Source: an uncultured Rickettsia sp.
Lineage (GTDB): Bacteria > Pseudomonadota > Alphaproteobacteria > Rickettsiales > JABSSG01
DNA length: 64,000 nucleotides
NCBI GenBank assembly: GCA_964515755.1
Contig: CAZEVK010000001.1
Location: 962 to 64,961, forward strand
Direction: 5' to 3'
The first letter of the stretch is position 1. Each line of letters opens with the position of its first letter. Shown here in pieces: positions 1 through 64,000 of this stretch. The notes under the pieces were generated by a model. It was not told where the DNA came from, did no database searches, and saw nothing but the letters and a program-made list of their open reading frames with translations. A program made the position numbers and the translations under genes.

Positions 1-871
1 GCTCATAAATAGTAATTTGTTCTAAAGGTATATCAGTATATAAACGCATAAAACGAAATATGTCAGCATCGTCTACATTACGCCAAAACTGATAATAGTC
101 ATACGGAGAAAGTAATTCTTCATTTAACCAAACAGCACCAGCAACGGTCTTACCCATTTTTGCTCCAGAAGAAGTGGTGATAAGAGGCGTAGTTAGGCCG
201 TACGCAGCTGTGCCAATTATTTTTCTGATTAATTCAACACCATTAATAATATTCCCCCATTGATCTGACCCGCCACATTGAACAATGCAGTTATAATCAC
301 GATTTAAAATAAAGAAATCATATGCTTGCAAAATCATGTAGTTAAATTCCAGGAAACTTAAGCTTTGCTCGCGATCAAGGCGAGATTTAACACTTTCAAA
401 ACTAAGCATACGATTCACCGAAAAATGACGACCGTAATCTCGCAAGAACTCCATGTAGTTTAAATGATCTAACCACGCAGAGTTATTAACCATAATTGCG
501 TCACTAGCCTTTTCACCAAAGTCAACGAATTTAGAAATAGAATATTTTATACCAGCAAGATTAGTAGCAATATCTTCATCAGATAAGATCTTACGTGCTT
601 CATCCTTAAATGATGGGTCACCAACTTTAGTAGTACCGCCTCCGATAAGTACAATAGGTTTGATATTATACTTTTGAAGCAGTCTAAAAATCATGATTTG
701 CATTAAACTGCCAACATGCAAAGAAGTAGCAGTAGCATCAAATCCTATATATGCAGCAGGATTGCCAGTGCTTAAAGATCGAACGAGAGCTTCTTCATCA
801 GTAGACTGATAATAAAACCCTCGTTCTTTAAATTCTGCTAGGAAATCTGCGCCGCGATTATTGCTTTGCAT
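1..871 (-). CDS. tyrS: Tyrosyl-tRNA synthetase, first ~290 codons (3' end lies beyond window start)
   Basis: Edge-truncated, so absent from the ORF track. Own minus-strand translation from ATG at 871-869 gives [22 protein letters not shown]...[18 protein letters not shown] (HIGH-type motif)...[10 protein letters not shown] (KMSKS-type loop). Overlaps the upstream gene stop by 14 nt. Confidence 0.9.
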
Positions 872-1322
872 CTACAGCGTTTACGTTTTTAACCGGTACA
901 GTTATTTTGATAGCACCAATTTTTTCAAAGTATAAAGTCATTTTAACTTCTTCACCAGCAACTAAGTTACTTTTAACATCAAACAGCATGATGTGAAGTC
1001 CTTTTGGAGAAAGCTTAACTTCTTGTTTCGCAGGTATAACAATTTTGTCTATCTGCACCATTTGACTAACGCCTTTATCATCAGTTACGACTTTGTGTAA
1101 CTCAATTTTGCCAGCTTGTTCAGATGTTACTTTATATAAAACATCTGCTTCTTTGCAATTATTTTTTATATCCATGTACGCAGCTGTCATATGGCTACCA
1201 CCCATAGTAGGTCTTACCCAGCTGTCTTTAATTTTAATTTCTTTATGTGAATCACAAGCAAGTGCTAATGAAGAAAATAGAAGGATTATTACTGCTAAAA
1301 GATTTTTCATTTTTTGCCTCAA
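858..1322 (-). CDS. Periplasmic copper chaperone PCu(A)C (DUF461) lipoprotein
   Basis: Lipoprotein-type signal (LALAC). H/M copper motif pattern SHMTAAYM ... GLHIML is typical of the PCuAC family. Size 154 aa. Confidence 0.7.
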
Positions 1323-1442
1323 AATAAAGTTAGTAACTCTTTATGAATATAACAATACAATTGATTATGCAAGAATTTTATATAATTACTTTCCCATCAA
1401 ACCCAGTAAAACGTATTTAGCTTTATTTACTTTAACCTAATT

Positions 1443-2480
1443 TTACGCAACTGGACACCACTGAGAACCAGAATATAACTCTTCTGCTTTTTGCTGCTCT
1501 AAACAACTATAAACCTTACGAGCTATTGAGTCATTAATTACTAAAGGATTGACCTCTTTTTTTGCAGCTTCTGCAGCTATATCTATTTTTGCATAAGGAA
1601 AAATTTTTCTTACCGGTTCTACTTGATATAAAGCTTCGGGTTGAGCAGAAATAATAAGAATTTTTTTAGGTGTTCCGTTATAAATTTCTCTAAATTTTAT
1701 AATAGTATCTTCTGTATTAGCCCTGCTTCCATCAGCACGTTTACTTACTTCAACTTTAACATGAGAATAATTCTTGAGAATAGATTTATCTACTAAAGCA
1801 TACATCATGTCAGCTTCTGTTGGAAATTTTATCCCTGTATCAGTAAAATGCTTAATCAATTCATGTCTTTTTTTGTTTAATACTGAAGGAATCGTTCTAA
1901 TTTCTTGAGGAAAATAGTTTATAAAATATTGATTAAGCTCTTTAACACTTTGACCAGTGCGCTCTGACAGAAATTCGGTAACTATAGGTTCGTGAATTGG
2001 CCATAATTCACGATCACTACCTAATAAATAGATCGTACCTTTAACATGTTGTTCATCAACTACTTTTATTAATGTATTTAATCTTGCCTGAAAATTTGGT
2101 TGCGATGAGCCCAAAACTAAAATTGCATCATATTCTTCACCTTCAGGAGGAGTAAGTTCATGAATCATCCCCAAAGCGTCATAAAGTCTAATTAATGCAT
2201 TATGCATTCCTGAATTATCTTTTAAGCGAGGATCATCAGATAACATTTGACGTTCAGCACCAGCTGGGCGCTTTAAATGGTCTTGCATCATTTTATTAAT
2301 TGAAAAAAGGTCAGTATCAGATATTTTTAAAGTTTCAATTTCATTTGCGCTTGCTAATTCAGAAGGAAGTGTTTCATCAAAACAACCATAAAAATGCATA
2401 ACTTGTAATACAGCTTCTTGCTGTATGTCATCTTCCCAACCTAATCCTGATAATAAATTTGAAAAACTTGACATGACCAC
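1443..2480 (-). CDS. Hypothetical protein (345 aa); possibly a DUF218/YdcF-like fold, not recognised with certainty
   Basis: Long clean ORF with coding-like composition. Weak resemblance only (ILVLGSS...; NTEDT...; ILIISAQPE). Confidence 0.55.
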   Translation of the reverse strand: MVMSSFSNLLSGLGWEDDIQQEAVLQVMHFYGCFDETLPSELASANEIETLKISDTDLFSINKMMQDHLKRPAGAERQMLSDDPRLKDNSGMHNALIRLYDALGMIHELTPPEGEEYDAILVLGSSQPNFQARLNTLIKVVDEQHVKGTIYLLGSDRELWPIHEPIVTEFLSERTGQSVKELNQYFINYFPQEIRTIPSVLNKKRHELIKHFTDTGIKFPTEADMMYALVDKSILKNYSHVKVEVSKRADGSRANTEDTIIKFREIYNGTPKKILIISAQPEALYQVEPVRKIFPYAKIDIAAEAAKKEVNPLVINDSIARKVYSCLEQQKAEELYSGSQWCPVA

Positions 2481-2510
2481 CTAAAATATAATGAATTACC
2501 ATAAGAATTA

Positions 2511-2597
2511 TGGTGCCCCTGACCTGACTCGAACAGGTACGCCCTTGCGGACTACAGATTTTGAGTCTGTCGCGTCTACCAATTCCACCACAGAGGC
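2511..2597 (-). tRNA. tRNA-Leu (anticodon CAA), long variable arm, encoded CCA
   Basis: Reverse complement is GCCTCTG-TG-GTGGAATTGGTAGACGCG-ACAGA-CTCAAAA-TCTGT-AGTCCGCAAGGGCGT-ACCTG-TTCGAGT-CAGGT-CAGGGGC-ACCA. The 7-bp acceptor stem pairs (one G-U) and the anticodon loop reads CU-CAA-AA. Confidence 0.9.
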
Positions 2598-2733
2598 CCA
2601 GGCAAGGATGATATATATTTAGTAGCAAAAAGTCAAAGTAAAATAGCAATTGCAGAAACTTAAACTTATATTTGGATTATAGAAAAATATAGTATAATAA
2701 ATTACAAGTTATAATTTTAACTTAAGGAATAAT

Positions 2734-3582
2734 ATGCAACAGATAAAAGATAAAAAAAGCTATATTATTGTTGTTGGTAATGAAAAAGGCGGAGCCGGAA
2801 AAACCACTTCAACTATGCATTTGATTGCCTCGTTACTTAAACTTGGTTTTAAGGTTAGCAGCATTGACACTGATCATCGCCAAGCTTCTCTATCTCGATA
2901 TTTAGAAAATCGTGATCAAACTATTGAAAAAAATAATCTCTCTTTAGCAACTCCAAATCATTACAGAACTTCTTCAAGCACTAAAAATAATATCAGCGAT
3001 ATTGAAAATGAAGAAAAGGAACAAATACTTGGCATTATCAATAAAGAGCGTGTTCAAGCTGACTTTATAGTAATTGATACTCCAGGTAGTAACAGCAATT
3101 TATCCAGATTTGCACATTCTTATGCTGATACGATTATTACCCCCATTAATGATAGTTTTATTGATCTTGACTTGCTAGCGCTAGTTGACGGTGAAAACCT
3201 AAATATAGTTAAACCAGGTATATATAGCCAAATGGTTTGGGAACAAAAAATCGAGCGAGCAAAAAGAGAACAAAAAGCAGCTGACTGGATTGTAATGCGT
3301 AATCGCTTAACATCAGTTGATGCAAAAAATAAACGCAATATGGAAACTGTTGTTGAAAGCCTTGCCAAACGCGTTGGCTTTAGAGTTGCTCCGGGTTTTG
3401 GTGAACGTGTTATATTTCGTGAATTATTTTTAAAAGGTCTTACCTTACTTGACTTACTCGATCCAAAACTTAAATTTCAATTTAGTCTTTCTCATATTGC
3501 TGCAAGACAAGAACTACGCAGCTTTATTAGATCACTAAATATACCACAAATTATGCAAGCACTAGAAAAACAGAATTTATAA
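2734..3582 (+). CDS. mipZ: ParA-family division-plane positioning ATPase MipZ
   Basis: Deviant Walker A IVVGNEKGGAGKTT followed by SIDTDHRQASLSRYLENR. The length and motif layout are typical of alphaproteobacterial MipZ. Confidence 0.75.
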   Translation: MQQIKDKKSYIIVVGNEKGGAGKTTSTMHLIASLLKLGFKVSSIDTDHRQASLSRYLENRDQTIEKNNLSLATPNHYRTSSSTKNNISDIENEEKEQILGIINKERVQADFIVIDTPGSNSNLSRFAHSYADTIITPINDSFIDLDLLALVDGENLNIVKPGIYSQMVWEQKIERAKREQKAADWIVMRNRLTSVDAKNKRNMETVVESLAKRVGFRVAPGFGERVIFRELFLKGLTLLDLLDPKLKFQFSLSHIAARQELRSFIRSLNIPQIMQALEKQNL

Positions 3583-3583
3583 A

Positions 3584-4270
3584 ATGAATAATAAATTATT
3601 ATTTCTAATTTTTATTGGACTTATCACTGGGCTAATTTTGTTGCTAAACAAAACTTTTCCAAATGTTTTATCAACAAAAGAAGGTATTTACAGCTTTATC
3701 AGCAGCCTAACGATATTATTAATCCTAGCTATCGGAATACTTAGAAATAACACCAACTGGCCTTTTGTTTTAAAAAATTCCGTGATTTGGCTAACAATCG
3801 CATTCATATTAATTGCCGGATATAGCTATCAATATAGCATAAAAACATTTTTTAACCCCATAATAGGCAATATAGCTCCGTCACTTGCACAAAATAATGA
3901 AAATGGTACAGTCACTATTTACTCAGGACAAAATGGTCACTTTGTAGTAAACGCGCTAGTAAATGGTTCTACTGTACAGTTTCTATTAGATACCGGTGCT
4001 AGCGATGTTGTATTAACACAACAAGATGCAAAAAATGCCGGAATAGATACATCAAAACTCTCTTACTCTTCTGTTGTGCAAACTGCTAATGGTATCACTA
4101 GTACTGCTTCTATAATTATTGATCAAGTTCAGGTTGGTAGTATTATTTTACAAAATGTTGAAGCAGCTGTAGGTCAAAATGGTTTAGATACATCACTTCT
4201 TGGAATGAGTTTTTTAACTAGATTAGGAAGCTACAATGTTACTGCTGGAACACTTACAATGTCTCAGTAA
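3584..4270 (+). CDS. Membrane-anchored retropepsin-like (clan AA) aspartic protease, TIGR02281/APRc-like
   Basis: N-terminal TM helices followed by the catalytic motif FLLDTGASDVVLT and a C-terminal LLGMSFL flap-like segment. Confidence 0.8.
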   Translation: MNNKLLFLIFIGLITGLILLLNKTFPNVLSTKEGIYSFISSLTILLILAIGILRNNTNWPFVLKNSVIWLTIAFILIAGYSYQYSIKTFFNPIIGNIAPSLAQNNENGTVTIYSGQNGHFVVNALVNGSTVQFLLDTGASDVVLTQQDAKNAGIDTSKLSYSSVVQTANGITSTASIIIDQVQVGSIILQNVEAAVGQNGLDTSLLGMSFLTRLGSYNVTAGTLTMSQ

Positions 4271-4604
4271 TTATGTTAGACTCCACTATTTCTTCAGCAA
4301 TAATTCGAATAAATCTTTTACGATAAAAATCTGTAATTATTTTGACGATAACAAATACTTTATTATCATATATAATTTTCATATCTTGGTTTAATTTATA
4401 TTTGTATCTTACTGTAAATTGGTAAAAATTACTACTAACAACTCTTTTAGCCAATGCCACTTCACTACCAACTAATTTGCGATTAAATAATGATTCAATC
4501 TGTGCCCAACTATGATATTTTACTACCCATATTTTGCTATAACTCCCCGCTTCATCAAAAATTTGTTTTGATTCTTCAATAATAATTTTACATGATAATT
4601 TCAT
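4254..4604 (-). CDS. Phage/GTA head-tail adaptor (Phage_H_T_join, RcGTA g7-like)
   Basis: Pattern KIIIEE..DEAG...W...WAQIE...Y.FTVRY...DMKIIYDNKVF.IVKI.D matches SPP1 gp16/HK97 gp10-type head-tail joining proteins. The 3' end overlaps the convergent protease gene by 17 nt. Confidence 0.7.
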   Translation of the reverse strand: MKLSCKIIIEESKQIFDEAGSYSKIWVVKYHSWAQIESLFNRKLVGSEVALAKRVVSSNFYQFTVRYKYKLNQDMKIIYDNKVFVIVKIITDFYRKRFIRIIAEEIVESNIITETL

Positions 4605-4615
4605 TTTTATGCTAT

Positions 4616-5155
4616 CTATAAAGTTATGCGACGATAAGGTGCGTAAAGAGAAATACTTACCTGCGGTAAAACTGATAAATGACGATCATCATAAAGACTA
4701 GCAATATGATTTAATATACCGAGCTTAATTGGCTCAGGAATCAGCTCATGATTCTCATATCCAGCTTTATAAACAATACTCAAACCATTACTAATAAATG
4801 GTACAGAAAGCTCTATAATATCGCCATGTTCATTTAAAGAATAAAGACTTCTATCTATACTTTTCCTGACATTGCCATGATTCCATATAAAAATATCCTC
4901 AATTTCTATTACCGGTTTTCGCTTCAAATCAATTACACGACCATAAAAATTCACAAGTATTTGTTCAATTTTTTGCAAATGCAAGCATGAACCAAGATAA
5001 TTTTCTGCCATCAAGACTGCTGTTGCTGCCATAGAAGAAATAATAGAATCATCTTCATTATCATCAGCATCTATCCGTAAGTAACGTTTAGCTTCAGCTA
5101 AAGTAATAATATTCTGTTTTTGCCTACTTAAAACAATATAATTGTCATTATGCAT
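4616..5155 (-). CDS. Phage/GTA gp6-like head-tail connector (RcGTA g6-like)
   Basis: N-terminal signature ITLAEAKRYLRIDADDNEDDSIISSMAATAVLMAENYLG is typical of the Phage_connect_1 family. Confidence 0.7.
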   Translation of the reverse strand: MHNDNYIVLSRQKQNIITLAEAKRYLRIDADDNEDDSIISSMAATAVLMAENYLGSCLHLQKIEQILVNFYGRVIDLKRKPVIEIEDIFIWNHGNVRKSIDRSLYSLNEHGDIIELSVPFISNGLSIVYKAGYENHELIPEPIKLGILNHIASLYDDRHLSVLPQVSISLYAPYRRITL

Positions 5156-5561
5156 TTAACCTCCTTATATGATTATGATTAAATTTATATGTAAATTTTT
5201 AGATCGACTCATTACTTAATACTGCTGATAACGCGCATAAAAAATAATCAACCGCTTAATAAAAGAATAAGATCTTATATAGTTATTTCCTCACAGACAT
5301 GAATCAAATCCACGTATGGCTCTAAATTTAATATTTAGACTAATTTTTATTTTAAAAGAAAATGACGACTTAGCTTAAATCGTATAAGTAAACTTGGTTA
5401 TTAATCTTTGCATGAAAGCACCTAGAATAAAGAATTTTTCTAAATGAATATTATTTTTTGTTTCTAATTATTAAATAATATCGAAAATAAATATCAGCCT
5501 TAATAATTTATTAATCACTTTATGTTATTCTAGTTAATAATCAAATAATAAAAAACAAAAT

Positions 5562-5927
5562 ATGACTGAAGAATTACGTCTTACTTTAGATTGGCAACAG
5601 GTTAAAGATCATCTAGAATACTTCAAAATAGATCATGATGGCAAGAACAAAACCGGAATGTTTAATCATCTGATCAAGCAAGGCATTGATACTCATAATG
5701 TAAATATTATTATCGCTGGAATATTAATTAATCCTACACTAACAGTAGAATTAGCCAATGGCGATAGACTACCAGATACAGCAAGGCAAGTGCTAAGAGA
5801 GCACCCAGCCGAAGCGCTAGAATTAAAAAAACTAGCATCGAAAAATGATTCAGTGGTCAGAACAAATAAAAATTTGCCAAAAATTCCTTCTTCGGCAAAA
5901 AAATTAAATTCAGGAAAGGAAATGTGA
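5562..5927 (+). CDS. Hypothetical protein (121 aa) inserted between the GTA gene pairs
   Basis: ORF only; no recognisable motif. Confidence 0.4.
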   Translation: MTEELRLTLDWQQVKDHLEYFKIDHDGKNKTGMFNHLIKQGIDTHNVNIIIAGILINPTLTVELANGDRLPDTARQVLREHPAEALELKKLASKNDSVVRTNKNLPKIPSSAKKLNSGKEM

Positions 5928-5937
5928 TAATAGGCAT

Positions 5938-5980
5938 AAAAAAATAGACCTATGCATAATGGAGGTTGTGCATAGGTCTA
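5938..5980 (-). terminator. Rho-independent terminator (perfect 12-bp stem; T7 tract when read on the minus strand)
   Basis: TAGACCTATGCA (5945-5956) / TGCATAGGTCTA (5969-5980) with a 12-nt loop. A7 at 5938-5944 becomes the U-tract on the minus strand, downstream of the g8-g9 genes. It could also act weakly on the plus-strand ORF. Confidence 0.55.
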
Positions 5981-6096
5981 TTCAGAGGAGACAACTTTTT
6001 GTTCATAGTATAAATACTTAGAACTTGTCATCTTTATAGCACACATACCAATAATGTCAACAGCTATTAGAAAAAAATTAAGATTTTGCCAATTTT

Positions 6097-6514
6097 TCAC
6101 TTTCTGCTAATATATTCAACCTCACCTGCGCTCTCTAAGGTTAAGTTATAGCCCTCTTCTTCTCCAAAATTTCCTAAACGTTCATATGAACTAAATAATA
6201 AACACGCCAATAAGCGTATCGCCATTGCCAAAGCAAATACAAAAATTTGCACCTCTATTAGCAAAAGCATGTTGCCTTAACAAGGTTTCTAACCCGGCAT
6301 CCGTGAAAACACCAGTACCAGAAATGCTAACCGCGCTTGTTCCTGCGCCAATTAGAAGATTACGCCACTTGCCAGACTCTTTATGGCTACAATCGATCAG
6401 TTGATTATTTAGCAAAAACCTTGTAGTACGCATTCCACCAATAGTAATATATTGTTCAGGGTACATCCCGCAACCAATCTTCAATAAAACCAAAGATCCG
6501 CTTTGAGTTGTCAT
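6097..6514 (-). pseudogene. GTA/phage major tail protein (TP901-1 family, RcGTA g9-like) with a +1 frameshift near 6191
   Basis: The ORF-track product ends ...GDTLIGVFII*. The next frame continues SSYERLGNFGEEEGYNLTLESAGEVEYISRK* (to 6097), the conserved C-terminus of this family. Removing one T from the run in ATTATTTAGTTC restores a single ORF. Confidence 0.65.
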
Positions 6515-6954
6515 ACATCCTCCTTTATTGAAGGAATATCATAAATTTCTTCTAATAATGATTTGAACTTACTAATTACTCTATAGGTTTTAGCATCATT
6601 TATGATCTCTAATTCCATTTGAATAAAACTAATTTCGCCAATGTGACAGGTAGGTAGAAATATATCTCGCTGGGTTAAGCAGGTTTTAATCTCATCTGCC
6701 CATGCAAGAATATCTTGCATACTGTTATTTTGAGAATAAAGATGAATTTCGTTATATAACTGCAACCGATGAGCAGTAGTTAAAGAACGATCTGATACGG
6801 AAAATTTACCTAAATAAATATATGGAAATGGTGCGTTTTTTGGTACTTGATGAAAAACCTGAACTTTGTCAGTAGTGAATTTTTCAGAATTTTTTAAACT
6901 TTTATACAAATGATGCTGAGTTTGCCAAATGACATTCTCATTAGATTGCTTCAT
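6511..6954 (-). CDS. DUF3168 tail-completion protein (RcGTA g8-like)
   Basis: VFHQVPKNAPFPYIYLG...HLYS...D pattern of DUF3168. ATG at 6954 is preceded by GGAGG; the track start at 6975 is a TTG extension. Overlaps g9 by 4 nt. Confidence 0.65.
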   Translation of the reverse strand: MKQSNENVIWQTQHHLYKSLKNSEKFTTDKVQVFHQVPKNAPFPYIYLGKFSVSDRSLTTAHRLQLYNEIHLYSQNNSMQDILAWADEIKTCLTQRDIFLPTCHIGEISFIQMELEIINDAKTYRVISKFKSLLEEIYDIPSIKEDV

Positions 6955-7274
6955 AAAAGCCCCTCCATAAATCAAGTTGAAAATAGGAAAATTTGCACTA
7001 AGGCTGAACTGTGCTTGCGCGTATATTGGTTATGAATTTGAAAAATTAGACGGAATAATTACCTATTCTAAAAAAAATAACATAAGTTAAAGTCAGTTTT
7101 TCAACCCCACCTCAAAAATAAATGTTTGTAAATTACAACTTTGTTTTTATTTAGAAATTGAATTTAATTTTCTGTAATTATCGCCCCTAATCATTGCTTA
7201 TTCTATCGACATAATGAACTTGCGTTTCTCGTCTTTTTCTAACCTATTGATGGGCCACAAAAATCTATACTAAC

Positions 7275-7303
7275 TTGACATCTACCGGGCATTACACTAG
7301 AAT
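7275..7303 (+). promoter_or_regulatory. Sigma70-type promoter upstream of pccB
   Basis: TTGACA (7275-7280), 17-nt spacer, TAGAAT (7298-7303), 66 nt upstream of the pccB ATG. Confidence 0.5.
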
Positions 7304-7369
7304 GTGTTTTTTATAATTTCATAAATTTCTTGATAAACAAAAGATTAATTAAATTAGTTACGAGTTATT

Positions 7370-8905
7370 ATGGCCGATTCAATTGAACAAACTTTAGCAA
7401 AAAAAAGAAGTGCCGCATTAATTGGTGGCGGAATTAAAAGAATTGAAGCTCATCACTCTAAAGGAAAATTAACAGCAAGAGAGCGTATAGAAGTTTTATT
7501 AGATCCAAATTCTTTCGAAGAATTCGGTATGTTGGTTGAACATCGTTGTACTAATTTTAATATGGCTGATGAAACAATACCAGGCGATGGTGTTGTAACT
7601 GGTAATGGACGTATTAATGGTAGACAAGTATTTGTTTATAGCCAGGATTTCACCGTACTTGGCGGATCTTTAAGCGAAACTAATTCACAAAAAATTTGTA
7701 AAATCATGGATATGGCCTTAAAAGTTGGAGTACCAGTAATTGGTATTAATGATTCAGGCGGTGCGCGAATTCAAGAAGGTGTAGATTCTCTTGGTGGATA
7801 TGGCGAAATTTTTCAACGAAATGTTGATTGCTCAGGCATTATTCCTCAAATTTCATTGATAATGGGACCTTGCGCAGGCGGAGCTGTATACTCACCAGCT
7901 TTAACCGACTTTATCTTTATGGTGCAAAACACTTCTTATATGTTTGTGACGGGACCAGATGTTGTAAAAACTGTAACTCATGAAACTGTAACTCAAGAAA
8001 AGCTTGGCGGCGCTTATACTCATAGTGTCAAAACCGGCGTAGCACATTTAGCTTTTGAAAATGATATTCAGGCTTTATTACAAACTCGTAAATTATTCAA
8101 TTATCTGCCGCTTTCCAACCGTAAAAATCCTCCAGTAAGAATTACAAATGACCCAGCTGATCGCGTTGATATGTCTCTTACAACCTTAACGCCAAAAGAT
8201 TCATCTAAACCTTATAACATGAAAGAATTGATTAAGAGTATTGTTGATGAAGGGGATTTCTTTGAAATTCATACTGAGTATGCCAAAAATATTATTACAG
8301 GCCTTGCTACTATGGAAGGAAGAACTGTTGGTATTGTTGCTAATCAGCCAATGTTTCTTGCCGGCTGCCTAGATATTGATGCATCATTGAAAGGTGCAAG
8401 GTTTATTAGATTCTGTGATGCGTTTAATATACCTCTTATTACATTAGTTGACGTACCAGGATTTCTACCAGGAGTATCGCAAGAACATAACGGCATCATT
8501 AAACATGGTGCCAAATTGCTTTATGCTTACGCTGAAGCAACAGTACCAAAAATCACTCTTATAACACGCAAGGCTTATGGCGGAGCTTACATTGTGATGA
8601 ATTCAAAACACTTACGTGGCGACTTAAATTACGCATGGATGGATTCAGAAATTGCAGTTATGGGTGCTAAAGGAGCAGTAGAAATTCTTTACAAAAGAAA
8701 CAACCTGAGCGAAGAAGAGATTATTGCTAAAATCGAGGAATATAAAGAAAAATTTACCTCACCTTTTTCCGCAGCTGCAAGAGGCTATATTGATGACATC
8801 GTTAGACCACAAAACACTAGGTGGCAATTATGCTGTGCTCTAAAAATGTTATACAATAAAAAAGTTGAAAGACCGTGGCGCAAACATGATAATCTTCCAT
8901 TGTAA
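7370..8905 (+). CDS. pccB: Propionyl-CoA carboxylase beta subunit (carboxyltransferase)
   Basis: 511 aa with full-length carboxyl_trans signatures ([47 protein letters not shown]). Confidence 0.9.
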
Positions 8906-8920
8906 TTATTGAGAGTACTA

Positions 8921-10915
8921 ATGCAAAAAAATAAATTATTTGATAAAGTTCTAATTGCCAATCGAGGTGAAATCGCTGTACGAATAATAAAAACATTAAA
9001 AAAATTAGGTATAAAATCAGTTGCAGTATACTCAGAAGCCGATACTAACTCTTTACATGTTAGCATGGCTGATGAAGCAATTTTTATAGGCAACTCTCCA
9101 GCAACAGATAGTTATTTATCAATTCCTCATATTATTTCTGCTATTAGACAAACTGGTGCGCAAGCTGTGCATCCCGGTTATGGCTTCTTGTCAGAAAATT
9201 ATGCTTTTGCTTCAGCTTTACGCGATGAAAATGTAACTTTACTCGGCCCAAGTCCGGAAGCAATAAAATCAATGGGTGATAAAATTGAAGCAAAAAAACT
9301 TGCTGAAAAAGCTGGAGTAAACACTGTTCCTGGCTATCTTGGAGTAATCAAAGATGCTAAAACTGCTTCTAAAATTGCCCAAAAACTTGGTTTTCCTGTA
9401 ATGGTTAAAGCTGCCGCAGGTGGTGGTGGTAAAGGCATGAGAGTAGTAAGAAATGTTGAAGAAATGGTTGATTCCTTTTCGTCAGCATCAAATGAGGCTA
9501 GAAATAATTTTAGTGATGCACGTGTTTTTCTAGAAAAATTTATTGAAAATCCACGTCATATTGAAATTCAAATATTAGCAGACAAATTTGGCAATGTTGT
9601 GTGTATCGGCGAACGTGAATGCTCTATTCAGCGCCATCATCAAAAAGTAATTGAAGAGGCGCCAAGCCCTTTTATCAGCGATAAAACTCGTAAAGAAATG
9701 TATAAACAATCGATAAAGCTGGTAAAAAAAATCGGCTATTACTCCGTTGGTACAGTTGAGTTTATAGTTGATAAAAAACAAAATTTCTATTTTATGGAAA
9801 TGAATACTAGATTGCAGGTAGAGCATTGTGTAACTGAGCTTGTATACGATCTTGATCTAGTTGAGCAAATGCTCATAGTCGCAGCTGGTGAAAAAATTAC
9901 AATAAAACAATCTGATTTAAAACCAAATGGTTGGGCAATAGAATCAAGAATTTGCTCAGAAGACCCTGCCCGTAAATTCTTACCATCCAGTGGACGTATT
10001 ACTCAATATCAAGAACCCCCAAAAAATTCAAAAATTAGAGTAGATAGTGGTATTTCTGAAGGCGGTGAAGTAAGCATGTTTTACGATCAAATGGTCTCGA
10101 AATTATGTACACATGCTCCCACAAGACCTGAAGCAATTGAACTAATGCGAAAAGCTTTAAGTGAATATATAATTCTAGGAATATCACATAATATAAGCTT
10201 TCTTGAAGCAATTATGCAAAATCCGCGTTTCGTTGAAGGCAATTTCTCTACCAGCTTCATAGCGGAAGAATATCCTGATGGGTTTTTAGGAGCGGAAATC
10301 AATTCTGAAATTACATTGGCTTTTATCGGAGTTGCAATTCATATACATATGACCGAAGCAATTCGTGCAGCATCAATTATTAATGATCGTGCTAGAACTG
10401 TCGGTACACGTTGGGTAGTAAATATAGATAATGAGTCATATCCTGTTATTATAAAACCGGTAACTAATGGTTATAATATTCGTTATGAAAGAAATCGAAT
10501 TTATGTACGTAGTAATTGGAATATGGGAGCAACTTTGTTCCGTGGACAAGTTAACAATAAAAACGTTAATGTTCGTATAGAAAGCATACTAAATAACTAT
10601 AAACTTACTTATGCTGGACGAGAAGTTATCGCAAGTATCAAGTCACCTAGAGTAGCAGAATTAGAACAATTCATGCCAATCAGAAATAAAAATAAAGCTC
10701 AACCAGCGCTTACTGCTCCTCTTTCAGGAATGGTAGTAAAAGTATTTGTGAAGCCAGGCGAAGAAGTGAAAGCTGGTCAAAGATTATTAATCATTGAAGC
10801 AATGAAAATGGAAAATATAATCTGTGCCGAACATACAGCAAAAATATCCTCAATAAATGTTACAGAGAAAGAACAAGTAGCTGTTGGAACAGTGGTAATT
10901 GAGTTTGAGGTTTAA
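8921..10915 (+). CDS. pccA: Propionyl-CoA carboxylase alpha subunit (biotin carboxylase + BCCP domain)
   Basis: KVLIANRGEIAVRII, ATP-grasp GGGGKGMRVV and the biotinyl-lysine motif IEAMKMEN near the C-terminus. ATG at 8921 is preferred over the TTG at 8909 used by the track. Confidence 0.9.
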   Translation: MQKNKLFDKVLIANRGEIAVRIIKTLKKLGIKSVAVYSEADTNSLHVSMADEAIFIGNSPATDSYLSIPHIISAIRQTGAQAVHPGYGFLSENYAFASALRDENVTLLGPSPEAIKSMGDKIEAKKLAEKAGVNTVPGYLGVIKDAKTASKIAQKLGFPVMVKAAAGGGGKGMRVVRNVEEMVDSFSSASNEARNNFSDARVFLEKFIENPRHIEIQILADKFGNVVCIGERECSIQRHHQKVIEEAPSPFISDKTRKEMYKQSIKLVKKIGYYSVGTVEFIVDKKQNFYFMEMNTRLQVEHCVTELVYDLDLVEQMLIVAAGEKITIKQSDLKPNGWAIESRICSEDPARKFLPSSGRITQYQEPPKNSKIRVDSGISEGGEVSMFYDQMVSKLCTHAPTRPEAIELMRKALSEYIILGISHNISFLEAIMQNPRFVEGNFSTSFIAEEYPDGFLGAEINSEITLAFIGVAIHIHMTEAIRAASIINDRARTVGTRWVVNIDNESYPVIIKPVTNGYNIRYERNRIYVRSNWNMGATLFRGQVNNKNVNVRIESILNNYKLTYAGREVIASIKSPRVAELEQFMPIRNKNKAQPALTAPLSGMVVKVFVKPGEEVKAGQRLLIIEAMKMENIICAEHTAKISSINVTEKEQVAVGTVVIEFEV

Positions 10916-10942
10916 CTCTATACTAATAAAATTAGTTAACCT

Positions 10943-12760
10943 ATGTCAACACCGCCAGTATTGTACTTAAAAGATGTTAGCCTAAATATAGGCAAAGACG
11001 AACTATTTTCCGAAGTAAATCTCCAGTTATATAAAAATGAAAGAGTTTGCTTAGTTGGTAAGAATGGCTCAGGAAAATCTACTTTACTTAAAATAATTGC
11101 AAACTTGGTTGAAGCAAGTAATGGTGAAATTTTTATTCAACCAGGACTAAAAGTTGGATACTTGCCGCAAATCACAACTTTTTCTGAAAATCAAACTATC
11201 TATCAATATGTCTTAAATAACAAAAACACTGAACAAAATAAATATCAGGCAGATATAATTTTAGAAAAATTAAAAGTCCCAAATATAGGACTAATGAAAA
11301 ATTTATCAGGCGGAATGCAACGTCGCGCTTCTTTGGCTAGGTCTTTAATTGAAAATCCTGATATCGTGCTTCTCGACGAGCCTACTAATCATCTGGACAT
11401 CGAATCCATAATTTGGCTCGAACAATATTTAAACCAATATAAAGGTAGTGTTATTTGCATTAGCCATGATCGACGCTTTTTAGACAATATTTCTAATAAA
11501 GTTTGGTGGTTATATAATCGACAAATACAAACTAATAACAAGGGTTTTAAATTCTTTGATGAATGGGCAGATTTCATAATCCAACAGCAAGTAGCATCAG
11601 TAAAAAAATTACATCAGCAATTAGATACTGAAAATTCCTGGTTAGCCTATGGAGTCACTGCTCGCAGAAAGCGAAATCAAGGCCGGTTAGAGAAATTATT
11701 TCAATTACGAGCTAAACTTAAAAATGAAACTATTGAATTAAACAAACAAAATCAAACTTTAAAAATTAGTGAATTAAGCAAAAAAAATAATGCTAAAATT
11801 GTGCTTGAGATGAATAATGTGTCTCTTAACTTTACTCAAGGTCAACAAACTAAAAAAATTCTAAACAATTTTTCTATTAAAATTATAAAAGGTGAACGCA
11901 TCGGTATCATTGGTGCAAATGGTAGTGGTAAATCTAGCTTTTTAAAATTAATTACAGGTGAGCTTAAGCCAGACACCGGCAAAATCAAATTAGGAGCAAA
12001 TTTAGAAATTTCTTACTTTGATCAAAACCTAAATTTACTTAACGCTGAAAAAACTTTGTGGGAAACATTATGTCCAAATGGCGGTGATCAAGTTAAACTT
12101 AGTGACCATTACATGCATGTAGTTGCTTATCTTAAAAATTTTATGTTTGATTCTAAGCAAGCACATTCACCTGTTTCAAGTCTATCAGGTGGTGAAACCA
12201 GTAGACTATTACTAGCAAAAATTTTAGCAGACCCAGGAAATTTTTTAATTTTCGATGAACCAACAAATGATCTCGATATGGATACACTAGACATTCTAGA
12301 GGAATTGCTTACTAACAGTAAAAGCACAATGCTGATTGTTAGCCATGATCGGGATTTTTTAGATCGCATTACCACTAGAAGCTTAGTGTTTAAAGGAGAT
12401 GCTGAAATTACTGATTATTTTGGCGGTTACACTGACTATCAAGATTTTCAAAAAATTAATTTAGCTAAATCTAAAAATTCTACTAAACCTCCACAAATTG
12501 AAGCCGAAAAAATAAAAGCCAATAATAAATTGACTTATAATCTACAGCGCGAACTAGATTTGCTGCCTGAAAAAATTGATAAAATAACCATAGAAATTGA
12601 ACATTTTAATCAAATTTTAGCCGATCCTGATTTATTTGATAAAAACCCTAATCTCTTTGATCAAACAATTAAAAAATTTGAACAAAAGAAAAATGAACTC
12701 GAACAATCTGAACAAAGATGGCTAGAACTTGCTGAAATGGATGAGCAAATTAAAAAATAA
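10943..12760 (+). CDS. uup: ABC-F family ATPase (Uup-like), two ABC cassettes plus a C-terminal coiled coil
   Basis: Two Walker A motifs (GKNGSGKST, GANGSGKSS), two LSGG signatures and no TM domain. Confidence 0.8.
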   Translation: MSTPPVLYLKDVSLNIGKDELFSEVNLQLYKNERVCLVGKNGSGKSTLLKIIANLVEASNGEIFIQPGLKVGYLPQITTFSENQTIYQYVLNNKNTEQNKYQADIILEKLKVPNIGLMKNLSGGMQRRASLARSLIENPDIVLLDEPTNHLDIESIIWLEQYLNQYKGSVICISHDRRFLDNISNKVWWLYNRQIQTNNKGFKFFDEWADFIIQQQVASVKKLHQQLDTENSWLAYGVTARRKRNQGRLEKLFQLRAKLKNETIELNKQNQTLKISELSKKNNAKIVLEMNNVSLNFTQGQQTKKILNNFSIKIIKGERIGIIGANGSGKSSFLKLITGELKPDTGKIKLGANLEISYFDQNLNLLNAEKTLWETLCPNGGDQVKLSDHYMHVVAYLKNFMFDSKQAHSPVSSLSGGETSRLLLAKILADPGNFLIFDEPTNDLDMDTLDILEELLTNSKSTMLIVSHDRDFLDRITTRSLVFKGDAEITDYFGGYTDYQDFQKINLAKSKNSTKPPQIEAEKIKANNKLTYNLQRELDLLPEKIDKITIEIEHFNQILADPDLFDKNPNLFDQTIKKFEQKKNELEQSEQRWLELAEMDEQIKK

Positions 12761-12854
12761 TTTTTAAGAATAATTTTTTATCATATCTTAACTTTTTCTT
12801 AATTACTTTATAGTATATTAAAATATAGTTAATAATTAAGATGAAGATAGTAAA

Positions 12855-13832
12855 ATGCCTACTCCTAGAGAAATTTTTAATAAAGCTCTTACTGCTGTTA
12901 AAGAAGAATCAACCTTTAAAGATAAAGTTGCTTCAGCTCAAATACAATTTGAAGAATCAATAAGCTTTCAAGAAGCAAAGAGAGATGCTGCTAGCGCGCA
13001 AAGAACTGCGTCGACAAGACAACAAAGAGTTTCTCAAAGAGAAACAAACAAACTTAGCCGCATAAAAGGTCAATTACCTGAGGCAGAAATCGCTCATAGA
13101 GCAGGATCACTTTCTGTTAGAGCTTCAGAACCATCTATAAACGCAGCAAGATCGATTAAAGAGGCTGCTAGATTAAGAATAATAGCTATCAAAGCTGCTA
13201 AAAGACTTTCAGATACGGAGCAAGAAATAAAAGCCATCGAAGCTGCTAAAAAATCAATTGAAGTAACTGCAGATAAAACAGCTGCCAAACTAGCTGATAG
13301 AGTTCTAGCAACTCAGCAGCAAAAGCTTGTTAGACTGAAAAAAGAAGTAACAAATACTGATAAAATAGCTTTGACTGCAGAAACTGCTGCAAATAACTTA
13401 CAAAAAACAGCTACTGGTTTACAAACAATAGCTGAAACTGCAGTAAAAGTTCCAACAGCTTTTACTGCTAGTCAAATAAATAAGACAGTTAATAAGCTGC
13501 AAGTAAAACCAGCAGAACCCCCTTCAAAAGGATTTTTTCAACAAGCAGGTGAATATATTAACAATGCAATTACTAGTTCAGTTACTAAAGTAAAAGATTT
13601 TTTTACGCCAAAACAACCTTCAGAAAAAGTAGCTCCTGCTCAATCCGCAACTACTACACCTAAACTAACTAAAAGTCAGACTTCTACCATTACCCCAAAA
13701 TTATCTAAAAAGCAGCAAGAACTAGCTAGCGTTCTTTCATCAAGCCCAGCTGTAAACCCAAATAATAGTTTAACACCAAGCTTAGTACCACGTAGAGAAA
13801 CAAAAGGTCAAGGTTCATCGCGCAGTGTTTGA
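12855..13832 (+). CDS. Hypothetical Ala/Gln/Lys-rich coiled-coil protein with a Ser/Thr/Pro-rich tail
   Basis: ORF only, no signal peptide. The tail contains TPKLTKSQTSTITPKLSKKQQ. Confidence 0.5.
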   Translation: MPTPREIFNKALTAVKEESTFKDKVASAQIQFEESISFQEAKRDAASAQRTASTRQQRVSQRETNKLSRIKGQLPEAEIAHRAGSLSVRASEPSINAARSIKEAARLRIIAIKAAKRLSDTEQEIKAIEAAKKSIEVTADKTAAKLADRVLATQQQKLVRLKKEVTNTDKIALTAETAANNLQKTATGLQTIAETAVKVPTAFTASQINKTVNKLQVKPAEPPSKGFFQQAGEYINNAITSSVTKVKDFFTPKQPSEKVAPAQSATTTPKLTKSQTSTITPKLSKKQQELASVLSSSPAVNPNNSLTPSLVPRRETKGQGSSRSV

Positions 13833-13946
13833 CCTATAGCTCTTACCTTTAATTTTGTTTCTATATGACAATGTTCAATTAATAAAAAATACATTGTAAA
13901 AAGTAATCCTTAAATAATTGCATTTTATAAAATTAAAATAGTTTAC

Positions 13947-13975
13947 TTGACAACAGTTGATATGTAAACCATAAT
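13947..13975 (+). promoter_or_regulatory. Sigma70-type promoter of the marR operon, flanked by a GTTTAC-N17-GTAAAC inverted repeat
   Basis: TTGACA (13947-13952), 17-nt spacer, CATAAT (13970-13975). The ATG is only 6 nt downstream. Inverted repeat arms at 13941-13946 and 13964-13969. Confidence 0.5.
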
Positions 13976-13981
13976 ACCTTT

Positions 13982-14437
13982 ATGGAAAAAAATTCGCATT
14001 TAAAAAAACATTTAGGATATTGGCTATCACGGCTGCAAACTCAAATTCATATAAGCTTTGAGCATAGGCTTAGCTTATATTCAATTAGTGTTGCACAATG
14101 GTGTATATTAATTTCTTTATATGATAAACAAGCTAACTCATTAATGAGCCTAGCTAAATATATAGAAGTTCATAAGTCAGCAATTTCTCGTGTTGTCGAG
14201 CAATTAGTAAAAAACTCTTTAGTTACAATTAACGATGGTGCAGATAAAAGAAGCCAAGTAATTACTTTAACTGAAAAATCTCAAAAGTTAGTTCCTCAGC
14301 TACTTGCTGAAGCTAACAAAAATGATGAATGGTATTTTAATTGTCTGAATGCTGATGAAATTAGCCAATTAAAATCAATCATAAAGAAAATGATTGGCTA
14401 CAAAACTAAAATAAACTTAAATAACTTTATGGAGTAA
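13982..14437 (+). CDS. MarR-family transcriptional regulator
   Basis: 151 aa with a winged-HTH layout (SVAQWCILISL...LAKYIEVHKSAISRVVEQLVKNSLV...DKRSQVITLTEK). Confidence 0.8.
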   Translation: MEKNSHLKKHLGYWLSRLQTQIHISFEHRLSLYSISVAQWCILISLYDKQANSLMSLAKYIEVHKSAISRVVEQLVKNSLVTINDGADKRSQVITLTEKSQKLVPQLLAEANKNDEWYFNCLNADEISQLKSIIKKMIGYKTKINLNNFME

Positions 14438-14440
14438 AAA

Positions 14441-14863
14441 ATGTCAAAAAAAGAACAAATACTAAAATTACTAGAAGAAGCAAAAGCTAATAAATGGTAT
14501 TATCCAAAAACTTTTGCTAAATTAAAATCTCTAGGAGTTATACGTTATGAAGTTTCTTGGAATGACGGATATAAAGCATTTTATTTTCTGGAACAAGAAA
14601 ATTTTCAAGAATTAACAAAAGACAGTTTATCTATCCAAACACCAGTATCAAATACATATCAAGAATCACAGGCAAAACAAGCATTATACGAGCATCAACA
14701 AGGTAAAACAGACTTTTTCACTTTACTAATCCAACTTGCTGAATTTGGAATTTCACACAATATAGTAAATATGGATGAAAACACTGTTACTTATTGCAGC
14801 ATAAATAATAAACACTCATTTGTTGAAAATGTTCCAAAATTTAAGGATGAGAATGATGAATAA
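14441..14863 (+). CDS. DUF1398 (YbcV-like) family protein
   Basis: Two-repeat pattern: YPKTFAKLKSLGVIRYEV...Y and HQQGKTDFFTLLIQLAEFGISHNIV...TY. Confidence 0.5.
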   Translation: MSKKEQILKLLEEAKANKWYYPKTFAKLKSLGVIRYEVSWNDGYKAFYFLEQENFQELTKDSLSIQTPVSNTYQESQAKQALYEHQQGKTDFFTLLIQLAEFGISHNIVNMDENTVTYCSINNKHSFVENVPKFKDENDE

Positions 14864-15548
14864 TAATTTTATTGATCAAATCGAGCATAATCTTAAGAGC
14901 GTAGCAGATAGTAATATAGGAGCTGCTAAGGCTCAATATATGAAAAACCAATTTCCTTTTTTAGGAATACCTTTTTCAACTAGAAGAGATATCGTTAAAG
15001 GTATGATGCAAGATATATCTAATTTAGACATTATGCTAATTTTAGATTCTATAAAAATATTATGGGACAAAGAACATCGTGAATATCAATATGTTGCTTT
15101 AGATATCTTGAAGGTATGTATCAGAAAATGCAAATTAGAGCATATAAATTCTTTACTTGAGCTGGTAAAACAAAAGTCGTGGTGGGATAGTGTTGATGAG
15201 TTGGCTAAAATTATTAATAAAATTATTTATAATAATATAAAAGAAATCGAACAATGCCAAAAGCTCACTGATGAAGCTATACTGCATCCTAATTTATGGA
15301 TACGCAGAGTCGCCCTTTTACACCAATTAGGTTGGAAAAACGAAACCAATACTGAGCTTTTATTTCATTACATACTTCTCACTGCTCACGAAAAAGATTT
15401 TTTTATCCGTAAAGCAATCGGTTGGGCACTTAGGGATTACGCTAAACATAATCGCTTGGCAGTTTATGAGTTTGCTGATGCTAACAAAAAAATATTATCA
15501 GGATTAAGTTATAGAGAAGCTACAAAGCATAGAGCAATTTCTTATTAG
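14847..15548 (+). CDS. DNA alkylation repair protein (AlkD/YhaZ-like HEAT-repeat glycosylase family)
   Basis: KAQYMKNQFPFLGI, WWDSVD, WIRRVALLHQL and FFIRKAIGWALRDYAK match the DNA_alkylation family. Start chosen at the ATG cluster overlapping the upstream stop. Confidence 0.7.
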   Translation: MRMMNNNFIDQIEHNLKSVADSNIGAAKAQYMKNQFPFLGIPFSTRRDIVKGMMQDISNLDIMLILDSIKILWDKEHREYQYVALDILKVCIRKCKLEHINSLLELVKQKSWWDSVDELAKIINKIIYNNIKEIEQCQKLTDEAILHPNLWIRRVALLHQLGWKNETNTELLFHYILLTAHEKDFFIRKAIGWALRDYAKHNRLAVYEFADANKKILSGLSYREATKHRAISY

Positions 15549-15632
15549 TAAAGAATACTCAATATTTCAGTAGTAATGCTGTTATTTGTAAATATTATTC
15601 ATAAGAAAGCGCTTTAAATATTCTAATTAGAT

Positions 15633-17081
15633 TTAAGAGAGCTTTTTCTTAAGGATATCATTTACAGCTTGAGGATTGAGTTTTCCCTCAGAGATTTTCA
15701 TTACCTGACCAACGAAGAAACCAAATAATTTATCCTTACCAGCGCGATATTCAGCAACATGAGTTGGGTTATCCTTGATAACTTGCTCAATAACCGCTTC
15801 AATAGCAGAAAGATCAGTAACTTGTTTCAACCCTTTACGTTCAACAATTATGCCGGCATCTTCACCAGTTTCAAACATAATCTCAAACACTTGCTTAGCC
15901 AATTTTCCTGAAAGAGTATTATCTTCAATCAGCTTAATCAAACCAATCATTTTATCAGCTGTTACTTTAGATTGATGAATCTCTAAATCTGCTTTATTTA
16001 GTTTTGCAAATAACTCAGCTGTAATCCAATTAGCTGATAACTTTGGATCAGCTTTTTGCGCCACCTGCTCAAAAAAATCTGCCACATCTTTATCAGCCGA
16101 TAAAACACTTGCATCATAAGGGCTTAAACCTAATTGCTCTACATAACGTTTCTTTTTACTATCAGGAAGCTCAGGTAAAGTTGCTCTAATCTTTTCAACA
16201 TATTCCGATTTTAACTTTAAAGGTAGTAAATCAGGATCCGGAAAATAACGATAATCATTAGCATTTTCTTTAGTGCGAATAGTTCTGGTAACACCGATAT
16301 TTGCATTAAATAATTTGGTCTCCTGATCAATCTTTCCACCTTCTTCTAATACTTCTATTTGTCGTTGAGTTTCATAATCAATTGCACGTATCACATTGCG
16401 AATTGAGTTAAGATTTTTGACCTCGCAACGTGAACCAAGAGGTTCACCTGGTCTTCTTACAGAAATATTAGCATCACAACGCATCGAGCCTTTTTCCATA
16501 TCCCCATCGCAAGTGCCAAGATAGCGTAAAATACCACGTAGTTTCTTCAAAAACTCACCTGCCTGAACACTTGACCTAATATCTGGCTCAGTAACAATTT
16601 CCATTAATGCAATACCGCAACGATTAAGGTCAATTAAACTTAAGGAAGGATGTTGATCATGCATACTTTTGCCAGCATCCTGCTCAAGATGTATTCTAGT
16701 TATTCCAACTTTAGTAGCGCGGCCATCAGGTAAATCAACCTCAATCACACCAGTACCAATAATTGGATAATAGAATTGTGAAATTTGGTAACCTTGCGGT
16801 AAGTCAGCATAAAAATAATTTTTACGATCAAAAACTGAAGTTAGATTTATTTGAGCATTAATCCCAAGACCAGTTCGAACAACCTGCTCAACACAGTATT
16901 CATTTAAAACCGGAAGCATGCCTGGCATAGCCGCATCAATTAATGATACTTGTGAATTAGGCTCTGCGCCAAAATTAGTTGCCGCCCCTGAGAATAATTT
17001 GCTTTTAGATGAAACCTGAGCATGAATCTCAAGCCCAATTACTACTTCCCATTTACCGGTTTTGCCATCAACTAAATCCAT
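15633..17081 (-). CDS. gatB: Asp/Glu-tRNA amidotransferase subunit B
   Basis: [23 protein letters not shown]..., full-length GatB. The true ATG at 17081 lies 1 nt after the gatA stop; the track ORF is an upstream extension. Confidence 0.92.
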
Positions 17082-17082
17082 A

Positions 17083-18564
17083 TTAAAAGCCCCCCGGAAT
17101 CGCATTAAAGTTAATACAACGTTCAAGCTCAGATGCAACTCTGAATAATTTGGCCTCTTCAAAACGGTTAGTAATAAGTTGCAAACCAATCGGTAATTTT
17201 TTAGTAGTTAATCCACCAGGTATTGAGATGCATGGTAAACCAGCCATACTAGCCGGAATAGTAAACGTATCATTCAGGTACATTGCGATTGGGTCTTTCA
17301 TCGAAGGGCTATCAAGGCTAAACGCAGGCGTTGGAGTCACAGGAGTTAATAAAGCATCAACTTTAGCAAAAACATTGCTAAAATCATTGACAATTAGCCT
17401 TCGAACTTTTTGTGCTTTACTAAAATATGCATCATAAAAACCTGAAGATAATACATAGGTACCAATCATCAATCGACGAAAAACTTCACTACCAAAACCT
17501 TCACTTCTGGTACTCTCATACATTTCATCTAAAGTTGCAACTTTATCACTAGAACGAAAACCGTAACGTACACCGTCATAACGAGCTAAATTGGATGAAG
17601 CCTCAGCTGGCGCAATAACATAGTAAGCTGCCACACCGTATTTAGTGTTAGGCAAACTAACTTCAATTACCTCAGCACCTTCTGCTTTTAAAACGTCTTC
17701 AGCATGTTGCCATAATTTTGCAATTTCAGGATCAAGATGATCGCTGCGATATTCTTTAGGAATACCAATTTTCAAGCCTTTTACACTTGTATGCATCGCT
17801 TCCAATAGGTCGGGAACAGGTAGGTTTGCTGAAGTTGAGTCTTTAGCATCATGCCCCATGACTATTTGAGAAACTAAAGCCGTATCCGATACAGTTCTTG
17901 CAAAAATCCCCGGTTGATCGAGAGAACTAGCAAAGGATATAACACCATAACGTGAACATCTACCATAAGACGGTTTAAATCCAACTATTCCACAAAATGC
18001 TGCTGGTAAACGAATTGAACCGCCTGTATCAGTACCAGTTGCAGCCATTGACATACGCCCTGCTACTGCCGCTGCAGAACCACCTGAAGAACCTCCGGCA
18101 ACTAATTCTTTAGTACTACCTTCTTCTTTCCATGGATTAATTACTCCGCCAAAATAGCTAGTATAGTTGCTTGAGCCCATAGCAAATTCATCTAAGTTAG
18201 ATTTACCAACCATAACCGCACCAGCATCAAACAATTTATTTGTTACTGTTGATTCATAAGTTGGTACAAAATTCTCTAACATTTTTGATGCATTAGTAGT
18301 TTTGATTCCATTAGTGCAAAAAATATCTTTAATTGCTATTGGTATACCTTCTAAAACACCAGCAGTACCATTATTGATTTTAAAATCTGATTTTTTTGCT
18401 TGCTCAAGCGCATGTTCAGCAGTTTCAGTAATAAATGCGTTAAGACCACGATGAGTCTCCATAGCTTTGAGATGAGCTTGAGTTAATTCAACCGCGGAAA
18501 ATTCGCGTGCGTCTAGGCCTTCTTTAGCTTGTATAATTGTTAAGTTAGTTAATGATGAGGTCAT
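17083..18564 (-). CDS. gatA: Asp/Glu-tRNA amidotransferase subunit A
   Basis: Amidase signature [12 protein letters not shown] ... [12 protein letters not shown]. Confidence 0.92.
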
Positions 18565-18848
18565 TATTCTATCACCTTTGGCACTGCAAAATGCCTATAT
18601 AACTCACTCGGAGCGTTAGCAAAAATGTCATTAAGATTACCATCTGTAACTTCGTCTTTGCGCATCGGCAATTCAAATTCATTAACATTAATGACAGGTG
18701 CTAAACCTTCAGTATTAACTGATTGTAAGCTATTAATGACATCAATAATTTTATTTAATTCAACAATGTAAGTTTCAATCTTTTCTTCCGGAATACGTAG
18801 CCGCGCCAACTTTGCTGTAGCTAAAACTTCAACTTTAGTAATAGACAT
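18564..18848 (-). CDS. gatC: Asp/Glu-tRNA amidotransferase subunit C
   Basis: 94 aa with a VEVLATAKLARLRIPEEK start. Its stop overlaps the gatA ATG (ATGA). Confidence 0.85.
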   Translation of the reverse strand: MSITKVEVLATAKLARLRIPEEKIETYIVELNKIIDVINSLQSVNTEGLAPVINVNEFELPMRKDEVTDGNLNDIFANAPSELYRHFAVPKVIE

Positions 18849-19013
18849 AAATAACCACTAATAATAAAGGTTACAAACTAGAATATTTAAAATAAATATT
18901 CAAGCAATAATTTCACTGAAAAAATGATTGAACTATAAATGTTAGAAGTTAGTTCAAATGAAACTATAAAGTATAAACTAAAATGAGATAATCCAACTTC
19001 ATATTTTAAGCAC

Positions 19014-19042
19014 TTGACACTTTCATATTAATGTACTAGCAT
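19014..19042 (+). promoter_or_regulatory. Sigma70-type promoter of the trpR-like gene
   Basis: TTGACA (19014-19019), 17-nt spacer, TAGCAT (19037-19042). The -10 lies inside the operator palindrome. Confidence 0.45.
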
Positions 19043-19058
19043 ACTAGTACATTAATAT
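19025..19058. promoter_or_regulatory. TrpR-type operator: perfect 15-bp inverted repeat with core TGTACTAG-CATA-CTAGTACA
   Basis: ATATTAATGTACTAG cata CTAGTACATTAATAT. The core arms and 4-bp spacing equal the symmetrised E. coli trp operator TGTACTAG-TTAA-CTAGTACA. Confidence 0.7.
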
Positions 19059-19072
19059 AACTAGGAGGACAT

Positions 19073-19408
19073 ATGGAAGACGATCATCATAAAAGCATTT
19101 ATGATTTGTGCGAAGCCCTTCTACTTCTTGACACAAGAGATGAAGCATATAACTTTCTAAAAGATTTATGTACTCCGCAAGAATTACTGGCACTAGCCGA
19201 AAGATGGCGCGTTTGTAAATTACTTGAAAAGGGAAATCACTCTTATAGAGATATTCACACAATTACAAAAGCAAGCTTAACTACTATTGGTAGGGTAGCA
19301 AGATTTTTAAAAAATGAGCCATATCATGGCTATTTGACAATATTAAATAAAATAAGGAATAAAGAAAATGGTGAGCAACATAAATTACGCAACAAAAAAC
19401 TACTATGA
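19073..19408 (+). CDS. TrpR-related YerC/YecD family DNA-binding protein
   Basis: FLKDLCTPQELLALAERWRVCKLLEKGNHSYRDIHTITKASLTTIGRVARFLK aligns with the TrpR HTH region. RBS AGGAGG lies upstream. Confidence 0.8.
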   Translation: MEDDHHKSIYDLCEALLLLDTRDEAYNFLKDLCTPQELLALAERWRVCKLLEKGNHSYRDIHTITKASLTTIGRVARFLKNEPYHGYLTILNKIRNKENGEQHKLRNKKLL

Positions 19409-28338: not shown

Positions 28339-29925
28339 ATGTTATTAAGATTATTAATAAAAATCACAACTTTTATTTGTTTTCTTAGTTTAAATATGCA
28401 ACTTAATTCAACTATTAGTTTTGACATAAACTCTGCGTGTGCTTTGCCACATCTAGAGGCTTCTCATTCTAGATGTTACCCTGACCTTAGTGAAGTTCTC
28501 GAATGCTTTGTAAAATATGAAGACCATGCTTATAAGTATAATTTTTTACCTGAAGAAAGTAGTAACTCTAATGAACTAGAGATCAAAACCTATTTGCTTA
28601 ATTCTCAGCAATGGCCTATTGAAAAAAATAATGAAATTCCGACTACTTTTTGGCAGCATAAATTAACTTTATACATCCCGCATGAAGCTAGTTATAAACA
28701 AGGATTACTTTATGTCAATGGTGGCTATAATTATAATAAAGAAGGCAATCAAACATTTGATAAACCAAAAGAAAATTTAGATTATAAAAAAATTGCCCTA
28801 ACAAATAAAGCCCCTGTAATTGTTATCGAAGATGTTCCTAATCAATTTTTATTTATTAATGGCCAGCCTAAAAGGGAAGACCAGATTTTAGCAAATACTT
28901 ATAGGCAAGTCATGGAAGATCCTATGAAGAATGCTTACCTAGCTGGACATTTACCTATGACAAAAGCTGTGGTTAAGGCTATGGATGCAACTCAAGAAAT
29001 TTTACCTGAAATAGAGAATTTTGTTTTAAGCGGCGCTTCAAAAAGAGGTTGGGCAGTATGGCTAACTGCTATTGAAGATGAAAGAGTTTCAGCGATTATA
29101 CCAATTGTAATAGACGCATTAGGTACACAAGAAAATATAAAGCATATTTGTGACTCATATAAAGGTACATGCCCTATCTCTTTAAGAGATTACGAAGCCG
29201 AAGGAGTAACAAATTTAATCACTTCTACTTCATTTGCTGACTTAATGACAATAGAAGATCCACTAAGCTACCTAAATTCTGGTAAACATAAATACATACA
29301 GCGATTTTCTATACCAAAATATATAATAAATGCTAGTGGTGATGATTTTTTTGTACCAGACTCTTCTCAATTTTATTTCCAAAAATTGCCAGGCAATAAT
29401 TATATCAGATACTTGCCACAAGCAATGCATTACTTTTCAGGTAATCCTGTTAGCAATGCGCTAAACAATAATGCTAAAATTAATGAAGCTATAAATTCTT
29501 ATTTTTATTTTATTCTAAATAAAACGGAACTCCCTAAAGTAACATGGAGTTTTACAGAGAATAGTATAGATATAACCAGCTCTGCAGAACCTAAATCAGT
29601 AACATTATGGACAGCGAATAATGAAGAGACTAGAGATTTCAGATTCGTAAATCGGCATGATGATTGGCATTTGAAAATTAAGGGAGTTAAAGCCTGGCTA
29701 TCAAAATATTTACCTATATCTTTCTGCGATACTTGCTATGAAATGCAAGAAGTAAAATTCGTTTGTGAGAGCACTAATCCATGTCAAATTAGCGCACAAA
29801 TACCTCTGCACGAAAAAGGTTGGCAAGCATCATTTGCTGAGTTACATTATGAAATTGAAGGTAAAGAATTTGTTATCACAACTGAAGTTGGTATCACCCC
29901 AGATACTTATCATCAAACTTTTTGA
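28339..29925 (+). CDS. PhoPQ-activated pathogenicity-related protein (PqaA-type) alpha/beta-hydrolase-like, secreted
   Basis: N-terminal signal-like segment. GASKRGWAVWLTA nucleophile-elbow motif and a ~530-aa size, as I recall for the PqaA/PF10142 family. Confidence 0.55.
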   Translation: MLLRLLIKITTFICFLSLNMQLNSTISFDINSACALPHLEASHSRCYPDLSEVLECFVKYEDHAYKYNFLPEESSNSNELEIKTYLLNSQQWPIEKNNEIPTTFWQHKLTLYIPHEASYKQGLLYVNGGYNYNKEGNQTFDKPKENLDYKKIALTNKAPVIVIEDVPNQFLFINGQPKREDQILANTYRQVMEDPMKNAYLAGHLPMTKAVVKAMDATQEILPEIENFVLSGASKRGWAVWLTAIEDERVSAIIPIVIDALGTQENIKHICDSYKGTCPISLRDYEAEGVTNLITSTSFADLMTIEDPLSYLNSGKHKYIQRFSIPKYIINASGDDFFVPDSSQFYFQKLPGNNYIRYLPQAMHYFSGNPVSNALNNNAKINEAINSYFYFILNKTELPKVTWSFTENSIDITSSAEPKSVTLWTANNEETRDFRFVNRHDDWHLKIKGVKAWLSKYLPISFCDTCYEMQEVKFVCESTNPCQISAQIPLHEKGWQASFAELHYEIEGKEFVITTEVGITPDTYHQTF

Positions 29926-30055
29926 ATAACCAATTTCTAAACAGCGTTATGTTATATTAACATTATTTACTAATGTGATAAACATGACTTTAAAAATTTC
30001 AGAAAAAGAGATACGATAGTGTCAAAAAAATCTAACCGCACATATTCAATCAATT

Positions 30056-30247
30056 ATGGCAGCTAATAATAAAGAAATTGAAGAAAACATACATAATAAT
30101 GATTTAAAATCTCTAAATGAAAAAATTAATGATAATTTAATTGCTATCAAACAAAATGGTGAAGCATTGCATGTTTCTTATCCTAAGCAAAAATATTTCC
30201 TTGAAACTATGGGTGAACATAATGATATAACACATGATATAGGTTAG
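30056..30247 (+). CDS. Small hypothetical protein (63 aa)
   Basis: ORF only. Confidence 0.25.
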   Translation: MAANNKEIEENIHNNDLKSLNEKINDNLIAIKQNGEALHVSYPKQKYFLETMGEHNDITHDIG

Positions 30248-30430
30248 TAGCTTTGTAATTTAATCAGTTATATAGAGTTTATAAATTTTTTACTTAACTT
30301 TAAAATGTTCATTTTTAATATTCATAAGTGATTTAAAGATTAACCTATCTTCTCCCTGTTTCTTAACCAGCAATTTACAAGTAACAAAAAATATGAAAGA
30401 ATATGCCTCTATTAAATACACATTCAGAAA

Positions 30431-31588
30431 ATGACTTTTATTACAGTAATTATTATTGAGATTCTCGGGGGAGCGGAAATCGATATATTTGTCCCTAGTT
30501 TCCCCGAATTACAAAGAGTGTTTGGGCTTTCTCCTTTTATGGTAGAACTAACTCTATTTGTAAATCTTGTTGCTCATTGTCTGACATCTTTGCTTGTTGG
30601 TAATTTAGGTGATCGTTATGGCCACAAACCTCTTATCACGCTAGGCTTGACTATATTCATTGCTGGTAGCATACTTTGCTCCTTCACAAATACTTATTGG
30701 ATATTATTAGTCGGTAGGTTTTTACAAGGTGTTGGCATATCAGGACCAACAGTTTTAGCTTATACTGTTCTAACCGATATATACTCTACTAATAAACAAC
30801 AACAACTCATGGGAACGTTAAACGGAGTGGTAACCATTGCTATGGCCAGCGCTCCTGTATTTGGAAGTTATATTGCGTCTTACTTTGGGTGGAAGGGAAA
30901 TTTTGTAGCATTACTATTATTAGGAATTTTATGCTTAATAATGAGCATCTTATTTATACCAAAAGGTAAAGAAAATTCTTCTGTTTCATTATCTTTTAAA
31001 GAATATTTACCTATTTTTAGATCGTCAAGATCGCTTTATTATATAATCACTATAGGAATGTTTACTCAAGGATATTGGATATTTATTGGCATTGCACCTA
31101 TATTATACATGGAAGGCTTAGGCGTAACCCTAGAACATTTTGGTTTTTATCAAGGAGCATTGGCAGCAATATTCGCTGTTGTAAGTCTTGGTAGTGGTTA
31201 TTTTATGAATAAATTAGGCCAAAGAAATTGTTTTGTTTTCAGTATGTATTTGTTTGCTCTTTTTCTACTAGCAGCATTTGTTTTAATAGCATTAGACATT
31301 CGTAATCCTATTATTATTACTTTGGTTTGCATGATAATTTCAGTTGCTAACGTCTTCCCTATTAATATCTTATGGCCACTTTCATTAGAGTCAATTAAGA
31401 ATGCCAAAGGACGTATTGCAGCAGTACATGTATCATCAAGGCTTATCATCACGGCAATTTCTGTGCAAATCGTCAGCTATTTCTATAACGGCTCTTTTAT
31501 ACAGCTTGGAGTTGCTATGTGTATAACATTATTGATAGGAATATGGACTTGTTATAAGCTATTTCAGCAAGATAAAATATTTACCTAA
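30431..31588 (+). CDS. MFS transporter, Bcr/CflA drug-resistance subfamily
   Basis: About 12 TM helices. Motif A-like GNLGDRYGHKPLI and an N-terminal EIDIFVPSFPEL segment. Confidence 0.75.
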   Translation: MTFITVIIIEILGGAEIDIFVPSFPELQRVFGLSPFMVELTLFVNLVAHCLTSLLVGNLGDRYGHKPLITLGLTIFIAGSILCSFTNTYWILLVGRFLQGVGISGPTVLAYTVLTDIYSTNKQQQLMGTLNGVVTIAMASAPVFGSYIASYFGWKGNFVALLLLGILCLIMSILFIPKGKENSSVSLSFKEYLPIFRSSRSLYYIITIGMFTQGYWIFIGIAPILYMEGLGVTLEHFGFYQGALAAIFAVVSLGSGYFMNKLGQRNCFVFSMYLFALFLLAAFVLIALDIRNPIIITLVCMIISVANVFPINILWPLSLESIKNAKGRIAAVHVSSRLIITAISVQIVSYFYNGSFIQLGVAMCITLLIGIWTCYKLFQQDKIFT

Positions 31589-31646
31589 AAAAGTAGCGCT
31601 ACTTTTCATAAATAGCACTACTTAATGAAAGCAAGAATTATTAAAA

Positions 31647-32894
31647 TTATAGTTCAGGATTAGTAAACATACATACATCCTTACCACTTAGAAGATTAGT
31701 GAATACATTACCTTCGCTACAACTAGCAGTAGTATAAACATCGAGGAAGTCATCATTAATCTTAGAATTTTCAGCTGAACAAGCCTCAAATCTTAATTGT
31801 AGAAAATCTTCCATTACCAACTTTCTAACTTCTTCTCTAGCTAAAACATATTCAGTAACAGCCTCACTTCTTTCTCTGACTAATCCTATTTCCAAACTAG
31901 AGTTAGAGAACATTGAGTAAGCACTTACAAACGCTTTAGTAACACCGATAGCAGAAACTGCAGCTTTTATATCTCTGGCAGTAATACCCAACTTATCGTG
32001 AACATACTCTCCTACAACTTCAATTTTCTCATAAGCAGAACCAGCTAAATCGTGAGCTTTAGAAGCAACAGTCGCAAAATAACCACTAGCTGAAGCTAAA
32101 ATTCCGGTATTAGAAGGAAGAGGAGTAGTATTTGGAACTATCGCCCCTTTAGTTGAAGACTCTACATAATTAGGATCAGAATTTGTAGTGGAAAGCTTTG
32201 GATCACCTACAGTATCTGAATCACTTGAAGTGCTTGAAGAATCTGAATCTTGAGAGTCAGAAATAGTTTTTGAAGTATCTGAAACTTTAGCATCAGTACC
32301 GGTAACTTGAGAATACGCAGTCCATAAACCACCAACCACAGTTCCAAACTGTACAATATTTGTAACATCTTCAATTTTGTACAAAGTAGAAATATATTGA
32401 GCATATTCATTAGGGTTTTTACTAATACCCACATTACTAGCAGCAGCTAATGTAGATTTGAATGAATCAACAGAACATTCAGGAGTATATAAACCTTGAA
32501 TTACGTCAAAAAACTCTGCGCTACGTCCACGTTCAGCATAGAAAATAGCAGCAGTAGAAGGAACGTAAATAACTGCTGGTAAAATAGCATATGGAGTGCT
32601 TAACATACCTAAACCAATATGCAAACCTATTAAAGAACCTGTTGACAAGAAATCAACACTTATTTTTTCATCCAACAAACTTGGACCGCTATTTATTACC
32701 TTACCAATTTTACCTTTCCAATATGTTTGATTAGAAATAGGATTGTCTTGCAATTCAGCAGCATATTCTATTTGAGCTATAGTAGCCTCTTTAAAATTAG
32801 CAGCACTTTCACTGCCCTTTCTATAAGAAATATATGACCCAATTGCAAAAATTCCTAAAGGTATTGTATATTTTAAATTATTTAAACTGTGCAT
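31647..32894 (-). CDS. Hypothetical membrane-associated protein with a Ser/Asp-rich linker (415 aa)
   Basis: ORF only. Hydrophobic segments in the N-terminal third, then DSQDSDSSSTSSDSD. Confidence 0.5.
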   Translation of the reverse strand: MHSLNNLKYTIPLGIFAIGSYISYRKGSESAANFKEATIAQIEYAAELQDNPISNQTYWKGKIGKVINSGPSLLDEKISVDFLSTGSLIGLHIGLGMLSTPYAILPAVIYVPSTAAIFYAERGRSAEFFDVIQGLYTPECSVDSFKSTLAAASNVGISKNPNEYAQYISTLYKIEDVTNIVQFGTVVGGLWTAYSQVTGTDAKVSDTSKTISDSQDSDSSSTSSDSDTVGDPKLSTTNSDPNYVESSTKGAIVPNTTPLPSNTGILASASGYFATVASKAHDLAGSAYEKIEVVGEYVHDKLGITARDIKAAVSAIGVTKAFVSAYSMFSNSSLEIGLVRERSEAVTEYVLAREEVRKLVMEDFLQLRFEACSAENSKINDDFLDVYTTASCSEGNVFTNLLSGKDVCMFTNPEL

Positions 32895-33091
32895 TATATT
32901 GTCTCCTCAATATTAATCAATTTTAAACAATGATTACAACATAGTAATCACAATTAACTATATCATAATATTTCAAATCAAACAACAAAAAAATAAATAA
33001 AGTAATACATATTACAATAAAGTAAAGGTCGTGTTATTTTATATTTTGCTAAGTATTAAAAAAATAATCTTTAGTCTTAAGATTTTTTATC

Positions 33092-33120
33092 TTGACATGG
33101 AGCTTACGGCACTGTAATTC
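33092..33120 (+). promoter_or_regulatory. Possible promoter for rpmG-rpsP
   Basis: TTGACA (33092-33097), 17-nt spacer, TAATTC (weak -10). Confidence 0.3.
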
Positions 33121-33178
33121 TATCAGCTTATAATTTGTAAATATTTTAAAAAATTAATTTATAAAGATTTTAAAAATT

Positions 33179-33346
33179 ATGGCAAAAAAAAATACTGTAT
33201 TGTTTAAATTAGAAAGCAGCGAAGACACCGGATATTTTCTTGTACGCAAGAAAAATCCTAAGAAGCTAACTAAAAAACTCACATTTAAGAAATATGACCC
33301 TGTGGCCAGAAAGCATGTAGAGTTTAAAGAAACGAAACTGAAATAA
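33179..33346 (+). CDS. rpmG: 50S ribosomal protein L33
   Basis: Below the ORF-track size cut-off. Own translation: [55 protein letters not shown] (55 aa), with the L33 signature KKYDP..RKHV. Confidence 0.85.
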
Positions 33347-33365
33347 TTTAAGGATAATTCTAAAT

Positions 33366-33695
33366 ATGGCAACAAAAATTCGTTTTTCAAGACGCGGTAC
33401 TACTAAAAGACCATTTTACTGGTTAGTTGCAAGCGATTCACGTTCTCCAAGAGATGGTAACTTTATTGAAAAACTTGGTACTTATAACCCTTTACTTCCA
33501 AAAGATAATGCTGACAGATTTTCTTTTAAAAAAGAAAGAATTGAATATTGGCTTTCAACAGGAGCTCAAGCAAGTGAACGTGCTTTAAAATTGTTCCAAA
33601 GTACAGAAATAATTGTACCGGCTAAAAAAGCTATAGCTAAAGGTTCATCAAAAAAACTTACGCCTAAAGCACCTAAAAAGAAAAAAGAAGAATAG
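33366..33695 (+). CDS. rpsP: 30S ribosomal protein S16
   Basis: MATKIRFSRRGTTKRPFYWLVASDSRSPRDGNFIEKLGTYNP. Confidence 0.9.
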   Translation: MATKIRFSRRGTTKRPFYWLVASDSRSPRDGNFIEKLGTYNPLLPKDNADRFSFKKERIEYWLSTGAQASERALKLFQSTEIIVPAKKAIAKGSSKKLTPKAPKKKKEE

Positions 33696-33879
33696 TTAGC
33701 TCTTTTTTGATCTCTTCTCTATTATAATAAGTGTTCTGCTGTACTCTTAAATTGTCTTGGTCAGCTGTAATATCCTGATTTCTAACTCAAAATCTATAAT
33801 AAAAATAACGGTATTTTCATTGAGTCATTACAATAGTTGTGTTACGATAGGTTGTATTTAATTCAGCTGAGCATTAGCC

Positions 33880-34068
33880 ATGAGTTCTTTGAAAATTCTA
33901 ATTGTCATTTTGATGGTATTAACACTTTGTGTTGTCATAGCGGGAATAGTTATCCTTAGCACTAATAAAAGACTCAATAAAAAATATGGAAATAAATTAA
34001 TGACACTCAGAGTAGCTATGCAAGCTGTGATCATTGTAATGTTAGCATGTCTTTACTTTATACATTAG
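33880..34068 (+). CDS. Twin-transmembrane-helix small protein (HIG1 domain)
   Basis: 62 aa with two TM helices and the LMTLRVAMQAVII (RV..Q) motif. Overlaps the nadE start by 22 nt. Confidence 0.6.
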   Translation: MSSLKILIVILMVLTLCVVIAGIVILSTNKRLNKKYGNKLMTLRVAMQAVIIVMLACLYFIH

Positions 34069-35645
34069 CACAATTAAACCCTGTCGTTGGTGATATACAG
34101 GGAAATTATATCAAAATTTGTGATGCATATAAGCAAGCGCTTATAAAAAACTCGGACCTATGCATTACACCGGAGCTTAGTCTTATTGGCTACCCTCCTC
34201 AAGATTTAGTAATAAAAACAAAATTTGCCCAAGAAGCAGAATATTATTTAGAATTAATAGTCGAACAAACTAAAAATAAATCCTGTGGACTAATCATCGG
34301 TAGTATAAAACTTGAGCATAATCATATATATAATGTCGCATACTTAATATATGATGGCGAAATAAAACAATGTTTTTCTAAGCGTAATTTACCTAACTAT
34401 GGTGTATTTGACGAAAAAAGAATTTTTACTTCAGGTCAAAATCCATTAACTTGTAACTTTAAAAACACAAAAATAAGCTTATTAATTTGTGAAGATTTTT
34501 GGATTGAAGAAACTGTTAAATCAGCCTTGGAAGATCAGCCAGACTTATTGATATGCATTAATGCTTCACCATTCGAACTTACTAAATATTCTACTAGAAT
34601 TAAGCTTGCTAATAAACACTCGAAGCCTGTAATTTATGTAAATCAGGTTGGCGGCCAAGATAGTTTAGTGTTCGATGGCGGGTCTTTTGTAATAAATGAA
34701 AATGGTAAACTATTATTACAAAACAATTTTTTTCATGAAGAAATAACTCATTTTAGCTTTGATGATTCTACAATTATTGACTTTGAATATTCAGACATCG
34801 AGCTCTCCTATAAAGCTGCCATGCTCGGACTTCGTGATTACGTTATAAAGAATAATTTTAGCAAAGTTATTATTGGACTTTCAGGAGGAATTGATTCAGC
34901 GCTAGTTACTGCTATCGCTGTTGATGCTCTAGGGTCAGATGCTGTGCAAACTATTATGCTGCCATCAAAATTTACTAGCCAAATAAGCATTGATGATGCT
35001 CGGCAATTAGCAATTAACTTAAATACTAAACATGAAGTTATTCCTATAGAAAATGCCGTTGAAAATATTCGTGCTTTATTACCTAATATAAGTGAAATAG
35101 CTGATCAAAATATTCAGTCCCGCATTAGAGGAATTATATTAATGACTGCTAGTAATAACAGCAACGCTCTACTAATCACCACAGGAAATAAATCTGAAAT
35201 AGCAGTAGGTTATACAACTTTATATGGAGATATGTGTGGAGCTTATAATCCGATCAAAGATATTTATAAAACTGATGTTTATAAATTATGCCATTGGCGA
35301 AATAAAAATATTCTACCATATTCAAAACATCAAATTAAGAATGTTATTCAGGAAAATATTCTTAACAAGGCACCCTCAGCTGAGCTTAAAGACAATCAGA
35401 CGGATCAAGATAGTTTACCTCCTTATGAGCTGCTAGATCAAATTTTATATAAATTAATAGAAGAAAATTTAAGCAAAGAGGATATAATTGCTCAAGGATT
35501 TAATCAAAACATAGTTGAAAAAATCATAAAATTACTGCATGCTGCAGAGTTTAAAAGGCAACAATCAGCCCCTGGAACAAAAATTTCTAAGATGTGCTTT
35601 AACATTGACAGAAGGTACCCAATAACTAATAAATTTTTTAAATGA
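34047..35645 (+). CDS. nadE: Glutamine-dependent NAD+ synthetase (CN-hydrolase + NAD synthase domains)
   Basis: LAQLNPVVGDIQGN, ICEDFW (nitrilase Cys) and the SGGIDSALV P-loop. Confidence 0.88.
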   Translation: MSLLYTLAQLNPVVGDIQGNYIKICDAYKQALIKNSDLCITPELSLIGYPPQDLVIKTKFAQEAEYYLELIVEQTKNKSCGLIIGSIKLEHNHIYNVAYLIYDGEIKQCFSKRNLPNYGVFDEKRIFTSGQNPLTCNFKNTKISLLICEDFWIEETVKSALEDQPDLLICINASPFELTKYSTRIKLANKHSKPVIYVNQVGGQDSLVFDGGSFVINENGKLLLQNNFFHEEITHFSFDDSTIIDFEYSDIELSYKAAMLGLRDYVIKNNFSKVIIGLSGGIDSALVTAIAVDALGSDAVQTIMLPSKFTSQISIDDARQLAINLNTKHEVIPIENAVENIRALLPNISEIADQNIQSRIRGIILMTASNNSNALLITTGNKSEIAVGYTTLYGDMCGAYNPIKDIYKTDVYKLCHWRNKNILPYSKHQIKNVIQENILNKAPSAELKDNQTDQDSLPPYELLDQILYKLIEENLSKEDIIAQGFNQNIVEKIIKLLHAAEFKRQQSAPGTKISKMCFNIDRRYPITNKFFK

Positions 35646-35646
35646 T

Positions 35647-36987
35647 ATGAAAATTAAAACAAGATTTGCCCCATCTCCAACTGGACTTTTACACGTAGGA
35701 AATATACGTACTGCATTAATCAATTGGTTATTTACAAAGAAAAATGGTGGCTCATTTACATTGCGTATTGACGATACTGATTTAGTACGCTCTACCAAAG
35801 AATTTACAGAATGTATTAAGCAAGATCTAAGCTGGCTTAAACTAAATTGGGACGATTTAATATTTCAAAGTAATCGCTTTGACCGTTATACTGAAATTAA
35901 AAATTTGCTTATTAAACAAGGTAAATTATACCCATGTTATGAAACACCCGAAGAGTTAGATATAAAACGTAAATTACAGCTTGGACAAGGTAAGCCACCA
36001 ATTTATGATCGTTCTGCATTAAAACTTTCTGATAAACAAAAAGAACAATTAGAAGCTTCCGGAAAAAAACCTCATTATCGCTTTTTATTAGAAAACAGGA
36101 AAATATCTTGGCAAGATTTAGTACGAGATGAAGTTACTTTTGCTGAAAATTCTATGAGCGATCCAATTTTGATTCGTGAAGATGGTAGCTGGACATACAT
36201 GCTCTGCTCAGTTATCGATGATATTGACTTAAATATCACTCATATTATACGTGGTGAAGATCATATTAGTAATACTGCAGTTCAGATTCAAATTTTTGAA
36301 ATTCTTGGAGCCAAACTCCCAACTTTTGCCCATTTAGCAAGAATTACTTCTAAAGAAGCAAAAATTTCTAAGCGAGTGGGTGGATTTGACATTCAAAATC
36401 TTAGAGAAGAAAAAGGCATCGAAGCCATGACAATTAATAATTTCTTGGCAACAATTGGTACTTCTGACCCAGTTTCACATTTCTCAGAAATAGAAGATAT
36501 AATTGAGCATTTTGAGCTTAACAAGTTTCATAAAAGCCCTACTAACTACGATGAAGATGATTTGATAAGAATTAATCACAAGATTTTAGCAGATAGCTCT
36601 TTTGCAGAAATATCACCGCGGTTGAAGCAAATGAATCTGAATAAAATAGATGAGAATTTTTGGCTAATAGTCCGTAAAAACTTAAATACTCTTAATGAAA
36701 TAATACTATGGAATAATATTTGTTTTGACAAAGTTGTTCCGGTTATTGATAATAAAGACTTTTTAAACGCCTGCGCACAATGCTTACCAACAGATAATTG
36801 GGATGAAACAATTTGGGAAAAATGGATGCATAATATTATATCTGTTACCAATAAAAAAGGTAAGGAGTTATTCTTACCTATAAGACTTGCTTTAACTGGA
36901 ATTGAGCATGGTCCAGAATTAAAATCTATGATTTATTTGTTAGGCAAAGAAAAAATATTAAAACGTTTAAATGGGGAAACAGCATAA
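35647..36987 (+). CDS. gltX: Glutamyl-tRNA synthetase
   Basis: RFAPSPTGLLHVGNIRTAL (HIGH) and KISKR (KMSKS). Confidence 0.9.
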   Translation: MKIKTRFAPSPTGLLHVGNIRTALINWLFTKKNGGSFTLRIDDTDLVRSTKEFTECIKQDLSWLKLNWDDLIFQSNRFDRYTEIKNLLIKQGKLYPCYETPEELDIKRKLQLGQGKPPIYDRSALKLSDKQKEQLEASGKKPHYRFLLENRKISWQDLVRDEVTFAENSMSDPILIREDGSWTYMLCSVIDDIDLNITHIIRGEDHISNTAVQIQIFEILGAKLPTFAHLARITSKEAKISKRVGGFDIQNLREEKGIEAMTINNFLATIGTSDPVSHFSEIEDIIEHFELNKFHKSPTNYDEDDLIRINHKILADSSFAEISPRLKQMNLNKIDENFWLIVRKNLNTLNEIILWNNICFDKVVPVIDNKDFLNACAQCLPTDNWDETIWEKWMHNIISVTNKKGKELFLPIRLALTGIEHGPELKSMIYLLGKEKILKRLNGETA

Positions 36988-36992
36988 TAAAT

Positions 36993-38780
36993 ATGGCCGT
37001 AATCAAACAATTATCTCCAGTAACTATCAATCGTATCGCTGCAGGCGAAGTTATTGAACGCCCTGCTTCTGTAGTCAAAGAATTAGTTGAAAATTCTCTT
37101 GATGCTGGTGCGACAGATATCAAAATTACCATAGAAGCTGGTGGTAGAAATTTAATTGTTATTACTGATAATGGCTGCGGAATCTCTAAAGAAGATTTAC
37201 CTATAGCTGTTGATCGCCATACTACATCCAAGTTAAAAGATGATGATTTGATCAATATCTACAATTTTGGTTTCAGAGGAGAAGCATTGCCAGCAATCGG
37301 CTCTGTGAGCAGATTAACCATAAAAAGCCGCCTCCACAATGAAAATGATGGTTGGCAAATTAGTGTATTTGGTGGCGAAAAAAGTGGCATCATGCCAACA
37401 CCACATATCGGTGGCACAAATATTGAAGTAAAAGATTTATTTTTTGCTACTCCTGCTAGGTTAAAATTTCTAAAATCAGAACGCACTGAAATTCAAAATA
37501 TAGTTGATATAGTCAAACGTATTGCTATTGCTCATCACAATGTTGCTCTCTCCATCACATCAGATGAAAAAATTATTCTTGACCTACGAGTTAAAACAGA
37601 TGATTTGCTTGCGCCAAAATTCTCTAGAATTTCCGATATACTAAGTAAAGATTTTATTGAAAATGCTATACCGTTAAAGTTTGAAAATGAAGAAATAAAA
37701 ATTACTGGCTATGCAAGCCTGCCAACCTATAATCGTGGTACATCAGAAGAAACCTATCTATATGTTAATAACCGCCCAGTGCGTGACAAATTATTATTTA
37801 CCGCAATTAGAATTGCCTATCATGATTTTATAAGCCGTGACCGTTACCCGGTAGTAGTATTATTCTTGGAAGTGCCATATGAACTAGTCGATGTGAATGT
37901 TCATCCTAATAAAGCGGAAGTTAGGTTTCGTGATAATGTTCTCGTACGTAATAGTATTATTAGCGCAATTAAATCTGCAATATTAGATAAGGGACAGCAA
38001 ACTTCCTCAACAATTGCTCAACAAACAATAAGTTTACTACAACCTAAATATACCTCTACTCCAGTGAATTTTAATACATCATCTCCTAAAAATTGGCAGT
38101 CACCGTCATTTAACAAACCCGCATCTTTATCACAAGAATTTACACAACCAATAGCAAGGTCATTGCAAGAAGATGAGGCTCAAAATATTCATCAACATGA
38201 TTATCCTTTGGGCGCTGCGAAATGTCAGCTGCACAAAACTTATATTGTGTCACAAACAGAAAATTCTATTATAATTACTGATCAACACGCTGCTCATGAA
38301 AGATTAACTTATGAGCGATTGAAGATTCAATTAGAAAATGGTGAAATCGAAAGTCAACGATTATTGATTCCGGAAATAATAGAATCTGATGAAAATACTA
38401 TAACCATCTTACTGAATTTACAGTCAGAATTACAAAAACTCGGATTGATAATAGATCCTTATACCACCACGTCAATCTCTGTACGTGCTACTCCGATAAC
38501 ACTTGGTAATTGTAACACTAAAAAATTAATGCAAGATATCATCGATGATCTTAAAGAATACGGTGAAAATGTTTTCCTTAAAGAATTAGTAAGTCATGTT
38601 TTGGCAACTTATGCTTGTCATCATAGTATTCGCGCCGGTAGAGAAATGAATAATACTGAAATGAATAATCTACTAAGAGAAATGGAACAAACTCCTCATT
38701 CTGGACAATGCAACCATGGTCGTCCGACATATATCGAACTTAAGCTTAAAGATATTGAAAAACTCTTTGGAAGAAGTTAG
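36993..38780 (+). CDS. mutL: DNA mismatch repair protein MutL
   Basis: INRIAAGEVIERPASVVKELVENSLDAGA and DNGCGI, plus the C-terminal dimerisation domain. Confidence 0.9.
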   Translation: MAVIKQLSPVTINRIAAGEVIERPASVVKELVENSLDAGATDIKITIEAGGRNLIVITDNGCGISKEDLPIAVDRHTTSKLKDDDLINIYNFGFRGEALPAIGSVSRLTIKSRLHNENDGWQISVFGGEKSGIMPTPHIGGTNIEVKDLFFATPARLKFLKSERTEIQNIVDIVKRIAIAHHNVALSITSDEKIILDLRVKTDDLLAPKFSRISDILSKDFIENAIPLKFENEEIKITGYASLPTYNRGTSEETYLYVNNRPVRDKLLFTAIRIAYHDFISRDRYPVVVLFLEVPYELVDVNVHPNKAEVRFRDNVLVRNSIISAIKSAILDKGQQTSSTIAQQTISLLQPKYTSTPVNFNTSSPKNWQSPSFNKPASLSQEFTQPIARSLQEDEAQNIHQHDYPLGAAKCQLHKTYIVSQTENSIIITDQHAAHERLTYERLKIQLENGEIESQRLLIPEIIESDENTITILLNLQSELQKLGLIIDPYTTTSISVRATPITLGNCNTKKLMQDIIDDLKEYGENVFLKELVSHVLATYACHHSIRAGREMNNTEMNNLLREMEQTPHSGQCNHGRPTYIELKLKDIEKLFGRS

Positions 38781-38811
38781 CATTTTGTTGAGTAATTCTA
38801 GATTATAAAAA

Positions 38812-40107
38812 ATGAGTAAGAAAAATCAAATCAGAAAAGCAATAGGTTTAATAGTAATATGCTTAAGCATAATAATACTGGTAATATATGAAGTACCAAA
38901 AAATACTAAACACTACGAAGCAACAGTTGTAGGTATAGTTTCATATGCTGACGGTTCTGGCAGACAAGCAATAGATGCAGCTAAATTGCTAGATAAGTAT
39001 TTAAATATAAACGGTATTGGTATTGGTCAACATGACAATGATTATCTAGATGAAAATGTAAAAAAGATTTTTGATAGAGGAAATCAGTTAGGAAAAGTAG
39101 TATTATATGAGCATGTAATTGCAGTACCTACAAAAAGTAATATAAACATCATAAAACATTTAGTGGATAATCAAACTTTTAAGGTATTTGATCGAAAAGA
39201 ACAAATATTTATAGCATATTCAATGTTTGAATCTGATTCCCTTCCTAGAATATGGGTCAAAAGATTGAATCAAGAATTTGATATGGTTGTGGTTCCAGAT
39301 CCGTATTTTATTGAAGTATACAAAAATTCTGGAGTAACTATACCCATATTTTTTGTGCCACTAGGAATAGATCTTGATTTACAGTTATCAGCACCACTGA
39401 AAACCAAGCGTAACAAAAGCTTCTTATTTACAAATCTTTCCATGTCAAAAGATAATAAAAACCAAATTAAGTTAATTCAAGCTTTTGCTAAAGTACAAAA
39501 AATACATGAAAATGCTTTTTTACAAATTAATTCGAGAGACTCTTTTGGTAAAACTAAAGAAACAATTATAGAGTATATCAATAACAATAATATAAAGAAT
39601 GTTAATTATGCAGTAAAAAAATTGAGTCCAGATTTATATATTGAGGCATTACAAAAAACAGATTGCTTTGTTTACCCTTCAAAAGGTGAAGGATTCTCTG
39701 TCCAACCACGAGAAGGAATGGCTCTAGGCATACCAACTATTGTTACTAATAATACTGCACAAAAAACCATATGTAATAGTGGTTTGGTAGAATGCGTTGA
39801 GTCGAATATCAAAAAAGCTGCTTTTTATGAATTATGGGGAGAAATAATAATAGGTAATAATTTTGATTGTACAGTAGAAGATTTAGCTAATGCTATGCTC
39901 AAAGTCTACCAAAATTATGATCATTATTTGGAAAAATCAGAAGCCGCTCGAGCATGGGCAACTAGCTATACCTACGAAAATCTTAAAGAAAAATATCTTA
40001 ATATGATTAAACCCAAAAAGATATTATTGAGAGATAAAAATGAAATTACCAACGACTATCTTATGACAAACTCAAAAGAGCTGTACGAAAAATACAAAGC
40101 TTTGTAA
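38812..40107 (+). CDS. Membrane-anchored GT-B (GT1/GT4-like) glycosyltransferase
   Basis: N-terminal TM helix. CFVYPSKGEGFSVQPREGMALGIPTIV matches the E-x7-E region of GT4-type enzymes. Confidence 0.65.
   Translation: MSKKNQIRKAIGLIVICLSIIILVIYEVPKNTKHYEATVVGIVSYADGSGRQAIDAAKLLDKYLNINGIGIGQHDNDYLDENVKKIFDRGNQLGKVVLYEHVIAVPTKSNINIIKHLVDNQTFKVFDRKEQIFIAYSMFESDSLPRIWVKRLNQEFDMVVVPDPYFIEVYKNSGVTIPIFFVPLGIDLDLQLSAPLKTKRNKSFLFTNLSMSKDNKNQIKLIQAFAKVQKIHENAFLQINSRDSFGKTKETIIEYINNNNIKNVNYAVKKLSPDLYIEALQKTDCFVYPSKGEGFSVQPREGMALGIPTIVTNNTAQKTICNSGLVECVESNIKKAAFYELWGEIIIGNNFDCTVEDLANAMLKVYQNYDHYLEKSEAARAWATSYTYENLKEKYLNMIKPKKILLRDKNEITNDYLMTNSKELYEKYKAL
40015..40077 (+). repeat. Direct repeat copy 1 (within the 3' end of the glycosyltransferase gene)
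   Basis: 63 nt. 61/63 identical to 41536-41598; the last 50 nt are identical (TGAGAGATAAAAATGAAATTACCAACGACTATCTTATGACAAACTCAAAA). Confidence 0.9.
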
Positions 40108-40360
40108 AACTCTGGTAAATAGATTTTACGTTATAGTAAATCAGGTTGAAGCACTCAAAGTAACCTTTTTATTCTTTATTATATTTCTTTAATAATATCT
40201 GCTTTTAAAGAGTAATTCCAAATCTTTGTAAACGATATATTTACTTTTACCTCAACCTACACTATTCTTAGGAATTAACAATTTGTTTATAATATTCTTA
40301 TAGTTGATTTAAAAAATACTATAGAAATATCGCGTTATAATTTTAGAATAAAATCAAGAT

Positions 40361-41470
40361 ATGCAAATAACAATTTTTGGCGGAACTGGTAGTATTGGAG
40401 CATACTTTGCTTATAGATTAGTCAAAGCTCTACATAATGTAACTATAATAGGTCGTGATAATAGCCCTAATCTAAAGCAAATAGCAGAAATAGGTTTGAC
40501 AATAAAATTTCATAATGAAACTGTCTTTGTTCCGAATTCAGATTTTGCTTATGTTGGTGCATATAATTATTCTACTTTAACTGTTAAACAAGATTTAGTA
40601 ATTATTAGTCTAAAGCAACCAACCTTTGATATTACTATTGCCCAACAATTAATCAATTTAACTGATAGTCATTCTATAGTTGGAATAATTAGTAATGGTT
40701 TGCCCTTTTACTTTCTCGCTAACTTTAATTTGGGCTCTAAAACTCATATGGAAGCTGTTGATCCTGACGGCAAAATTAATCAATTAATGCAATCTAGGCA
40801 AATAATGACAGTTATTCCTCTAATGGGTTCTAATATAGAATCCGCAGGAATTGTAAAAGTTGCTAACCATCAAGATAAAATAAAGACTTTTGTAGGTGGC
40901 AAATTTATTGATCAAGCTGGATTAAACTTAATTAGTCAGGCTTTTAATAATTCTTTAATCCCCAATACTATAAGTGCTGATATTAATAAAATACTTTTAG
41001 AAAAGCTGCAATTTGCTTTAGCAGTTAATGTAATGTCTGCTTTACTTGATCAAGTTAATGGTCAAGTTTTTCAGAGTGAATCAAACCAGAATTATATTCG
41101 TTATGTAATTACTTTTGTAAATAGTTTAGCTAAAACTTTGGGTGTAGAAAATTTACGTGACTATAGTGTATTTAGAGCGCTTAATATCTCTGAAGCACGC
41201 TACTCCTCAATGCATGAAGATATTACAAATGGCAAAATTCCTGAAGTAAAAGTAATCATTTCAGCTCCACTTGAACTTGCTTATCATTTTAATGTTCCTG
41301 TTCCAACAAAGCCTCTTGAATTGGTAAATGAATTATTGCTAGCTAAAAGTAACCATATTCCAGTTTCTTTAGAGCAAATTCATGAAATATATAATGAAGC
41401 AGAATTAGCATTAGAAATTTTAGGCAGTAATAATGGTATATGTTCCAATGAATTTAATTTTGTTTTTTAG
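40361..41470 (+). CDS. Ketopantoate reductase (ApbA/PanE) family oxidoreductase
   Basis: N-terminal Rossmann motif ITIFGGTGSIGAYFAYRL and the C-terminal SSMHEDITNGKIPEV (compare the S-M-x-x-D-x-x-x-G-x-x-x-E motif of KPR). Confidence 0.65.
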   Translation: MQITIFGGTGSIGAYFAYRLVKALHNVTIIGRDNSPNLKQIAEIGLTIKFHNETVFVPNSDFAYVGAYNYSTLTVKQDLVIISLKQPTFDITIAQQLINLTDSHSIVGIISNGLPFYFLANFNLGSKTHMEAVDPDGKINQLMQSRQIMTVIPLMGSNIESAGIVKVANHQDKIKTFVGGKFIDQAGLNLISQAFNNSLIPNTISADINKILLEKLQFALAVNVMSALLDQVNGQVFQSESNQNYIRYVITFVNSLAKTLGVENLRDYSVFRALNISEARYSSMHEDITNGKIPEVKVIISAPLELAYHFNVPVPTKPLELVNELLLAKSNHIPVSLEQIHEIYNEAELALEILGSNNGICSNEFNFVF

Positions 41471-41532
41471 AATTTATCCAATCAGGCAACATTCTCTTTT
41501 AATAAAATTTTATTAACCTCGAGTGACTAACA

Positions 41533-41637
41533 ATGAAAAAGGTATTACTGAGAGATAAAAATGAAATTACCAACGACTATCTTATGACAAACTCAAAATC
41601 AGCTCAATTATTCTTACAAACTGTTAAAAAATTATGA
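41533..41637 (+). pseudogene. Remnant copy of the glycosyltransferase C-terminus (34 codons) containing direct repeat copy 2
   Basis: MKKVLLRDKNEITNDYLMTNSKSAQLFLQTVKKL* versus the glycosyltransferase end KKILLRDKNEITNDYLMTNSKELYEKYKAL*. Confidence 0.7.
41536..41598 (+). repeat. Direct repeat copy 2
   Basis: See copy 1. The copies are 1521 bp apart and bracket the KPR-family gene. Confidence 0.9.
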
Positions 41638-41676
41638 GAGCAAGCAATAAAAGAAAAATTTATATATATATAAATG

Positions 41677-42603
41677 CTAACTTTTATTATTCTTTGATAA
41701 GCAGCTAAAATGATAATCTACAAACCTATAAAGCACTATATATTGTTCGGCATTAGCTACCATATTAGGACGCTGTAAAGATAGTTTTAGAACAATTTCT
41801 TCAATGCTAATAGTGCTAGCTTGCATTTTATCAATCATTTCTATCAATATGAAAGCTGCCATAAATGTACCAGTTCTACCAATTCCTGAAGCACAATGGC
41901 AAGCTACTGGACCTTGTAAACCTTTATATACTTTGCGTACTAGTTGTACTAAATTGTATAATTCTTCAATAGATATAGCCTTATCATCTACCCATTTATC
42001 GGTAAAATAATAAGGAATAGCAACAGGGATAGCTGGCTTTAAAACCTCATAATCACTAACTAGTATTTTATCATCTACTAATCTATCTTCCCAATATTTT
42101 ATCGAACTATGATTTATAAATTCTTCTTTTGGCTTTAAACGCACTAATATGCTAACGCGGTGATTAAGTAAAAATTTAAAAAATGCGTTCAGTGTATTTT
42201 TATCTGGTTCCTGTAGCGCTATAAAATGTAATCCGTTAATTAAAATAGTGCTGGCATTATAACTACTGTCAGTACGATTATAGGCAAAAGCAATGTTATC
42301 AGCTCGTCGGTAATAGCCTTTAGCTAGCAAATCTTGTGCTACCATATAATCTTTATTGGAAATATGAGGTGAAGATGTTGGATTCTTGTACCACAAACTT
42401 TGGCGTAAGCTATGTAATTTACAAAACTCTTCCTTAATTTCACTATCAGACTTATTTTTACTATAATTTACAAAAGACTGTTTCAATTTCTTAAGCACTA
42501 GCCAGCGTTTGACAATATTTTGCTTTACTTGAAATAGATGCTCTTCTTCTATTTCAGTAGGTAAGGTAGGAAAGACTATTTTTGAATCAAACATAGTATT
42601 CAT
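41677..42603 (-). CDS. Classical-type protein tyrosine phosphatase-like (CX5R) protein; candidate effector
   Basis: P-loop VACHCASGIGRTGTF, WPD-like KWVDD, Q-loop-like RPNMVANAEQYIVLYRF and an upstream YNRTD (compare NRY.D). No signal peptide. Confidence 0.75.
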   Translation of the reverse strand: MNTMFDSKIVFPTLPTEIEEEHLFQVKQNIVKRWLVLKKLKQSFVNYSKNKSDSEIKEEFCKLHSLRQSLWYKNPTSSPHISNKDYMVAQDLLAKGYYRRADNIAFAYNRTDSSYNASTILINGLHFIALQEPDKNTLNAFFKFLLNHRVSILVRLKPKEEFINHSSIKYWEDRLVDDKILVSDYEVLKPAIPVAIPYYFTDKWVDDKAISIEELYNLVQLVRKVYKGLQGPVACHCASGIGRTGTFMAAFILIEMIDKMQASTISIEEIVLKLSLQRPNMVANAEQYIVLYRFVDYHFSCLSKNNKS

Positions 42604-42654
42604 AATTGTTACTCTTTCTATTAATCAAATAAAAATTTTTAAATTTTGTACAAA

Positions 42655-43713
42655 TCATTTAAGTTTATAAGCTTTCCAATCTGCTGCAAATCTATATTTT
42701 ACTGGTTTAATAAAGCTTTTTTTCTTAGTAACGATGCCTAAATTTAAATTATTACCGTTTGAATTTAAGACATTAGGATAAAAATTTGCTGATCCTAAAT
42801 ACATTGATTTACCATCTGAGATCAATATTTTAGCATGTATATCTAATATGTTATCTTCACCACCTGTAAGCATTATCTGAGCACCGTGTTTGATTAAAAG
42901 TTCAAGATTATTTATATTCTTATTTCCTTTATCCTTACCAAAAGGATACTTTGACATGATAATTTTCACTTTTACATTATGCTCTAATCTTTGCAGTAAA
43001 ATATTCACTACATCAATATCTTGTATATCTTGCTGATAAATAAGAATCTCCTTTTTTGCCATTTCTATCAACTCTATTATATGGTCTTTATGCTGAAATG
43101 GCCCCCAAGATAGTTTTGTTTCTTCTGGCTGTAAATCCTTAACCTTATAAATATAATTTGGAATAATTTTTTTGCCTTTTATTAAGTCATTAAGCGCATC
43201 ACGCAACTCAACAATAAGTTTTTTATCTCTTATAAAAAGAGTAAAATCTCGTTTGATACGATTATTTCTTACACTTTCTGCATAATTGGTAGTGCTTATT
43301 ACTGCTAAATTATCGCTTATTATTGTTTTAAAATGTATATTACTATAAGTAGGTATGTCGATAATTAGCTTACAGCTTGTGGGTTTAAAAGAGTCCAACG
43401 GTTCGTTTTTATCTTTCAGTATAGAAGCTTTCTTCTCTTCTTGAGTTAGACGGTCTTCTAATATTATAAAGCAATTTTTATTGTGAAATGATAACTCTCT
43501 TAATGCCATTTGAAGATCAGTAGATAAATACCTATATTTATCCAATTTATAACTACCCAAAATTACAGGTCCTTTAGCATCTCTAATTGCTTGTAGAAAT
43601 AACTGACGCCCTCCTAAGTTTGCTTCGTATACTCCCTCCTCAATTTTTGCTTCGGTAACTGATATATTAGCCATAATAATTATAATTAATAGAAGTATAG
43701 TTTCTATTGTCAT
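42655..43713 (-). CDS. Phospholipase D superfamily protein with two HKD motifs and an N-terminal signal/anchor
   Basis: HFKTIISDNLAVISTTNY and HAKILISDGKSMYLGSANF. Signal-like MTIETILLLIIIIMANISVTEA from the ATG at 43713; the track start at 43782 is a TTG. Confidence 0.8.
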   Translation of the reverse strand: MTIETILLLIIIIMANISVTEAKIEEGVYEANLGGRQLFLQAIRDAKGPVILGSYKLDKYRYLSTDLQMALRELSFHNKNCFIILEDRLTQEEKKASILKDKNEPLDSFKPTSCKLIIDIPTYSNIHFKTIISDNLAVISTTNYAESVRNNRIKRDFTLFIRDKKLIVELRDALNDLIKGKKIIPNYIYKVKDLQPEETKLSWGPFQHKDHIIELIEMAKKEILIYQQDIQDIDVVNILLQRLEHNVKVKIIMSKYPFGKDKGNKNINNLELLIKHGAQIMLTGGEDNILDIHAKILISDGKSMYLGSANFYPNVLNSNGNNLNLGIVTKKKSFIKPVKYRFAADWKAYKLK

Positions 43714-43808
43714 AAAATTATTGTGCTCTTTTTTCGTGAAGAATGCTATGATATTTTCTAAACCTCTTCTATTTATCAGCAAATCTTATTTTTATAAAGT
43801 TAAAGAAC

Positions 43809-44741
43809 TTAATCTCCTAAAGCTTCCATTAATTCACTCCACTCACGCTTGCTCATGCCACTTTCTTCTTGAGTAACTTTTTGGCCTTTAATCATCTGCT
43901 TAATTACGTTCATTGCATTGTTTGATATATTAGTACCATTAACATTATATTCCATAAATGCTTCATATGTTAGTGGTACCCATTTTTTTACAACATCTAA
44001 CATTGCCTGTGCATATACTCTGATTTCATACTGAGCATGAGGATCAGCACGTAAATGCAAGAAATGCAATAAATTATGCAAATCAATTTTCCAATACCAT
44101 TCTGTGTAAAAATTAACCGGTAGATTCATTCGCGCTAATTCTCTAGCTAATTTGGCTCTTGATTCGTCTATTATATTACCTTCCATATCTTCATTTAGCA
44201 TTTCTTCATAATGCCCATAACATTGTAAAGCATCGCTTTTTAGTATCTCTAACACTCTTGTTGCCTCGGCATCATTTAGTACTGCATCCCTACCTTGACG
44301 ATTTGTACTAGATTGCACCGCTAATTGATCACGCTCCGGCAAATAGAAATCTTTACCTAAAATCGAATATCGCTGTGAGTATTCGTTAACATTAGCAGTT
44401 CTGTGCCTAATCCATTGACGAGCAATAAACATCGGTAATTTAATATGAAATTTAATCTCGCACATCTCAAACGGAGTTGTATGTTTATGCCGAATTAAAT
44501 ATTGAATCAAACCACGATCCAAGTTGATCTTTTTAGTTCCTGCACCATATGAGACCCTAGCAGCTTGAACAATTGCAGAATCATCACCCATATAGTCAAC
44601 AACCCTAATAAAACCATGATCAAGAACTTTAATTGGCTTATATAAGAGATCTTCCATAGCCTCAACAGTTGCACGCACTGTTTGTGCTTTCTGTTGCCTA
44701 TTTTCATTAATTTCTGATAATTGCTGATCGTCTATTGCCAT
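43809..44741 (-). CDS. thyX: FAD-dependent thymidylate synthase
   Basis: ThyX motif [21 protein letters not shown] at 44741 with a GGAG RBS. Confidence 0.9.
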
Positions 44742-44851
44742 ATGCAAAGCTCCTAAAGAAAAATTTATTTAAAATTAGTATAGTTACTTATTCCTTAACT
44801 GTGAAGATTTTTTCTTTGTACAGTGATGGTATTTTAGTGTATAATAAAGAT

Positions 44852-45136
44852 GTTCTTTAGAGAACTATAGCAATAAACGTTGTGTAGAATAGGCGAAGTG
44901 GACTCGGGGGCAGTACCCGACGCCTCCACCATAATTAAAAAAGTAATGGGGGCGAAACAGCATCGACACGCGTAATAAAGATACAATTTTTGCTCAGTAC
45001 GATACGGCTGGCTTTTTTAGCAAACGGTCAAAACAATAAAAGCAAACAGAAATGTTTTCTCGAATAATTATGTAGCACAAGCTGCATAGTCTTTCGCGGT
45101 TCGACGGGCACCGGGCAACAGAAGCCCGTCATTTTA
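44852..45136 (+). ncRNA. ssrA: Two-piece (circularly permuted) tmRNA: acceptor piece ending ...CGCCTCCACCA at 44931; coding piece from GGGGGCG at 44948; tag ORF 45042-45089; 5' boundary approximate
   Basis: The 3' acceptor strand CGCCUCC-A-CCA pairs with 5' GGGGGCG, giving the G3:U70 pair. T-arm TCGGG-GGCAGTA-CCCGA. Tag reading frame GCA AAC AGA ... GCT GCA TAG gives ANRNVFSNNYVAQAA. Terminator hairpin at 45103-45130 plus a T-tract. Possible -10 TATAAT at 44840-44845. Confidence 0.85.
45103..45136 (+). terminator. Rho-independent terminator of ssrA
   Basis: GACGGGC (45103-45109) / GCCCGTC (45124-45130), then ATTTT. Confidence 0.7.
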
Positions 45137-45151
45137 GGTGAAAGTATAAAA

Positions 45152-45613
45152 ATGACTACAGAAAATATTAATTATAACGAACTAATAGACGAGGCAATGC
45201 ATGGAGTCGTAAAACAATCCCTGTATCACGTACATAATAATAAATTACCTGGAAATCATCATTTCTACATTACATTCTTCACAAAACATCAAGGAGTATC
45301 TATTTCTTCAAAATTAAAATTAAAATATCCTGAAGAAATGACAATAGTTTTACAACATGAATTTAGAAATTTAGTAGTCACAGAAGATAGCTTCTCTGTT
45401 ACTCTGATATTTGGTGGAACCGAAGAAAGAATTACAATACCATATCGTGCAATTACTGCATTTGCAGATCCTAGTGTAAAATTTGGATTGCAATTCCGCC
45501 ACGAAGTAGAAAAAATACCAGTTAAAGAAGCTGAAATACTTGATAAGGAAAAAAAGGATAAAAATACTAATAACGTTATTAAGTTAGACAAATTTCGTAA
45601 AAATAAAAATTAA
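45152..45613 (+). CDS. sspB: ClpXP adaptor SspB (alphaproteobacterial type)
   Basis: LPGNHHFYITFFTKHQGVSIS...YPEEMTIVLQHEFRNLVV...FSVTLIFGG..ERITIPYRAITAFADPSVKFGLQF matches the SspB-alpha core, followed by a Lys-rich tail. Confidence 0.8.
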   Translation: MTTENINYNELIDEAMHGVVKQSLYHVHNNKLPGNHHFYITFFTKHQGVSISSKLKLKYPEEMTIVLQHEFRNLVVTEDSFSVTLIFGGTEERITIPYRAITAFADPSVKFGLQFRHEVEKIPVKEAEILDKEKKDKNTNNVIKLDKFRKNKN

Positions 45614-45627
45614 ATTAAAGAGTTAAA

Positions 45628-46506
45628 ATGGCAATGCACACTAAAAAAACTAGACAAACAGATAAATATTTACCGGACACTAGTTTCATGAGGCTTTCAT
45701 CATACTGTACAGCTTTTGCTTATGATATGGATAAGTTAGAAAATGCTTTACAAAAAGATGGTTTCAACCCAAGCGTATATGAAGGAGTGATTCATATACA
45801 AAAAAAAATCAAAGAAGATAATAATGGCGGTGATATATTTTATTTTCCATATGGATGTATCATCATGTGGGGATTTACCGCAGAGGATGCTTTTAAAGAA
45901 TTAAAGTATTTGAGCAGATACCAGATTAAACCATATAGTCGTGATTATCATGACATCATGAATTATGACTATAGTGAAAAAGAAGATATGGAAATTGTTG
46001 AAGAAGATGATTTAATTATTCTTGCTAAATCCGATGCTACTTTAGAAAAAATTTCTTTCTCTTATGCATTATCTCAATCTGCAAAATTACAAGTAGTTGA
46101 AGAATCAAGCATTGAAACAATAAAACGTAGCCAATACTTAATTGACGAATTAATTTTAGTCGGAAAAATATCTATATCTCAACGAAAGCTTACTAAAAAA
46201 ATGGGAATGCTCTTTGCTGAAAGAAATGCAATTAATATGCATGCTGATATTTTAGATACTCCAGAATTTTTCTGGCGTCGACCTAAATATTTGCCAATTT
46301 ATAAAATAGCTGAAGAATTATTCGATATAAGTCATCGAATTGAAATTGTAACTCGTCGTTCGAATATCGTACATGAGCTATTTGACCTTCTCTCTGCTCA
46401 GCTACAGCATATTCATTCAAATAGATTAGAATGGATTATTATTGCGTTGATTAGCGTAGAGATTGTTCTAGCAATTGGATCTATAGCTTTAGGACTAAGC
46501 CACTAA
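45628..46506 (+). CDS. RMD1/DUF155 (YagE) family protein
   Basis: DIFYFPYGCIIMWGF, SYALSQSAKL, ILDTPEFFWRRP, LEWIIIALI and a C-terminal TM helix. Confidence 0.75.
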   Translation: MAMHTKKTRQTDKYLPDTSFMRLSSYCTAFAYDMDKLENALQKDGFNPSVYEGVIHIQKKIKEDNNGGDIFYFPYGCIIMWGFTAEDAFKELKYLSRYQIKPYSRDYHDIMNYDYSEKEDMEIVEEDDLIILAKSDATLEKISFSYALSQSAKLQVVEESSIETIKRSQYLIDELILVGKISISQRKLTKKMGMLFAERNAINMHADILDTPEFFWRRPKYLPIYKIAEELFDISHRIEIVTRRSNIVHELFDLLSAQLQHIHSNRLEWIIIALISVEIVLAIGSIALGLSH

Positions 46507-46544
46507 TCATAAAAAGTTAGTATTTAAAGTAATAGATTTCCAAA

Positions 46545-47825
46545 CTAATGGATTCGTTTAATATCAGCGCCGCATTGGCTGAGTTTGTTTTCTATACGCT
46601 CATAACCACGATCAATATGATACACCCTGTTTATCAGCGTTCTACCCTCTGCAACTAAGCCAGCTAAAACTAAAGAAACAGAGGCTCGTAAATCTGTAGC
46701 CATTACTTCTGCACCTCTTAATTCATTTACTCCAACCACAGTTGCACTATTACCAATTAGCGAAATTTTTGCACCCATACGATTTAATTCCGGAACATGC
46801 ATAAAACGATTTTCAAAAATATTTTCAGTAATTATTGAAGTACCATCAGCTACAGTTAATAAACTCATAAACTGTGCTTGCATATCTGTAGGAAAACCTG
46901 GAAAAACACCAGTATTAATATCATGGGCACGCCTAATCCCTTCGCTTTTAATAGTAACTTGATTACCGCTTGCCGATACCTTAGCTCCGACTGTAGATAA
47001 CCTATCAAAAATGTTGGAGCAAACTTCATAATCAACATTTTTTAAAACTATTTCTCCTCCAGTAATTACAGCTGCAACAGCATAGGTTCCAGCCTCAATA
47101 CGATCGCAAACTACAGTATGATAAGCACCAGAAAGTTTATCAACACCATCTATAATCAAAGTGCTAGTTCCAATACCTGAAATTTTTGCACCCATTGCAT
47201 TTAATAATTTTACTAAATCAGAAATTTCCGGCTCACGAGCAACATTATGTAGAATAGTCCTTCCTTCTGCCAAAGTTGCAGCCATTAGTATGTTCTCAGT
47301 AGCTCCTACAGATACAAAATTAAAATGTATCTCAGTGCCTTTTAGCCTGCCTTGAGATTTAACCTCAACGTAACCACAATCTAATTCAACCTCAGCTCCC
47401 ATTTGCCTTAACGCATTAAGATGCAAATCTATTGGTCTTGCTCCAATAGCACAACCACCTGGTAAGGAAACACGAGCATACCCAAATCTTGCCACTAATG
47501 GACCAAGAACTAAAATTGAAGCACGCATTTTACGTACAATATCATATGGAGCTTCTAAGTTTTTAATACGCTCACCATTTAATAATATCACTCTACCTGT
47601 TGGAGATTGACTTAAACTCATCCCATCGACACTAAAACTCACACCGTGATTAATAAGCAAATGAGCCATGGTCATAATATCAGCCAAATGAGGTATATTA
47701 GATAATACAACTGTTTCACTAGTTAAGATTGAAGCAGCCATTAAAGGAAGAGCTGCATTTTTTGCACCGCTTATAGTAATTGAACCATGTAAAGGCCTGC
47801 CGCCAGTGATAATTATACGATCCAT
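46545..47825 (-). CDS. murA: UDP-N-acetylglucosamine 1-carboxyvinyltransferase
   Basis: ISGAKNAALP, active-site loop LPGGCAIGARPIDLH, 426 aa. Confidence 0.92.
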   Translation of the reverse strand: MDRIIITGGRPLHGSITISGAKNAALPLMAASILTSETVVLSNIPHLADIMTMAHLLINHGVSFSVDGMSLSQSPTGRVILLNGERIKNLEAPYDIVRKMRASILVLGPLVARFGYARVSLPGGCAIGARPIDLHLNALRQMGAEVELDCGYVEVKSQGRLKGTEIHFNFVSVGATENILMAATLAEGRTILHNVAREPEISDLVKLLNAMGAKISGIGTSTLIIDGVDKLSGAYHTVVCDRIEAGTYAVAAVITGGEIVLKNVDYEVCSNIFDRLSTVGAKVSASGNQVTIKSEGIRRAHDINTGVFPGFPTDMQAQFMSLLTVADGTSIITENIFENRFMHVPELNRMGAKISLIGNSATVVGVNELRGAEVMATDLRASVSLVLAGLVAEGRTLINRVYHIDRGYERIENKLSQCGADIKRIH

Positions 47826-47831
47826 ATAAAA

Positions 47832-48389
47832 TTACGATTCCTGATTAGTTAAATGTACGATGCTGGCTTTTAGGTATGCATAACCAGTTATCAGAGTTAA
47901 TCCAGCAGCCACCCATAAGGTTATCTTACCAATAAAATTAACATATGGTACGCCCATACCCTCATCGCCTAAGACCAAAATAAATATAGCAGTCATCTGT
48001 AAAAATGTTTTAACTTTAGCCAATTCACTAACTGGAACACTAACCCTAATTTCAGCCAGGAACTCTCGTAATCCGGACACCAATATTTCTCGACAAATAA
48101 TAGCAATTGCCGGCAGTAAATCTGCTTGATCAAAATGAACTAATACTAAAATTACTGACCCAACTAATAATTTATCGGCAATCGGGTCTAAAAATTGGCC
48201 AAGTTTTGTTTGCATTGACCATGCTCTTGCAAGAAAACCGTCTAGAAAGTCTGTAATACAGGCATAAAGAAATAGTCCAGCAGCAAGAAGGTGGCCAAAC
48301 TGACTATGATCAATACACATCGTAAGTAATAGGAATGGTATTACTATGATACGAGATATCGTTAATATATTTGGTAAGCTTTTTAACAT
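47832..48389 (-). CDS. pgsA: CDP-diacylglycerol--glycerol-3-phosphate 3-phosphatidyltransferase
   Basis: CDP-alcohol phosphatidyltransferase motif DFLDGFLARAW...GQFLDPIADKL. Confidence 0.88.
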   Translation of the reverse strand: MLKSLPNILTISRIIVIPFLLLTMCIDHSQFGHLLAAGLFLYACITDFLDGFLARAWSMQTKLGQFLDPIADKLLVGSVILVLVHFDQADLLPAIAIICREILVSGLREFLAEIRVSVPVSELAKVKTFLQMTAIFILVLGDEGMGVPYVNFIGKITLWVAAGLTLITGYAYLKASIVHLTNQES

Positions 48390-48437
48390 ATCTAGGTTAT
48401 ATCAAGTTTTTTGCATTTGTGAATTAAATGCTATTAT

Positions 48438-50246
48438 TTATTTATGAAAATATCTATAAATTTTTTCAGCAATCGTGCGATTTATTGTCTCAACTTGCTG
48501 TAATTGGTCGATTGACGCATTTTCAATATGCTCAACAGAACCAAAAAAACTTAATAATATTTTCTTTCTTTTTCCGCCAATACCAGGAATCATGTTCAAA
48601 ACAGAAGTTTTAATAGCAGCAGAACGTTTCGCTCTATGACTAGTAATTGCAAACCTATGAGCTTCATCTCGTAGAATTTGTAAATATTTCATAATTTTAC
48701 TATTTTTATCTAAGGTAAATTCGCCCTTACCTAAAGTAAAAAAGCTTTCTCTTCCAGCATTACGGTCTACACCCTTAGCAATACCCACTAAGAAAACTCC
48801 CTCTATTCCTAATGTTTTAATAACATTATGTGCCACAGACAAATGACCAGCACCTCCGTCAATTAAAATTAATTCAGGCTTAGGTAGATCTCTTTTAAAT
48901 CTTCTAGTTAACATTTCTTTCATCATTGAATAGTCATCACCGCCAGTATCTTTGCCAACATGGGTAATGTTATATTTACGATATTCTTTTTTCTCAAAAC
49001 CATCTTCACCTGATACTACCATCGCTCCTACAGCAAATTTACCTGATATATGGCTGTTATCATATATTTCTACCCTTTTGACTTCTGTTTGCAAACCAAA
49101 CAACAACTCCATTTCTTTGAGTATTGCCTTATGGTAAGTTTTGGTATTAAGTTTTTTTTCTATTTCACATTTAATATTACTAAGAGCAAATTTAATCAGT
49201 TCATGTTTCTTACCCTGCTTTGGTGCTTCAATTTTCACTTTATGGCCGCAAAGGCCTGCTAACGCTTGCTGTAATAAATTACTATCTGTAATTTGATTAC
49301 TTAATGCAATCAATGGGGGTATATGGTTATGTTGATAAAATTGTAACATAAAATTACTAAGAACTTCGTCAAACGCTGCTTCCTCAGCATGTTCAGGAAA
49401 ATAAGTTTTATTTCCTAAATTCTGACCTATTCTAAAAAAGAATATCTGCACAGCAACAATACCACCTGAATTATCAACAGCAATAACATCTAAATCACCT
49501 ATTTCGTGTAAATCAACTATTTGCTTAGCTTGAATATAACTTAACATTTTTATTCGATCTCGATATTGACTAGCCTCCTCATAAGCATATCTATCACTAG
49601 CTTCATGCATTTGTTGAGCTAACTGCTTTTGCAATATAGAATTTTTACCGGAAAGAAAATCTTTTGCTTGTTTAACCAAGGATAAATAATCATCATGTGC
49701 TATCTTATTAACGCAAGGAGCTGAGCATCTTTTAATTTGATATAATAAACATGGCCTTTTTCTACTTGCAAAATAAGCGTCTGCACATGACCTAACTAAA
49801 AAAATCTTTTGCAAGTAAGATAGAGCTTCTTCAGCTTTAGTCGGAGAAATAAATGGCCCATAATATGAACCCTTAATATCCTTAATTCCGCGGTATTTAG
49901 CTATCTGCGGATAAGGATGATCTTCTCTAATCAATAAATACGTAAATGATTTATGGTCTTTTAATAAAATATTATAACGTGGTTTAAATTTTTTGATTAA
50001 ATTAGCTTCCAGTAACAAAGCTTCTAATTCATTATTAGTCTTAATAATATCAATAGCATCAATATTTGTAATCATATGACAAATACGATTAGAATTTCCA
50101 TCAAAAGTAGTATAATTAGCTAACCGATTGCGTAAATTCTTAGCTTTACCTATATAAATAACATCGCGCTTTGAATTAAAAAATTGATAGACCCCAGAAG
50201 AATTTGGCACAATTCTTAAATAACTCTTTACTGTTTCGATACTCAT
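48438..50246 (-). CDS. uvrC: Excinuclease ABC subunit C
   Basis: GIY-YIG (GVYQFFN...VIYIGKAKNLRNR), UVR domain, and C-terminal Endo V-like and HhH domains. ATG at 50246; the track start is a TTG extension. Confidence 0.9.
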   Translation of the reverse strand: MSIETVKSYLRIVPNSSGVYQFFNSKRDVIYIGKAKNLRNRLANYTTFDGNSNRICHMITNIDAIDIIKTNNELEALLLEANLIKKFKPRYNILLKDHKSFTYLLIREDHPYPQIAKYRGIKDIKGSYYGPFISPTKAEEALSYLQKIFLVRSCADAYFASRKRPCLLYQIKRCSAPCVNKIAHDDYLSLVKQAKDFLSGKNSILQKQLAQQMHEASDRYAYEEASQYRDRIKMLSYIQAKQIVDLHEIGDLDVIAVDNSGGIVAVQIFFFRIGQNLGNKTYFPEHAEEAAFDEVLSNFMLQFYQHNHIPPLIALSNQITDSNLLQQALAGLCGHKVKIEAPKQGKKHELIKFALSNIKCEIEKKLNTKTYHKAILKEMELLFGLQTEVKRVEIYDNSHISGKFAVGAMVVSGEDGFEKKEYRKYNITHVGKDTGGDDYSMMKEMLTRRFKRDLPKPELILIDGGAGHLSVAHNVIKTLGIEGVFLVGIAKGVDRNAGRESFFTLGKGEFTLDKNSKIMKYLQILRDEAHRFAITSHRAKRSAAIKTSVLNMIPGIGGKRKKILLSFFGSVEHIENASIDQLQQVETINRTIAEKIYRYFHK

Positions 50247-50263
50247 AATTCTACTTTTAAATA

Positions 50264-50286
50264 ATATCCACAAAAATTGTGGATAA
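50264..50286. promoter_or_regulatory. Inverted pair of DnaA-box-like 9-mers
   Basis: ATATCCACA (50264-50272; 8/9 to TTATCCACA), aaaat, TGTGGATAA (50278-50286; perfect reverse complement of the consensus). Confidence 0.4.
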
Positions 50287-50539
50287 GTATGTGTATAACA
50301 TTTGTATGATAGTACTCAATAATCCCTATTACTATCACTTTTATTACTTTGCTTAAAAATTAGGCAACCATTACCAATAGATTGAAAAATAAGAGTTCCA
50401 TTATAAAATAGTTAGTTATCTTAATAAGCCATGGAAGTACCAAAACAGTTTAAATATACATATATAATTATACTTCTAATTGTGTATAATTATATTATCA
50501 CCATTGACAAAACTATATAAAATAGACTCTAATAGTGAG

Positions 50540-51337
50540 ATGACTCATTTAATTAATAACATCAGATATGTCACTGACAATAGCAAAAAAGCACAAACAA
50601 TCTATAAGTTTTTAACTGAAGAAATTGAGATAAAAGAAGTTTCTACCAAACAAAAACCAGACCTAATTATTGTTATTGGCGGAGACGGTACTATGCTCCA
50701 TGCTATACATCAATTAATGGATTTAAATGTAGCATTTTATGGAATTAATACCGGACATATAGGTTTTCTAATGAATCAAGTTCCAAGTAATAAAGTAACT
50801 AAAAAAAATTTTTTAGCAATCTTAAGTAACAGTAAGCCTGTAACTATTCACCCCCTAGAGATGGTAGCAGAAACCAAGGATCATAAAAAAATCAAAGCTC
50901 TAGCTATAAATGAAGTTTCAATACTTAGAGAAACGCACCAATCAGCTAAACTTACCATTAAAATTAATAATAAAACACAAATGAAAGAGTTAATCAGCGA
51001 TGGAATTATGGTTGCAACTCCTGCCGGAAGCACAGCATACAATTTATCAGCAGGAGGCTCTATTTTACCAATAAGCTCTAATTTACTAGCTTTAACACCA
51101 ATTAATCCATTTAGACCTCGAAGATGGCATGGAGCATTGCTACCGCATAGCACTAAAATCACAATTGATGTTAATGACTCAGATAAAAGACCCGTTAATG
51201 TAGTGGCCGATTTTAATGAAGTACGTAAAGTAATAAGCGTTTCTGTTAAGGAACAATATAAAAAAACTATAACTTTACTTTTCAATTCCACTAATAGCCT
51301 TGAAGACAGAGTAGCTAAAGAACAATTTCTTAGATAA
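50540..51337 (+). CDS. nadK: NAD kinase
   Basis: DLIIVIGGDGTMLHA and ATPAGSTAYNLSAGG. ATG at 50540 preferred. Confidence 0.88.
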   Translation: MTHLINNIRYVTDNSKKAQTIYKFLTEEIEIKEVSTKQKPDLIIVIGGDGTMLHAIHQLMDLNVAFYGINTGHIGFLMNQVPSNKVTKKNFLAILSNSKPVTIHPLEMVAETKDHKKIKALAINEVSILRETHQSAKLTIKINNKTQMKELISDGIMVATPAGSTAYNLSAGGSILPISSNLLALTPINPFRPRRWHGALLPHSTKITIDVNDSDKRPVNVVADFNEVRKVISVSVKEQYKKTITLLFNSTNSLEDRVAKEQFLR

Positions 51338-51471
51338 TAAAGCAGTTAATTTTCATTAGCTTATTCTGGGCAAACTAAATATTTTCTTGTTTATTACTTA
51401 GGTCTTTGATATTATCCCTTTAACAATATCATTAAAAATCACTATTAAACTTGTAAAAGCTAGGTAGCGAA

Positions 51472-51999
51472 ATGAAGAAATATTTACTAAATATACATTA
51501 TGTTTTAGCATTATTTATGCTAGTTGGCTGTACACCTTTTGAGTCTAAATATAAAGGTCATTATAAAGTAGGTAGTAGCTATAAAATTAAAAATAAAGTT
51601 TATACACCTCGAGAAGTAACTTTCTATAAAAAAGAAGGTCTTGCTTCCTGGTATGGTGCAAAATTTCATGGCAAAAAAACTGCTAATGGAGAAGTATTTA
51701 ACCGAAAAGGTTTAACGGCTGCCCATCAAACTCTTCCTCTTCCAAGTGTAGTTAAAGTTACTAATCTTAAAAATAATAAATCGGTGGTTGTTGTAGTTAA
51801 CGACAGAGGACCATTTGCACACAAAGAACATAGAATTATAGATCTGTCTGAAAAAGCAGCTGAGATTATAGATATGAAAAAACAAGGAATAGTAAAAGTA
51901 GAGGTAGAATTATTACCTAGTTCAACAGCTAGATTGCATAAATACCTCGCTATTAACACTACTAAAGGGCAACTAAAACCAAAAATTAATATAGGATAA
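51472..51999 (+). CDS. rlpA: Septal ring lytic transglycosylase RlpA family lipoprotein (DPBB domain)
   Basis: Lipobox LVGC. SWYGAKFHGKKTANGEVFNRKGLTAAHQTLPLPS...VVVVVNDRGPF. Confidence 0.85.
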   Translation: MKKYLLNIHYVLALFMLVGCTPFESKYKGHYKVGSSYKIKNKVYTPREVTFYKKEGLASWYGAKFHGKKTANGEVFNRKGLTAAHQTLPLPSVVKVTNLKNNKSVVVVVNDRGPFAHKEHRIIDLSEKAAEIIDMKKQGIVKVEVELLPSSTARLHKYLAINTTKGQLKPKINIG

Positions 52000-52006
52000 T
52001 TACTAC

Positions 52007-53176
52007 ATGTTAAATTACTTTATAAAAATCATTTCAATAATAGCTTTAATTCTTACAGTCTCAAATTCTTACGCCATTGAAACAACAGCAAAACAAGCAT
52101 ATCTTATAGATGCAGCAACTGGAACAGTTCTTTTTGTTAAAAATGAAGATGAAAAAATGGCTCCATCTTCAATGAGTAAATTAATGACATGTTATTTAGT
52201 TTTTGAAGCTTTAAAAACCGGTAATTTAAAATTAGAAGAAGAAATAAACGTAAGTGTAAATGCATGGAAAATGCAAGGTTCAAAAATGTTTGTTCCGGTA
52301 GATAAGAAAGTGAAAGTCGAAGACTTAATCAGAGGTGTCATTGTCCAATCAGGAAATGATGCGTCAGTAGTATTAGCCGAAGGTATGGCAGGAAAAGAAG
52401 ATGAATTTGCAAATCATCTAAATCATAAAGCTAAAGAATTAGGAATGACTAATAGTAGCTTCAAAAATTCCACTGGTTGGCCAGATCCAGATCATTATAC
52501 ATCTGCAAAAGACTTAGCAAAATTAGCACAAAGCTTGATTAATGAATTTCCAGAATATTACAAATATTTTTCAGAAAATGAGTTTACTTACAATAATATT
52601 TCACAGCCTAACCGCAATATCTTACTCAATAAAAATATAGGCGTTGATGGTTTAAAAACCGGACATACTGATATAGGTGGTTATGGAATTGTAGTTTCTG
52701 CAGTGCGTAATGACCGTCGTTTAATTTTAGTAATAAACGGTTTAAGTAGCGAAGCTGAAAGAGCTGCAGAAGCACAAAGCTTATTAAATTATGGGTTTAT
52801 GAATTTTAGTAACGTTACTATAGCAAAAGCTAATGACGCTCTTGTTTTAGCCAATACATGGATGGGTACTTCCGATAAAGTTGAGCTAGTAACTAAGAAA
52901 GATATTGTTATTACTGTACCAGCAGAACATAAAAAATCTATTAAAGGAACAATATGTTATTTATCTCCAATTTATGCACCAATTACTACTGAACAGCCTC
53001 TTGGAAAAATGAATGTTCAAATAAATGATGCTAATCATGACTTTGAACTATTTGCGATACATGAAATGGATACATTACCTATGTACAAAAAAGTGTTGGT
53101 ATGGCTTAAACATTTCTTTACGCATTGGAGTTTTTCTCCACATAAACAAGAAGAAATTTTGCACATAGTTTACTAG
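52007..53176 (+). CDS. dacA: D-alanyl-D-alanine carboxypeptidase (PBP5/6, peptidase S11)
   Basis: SMSKLMT (SxxK), SGND (SxN), KTGHT (KTG) and the C-terminal PBP5_C domain. Confidence 0.85.
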   Translation: MLNYFIKIISIIALILTVSNSYAIETTAKQAYLIDAATGTVLFVKNEDEKMAPSSMSKLMTCYLVFEALKTGNLKLEEEINVSVNAWKMQGSKMFVPVDKKVKVEDLIRGVIVQSGNDASVVLAEGMAGKEDEFANHLNHKAKELGMTNSSFKNSTGWPDPDHYTSAKDLAKLAQSLINEFPEYYKYFSENEFTYNNISQPNRNILLNKNIGVDGLKTGHTDIGGYGIVVSAVRNDRRLILVINGLSSEAERAAEAQSLLNYGFMNFSNVTIAKANDALVLANTWMGTSDKVELVTKKDIVITVPAEHKKSIKGTICYLSPIYAPITTEQPLGKMNVQINDANHDFELFAIHEMDTLPMYKKVLVWLKHFFTHWSFSPHKQEEILHIVY

Positions 53177-53359
53177 AAAACACTCTTTGATTTTTGTGAT
53201 AAAATATTTTCTACATGTTACAAGTATTATTAACTAGTTATATAGCTAGTTAATAATATTTTACTAGATTGCATTTTATGCTTTATCGAAACAAATTTTT
53301 GATATATCATTTTAAAAAAAGTGGCTTAGGTCGCTGTTAAGTAAATTTAGGATAACTTA

Positions 53360-54358
53360 ATGATTAGTAAGTCTAATAATAACTTTTTTATTCTTCTATG
53401 CACAATTTGTTTGCTCTTTTTTCATCAAAATGAATCTTTTGCTATTACAAAGAAAAAATTGAAAATTCCTATTCACCGTCTAGCTCAAGCTAGTTTAGTA
53501 GTAGATGCTAATACTGGAGAGGTTTTGCATCAACTCAATGCTGACAAGCAATTACACCCAGCTTCATTAACTAAATTAATGACATGTTATATAGCTTTTG
53601 AAGCAGTTAGAAGAGGAAAACTGACTTTTAACACACAATTACCTGTTTCAAAATACGCAGCTTCAAGGCCGAGAACAAAACTTGGTTTAAAAGCTGGCAA
53701 TACAATTAGTGTAAAAGAAGCTGTCCTAAGCTTAATAGTTAAATCTGCGAATGACTCAGCAGTCGTTCTAGGAGAGGCGATTGGAAAAACAGAAAGTAAT
53801 TTTGCTAGAATTATGAATAAAAGAGCAAAAGAGCTAGGTATGCATAATACAAATTTTGTCAACGCTTCAGGCTGGCATCATCCTCAGCAAAAAACTACTG
53901 CTAAAGATATGGCTAAGATGGCGATTGCTTTAAAGCGTGACTTTCCCGAATTTTATCCGCTATTTTCAAGAACTAGCTTCTATTATAAAAGCACAAGGCA
54001 TAAAGGTCATAATTATGTAACTGAAAGCTTACATGGCGCAGAAGGAATGAAAACTGGTTATACCGCAAAATCAGGCTGGAATTTAGTAACTACTGCTAAG
54101 CGTGGATCAAAAAGTCTTGTTGGAGTTGTTTTAGGAGAACATAATGCAAAAGTAAGAGATAGTAAAATGATCAGTTTGATTAACCATCATTTTAAAGGAG
54201 TACAAGTATTAACCAAAGATGGCTTTGATAATGATAATAATATTAAAGAAATAGCTACTAAAATAACAACTAAAAGCAAAAAGAATGTTTTAAAAGTAAG
54301 TGCAACACAGCCTAGTTTAAAGAAGAAACGAATACCCGGCTTAGGATCAGCAGCTTAG
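53360..54358 (+). CDS. Second D-alanyl-D-alanine carboxypeptidase paralogue (peptidase S11), with no PBP5_C-like domain evident
   Basis: SLTKLMT, SANDS, KTGYT and a basic C-terminal tail. Confidence 0.8.
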   Translation: MISKSNNNFFILLCTICLLFFHQNESFAITKKKLKIPIHRLAQASLVVDANTGEVLHQLNADKQLHPASLTKLMTCYIAFEAVRRGKLTFNTQLPVSKYAASRPRTKLGLKAGNTISVKEAVLSLIVKSANDSAVVLGEAIGKTESNFARIMNKRAKELGMHNTNFVNASGWHHPQQKTTAKDMAKMAIALKRDFPEFYPLFSRTSFYYKSTRHKGHNYVTESLHGAEGMKTGYTAKSGWNLVTTAKRGSKSLVGVVLGEHNAKVRDSKMISLINHHFKGVQVLTKDGFDNDNNIKEIATKITTKSKKNVLKVSATQPSLKKKRIPGLGSAA

Positions 54359-54414
54359 TATTTACAAAATCTGCCATTACTGTTAAAGTTCATTTAACTT
54401 AATTCTATTTACAT

Positions 54415-55422
54415 ATGCAAATACAATCACCAGAAAATGTTGCAAAAGCTTTTGGCAGAATTTCTAGCCATACTAATCAGACTCCATTGATTACTTCAAG
54501 TGTTTTAAATAATTACTTAGGACATGAATTAGTTTTTAAAATAGAAAGCTTTCAAAAAACAGGATCATTTAAAGTACGCGGGGTTTTAAATACCCTCCTA
54601 AATTTAAAGGAACAAAAGACACTTCCTCCGAAAATATCCGCGTATAGTACCGGAAATCATGGCTTAGCACTTGCTTGGGCTGCTCAAAAATTTAATATAA
54701 AGCTGAATCTATACTTACCTAGTTTTACAGCAAAAATTAAACAAAAAATTGCGCAAAGTTATGGTACTAATGTTATATTAACAAAAAATAGATCTGAAGC
54801 TGAAGAAAGAGCATTTACGGATGCTTTATCAACTGACTGTATGTTGATTCCACCGTCAGATCATGATGATATTATTGCAGGCGCAGGAACCTCTAGTTTT
54901 GAAGTATTGAAAGATGACCAAAATTATAATGCAATTTTTGTTCCTTGTGGTGGCGGGGGATTAGCCTCAGGCACATACTTAGCTACAAAATTATTATCTC
55001 CTAATACAATGGTCTTTGCAGGAGAGCCAAAGCAAGCAAACGATGCTGCAATCTCTTATCGCACCAATAAAATTTTTAGATTCAAGGAATCACCTGAAAC
55101 ACTAGCTGATGGAGCAAGAACTTTAGGTATTACTGATCGCATATTTAATTATATAAAACTAATAAATGGCATTTTCGAAATCTCTGAAAGAGAAATTGCT
55201 TATTGGACTATGTGGACCAATCACTTACTTAAAATAGTCAGCGAACCAACTACTGCTCTTGCTACTGCTGCTGCACATAGATGGCTATCAACACAACAAG
55301 ATAAAAAAAGAGTTCTAATTTTATTAACAGGTGGCAACACAGATAACGAATCTTATCAATTAATATGGTCAAGAAACTGTTTAGACACTAACCCAAAGGA
55401 TTTTAATTATGATGAAGAATAA
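54415..55422 (+). CDS. PLP-dependent threonine/serine dehydratase-family enzyme (serine racemase / hydroxyaspartate dehydratase-like)
   Basis: PLP-lysine motif FQKTGSFKVRG and a glycine loop VPCGGGGLASG. Confidence 0.75.
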   Translation: MQIQSPENVAKAFGRISSHTNQTPLITSSVLNNYLGHELVFKIESFQKTGSFKVRGVLNTLLNLKEQKTLPPKISAYSTGNHGLALAWAAQKFNIKLNLYLPSFTAKIKQKIAQSYGTNVILTKNRSEAEERAFTDALSTDCMLIPPSDHDDIIAGAGTSSFEVLKDDQNYNAIFVPCGGGGLASGTYLATKLLSPNTMVFAGEPKQANDAAISYRTNKIFRFKESPETLADGARTLGITDRIFNYIKLINGIFEISEREIAYWTMWTNHLLKIVSEPTTALATAAAHRWLSTQQDKKRVLILLTGGNTDNESYQLIWSRNCLDTNPKDFNYDEE

Positions 55423-56338
55423 AATATTTGCTATAGCTCTCATTCTTTTATGCTTTAAAAACGCAACAGCATTTGCAAAAGAACTAACTATACTTACAAC
55501 AATTAGGCCAATATATGGCTTAGTAAAAGCTGTTTCTGGAGATAAAAATCAAATTGAAATACTAGTTGATCAAAACCAATCTCCTCATGAATATAATATG
55601 AAACCATCTGACATAATAAAAATAAAATCAGCTGATCTGATTTTTATGATTAATGATAGTTTTGAATTTAACTTATCATCTTACCTAAAGAAAAAATTAC
55701 CTAAAAATAAAGTAATTAAATTTAGTCAAAACCCTCAAATTATTCTTCTAAAAAATAGAGAAAATTTTGAGTTATTAAGTAATGATGAAAGCGATCATCA
55801 CCATCACCATTCACATGACTCAGATGATTATGATATGCATTTCTGGCTTGATCCAGATAATGCTCAAATTATGGTTAAAGAAATAGCTAACACGCTTAGT
55901 GATGCTGATCCAGAAAACTCCAAATTTTATCAAGCTAATGCTATAAAATTTAATAACGAGATAAAAACTTTGGATAACAAATTAAAAAATATCTTCATAA
56001 AACATAATGAGCCATTTATAGTTTTGCATGATGCTTATCAATATTTTGGTAAACGTTATCATCTACAAAATGTTGGAGTAGTTATAATTAATCACAATGT
56101 AACACCTGGTATTAGAACTATGCAAGAGCTACAAAATATTATTGAAGAAAATGATGTCAAATGTATTTTTGCCGAGCCACAATTCTCTTCTAGGATAGTA
56201 AGAAAGATAGCTGAAGAAACAAACATTCACGTAGGAATTATTGATGTAGAATACGGTGAGGTTAATTTAAAAGAAAATGCTTATATAACATTATTAAGTA
56301 ATATCGCTGAAAATATGACTAAGTGCTTCAATGAGTAA
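55409..56338 (+). CDS. znuA: Zinc/manganese ABC transporter substrate-binding protein (ZnuA-like) with a His/Asp-rich loop
   Basis: Cluster-9 SBP layout. SPHEYNMKPSD, the DESDHHHHHSHDSDDYDMHFWLDP loop, and HDAYQYF. Confidence 0.8.
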   Translation: MMKNKIFAIALILLCFKNATAFAKELTILTTIRPIYGLVKAVSGDKNQIEILVDQNQSPHEYNMKPSDIIKIKSADLIFMINDSFEFNLSSYLKKKLPKNKVIKFSQNPQIILLKNRENFELLSNDESDHHHHHSHDSDDYDMHFWLDPDNAQIMVKEIANTLSDADPENSKFYQANAIKFNNEIKTLDNKLKNIFIKHNEPFIVLHDAYQYFGKRYHLQNVGVVIINHNVTPGIRTMQELQNIIEENDVKCIFAEPQFSSRIVRKIAEETNIHVGIIDVEYGEVNLKENAYITLLSNIAENMTKCFNE

Positions 56339-57166
56339 TTACTGAAGCTTCATATACTCTTTTGCAAGTCTTACAAATTGCTCAACAGATAAGTTTTCTG
56401 CACGTAAACCATCATCAATATCAGCATTTTTTAAAATTTGCTTCGCGCAATAAGTAATTTTACTCAAGCTATTGCGAATAGTTTTACGTCTTTGATTAAA
56501 AGCAGCATTACAAACTTTTTTTAACACTTCATATAGCTCTATTGAATAACCATCCCTAGTTTTTGGTATGATATTAATCACCGAAGAAGTAACTTTCGGC
56601 GGTGGAAAAAAAGCTGTTGGGCTAATATCAAATCCATGAAAAACATCAGCACTAAACTGAGTTAAAACAGATAAATTTCCATAAGATTTGCTGTTAGGTG
56701 TTGCGGTAATCCTATCTGCAACTTCTTTTTGAAACATTAAGGTTAAGCTATTGAATAAATGACTTTTATCTAACCATTTAAATAATAATGGTACAGAAAT
56801 GTTATAAGGTAGATTTCCTACTAAAGTAAGCTTCTCACCTAAAGTTAAGGTTTCTTCTGAAAAATATAAAGCATCTCCTTCAATAACCGTAAGTTTATCA
56901 GAATATTTTTCTTGTAATAATTCTAATAGCTTCACAAGCTTGTGATCAAACTCTAAAGCAAAAATCATTTTTGCATCACTACTAAGGAGAGATCTGGTTA
57001 AAGCTCCTGGACCAGCACCAATCTCTAAAACATTAGCATTTTTGATTCTTGGAACATGCTTAACTATTTTATCAGTTATGTTACTATCTAATAAAAAATT
57101 CTGCCCTAGTTTTTTTGAGGGAGAAAGTTGATAAATTTTTAGCAATTCAGAGATCTTTGGTATCAC
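56339..57166 (-). CDS. rsmA: 16S rRNA (adenine1518/1519-N6)-dimethyltransferase
   Basis: KKLGQNFL and VLEIGAGPGALT. GTG start. Confidence 0.9.
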   Translation of the reverse strand: MIPKISELLKIYQLSPSKKLGQNFLLDSNITDKIVKHVPRIKNANVLEIGAGPGALTRSLLSSDAKMIFALEFDHKLVKLLELLQEKYSDKLTVIEGDALYFSEETLTLGEKLTLVGNLPYNISVPLLFKWLDKSHLFNSLTLMFQKEVADRITATPNSKSYGNLSVLTQFSADVFHGFDISPTAFFPPPKVTSSVINIIPKTRDGYSIELYEVLKKVCNAAFNQRRKTIRNSLSKITYCAKQILKNADIDDGLRAENLSVEQFVRLAKEYMKLQ

Positions 57167-57172
57167 TTACTG

Positions 57173-58075
57173 TTACTTGTTATAAATCTCAATAAATGTT
57201 TTTTTACTGAGATTTTTCATGTAATAATCTGTCTGTAACGCTACTTTCTTGTCAAATATAGAGGCTTTCAACTTTCCTATCTCATCTTGTGAAAGTCCAG
57301 AGTCTTTACCACAGAGAATAAAGAATTGCGCATTTTTATTTGCTAAAAAAATTGGTGCTTTCTGCTCAACATTAACATTAGATAACTTATTATATAAATC
57401 CGGTTGAACATCTTTTACTTTCTTTTTAACATGAGATAATTTTATATTATCTTTTAATTTAATTTTTTCAGCATCACTACAGCTCTTAACCTTAGAAAAA
57501 ACTCTGTTTAATTCAGCTTTTTCTTCATCAGTTTGGCCAGTAGTAAATAAATAAAAATCAACATGATAATTTTTAAAATATTTGCTTTCTAAATACTCGT
57601 TTAATTCCACATTACTAACTTGAACTTTAGGAGCAATAATATTTTCCAACATTTTATCCCATATGATACTATTCGTGATTTGTGCTAAGGCATCTGCTCT
57701 ATTAATATTTTTTGACTTAAGAAAAGTATCAAACTGACCGGCAGGAATATTTTGTTGTTTTTCTACGTTAGATATTACATTATTAATTTCTTGCTCCGTA
57801 GCACTGATTTTAAGCTTTTTAGCTTCTTGTATGAAAATTTTTTCATTTATTAAAGCCTGTAATACTTGTCTTAAAAGAGCATGTTCTTCTTCACCTGTTG
57901 TGATTTCTAAATTATTTGTCGCCACAATAACATTATAACGTTTTTGTACATTATTATAGGTAATTACGTCATCACCTACAACTGCCATTATTTTAGCTCC
58001 AGGCTCAATTTCTGCAGATGAAATTGCTACCAAACTAATACATACCAACATGAAATATACTACATATCTTATCAT
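57173..58075 (-). CDS. surA: SurA-like periplasmic chaperone (SurA_N; parvulin region degenerate)
   Basis: Signal peptide followed by IMAVVGDDVITYNNVQKRYN...LRQVLQALINEKIFIQEAKKL. Sits in the conserved lptD-surA-rsmA context. Confidence 0.7.
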   Translation of the reverse strand: MIRYVVYFMLVCISLVAISSAEIEPGAKIMAVVGDDVITYNNVQKRYNVIVATNNLEITTGEEEHALLRQVLQALINEKIFIQEAKKLKISATEQEINNVISNVEKQQNIPAGQFDTFLKSKNINRADALAQITNSIIWDKMLENIIAPKVQVSNVELNEYLESKYFKNYHVDFYLFTTGQTDEEKAELNRVFSKVKSCSDAEKIKLKDNIKLSHVKKKVKDVQPDLYNKLSNVNVEQKAPIFLANKNAQFFILCGKDSGLSQDEIGKLKASIFDKKVALQTDYYMKNLSKKTFIEIYNK

Positions 58076-58079
58076 ATAA

Positions 58080-64000: not shown

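Follow-up and report, generated by a model that had tools for sequence, protein, structure and literature searches.

According to the consulted parts of Ashniev et al. (2022, BMC Genomics 23(Suppl 6):558, PMC9413887), YerC of B. subtilis and its orthologues constitute HisR, a histidine repressor of the TrpR family. For proteobacterial HisR, the motif is given there as TrpR-like, with the form TGTAnTArnnnnyTnTTACA in gamma- and alpha-proteobacteria. Histidine-dependent DNA binding is recorded in the same parts for the Ruminococcus gnavus HisR only (by fluorescence polarisation), a Firmicutes protein with a different motif.

Here, a regulator gene and its upstream palindrome were analysed in a 64,000-nt stretch (the window) of contig CAZEVK010000001.1 from an uncultured Rickettsia sp. 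Judging from sequence comparison, a small regulator of the Trp-repressor family almost certainly binds this palindrome, which has arms of 15 bp, at the promoter of its own gene. More specifically, we assign a probability of roughly 0.8 to the reading that the palindrome serves as the operator of a proteobacterial-type HisR controlling its own gene and hisX, with histidine as the probable co-repressor.

A palindrome embedded in the hisR promoter

The inverted repeat at 19025–19058 (unstranded) is perfect, as an earlier note on this DNA had reported, and consists of two exact 15-bp arms, ATATTAATGTACTAG (19025–19039) and CTAGTACATTAATAT (19044–19058), around the 4-nt spacer CATA. It encloses the predicted 20-bp core of the HisR operator, TGTACTAGCATACTAGTACA (19032–19051, likewise unstranded), which reads TGTACTA-N6-TAGTACA or, written differently, GTACT-N8-AGTAC; in each arm, the 7 bp farthest from the centre form a weaker copy of the half-site, in 8-bp register with this core. 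A promoter search returned TTGACA-N17-TAGCAT as the top promoter-like site of the region (10/12 matches), with the –35 hexamer at 19014–19019 and, after a 17-bp spacer, the –10 hexamer at 19037–19042 (both on the + strand), the latter within the operator at its positions 6–11. The proposed overlap of repeat and –10 element was thus confirmed. Further downstream follow a ribosome-binding site, AGGAGG (19063–19068, + strand), and the hisR ATG at 19073. The repeat does lie just upstream of the start codon, at a true distance of 14 nt rather than the 15 nt given in the earlier note.

Being long, perfect and located in AT-rich intergenic DNA together with the divergent gatC promoter, the repeat might alternatively be a structural or mobile element: a cruciform, a member of a dispersed repeat family, or a hairpin or terminator in RNA serving the divergent gatCAB operon. 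We regard this as hardly credible. The sequence GTACTAG-N4-CTAGTAC is single-copy both in the window and in the whole 1.58-Mb genome, and matches with two mismatches numbered 4 per strand genome-wide compared to 8 per strand for a reversed-pattern control. A matrix scan, described below, found nothing else above chance either, which rules out the dispersed repeat family that the earlier note had named as the observation that would speak against an operator. The repeat has neither a G+C-rich stem nor a T-run, and a search for RNA elements (T-box, leader) near hisR found none, the sole Rfam match having an E-value of 0.91, far under the gathering score. Only the right arm is located downstream of the –10 hexamer, so the mRNA cannot form the hairpin. 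Moreover, the palindrome accompanies the regulator gene in several phyla, irrespective of the upstream neighbours. Perfect inverted repeats with 15-bp arms are restricted to three in 1.58 Mb, the hisR palindrome among them, and those with arms of at least 13 bp number 13 in the genome vs. 0–1 in shuffled genomes.

To delineate the regulon, a symmetrised matrix derived from the homologous sites was run on the whole genome and on shuffled genomes. The hisR operator scored 29.3 bits, equal to the best training site, and the next genomic site reached 13.1 bits, below the top matches of the shuffled genomes. With a single high-scoring site, in agreement with the exact-pattern scan that the earlier note had suggested, the predicted regulon amounts to one operator and thus likely to one operon (hisR, two small ORFs and hisX). 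A search for further operators before the PF04392 paralogues of contigs C28 and C14 in this genome found none.

For comparison with homologous loci, one genome per species was scanned, which gave 584 relatives, and the best 80 loci were kept. An operator was counted when no more than two of the 12 specified positions of TGTAnTA-N6-TAnTACA were mismatched within at most 170 nt upstream of the gene. The window core itself fits this pattern with 0 mismatches. By this definition, 64 of 79 loci (from the best 80 of the 584 relatives) carried an operator upstream of the hisR homologue, vs. 64 of 1580 shuffled controls (4%). Examples include TTGACA...TGTACTATCATGCTAGTACA in Wohlfahrtiimonas, TGTACTAGTATAGTAGTACA in alphaproteobacterial and Rickettsiales metagenome-assembled genomes (MAGs), and TGTATTAGCACGCTAACACA in Hellea. 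The matrix of family sites has T, A, A and T at positions 6, 7, 10 and 11, so that positions 6–11 read TAnnAT and the –10 hexamer is part of the operator itself; in 33 of the 64 loci, a TTGACA-like hexamer (no more than one mismatch) lies 15–21 nt before the operator start, the spacing of operator and –35-like element being fixed. In a sister species, whose HisR is 86% identical, the intergenic spacer shows divergence, with insertions and deletions, and the –35 hexamer, the operator TGTACTAGTATGCTAGCACA and the ribosome-binding site have been kept. This retention amid a diverged spacer reads as a phylogenetic footprint. Together, the conservation in 64 of 79 homologous loci and the sister-species footprint strongly support an autoregulatory, promoter-occluding layout, and the parallel previously drawn to E. 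coli trpR autoregulation is upheld: an operator of the TrpR-family type (GNACT-N8-AGTNC) lies over the –10 element of the regulator's own promoter.

Five close homologues (L011, L013, L020, L021 and L009; 59–79% identical) had no recognisable TGTAnTA-N6-TAnTACA upstream (at least four mismatches), two of them being hisR-hisG-hisD loci; here, the motif may have diverged or the promoter may be more distant. A search with a 3-mismatch pattern, intended to define regulons in the genomes of five relatives, was discarded as too noisy, the controls giving more matches than the pattern, and all that could be used from it were the W. chitiniclastica sites with 0 mismatches and the best site in Hellea. 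Among genomes sampled from the genus, family and order, only 4 of 41 gave a hisR match, and of the three other genomes of the genus just one did. The hisR module is hence patchy among close relatives, yet widespread across distant host-associated lineages.

The flanks of the core follow a pattern of their own. Across the 64 homologous sites, they repeat the half-site with an 8-bp phase, as TGTAnTAn to the left and as nTAnTACA to the right, the diagnostic G or C being present in 53–56% of loci. In the window, these flanks are the degenerate copies ATATTA and TAATAT, and it is because of these half-site copies that the perfect arms extend to 15 bp. Sites shifted by +8 and –8 bp from the core scored 8.8 and 8.2 bits, respectively, and are among only 24 genomic matches above 8 bits, a score that stems in part from the 8-bp self-similarity of the motif. 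We therefore infer, and do not take as established, that several HisR dimers bind in tandem via the phased flanks.

Family assignment of the regulator and its probable ligand

The hisR gene (19073–19408, + strand) encodes a 111-aa repressor of the YerC/YecD type and is the sole PF01371 gene of the genome. Its assignment is based on curated HMM cut-offs and on gene context. The protein matches PF01371 (Trp_repressor) with 73.8 bits (cut-off 27) and passes TIGR02531, the model for YerC/YecD family TrpR-related proteins (61.5 bits; cut-off 42.2). It fails the TrpR equivalog model TIGR01321 (27.2 bits; cut-off 67.25). Of the earlier designation as a TrpR/YerC-family gene, the YerC part consequently stands and the TrpR part does not. 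In line with this, the best matches among solved structures were the YerC/HisR-type proteins 3FRW, 3G1C and 3KOR, at E-values of 1e-11 to 1e-13, compared to 0.01–0.1 for chains of E. coli TrpR; 3G1C is regarded as a HisR in the consulted parts of PMC9413887.

Gene context connects the family to histidine. Among the best 80 of the 584 relatives' loci, the gene directly downstream of the hisR homologue encodes a PF04392 binding protein orthologous to that of the window in 44 cases, and in relatives this gene is followed by a permease and an ATPase, giving a hisXYZ arrangement. In another 16 of these best 80 loci, hisR is directly followed by hisG, usually together with hisD. Regulators heading such hisG-hisD operons are 45–69% identical to the window HisR, two of the 16 reaching 69%. 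In W. chitiniclastica, the two perfect sites of the genome precede hisR-hisXYZ and, by 38 bp, hisG-hisD, and both are listed in the consulted part of the PMC9413887 supplement. In Hellea, the gene order is operator-hisR-hisG-hisD. We accordingly assign the window regulator to the proteobacterial branch of HisR, already described, and not to TrpR. The earlier label of a trp operator did not hold up, given a protein that fails the TrpR model and orthologues tied to his genes and histidine importers.

A further eight of the best 80 loci, mostly from Dependentiae/Babeliales, have an SBP_bac_3 polar-amino-acid ABC importer after hisR. In these loci (L047, L050, L051, L053, L057, L058, L070 and L088), HisR and the operator are combined with the SBP_bac_3 system in place of the PF04392-type hisXYZ. 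Two further ORFs of ~220 and ~235 aa are found beside the binding protein and are probably the permease and ATPase of the importer.

Could the window nevertheless hold a true tryptophan system, with a regulator that senses L-tryptophan as E. coli TrpR does and a downstream substrate-binding protein (SBP) acting as a TrpX-type tryptophan importer? The core operator matches 19 of 20 positions of TGTAcTnGTnnACnAgTACA, the gamma-proteobacterial TrpR consensus as given in the consulted parts of PMC9413887, and the best NCBIfam match of the SBP is TrpX, at 249 bits. Residues equivalent to Thr44, Arg54, Thr81 and Arg84 of TrpR are invariant, and tryptophan import would be useful to a genome in which no trpB was found. 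However, the TrpX match stays below its cut-off of 390 bits, just as the regulator fails its TrpR model, and no trp genes were detected downstream of hisR homologues in the best 80 of the 584 loci, nor was any trp, aro or mtr linkage seen here or in any homologous locus examined. Orthologues instead head hisG-hisD operons, the same operator occurs before the his operon of W. chitiniclastica, and two tryptophan-pocket residues are replaced by invariant others (see below). A tryptophan system is therefore very improbable, notwithstanding the DNA motif, which by itself cannot separate HisR from TrpR.

The biosynthetic repertoire is neutral in this respect. The genome is 100% complete by marker genes, and a whole-genome search detected no hisD, no hisG and no trpB (the trp gene check proposed in the earlier note) and no hisA/F above the cut-off. 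As it would make neither histidine nor tryptophan, the organism must import both, and pathway content cannot pick the ligand.

The residues of the protein bear on both DNA and ligand recognition. In the HMMER alignment, TrpR numbering runs 10 ahead of that of the window protein. Three TrpR residues that contact DNA according to the consulted parts of PMC9413887, Arg69, Thr81 and Arg84, align with R59, T71 and R74, all invariant in the HisR subfamily. The hisR operator thus resembles the E. coli trp operator because the HisR branch keeps the DNA-reading residues of TrpR. At the position of R59, HisR proteins of Firmicutes in the PDB carry Leu or Ala, which may be the source of the G in the present half-site vs. 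the TTTA of Firmicutes. At the tryptophan-pocket positions, the same alignment shows Thr44, Arg54, Thr81 and Arg84 of TrpR to be kept (as Thr34, Arg44, Thr71 and Arg74), whereas Gly85 and Ser88 are replaced by Val75 and Phe78, both invariant in the subfamily; all six aligned positions are invariant or nearly so across this subfamily. In addition, 29 core residues (including F28, D31–P35, E37, E43–W45, S57–R59, S68, T71, R74 and A76–L79) are equally conserved in hisG-linked, hisX-linked and SBP_bac_3-linked regulators, which argues for one orthologous group with one ligand. On the basis of this orthology and of the core residues shared with hisG-linked proteins, histidine is the probable co-repressor of the window HisR.

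The N-terminal arm of the subfamily commonly reads M-E-D-D-H-H-K, its His pair corresponding to hisR codons 5–6 (19085–19090). Two adjacent His residues occur in the arm of 52 of 119 homologues (P0001–P0120 set), and His makes up 11% of the arm vs. 2.3% of the rest. Conceivably, the two codons could act as a second, translational histidine sensor alongside the operator. Scarce His-tRNA would then stall the ribosome just past initiation, block re-initiation on hisR and lower the amount of repressor, and the co-transcribed hisX, having its own start, would still be translated during the stall, so that histidine would be sensed twice (by operator and codons). We consider such a sensor improbable; alternatively, the His pair could be part of a DNA- or ligand-contacting N-terminal arm.

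The hisR-hisX operon and its condition

In the histidine-repressor mechanism that we favor, a single HisR dimer or several, probably carrying L-histidine, would bind the 20-bp core and the weaker flanking half-sites 8 bp away. Because the core overlaps both the –10 hexamer and the probable transcription start (predicted near 19049–19051), RNA polymerase would be excluded by the bound repressor, with the silencing of a single transcript that comprises hisR, two small conserved ORFs and hisX. A drop in histidine would lead to release of the repressor and to transcription of the operon. Of these elements, HisR binding, histidine as ligand, multi-dimer binding and a HisX that still works are predictions drawn from sequence. 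The transcript would end at a strong bidirectional intrinsic terminator (20977–21000, + strand) with a 10-pair stem, seven G-C pairs and a subsequent T-run; between hisR and hisX, no terminator-like site was found on the + strand.

The first of the two small ORFs (76 aa, 19368–19598, + strand) overlaps the end of hisR and has a hydrophobic centre and no Pfam match. It was called in the sister species, too, and its substitutions by codon position (10/4/27 vs. 13/6/27 for hisR) reveal a clear coding pattern, like that of hisR. The second ORF (92 aa, 19717–19995, + strand) likewise lacks a Pfam match; its frame is open from ~19570, and one sister contig has an in-frame 15-nt insertion. Between the two ORFs (19599–19716), most substitutions are at third codon positions when read in the frame of the second ORF (4/1/7). 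A run of seven A residues (19572–19578) just before this open frame corresponds to AAAAAGA in the sister species, where the same two-frame layout is found, so the ORF split is not a one-off homopolymer error. Both ORFs lie in an insert of ~590 bp that is restricted to this genus-level group and shows 92% conservation with the sister species; most relatives have the hisX start no more than a few nucleotides from the hisR stop.

In the window, hisX is split between two frames. A signal peptide, MQKLIALLLSIIFITDISAFAAG (19997–20065, + strand), is followed by TGA and is out of frame with the mature domain (20055–20969, + strand), which matches the PF04392 ABC substrate-binding proteins with 245.6 bits. 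The window HisX is 53–70% identical to the binding proteins directly after hisR in the above 44 loci (among the best 80 of 584), including 53% to HisX of W. chitiniclastica. The window gene differs in length by 4 nt from its counterpart in the sister species, an intact 322-aa ORF. An intact call was also obtained for hisX of a 96%-identical metagenomic relative (P0001).

Orthologous hisYZ were not found in the genome, and no permease or ATPase gene follows the window hisX. The only permease/ATPase pair of this family is encoded on contig C28; it is 47–48% identical to HisY/HisZ of relatives and adjoins two SBPs that are only 31–32% identical to HisX, compared to the 69% shared by the window HisX with HisX proteins of relatives. 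As a whole, C28:2295–5743 encodes an entire ABC importer of the PF04392 type, including two binding proteins in tandem, and C14:1178–2101 encodes an orphan binding protein; neither has a HisR site. The genome thereby counts four binding proteins, HisX included, for one permease/ATPase pair. Either the orphan HisX uses the paralogous C28 permease, or the uptake system may be decaying.

With hisX frameshifted and hisYZ absent, the regulated cargo may be defunct. The locus could then be a decaying remnant in which repressor and operator are intact but transport is lost, and the site mostly autoregulates hisR and perhaps the two small ORFs. Apart from the split hisX and the merely paralogous transporter genes, the two genomes of the genus that yielded no hisR match point in this direction, as does the broken appearance of other nearby genes, such as ShlB (429 aa here vs. 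584 aa in relatives). The hisX frameshift could, however, be an assembly error, and closely related contigs keep an intact hisX in the same layout without hisYZ, so that HisX may function as an orphan together with the C28 permease. Moreover, the operator sequence is perfect, and its score equals that of the best training site. All considered, a remnant deserves some weight as an alternative but appears unlikely.

The ShlB/TpsB-type outer-membrane transporter gene lies at 21031–22785 on the minus strand and comprises the 429-aa reading frame plus a separate N-terminal ORF. In relatives, a 584-aa protein with a POTRA_2 domain was found in two cases, and in L091 the gene is split into 429 and 149 aa.

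Comparison with known TrpR-family systems

The biology of the window hisR locus itself is ordinary. Its analysis does correct a tempting mis-annotation, in that a near-perfect 'trp operator' beside a 'Trp repressor' gene is better read as a histidine-repressor module. It also extends the published HisR regulon to reduced, host-dependent lineages, including Rickettsiales-/Holosporales-like alphaproteobacteria, Dependentiae/Babeliales and Puniceicoccales MAGs, in which hisR and a histidine importer are among the few regulatory units responsive to amino acids that have been retained. With a protein of 111 aa and a DNA site of 34–36 bp, the repressor-operator pair is compact and directly testable, and is useful for asking how a TrpR-like DNA-reading head came to be linked with another ligand and whether the TrpR family generally binds in tandem in 8-bp register.

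With E. coli TrpR and the operators of trp, aroH and trpR, the window system shares the Pfam family, the fold, the GNACT-N8-AGTNC geometry and the –10 overlap with negative autoregulation, as well as the equivalents of Arg69, Thr81 and Arg84. The extra half-sites in 8-bp register likewise recall tandem TrpR dimers. Tandem binding of TrpR dimers was reportedly described by Lawson and Carey in 1993. Unlike E. coli TrpR, the window protein fails the equivalog model, has Val and Phe in place of Gly85 and Ser88, and belongs to a group of orthologues that regulate his genes.

The HisR operators of Firmicutes and Actinobacteria (cacTTTA-N6-TAAAgtg) resemble the present one in the regulator family and in the palindromic layout of 20 bp, and they often serve autoregulation and control of hisXYZ, but their half-site is TTTA, as opposed to GTAcTA here.

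The closest match is to the proteobacterial HisR systems in the consulted parts of PMC9413887, with the same family (TIGR02531), the same type of 20-bp palindrome and a site immediately upstream of hisR, the operon's leading gene. The hisR-hisXYZ arrangement is that of W. chitiniclastica, whose sites listed there, tgtactatcatggtagtaca and tgtactattatagtagtaca, differ from the window site only at central positions that vary across the family. The proteobacterial set of these parts comprises Legionella, Francisella, Xanthomonadales, Wohlfahrtiimonas, Rhodobacterales and Caulobacterales, and endosymbionts of Rickettsiales- or Holosporales-like type are absent from it; the consulted part of the supplement gave no matches for Holospora, Rickettsia, Odyssella or Hellea. 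Although a statement on 8-bp half-sites appears in the parts of PMC9413887 consulted, 8-bp-phased flanking half-sites are not described there for HisR and are a feature of the window and its homologues. Further differences from the proteobacterial systems in these parts are a genome devoid of his biosynthesis, the missing hisYZ, the frameshifted hisX, the two extra ORFs between hisR and hisX, and the one-site regulon. On these grounds, we place the window unit in the published HisR family, as a member of its TrpR-like proteobacterial branch residing in a reduced alphaproteobacterial genome.
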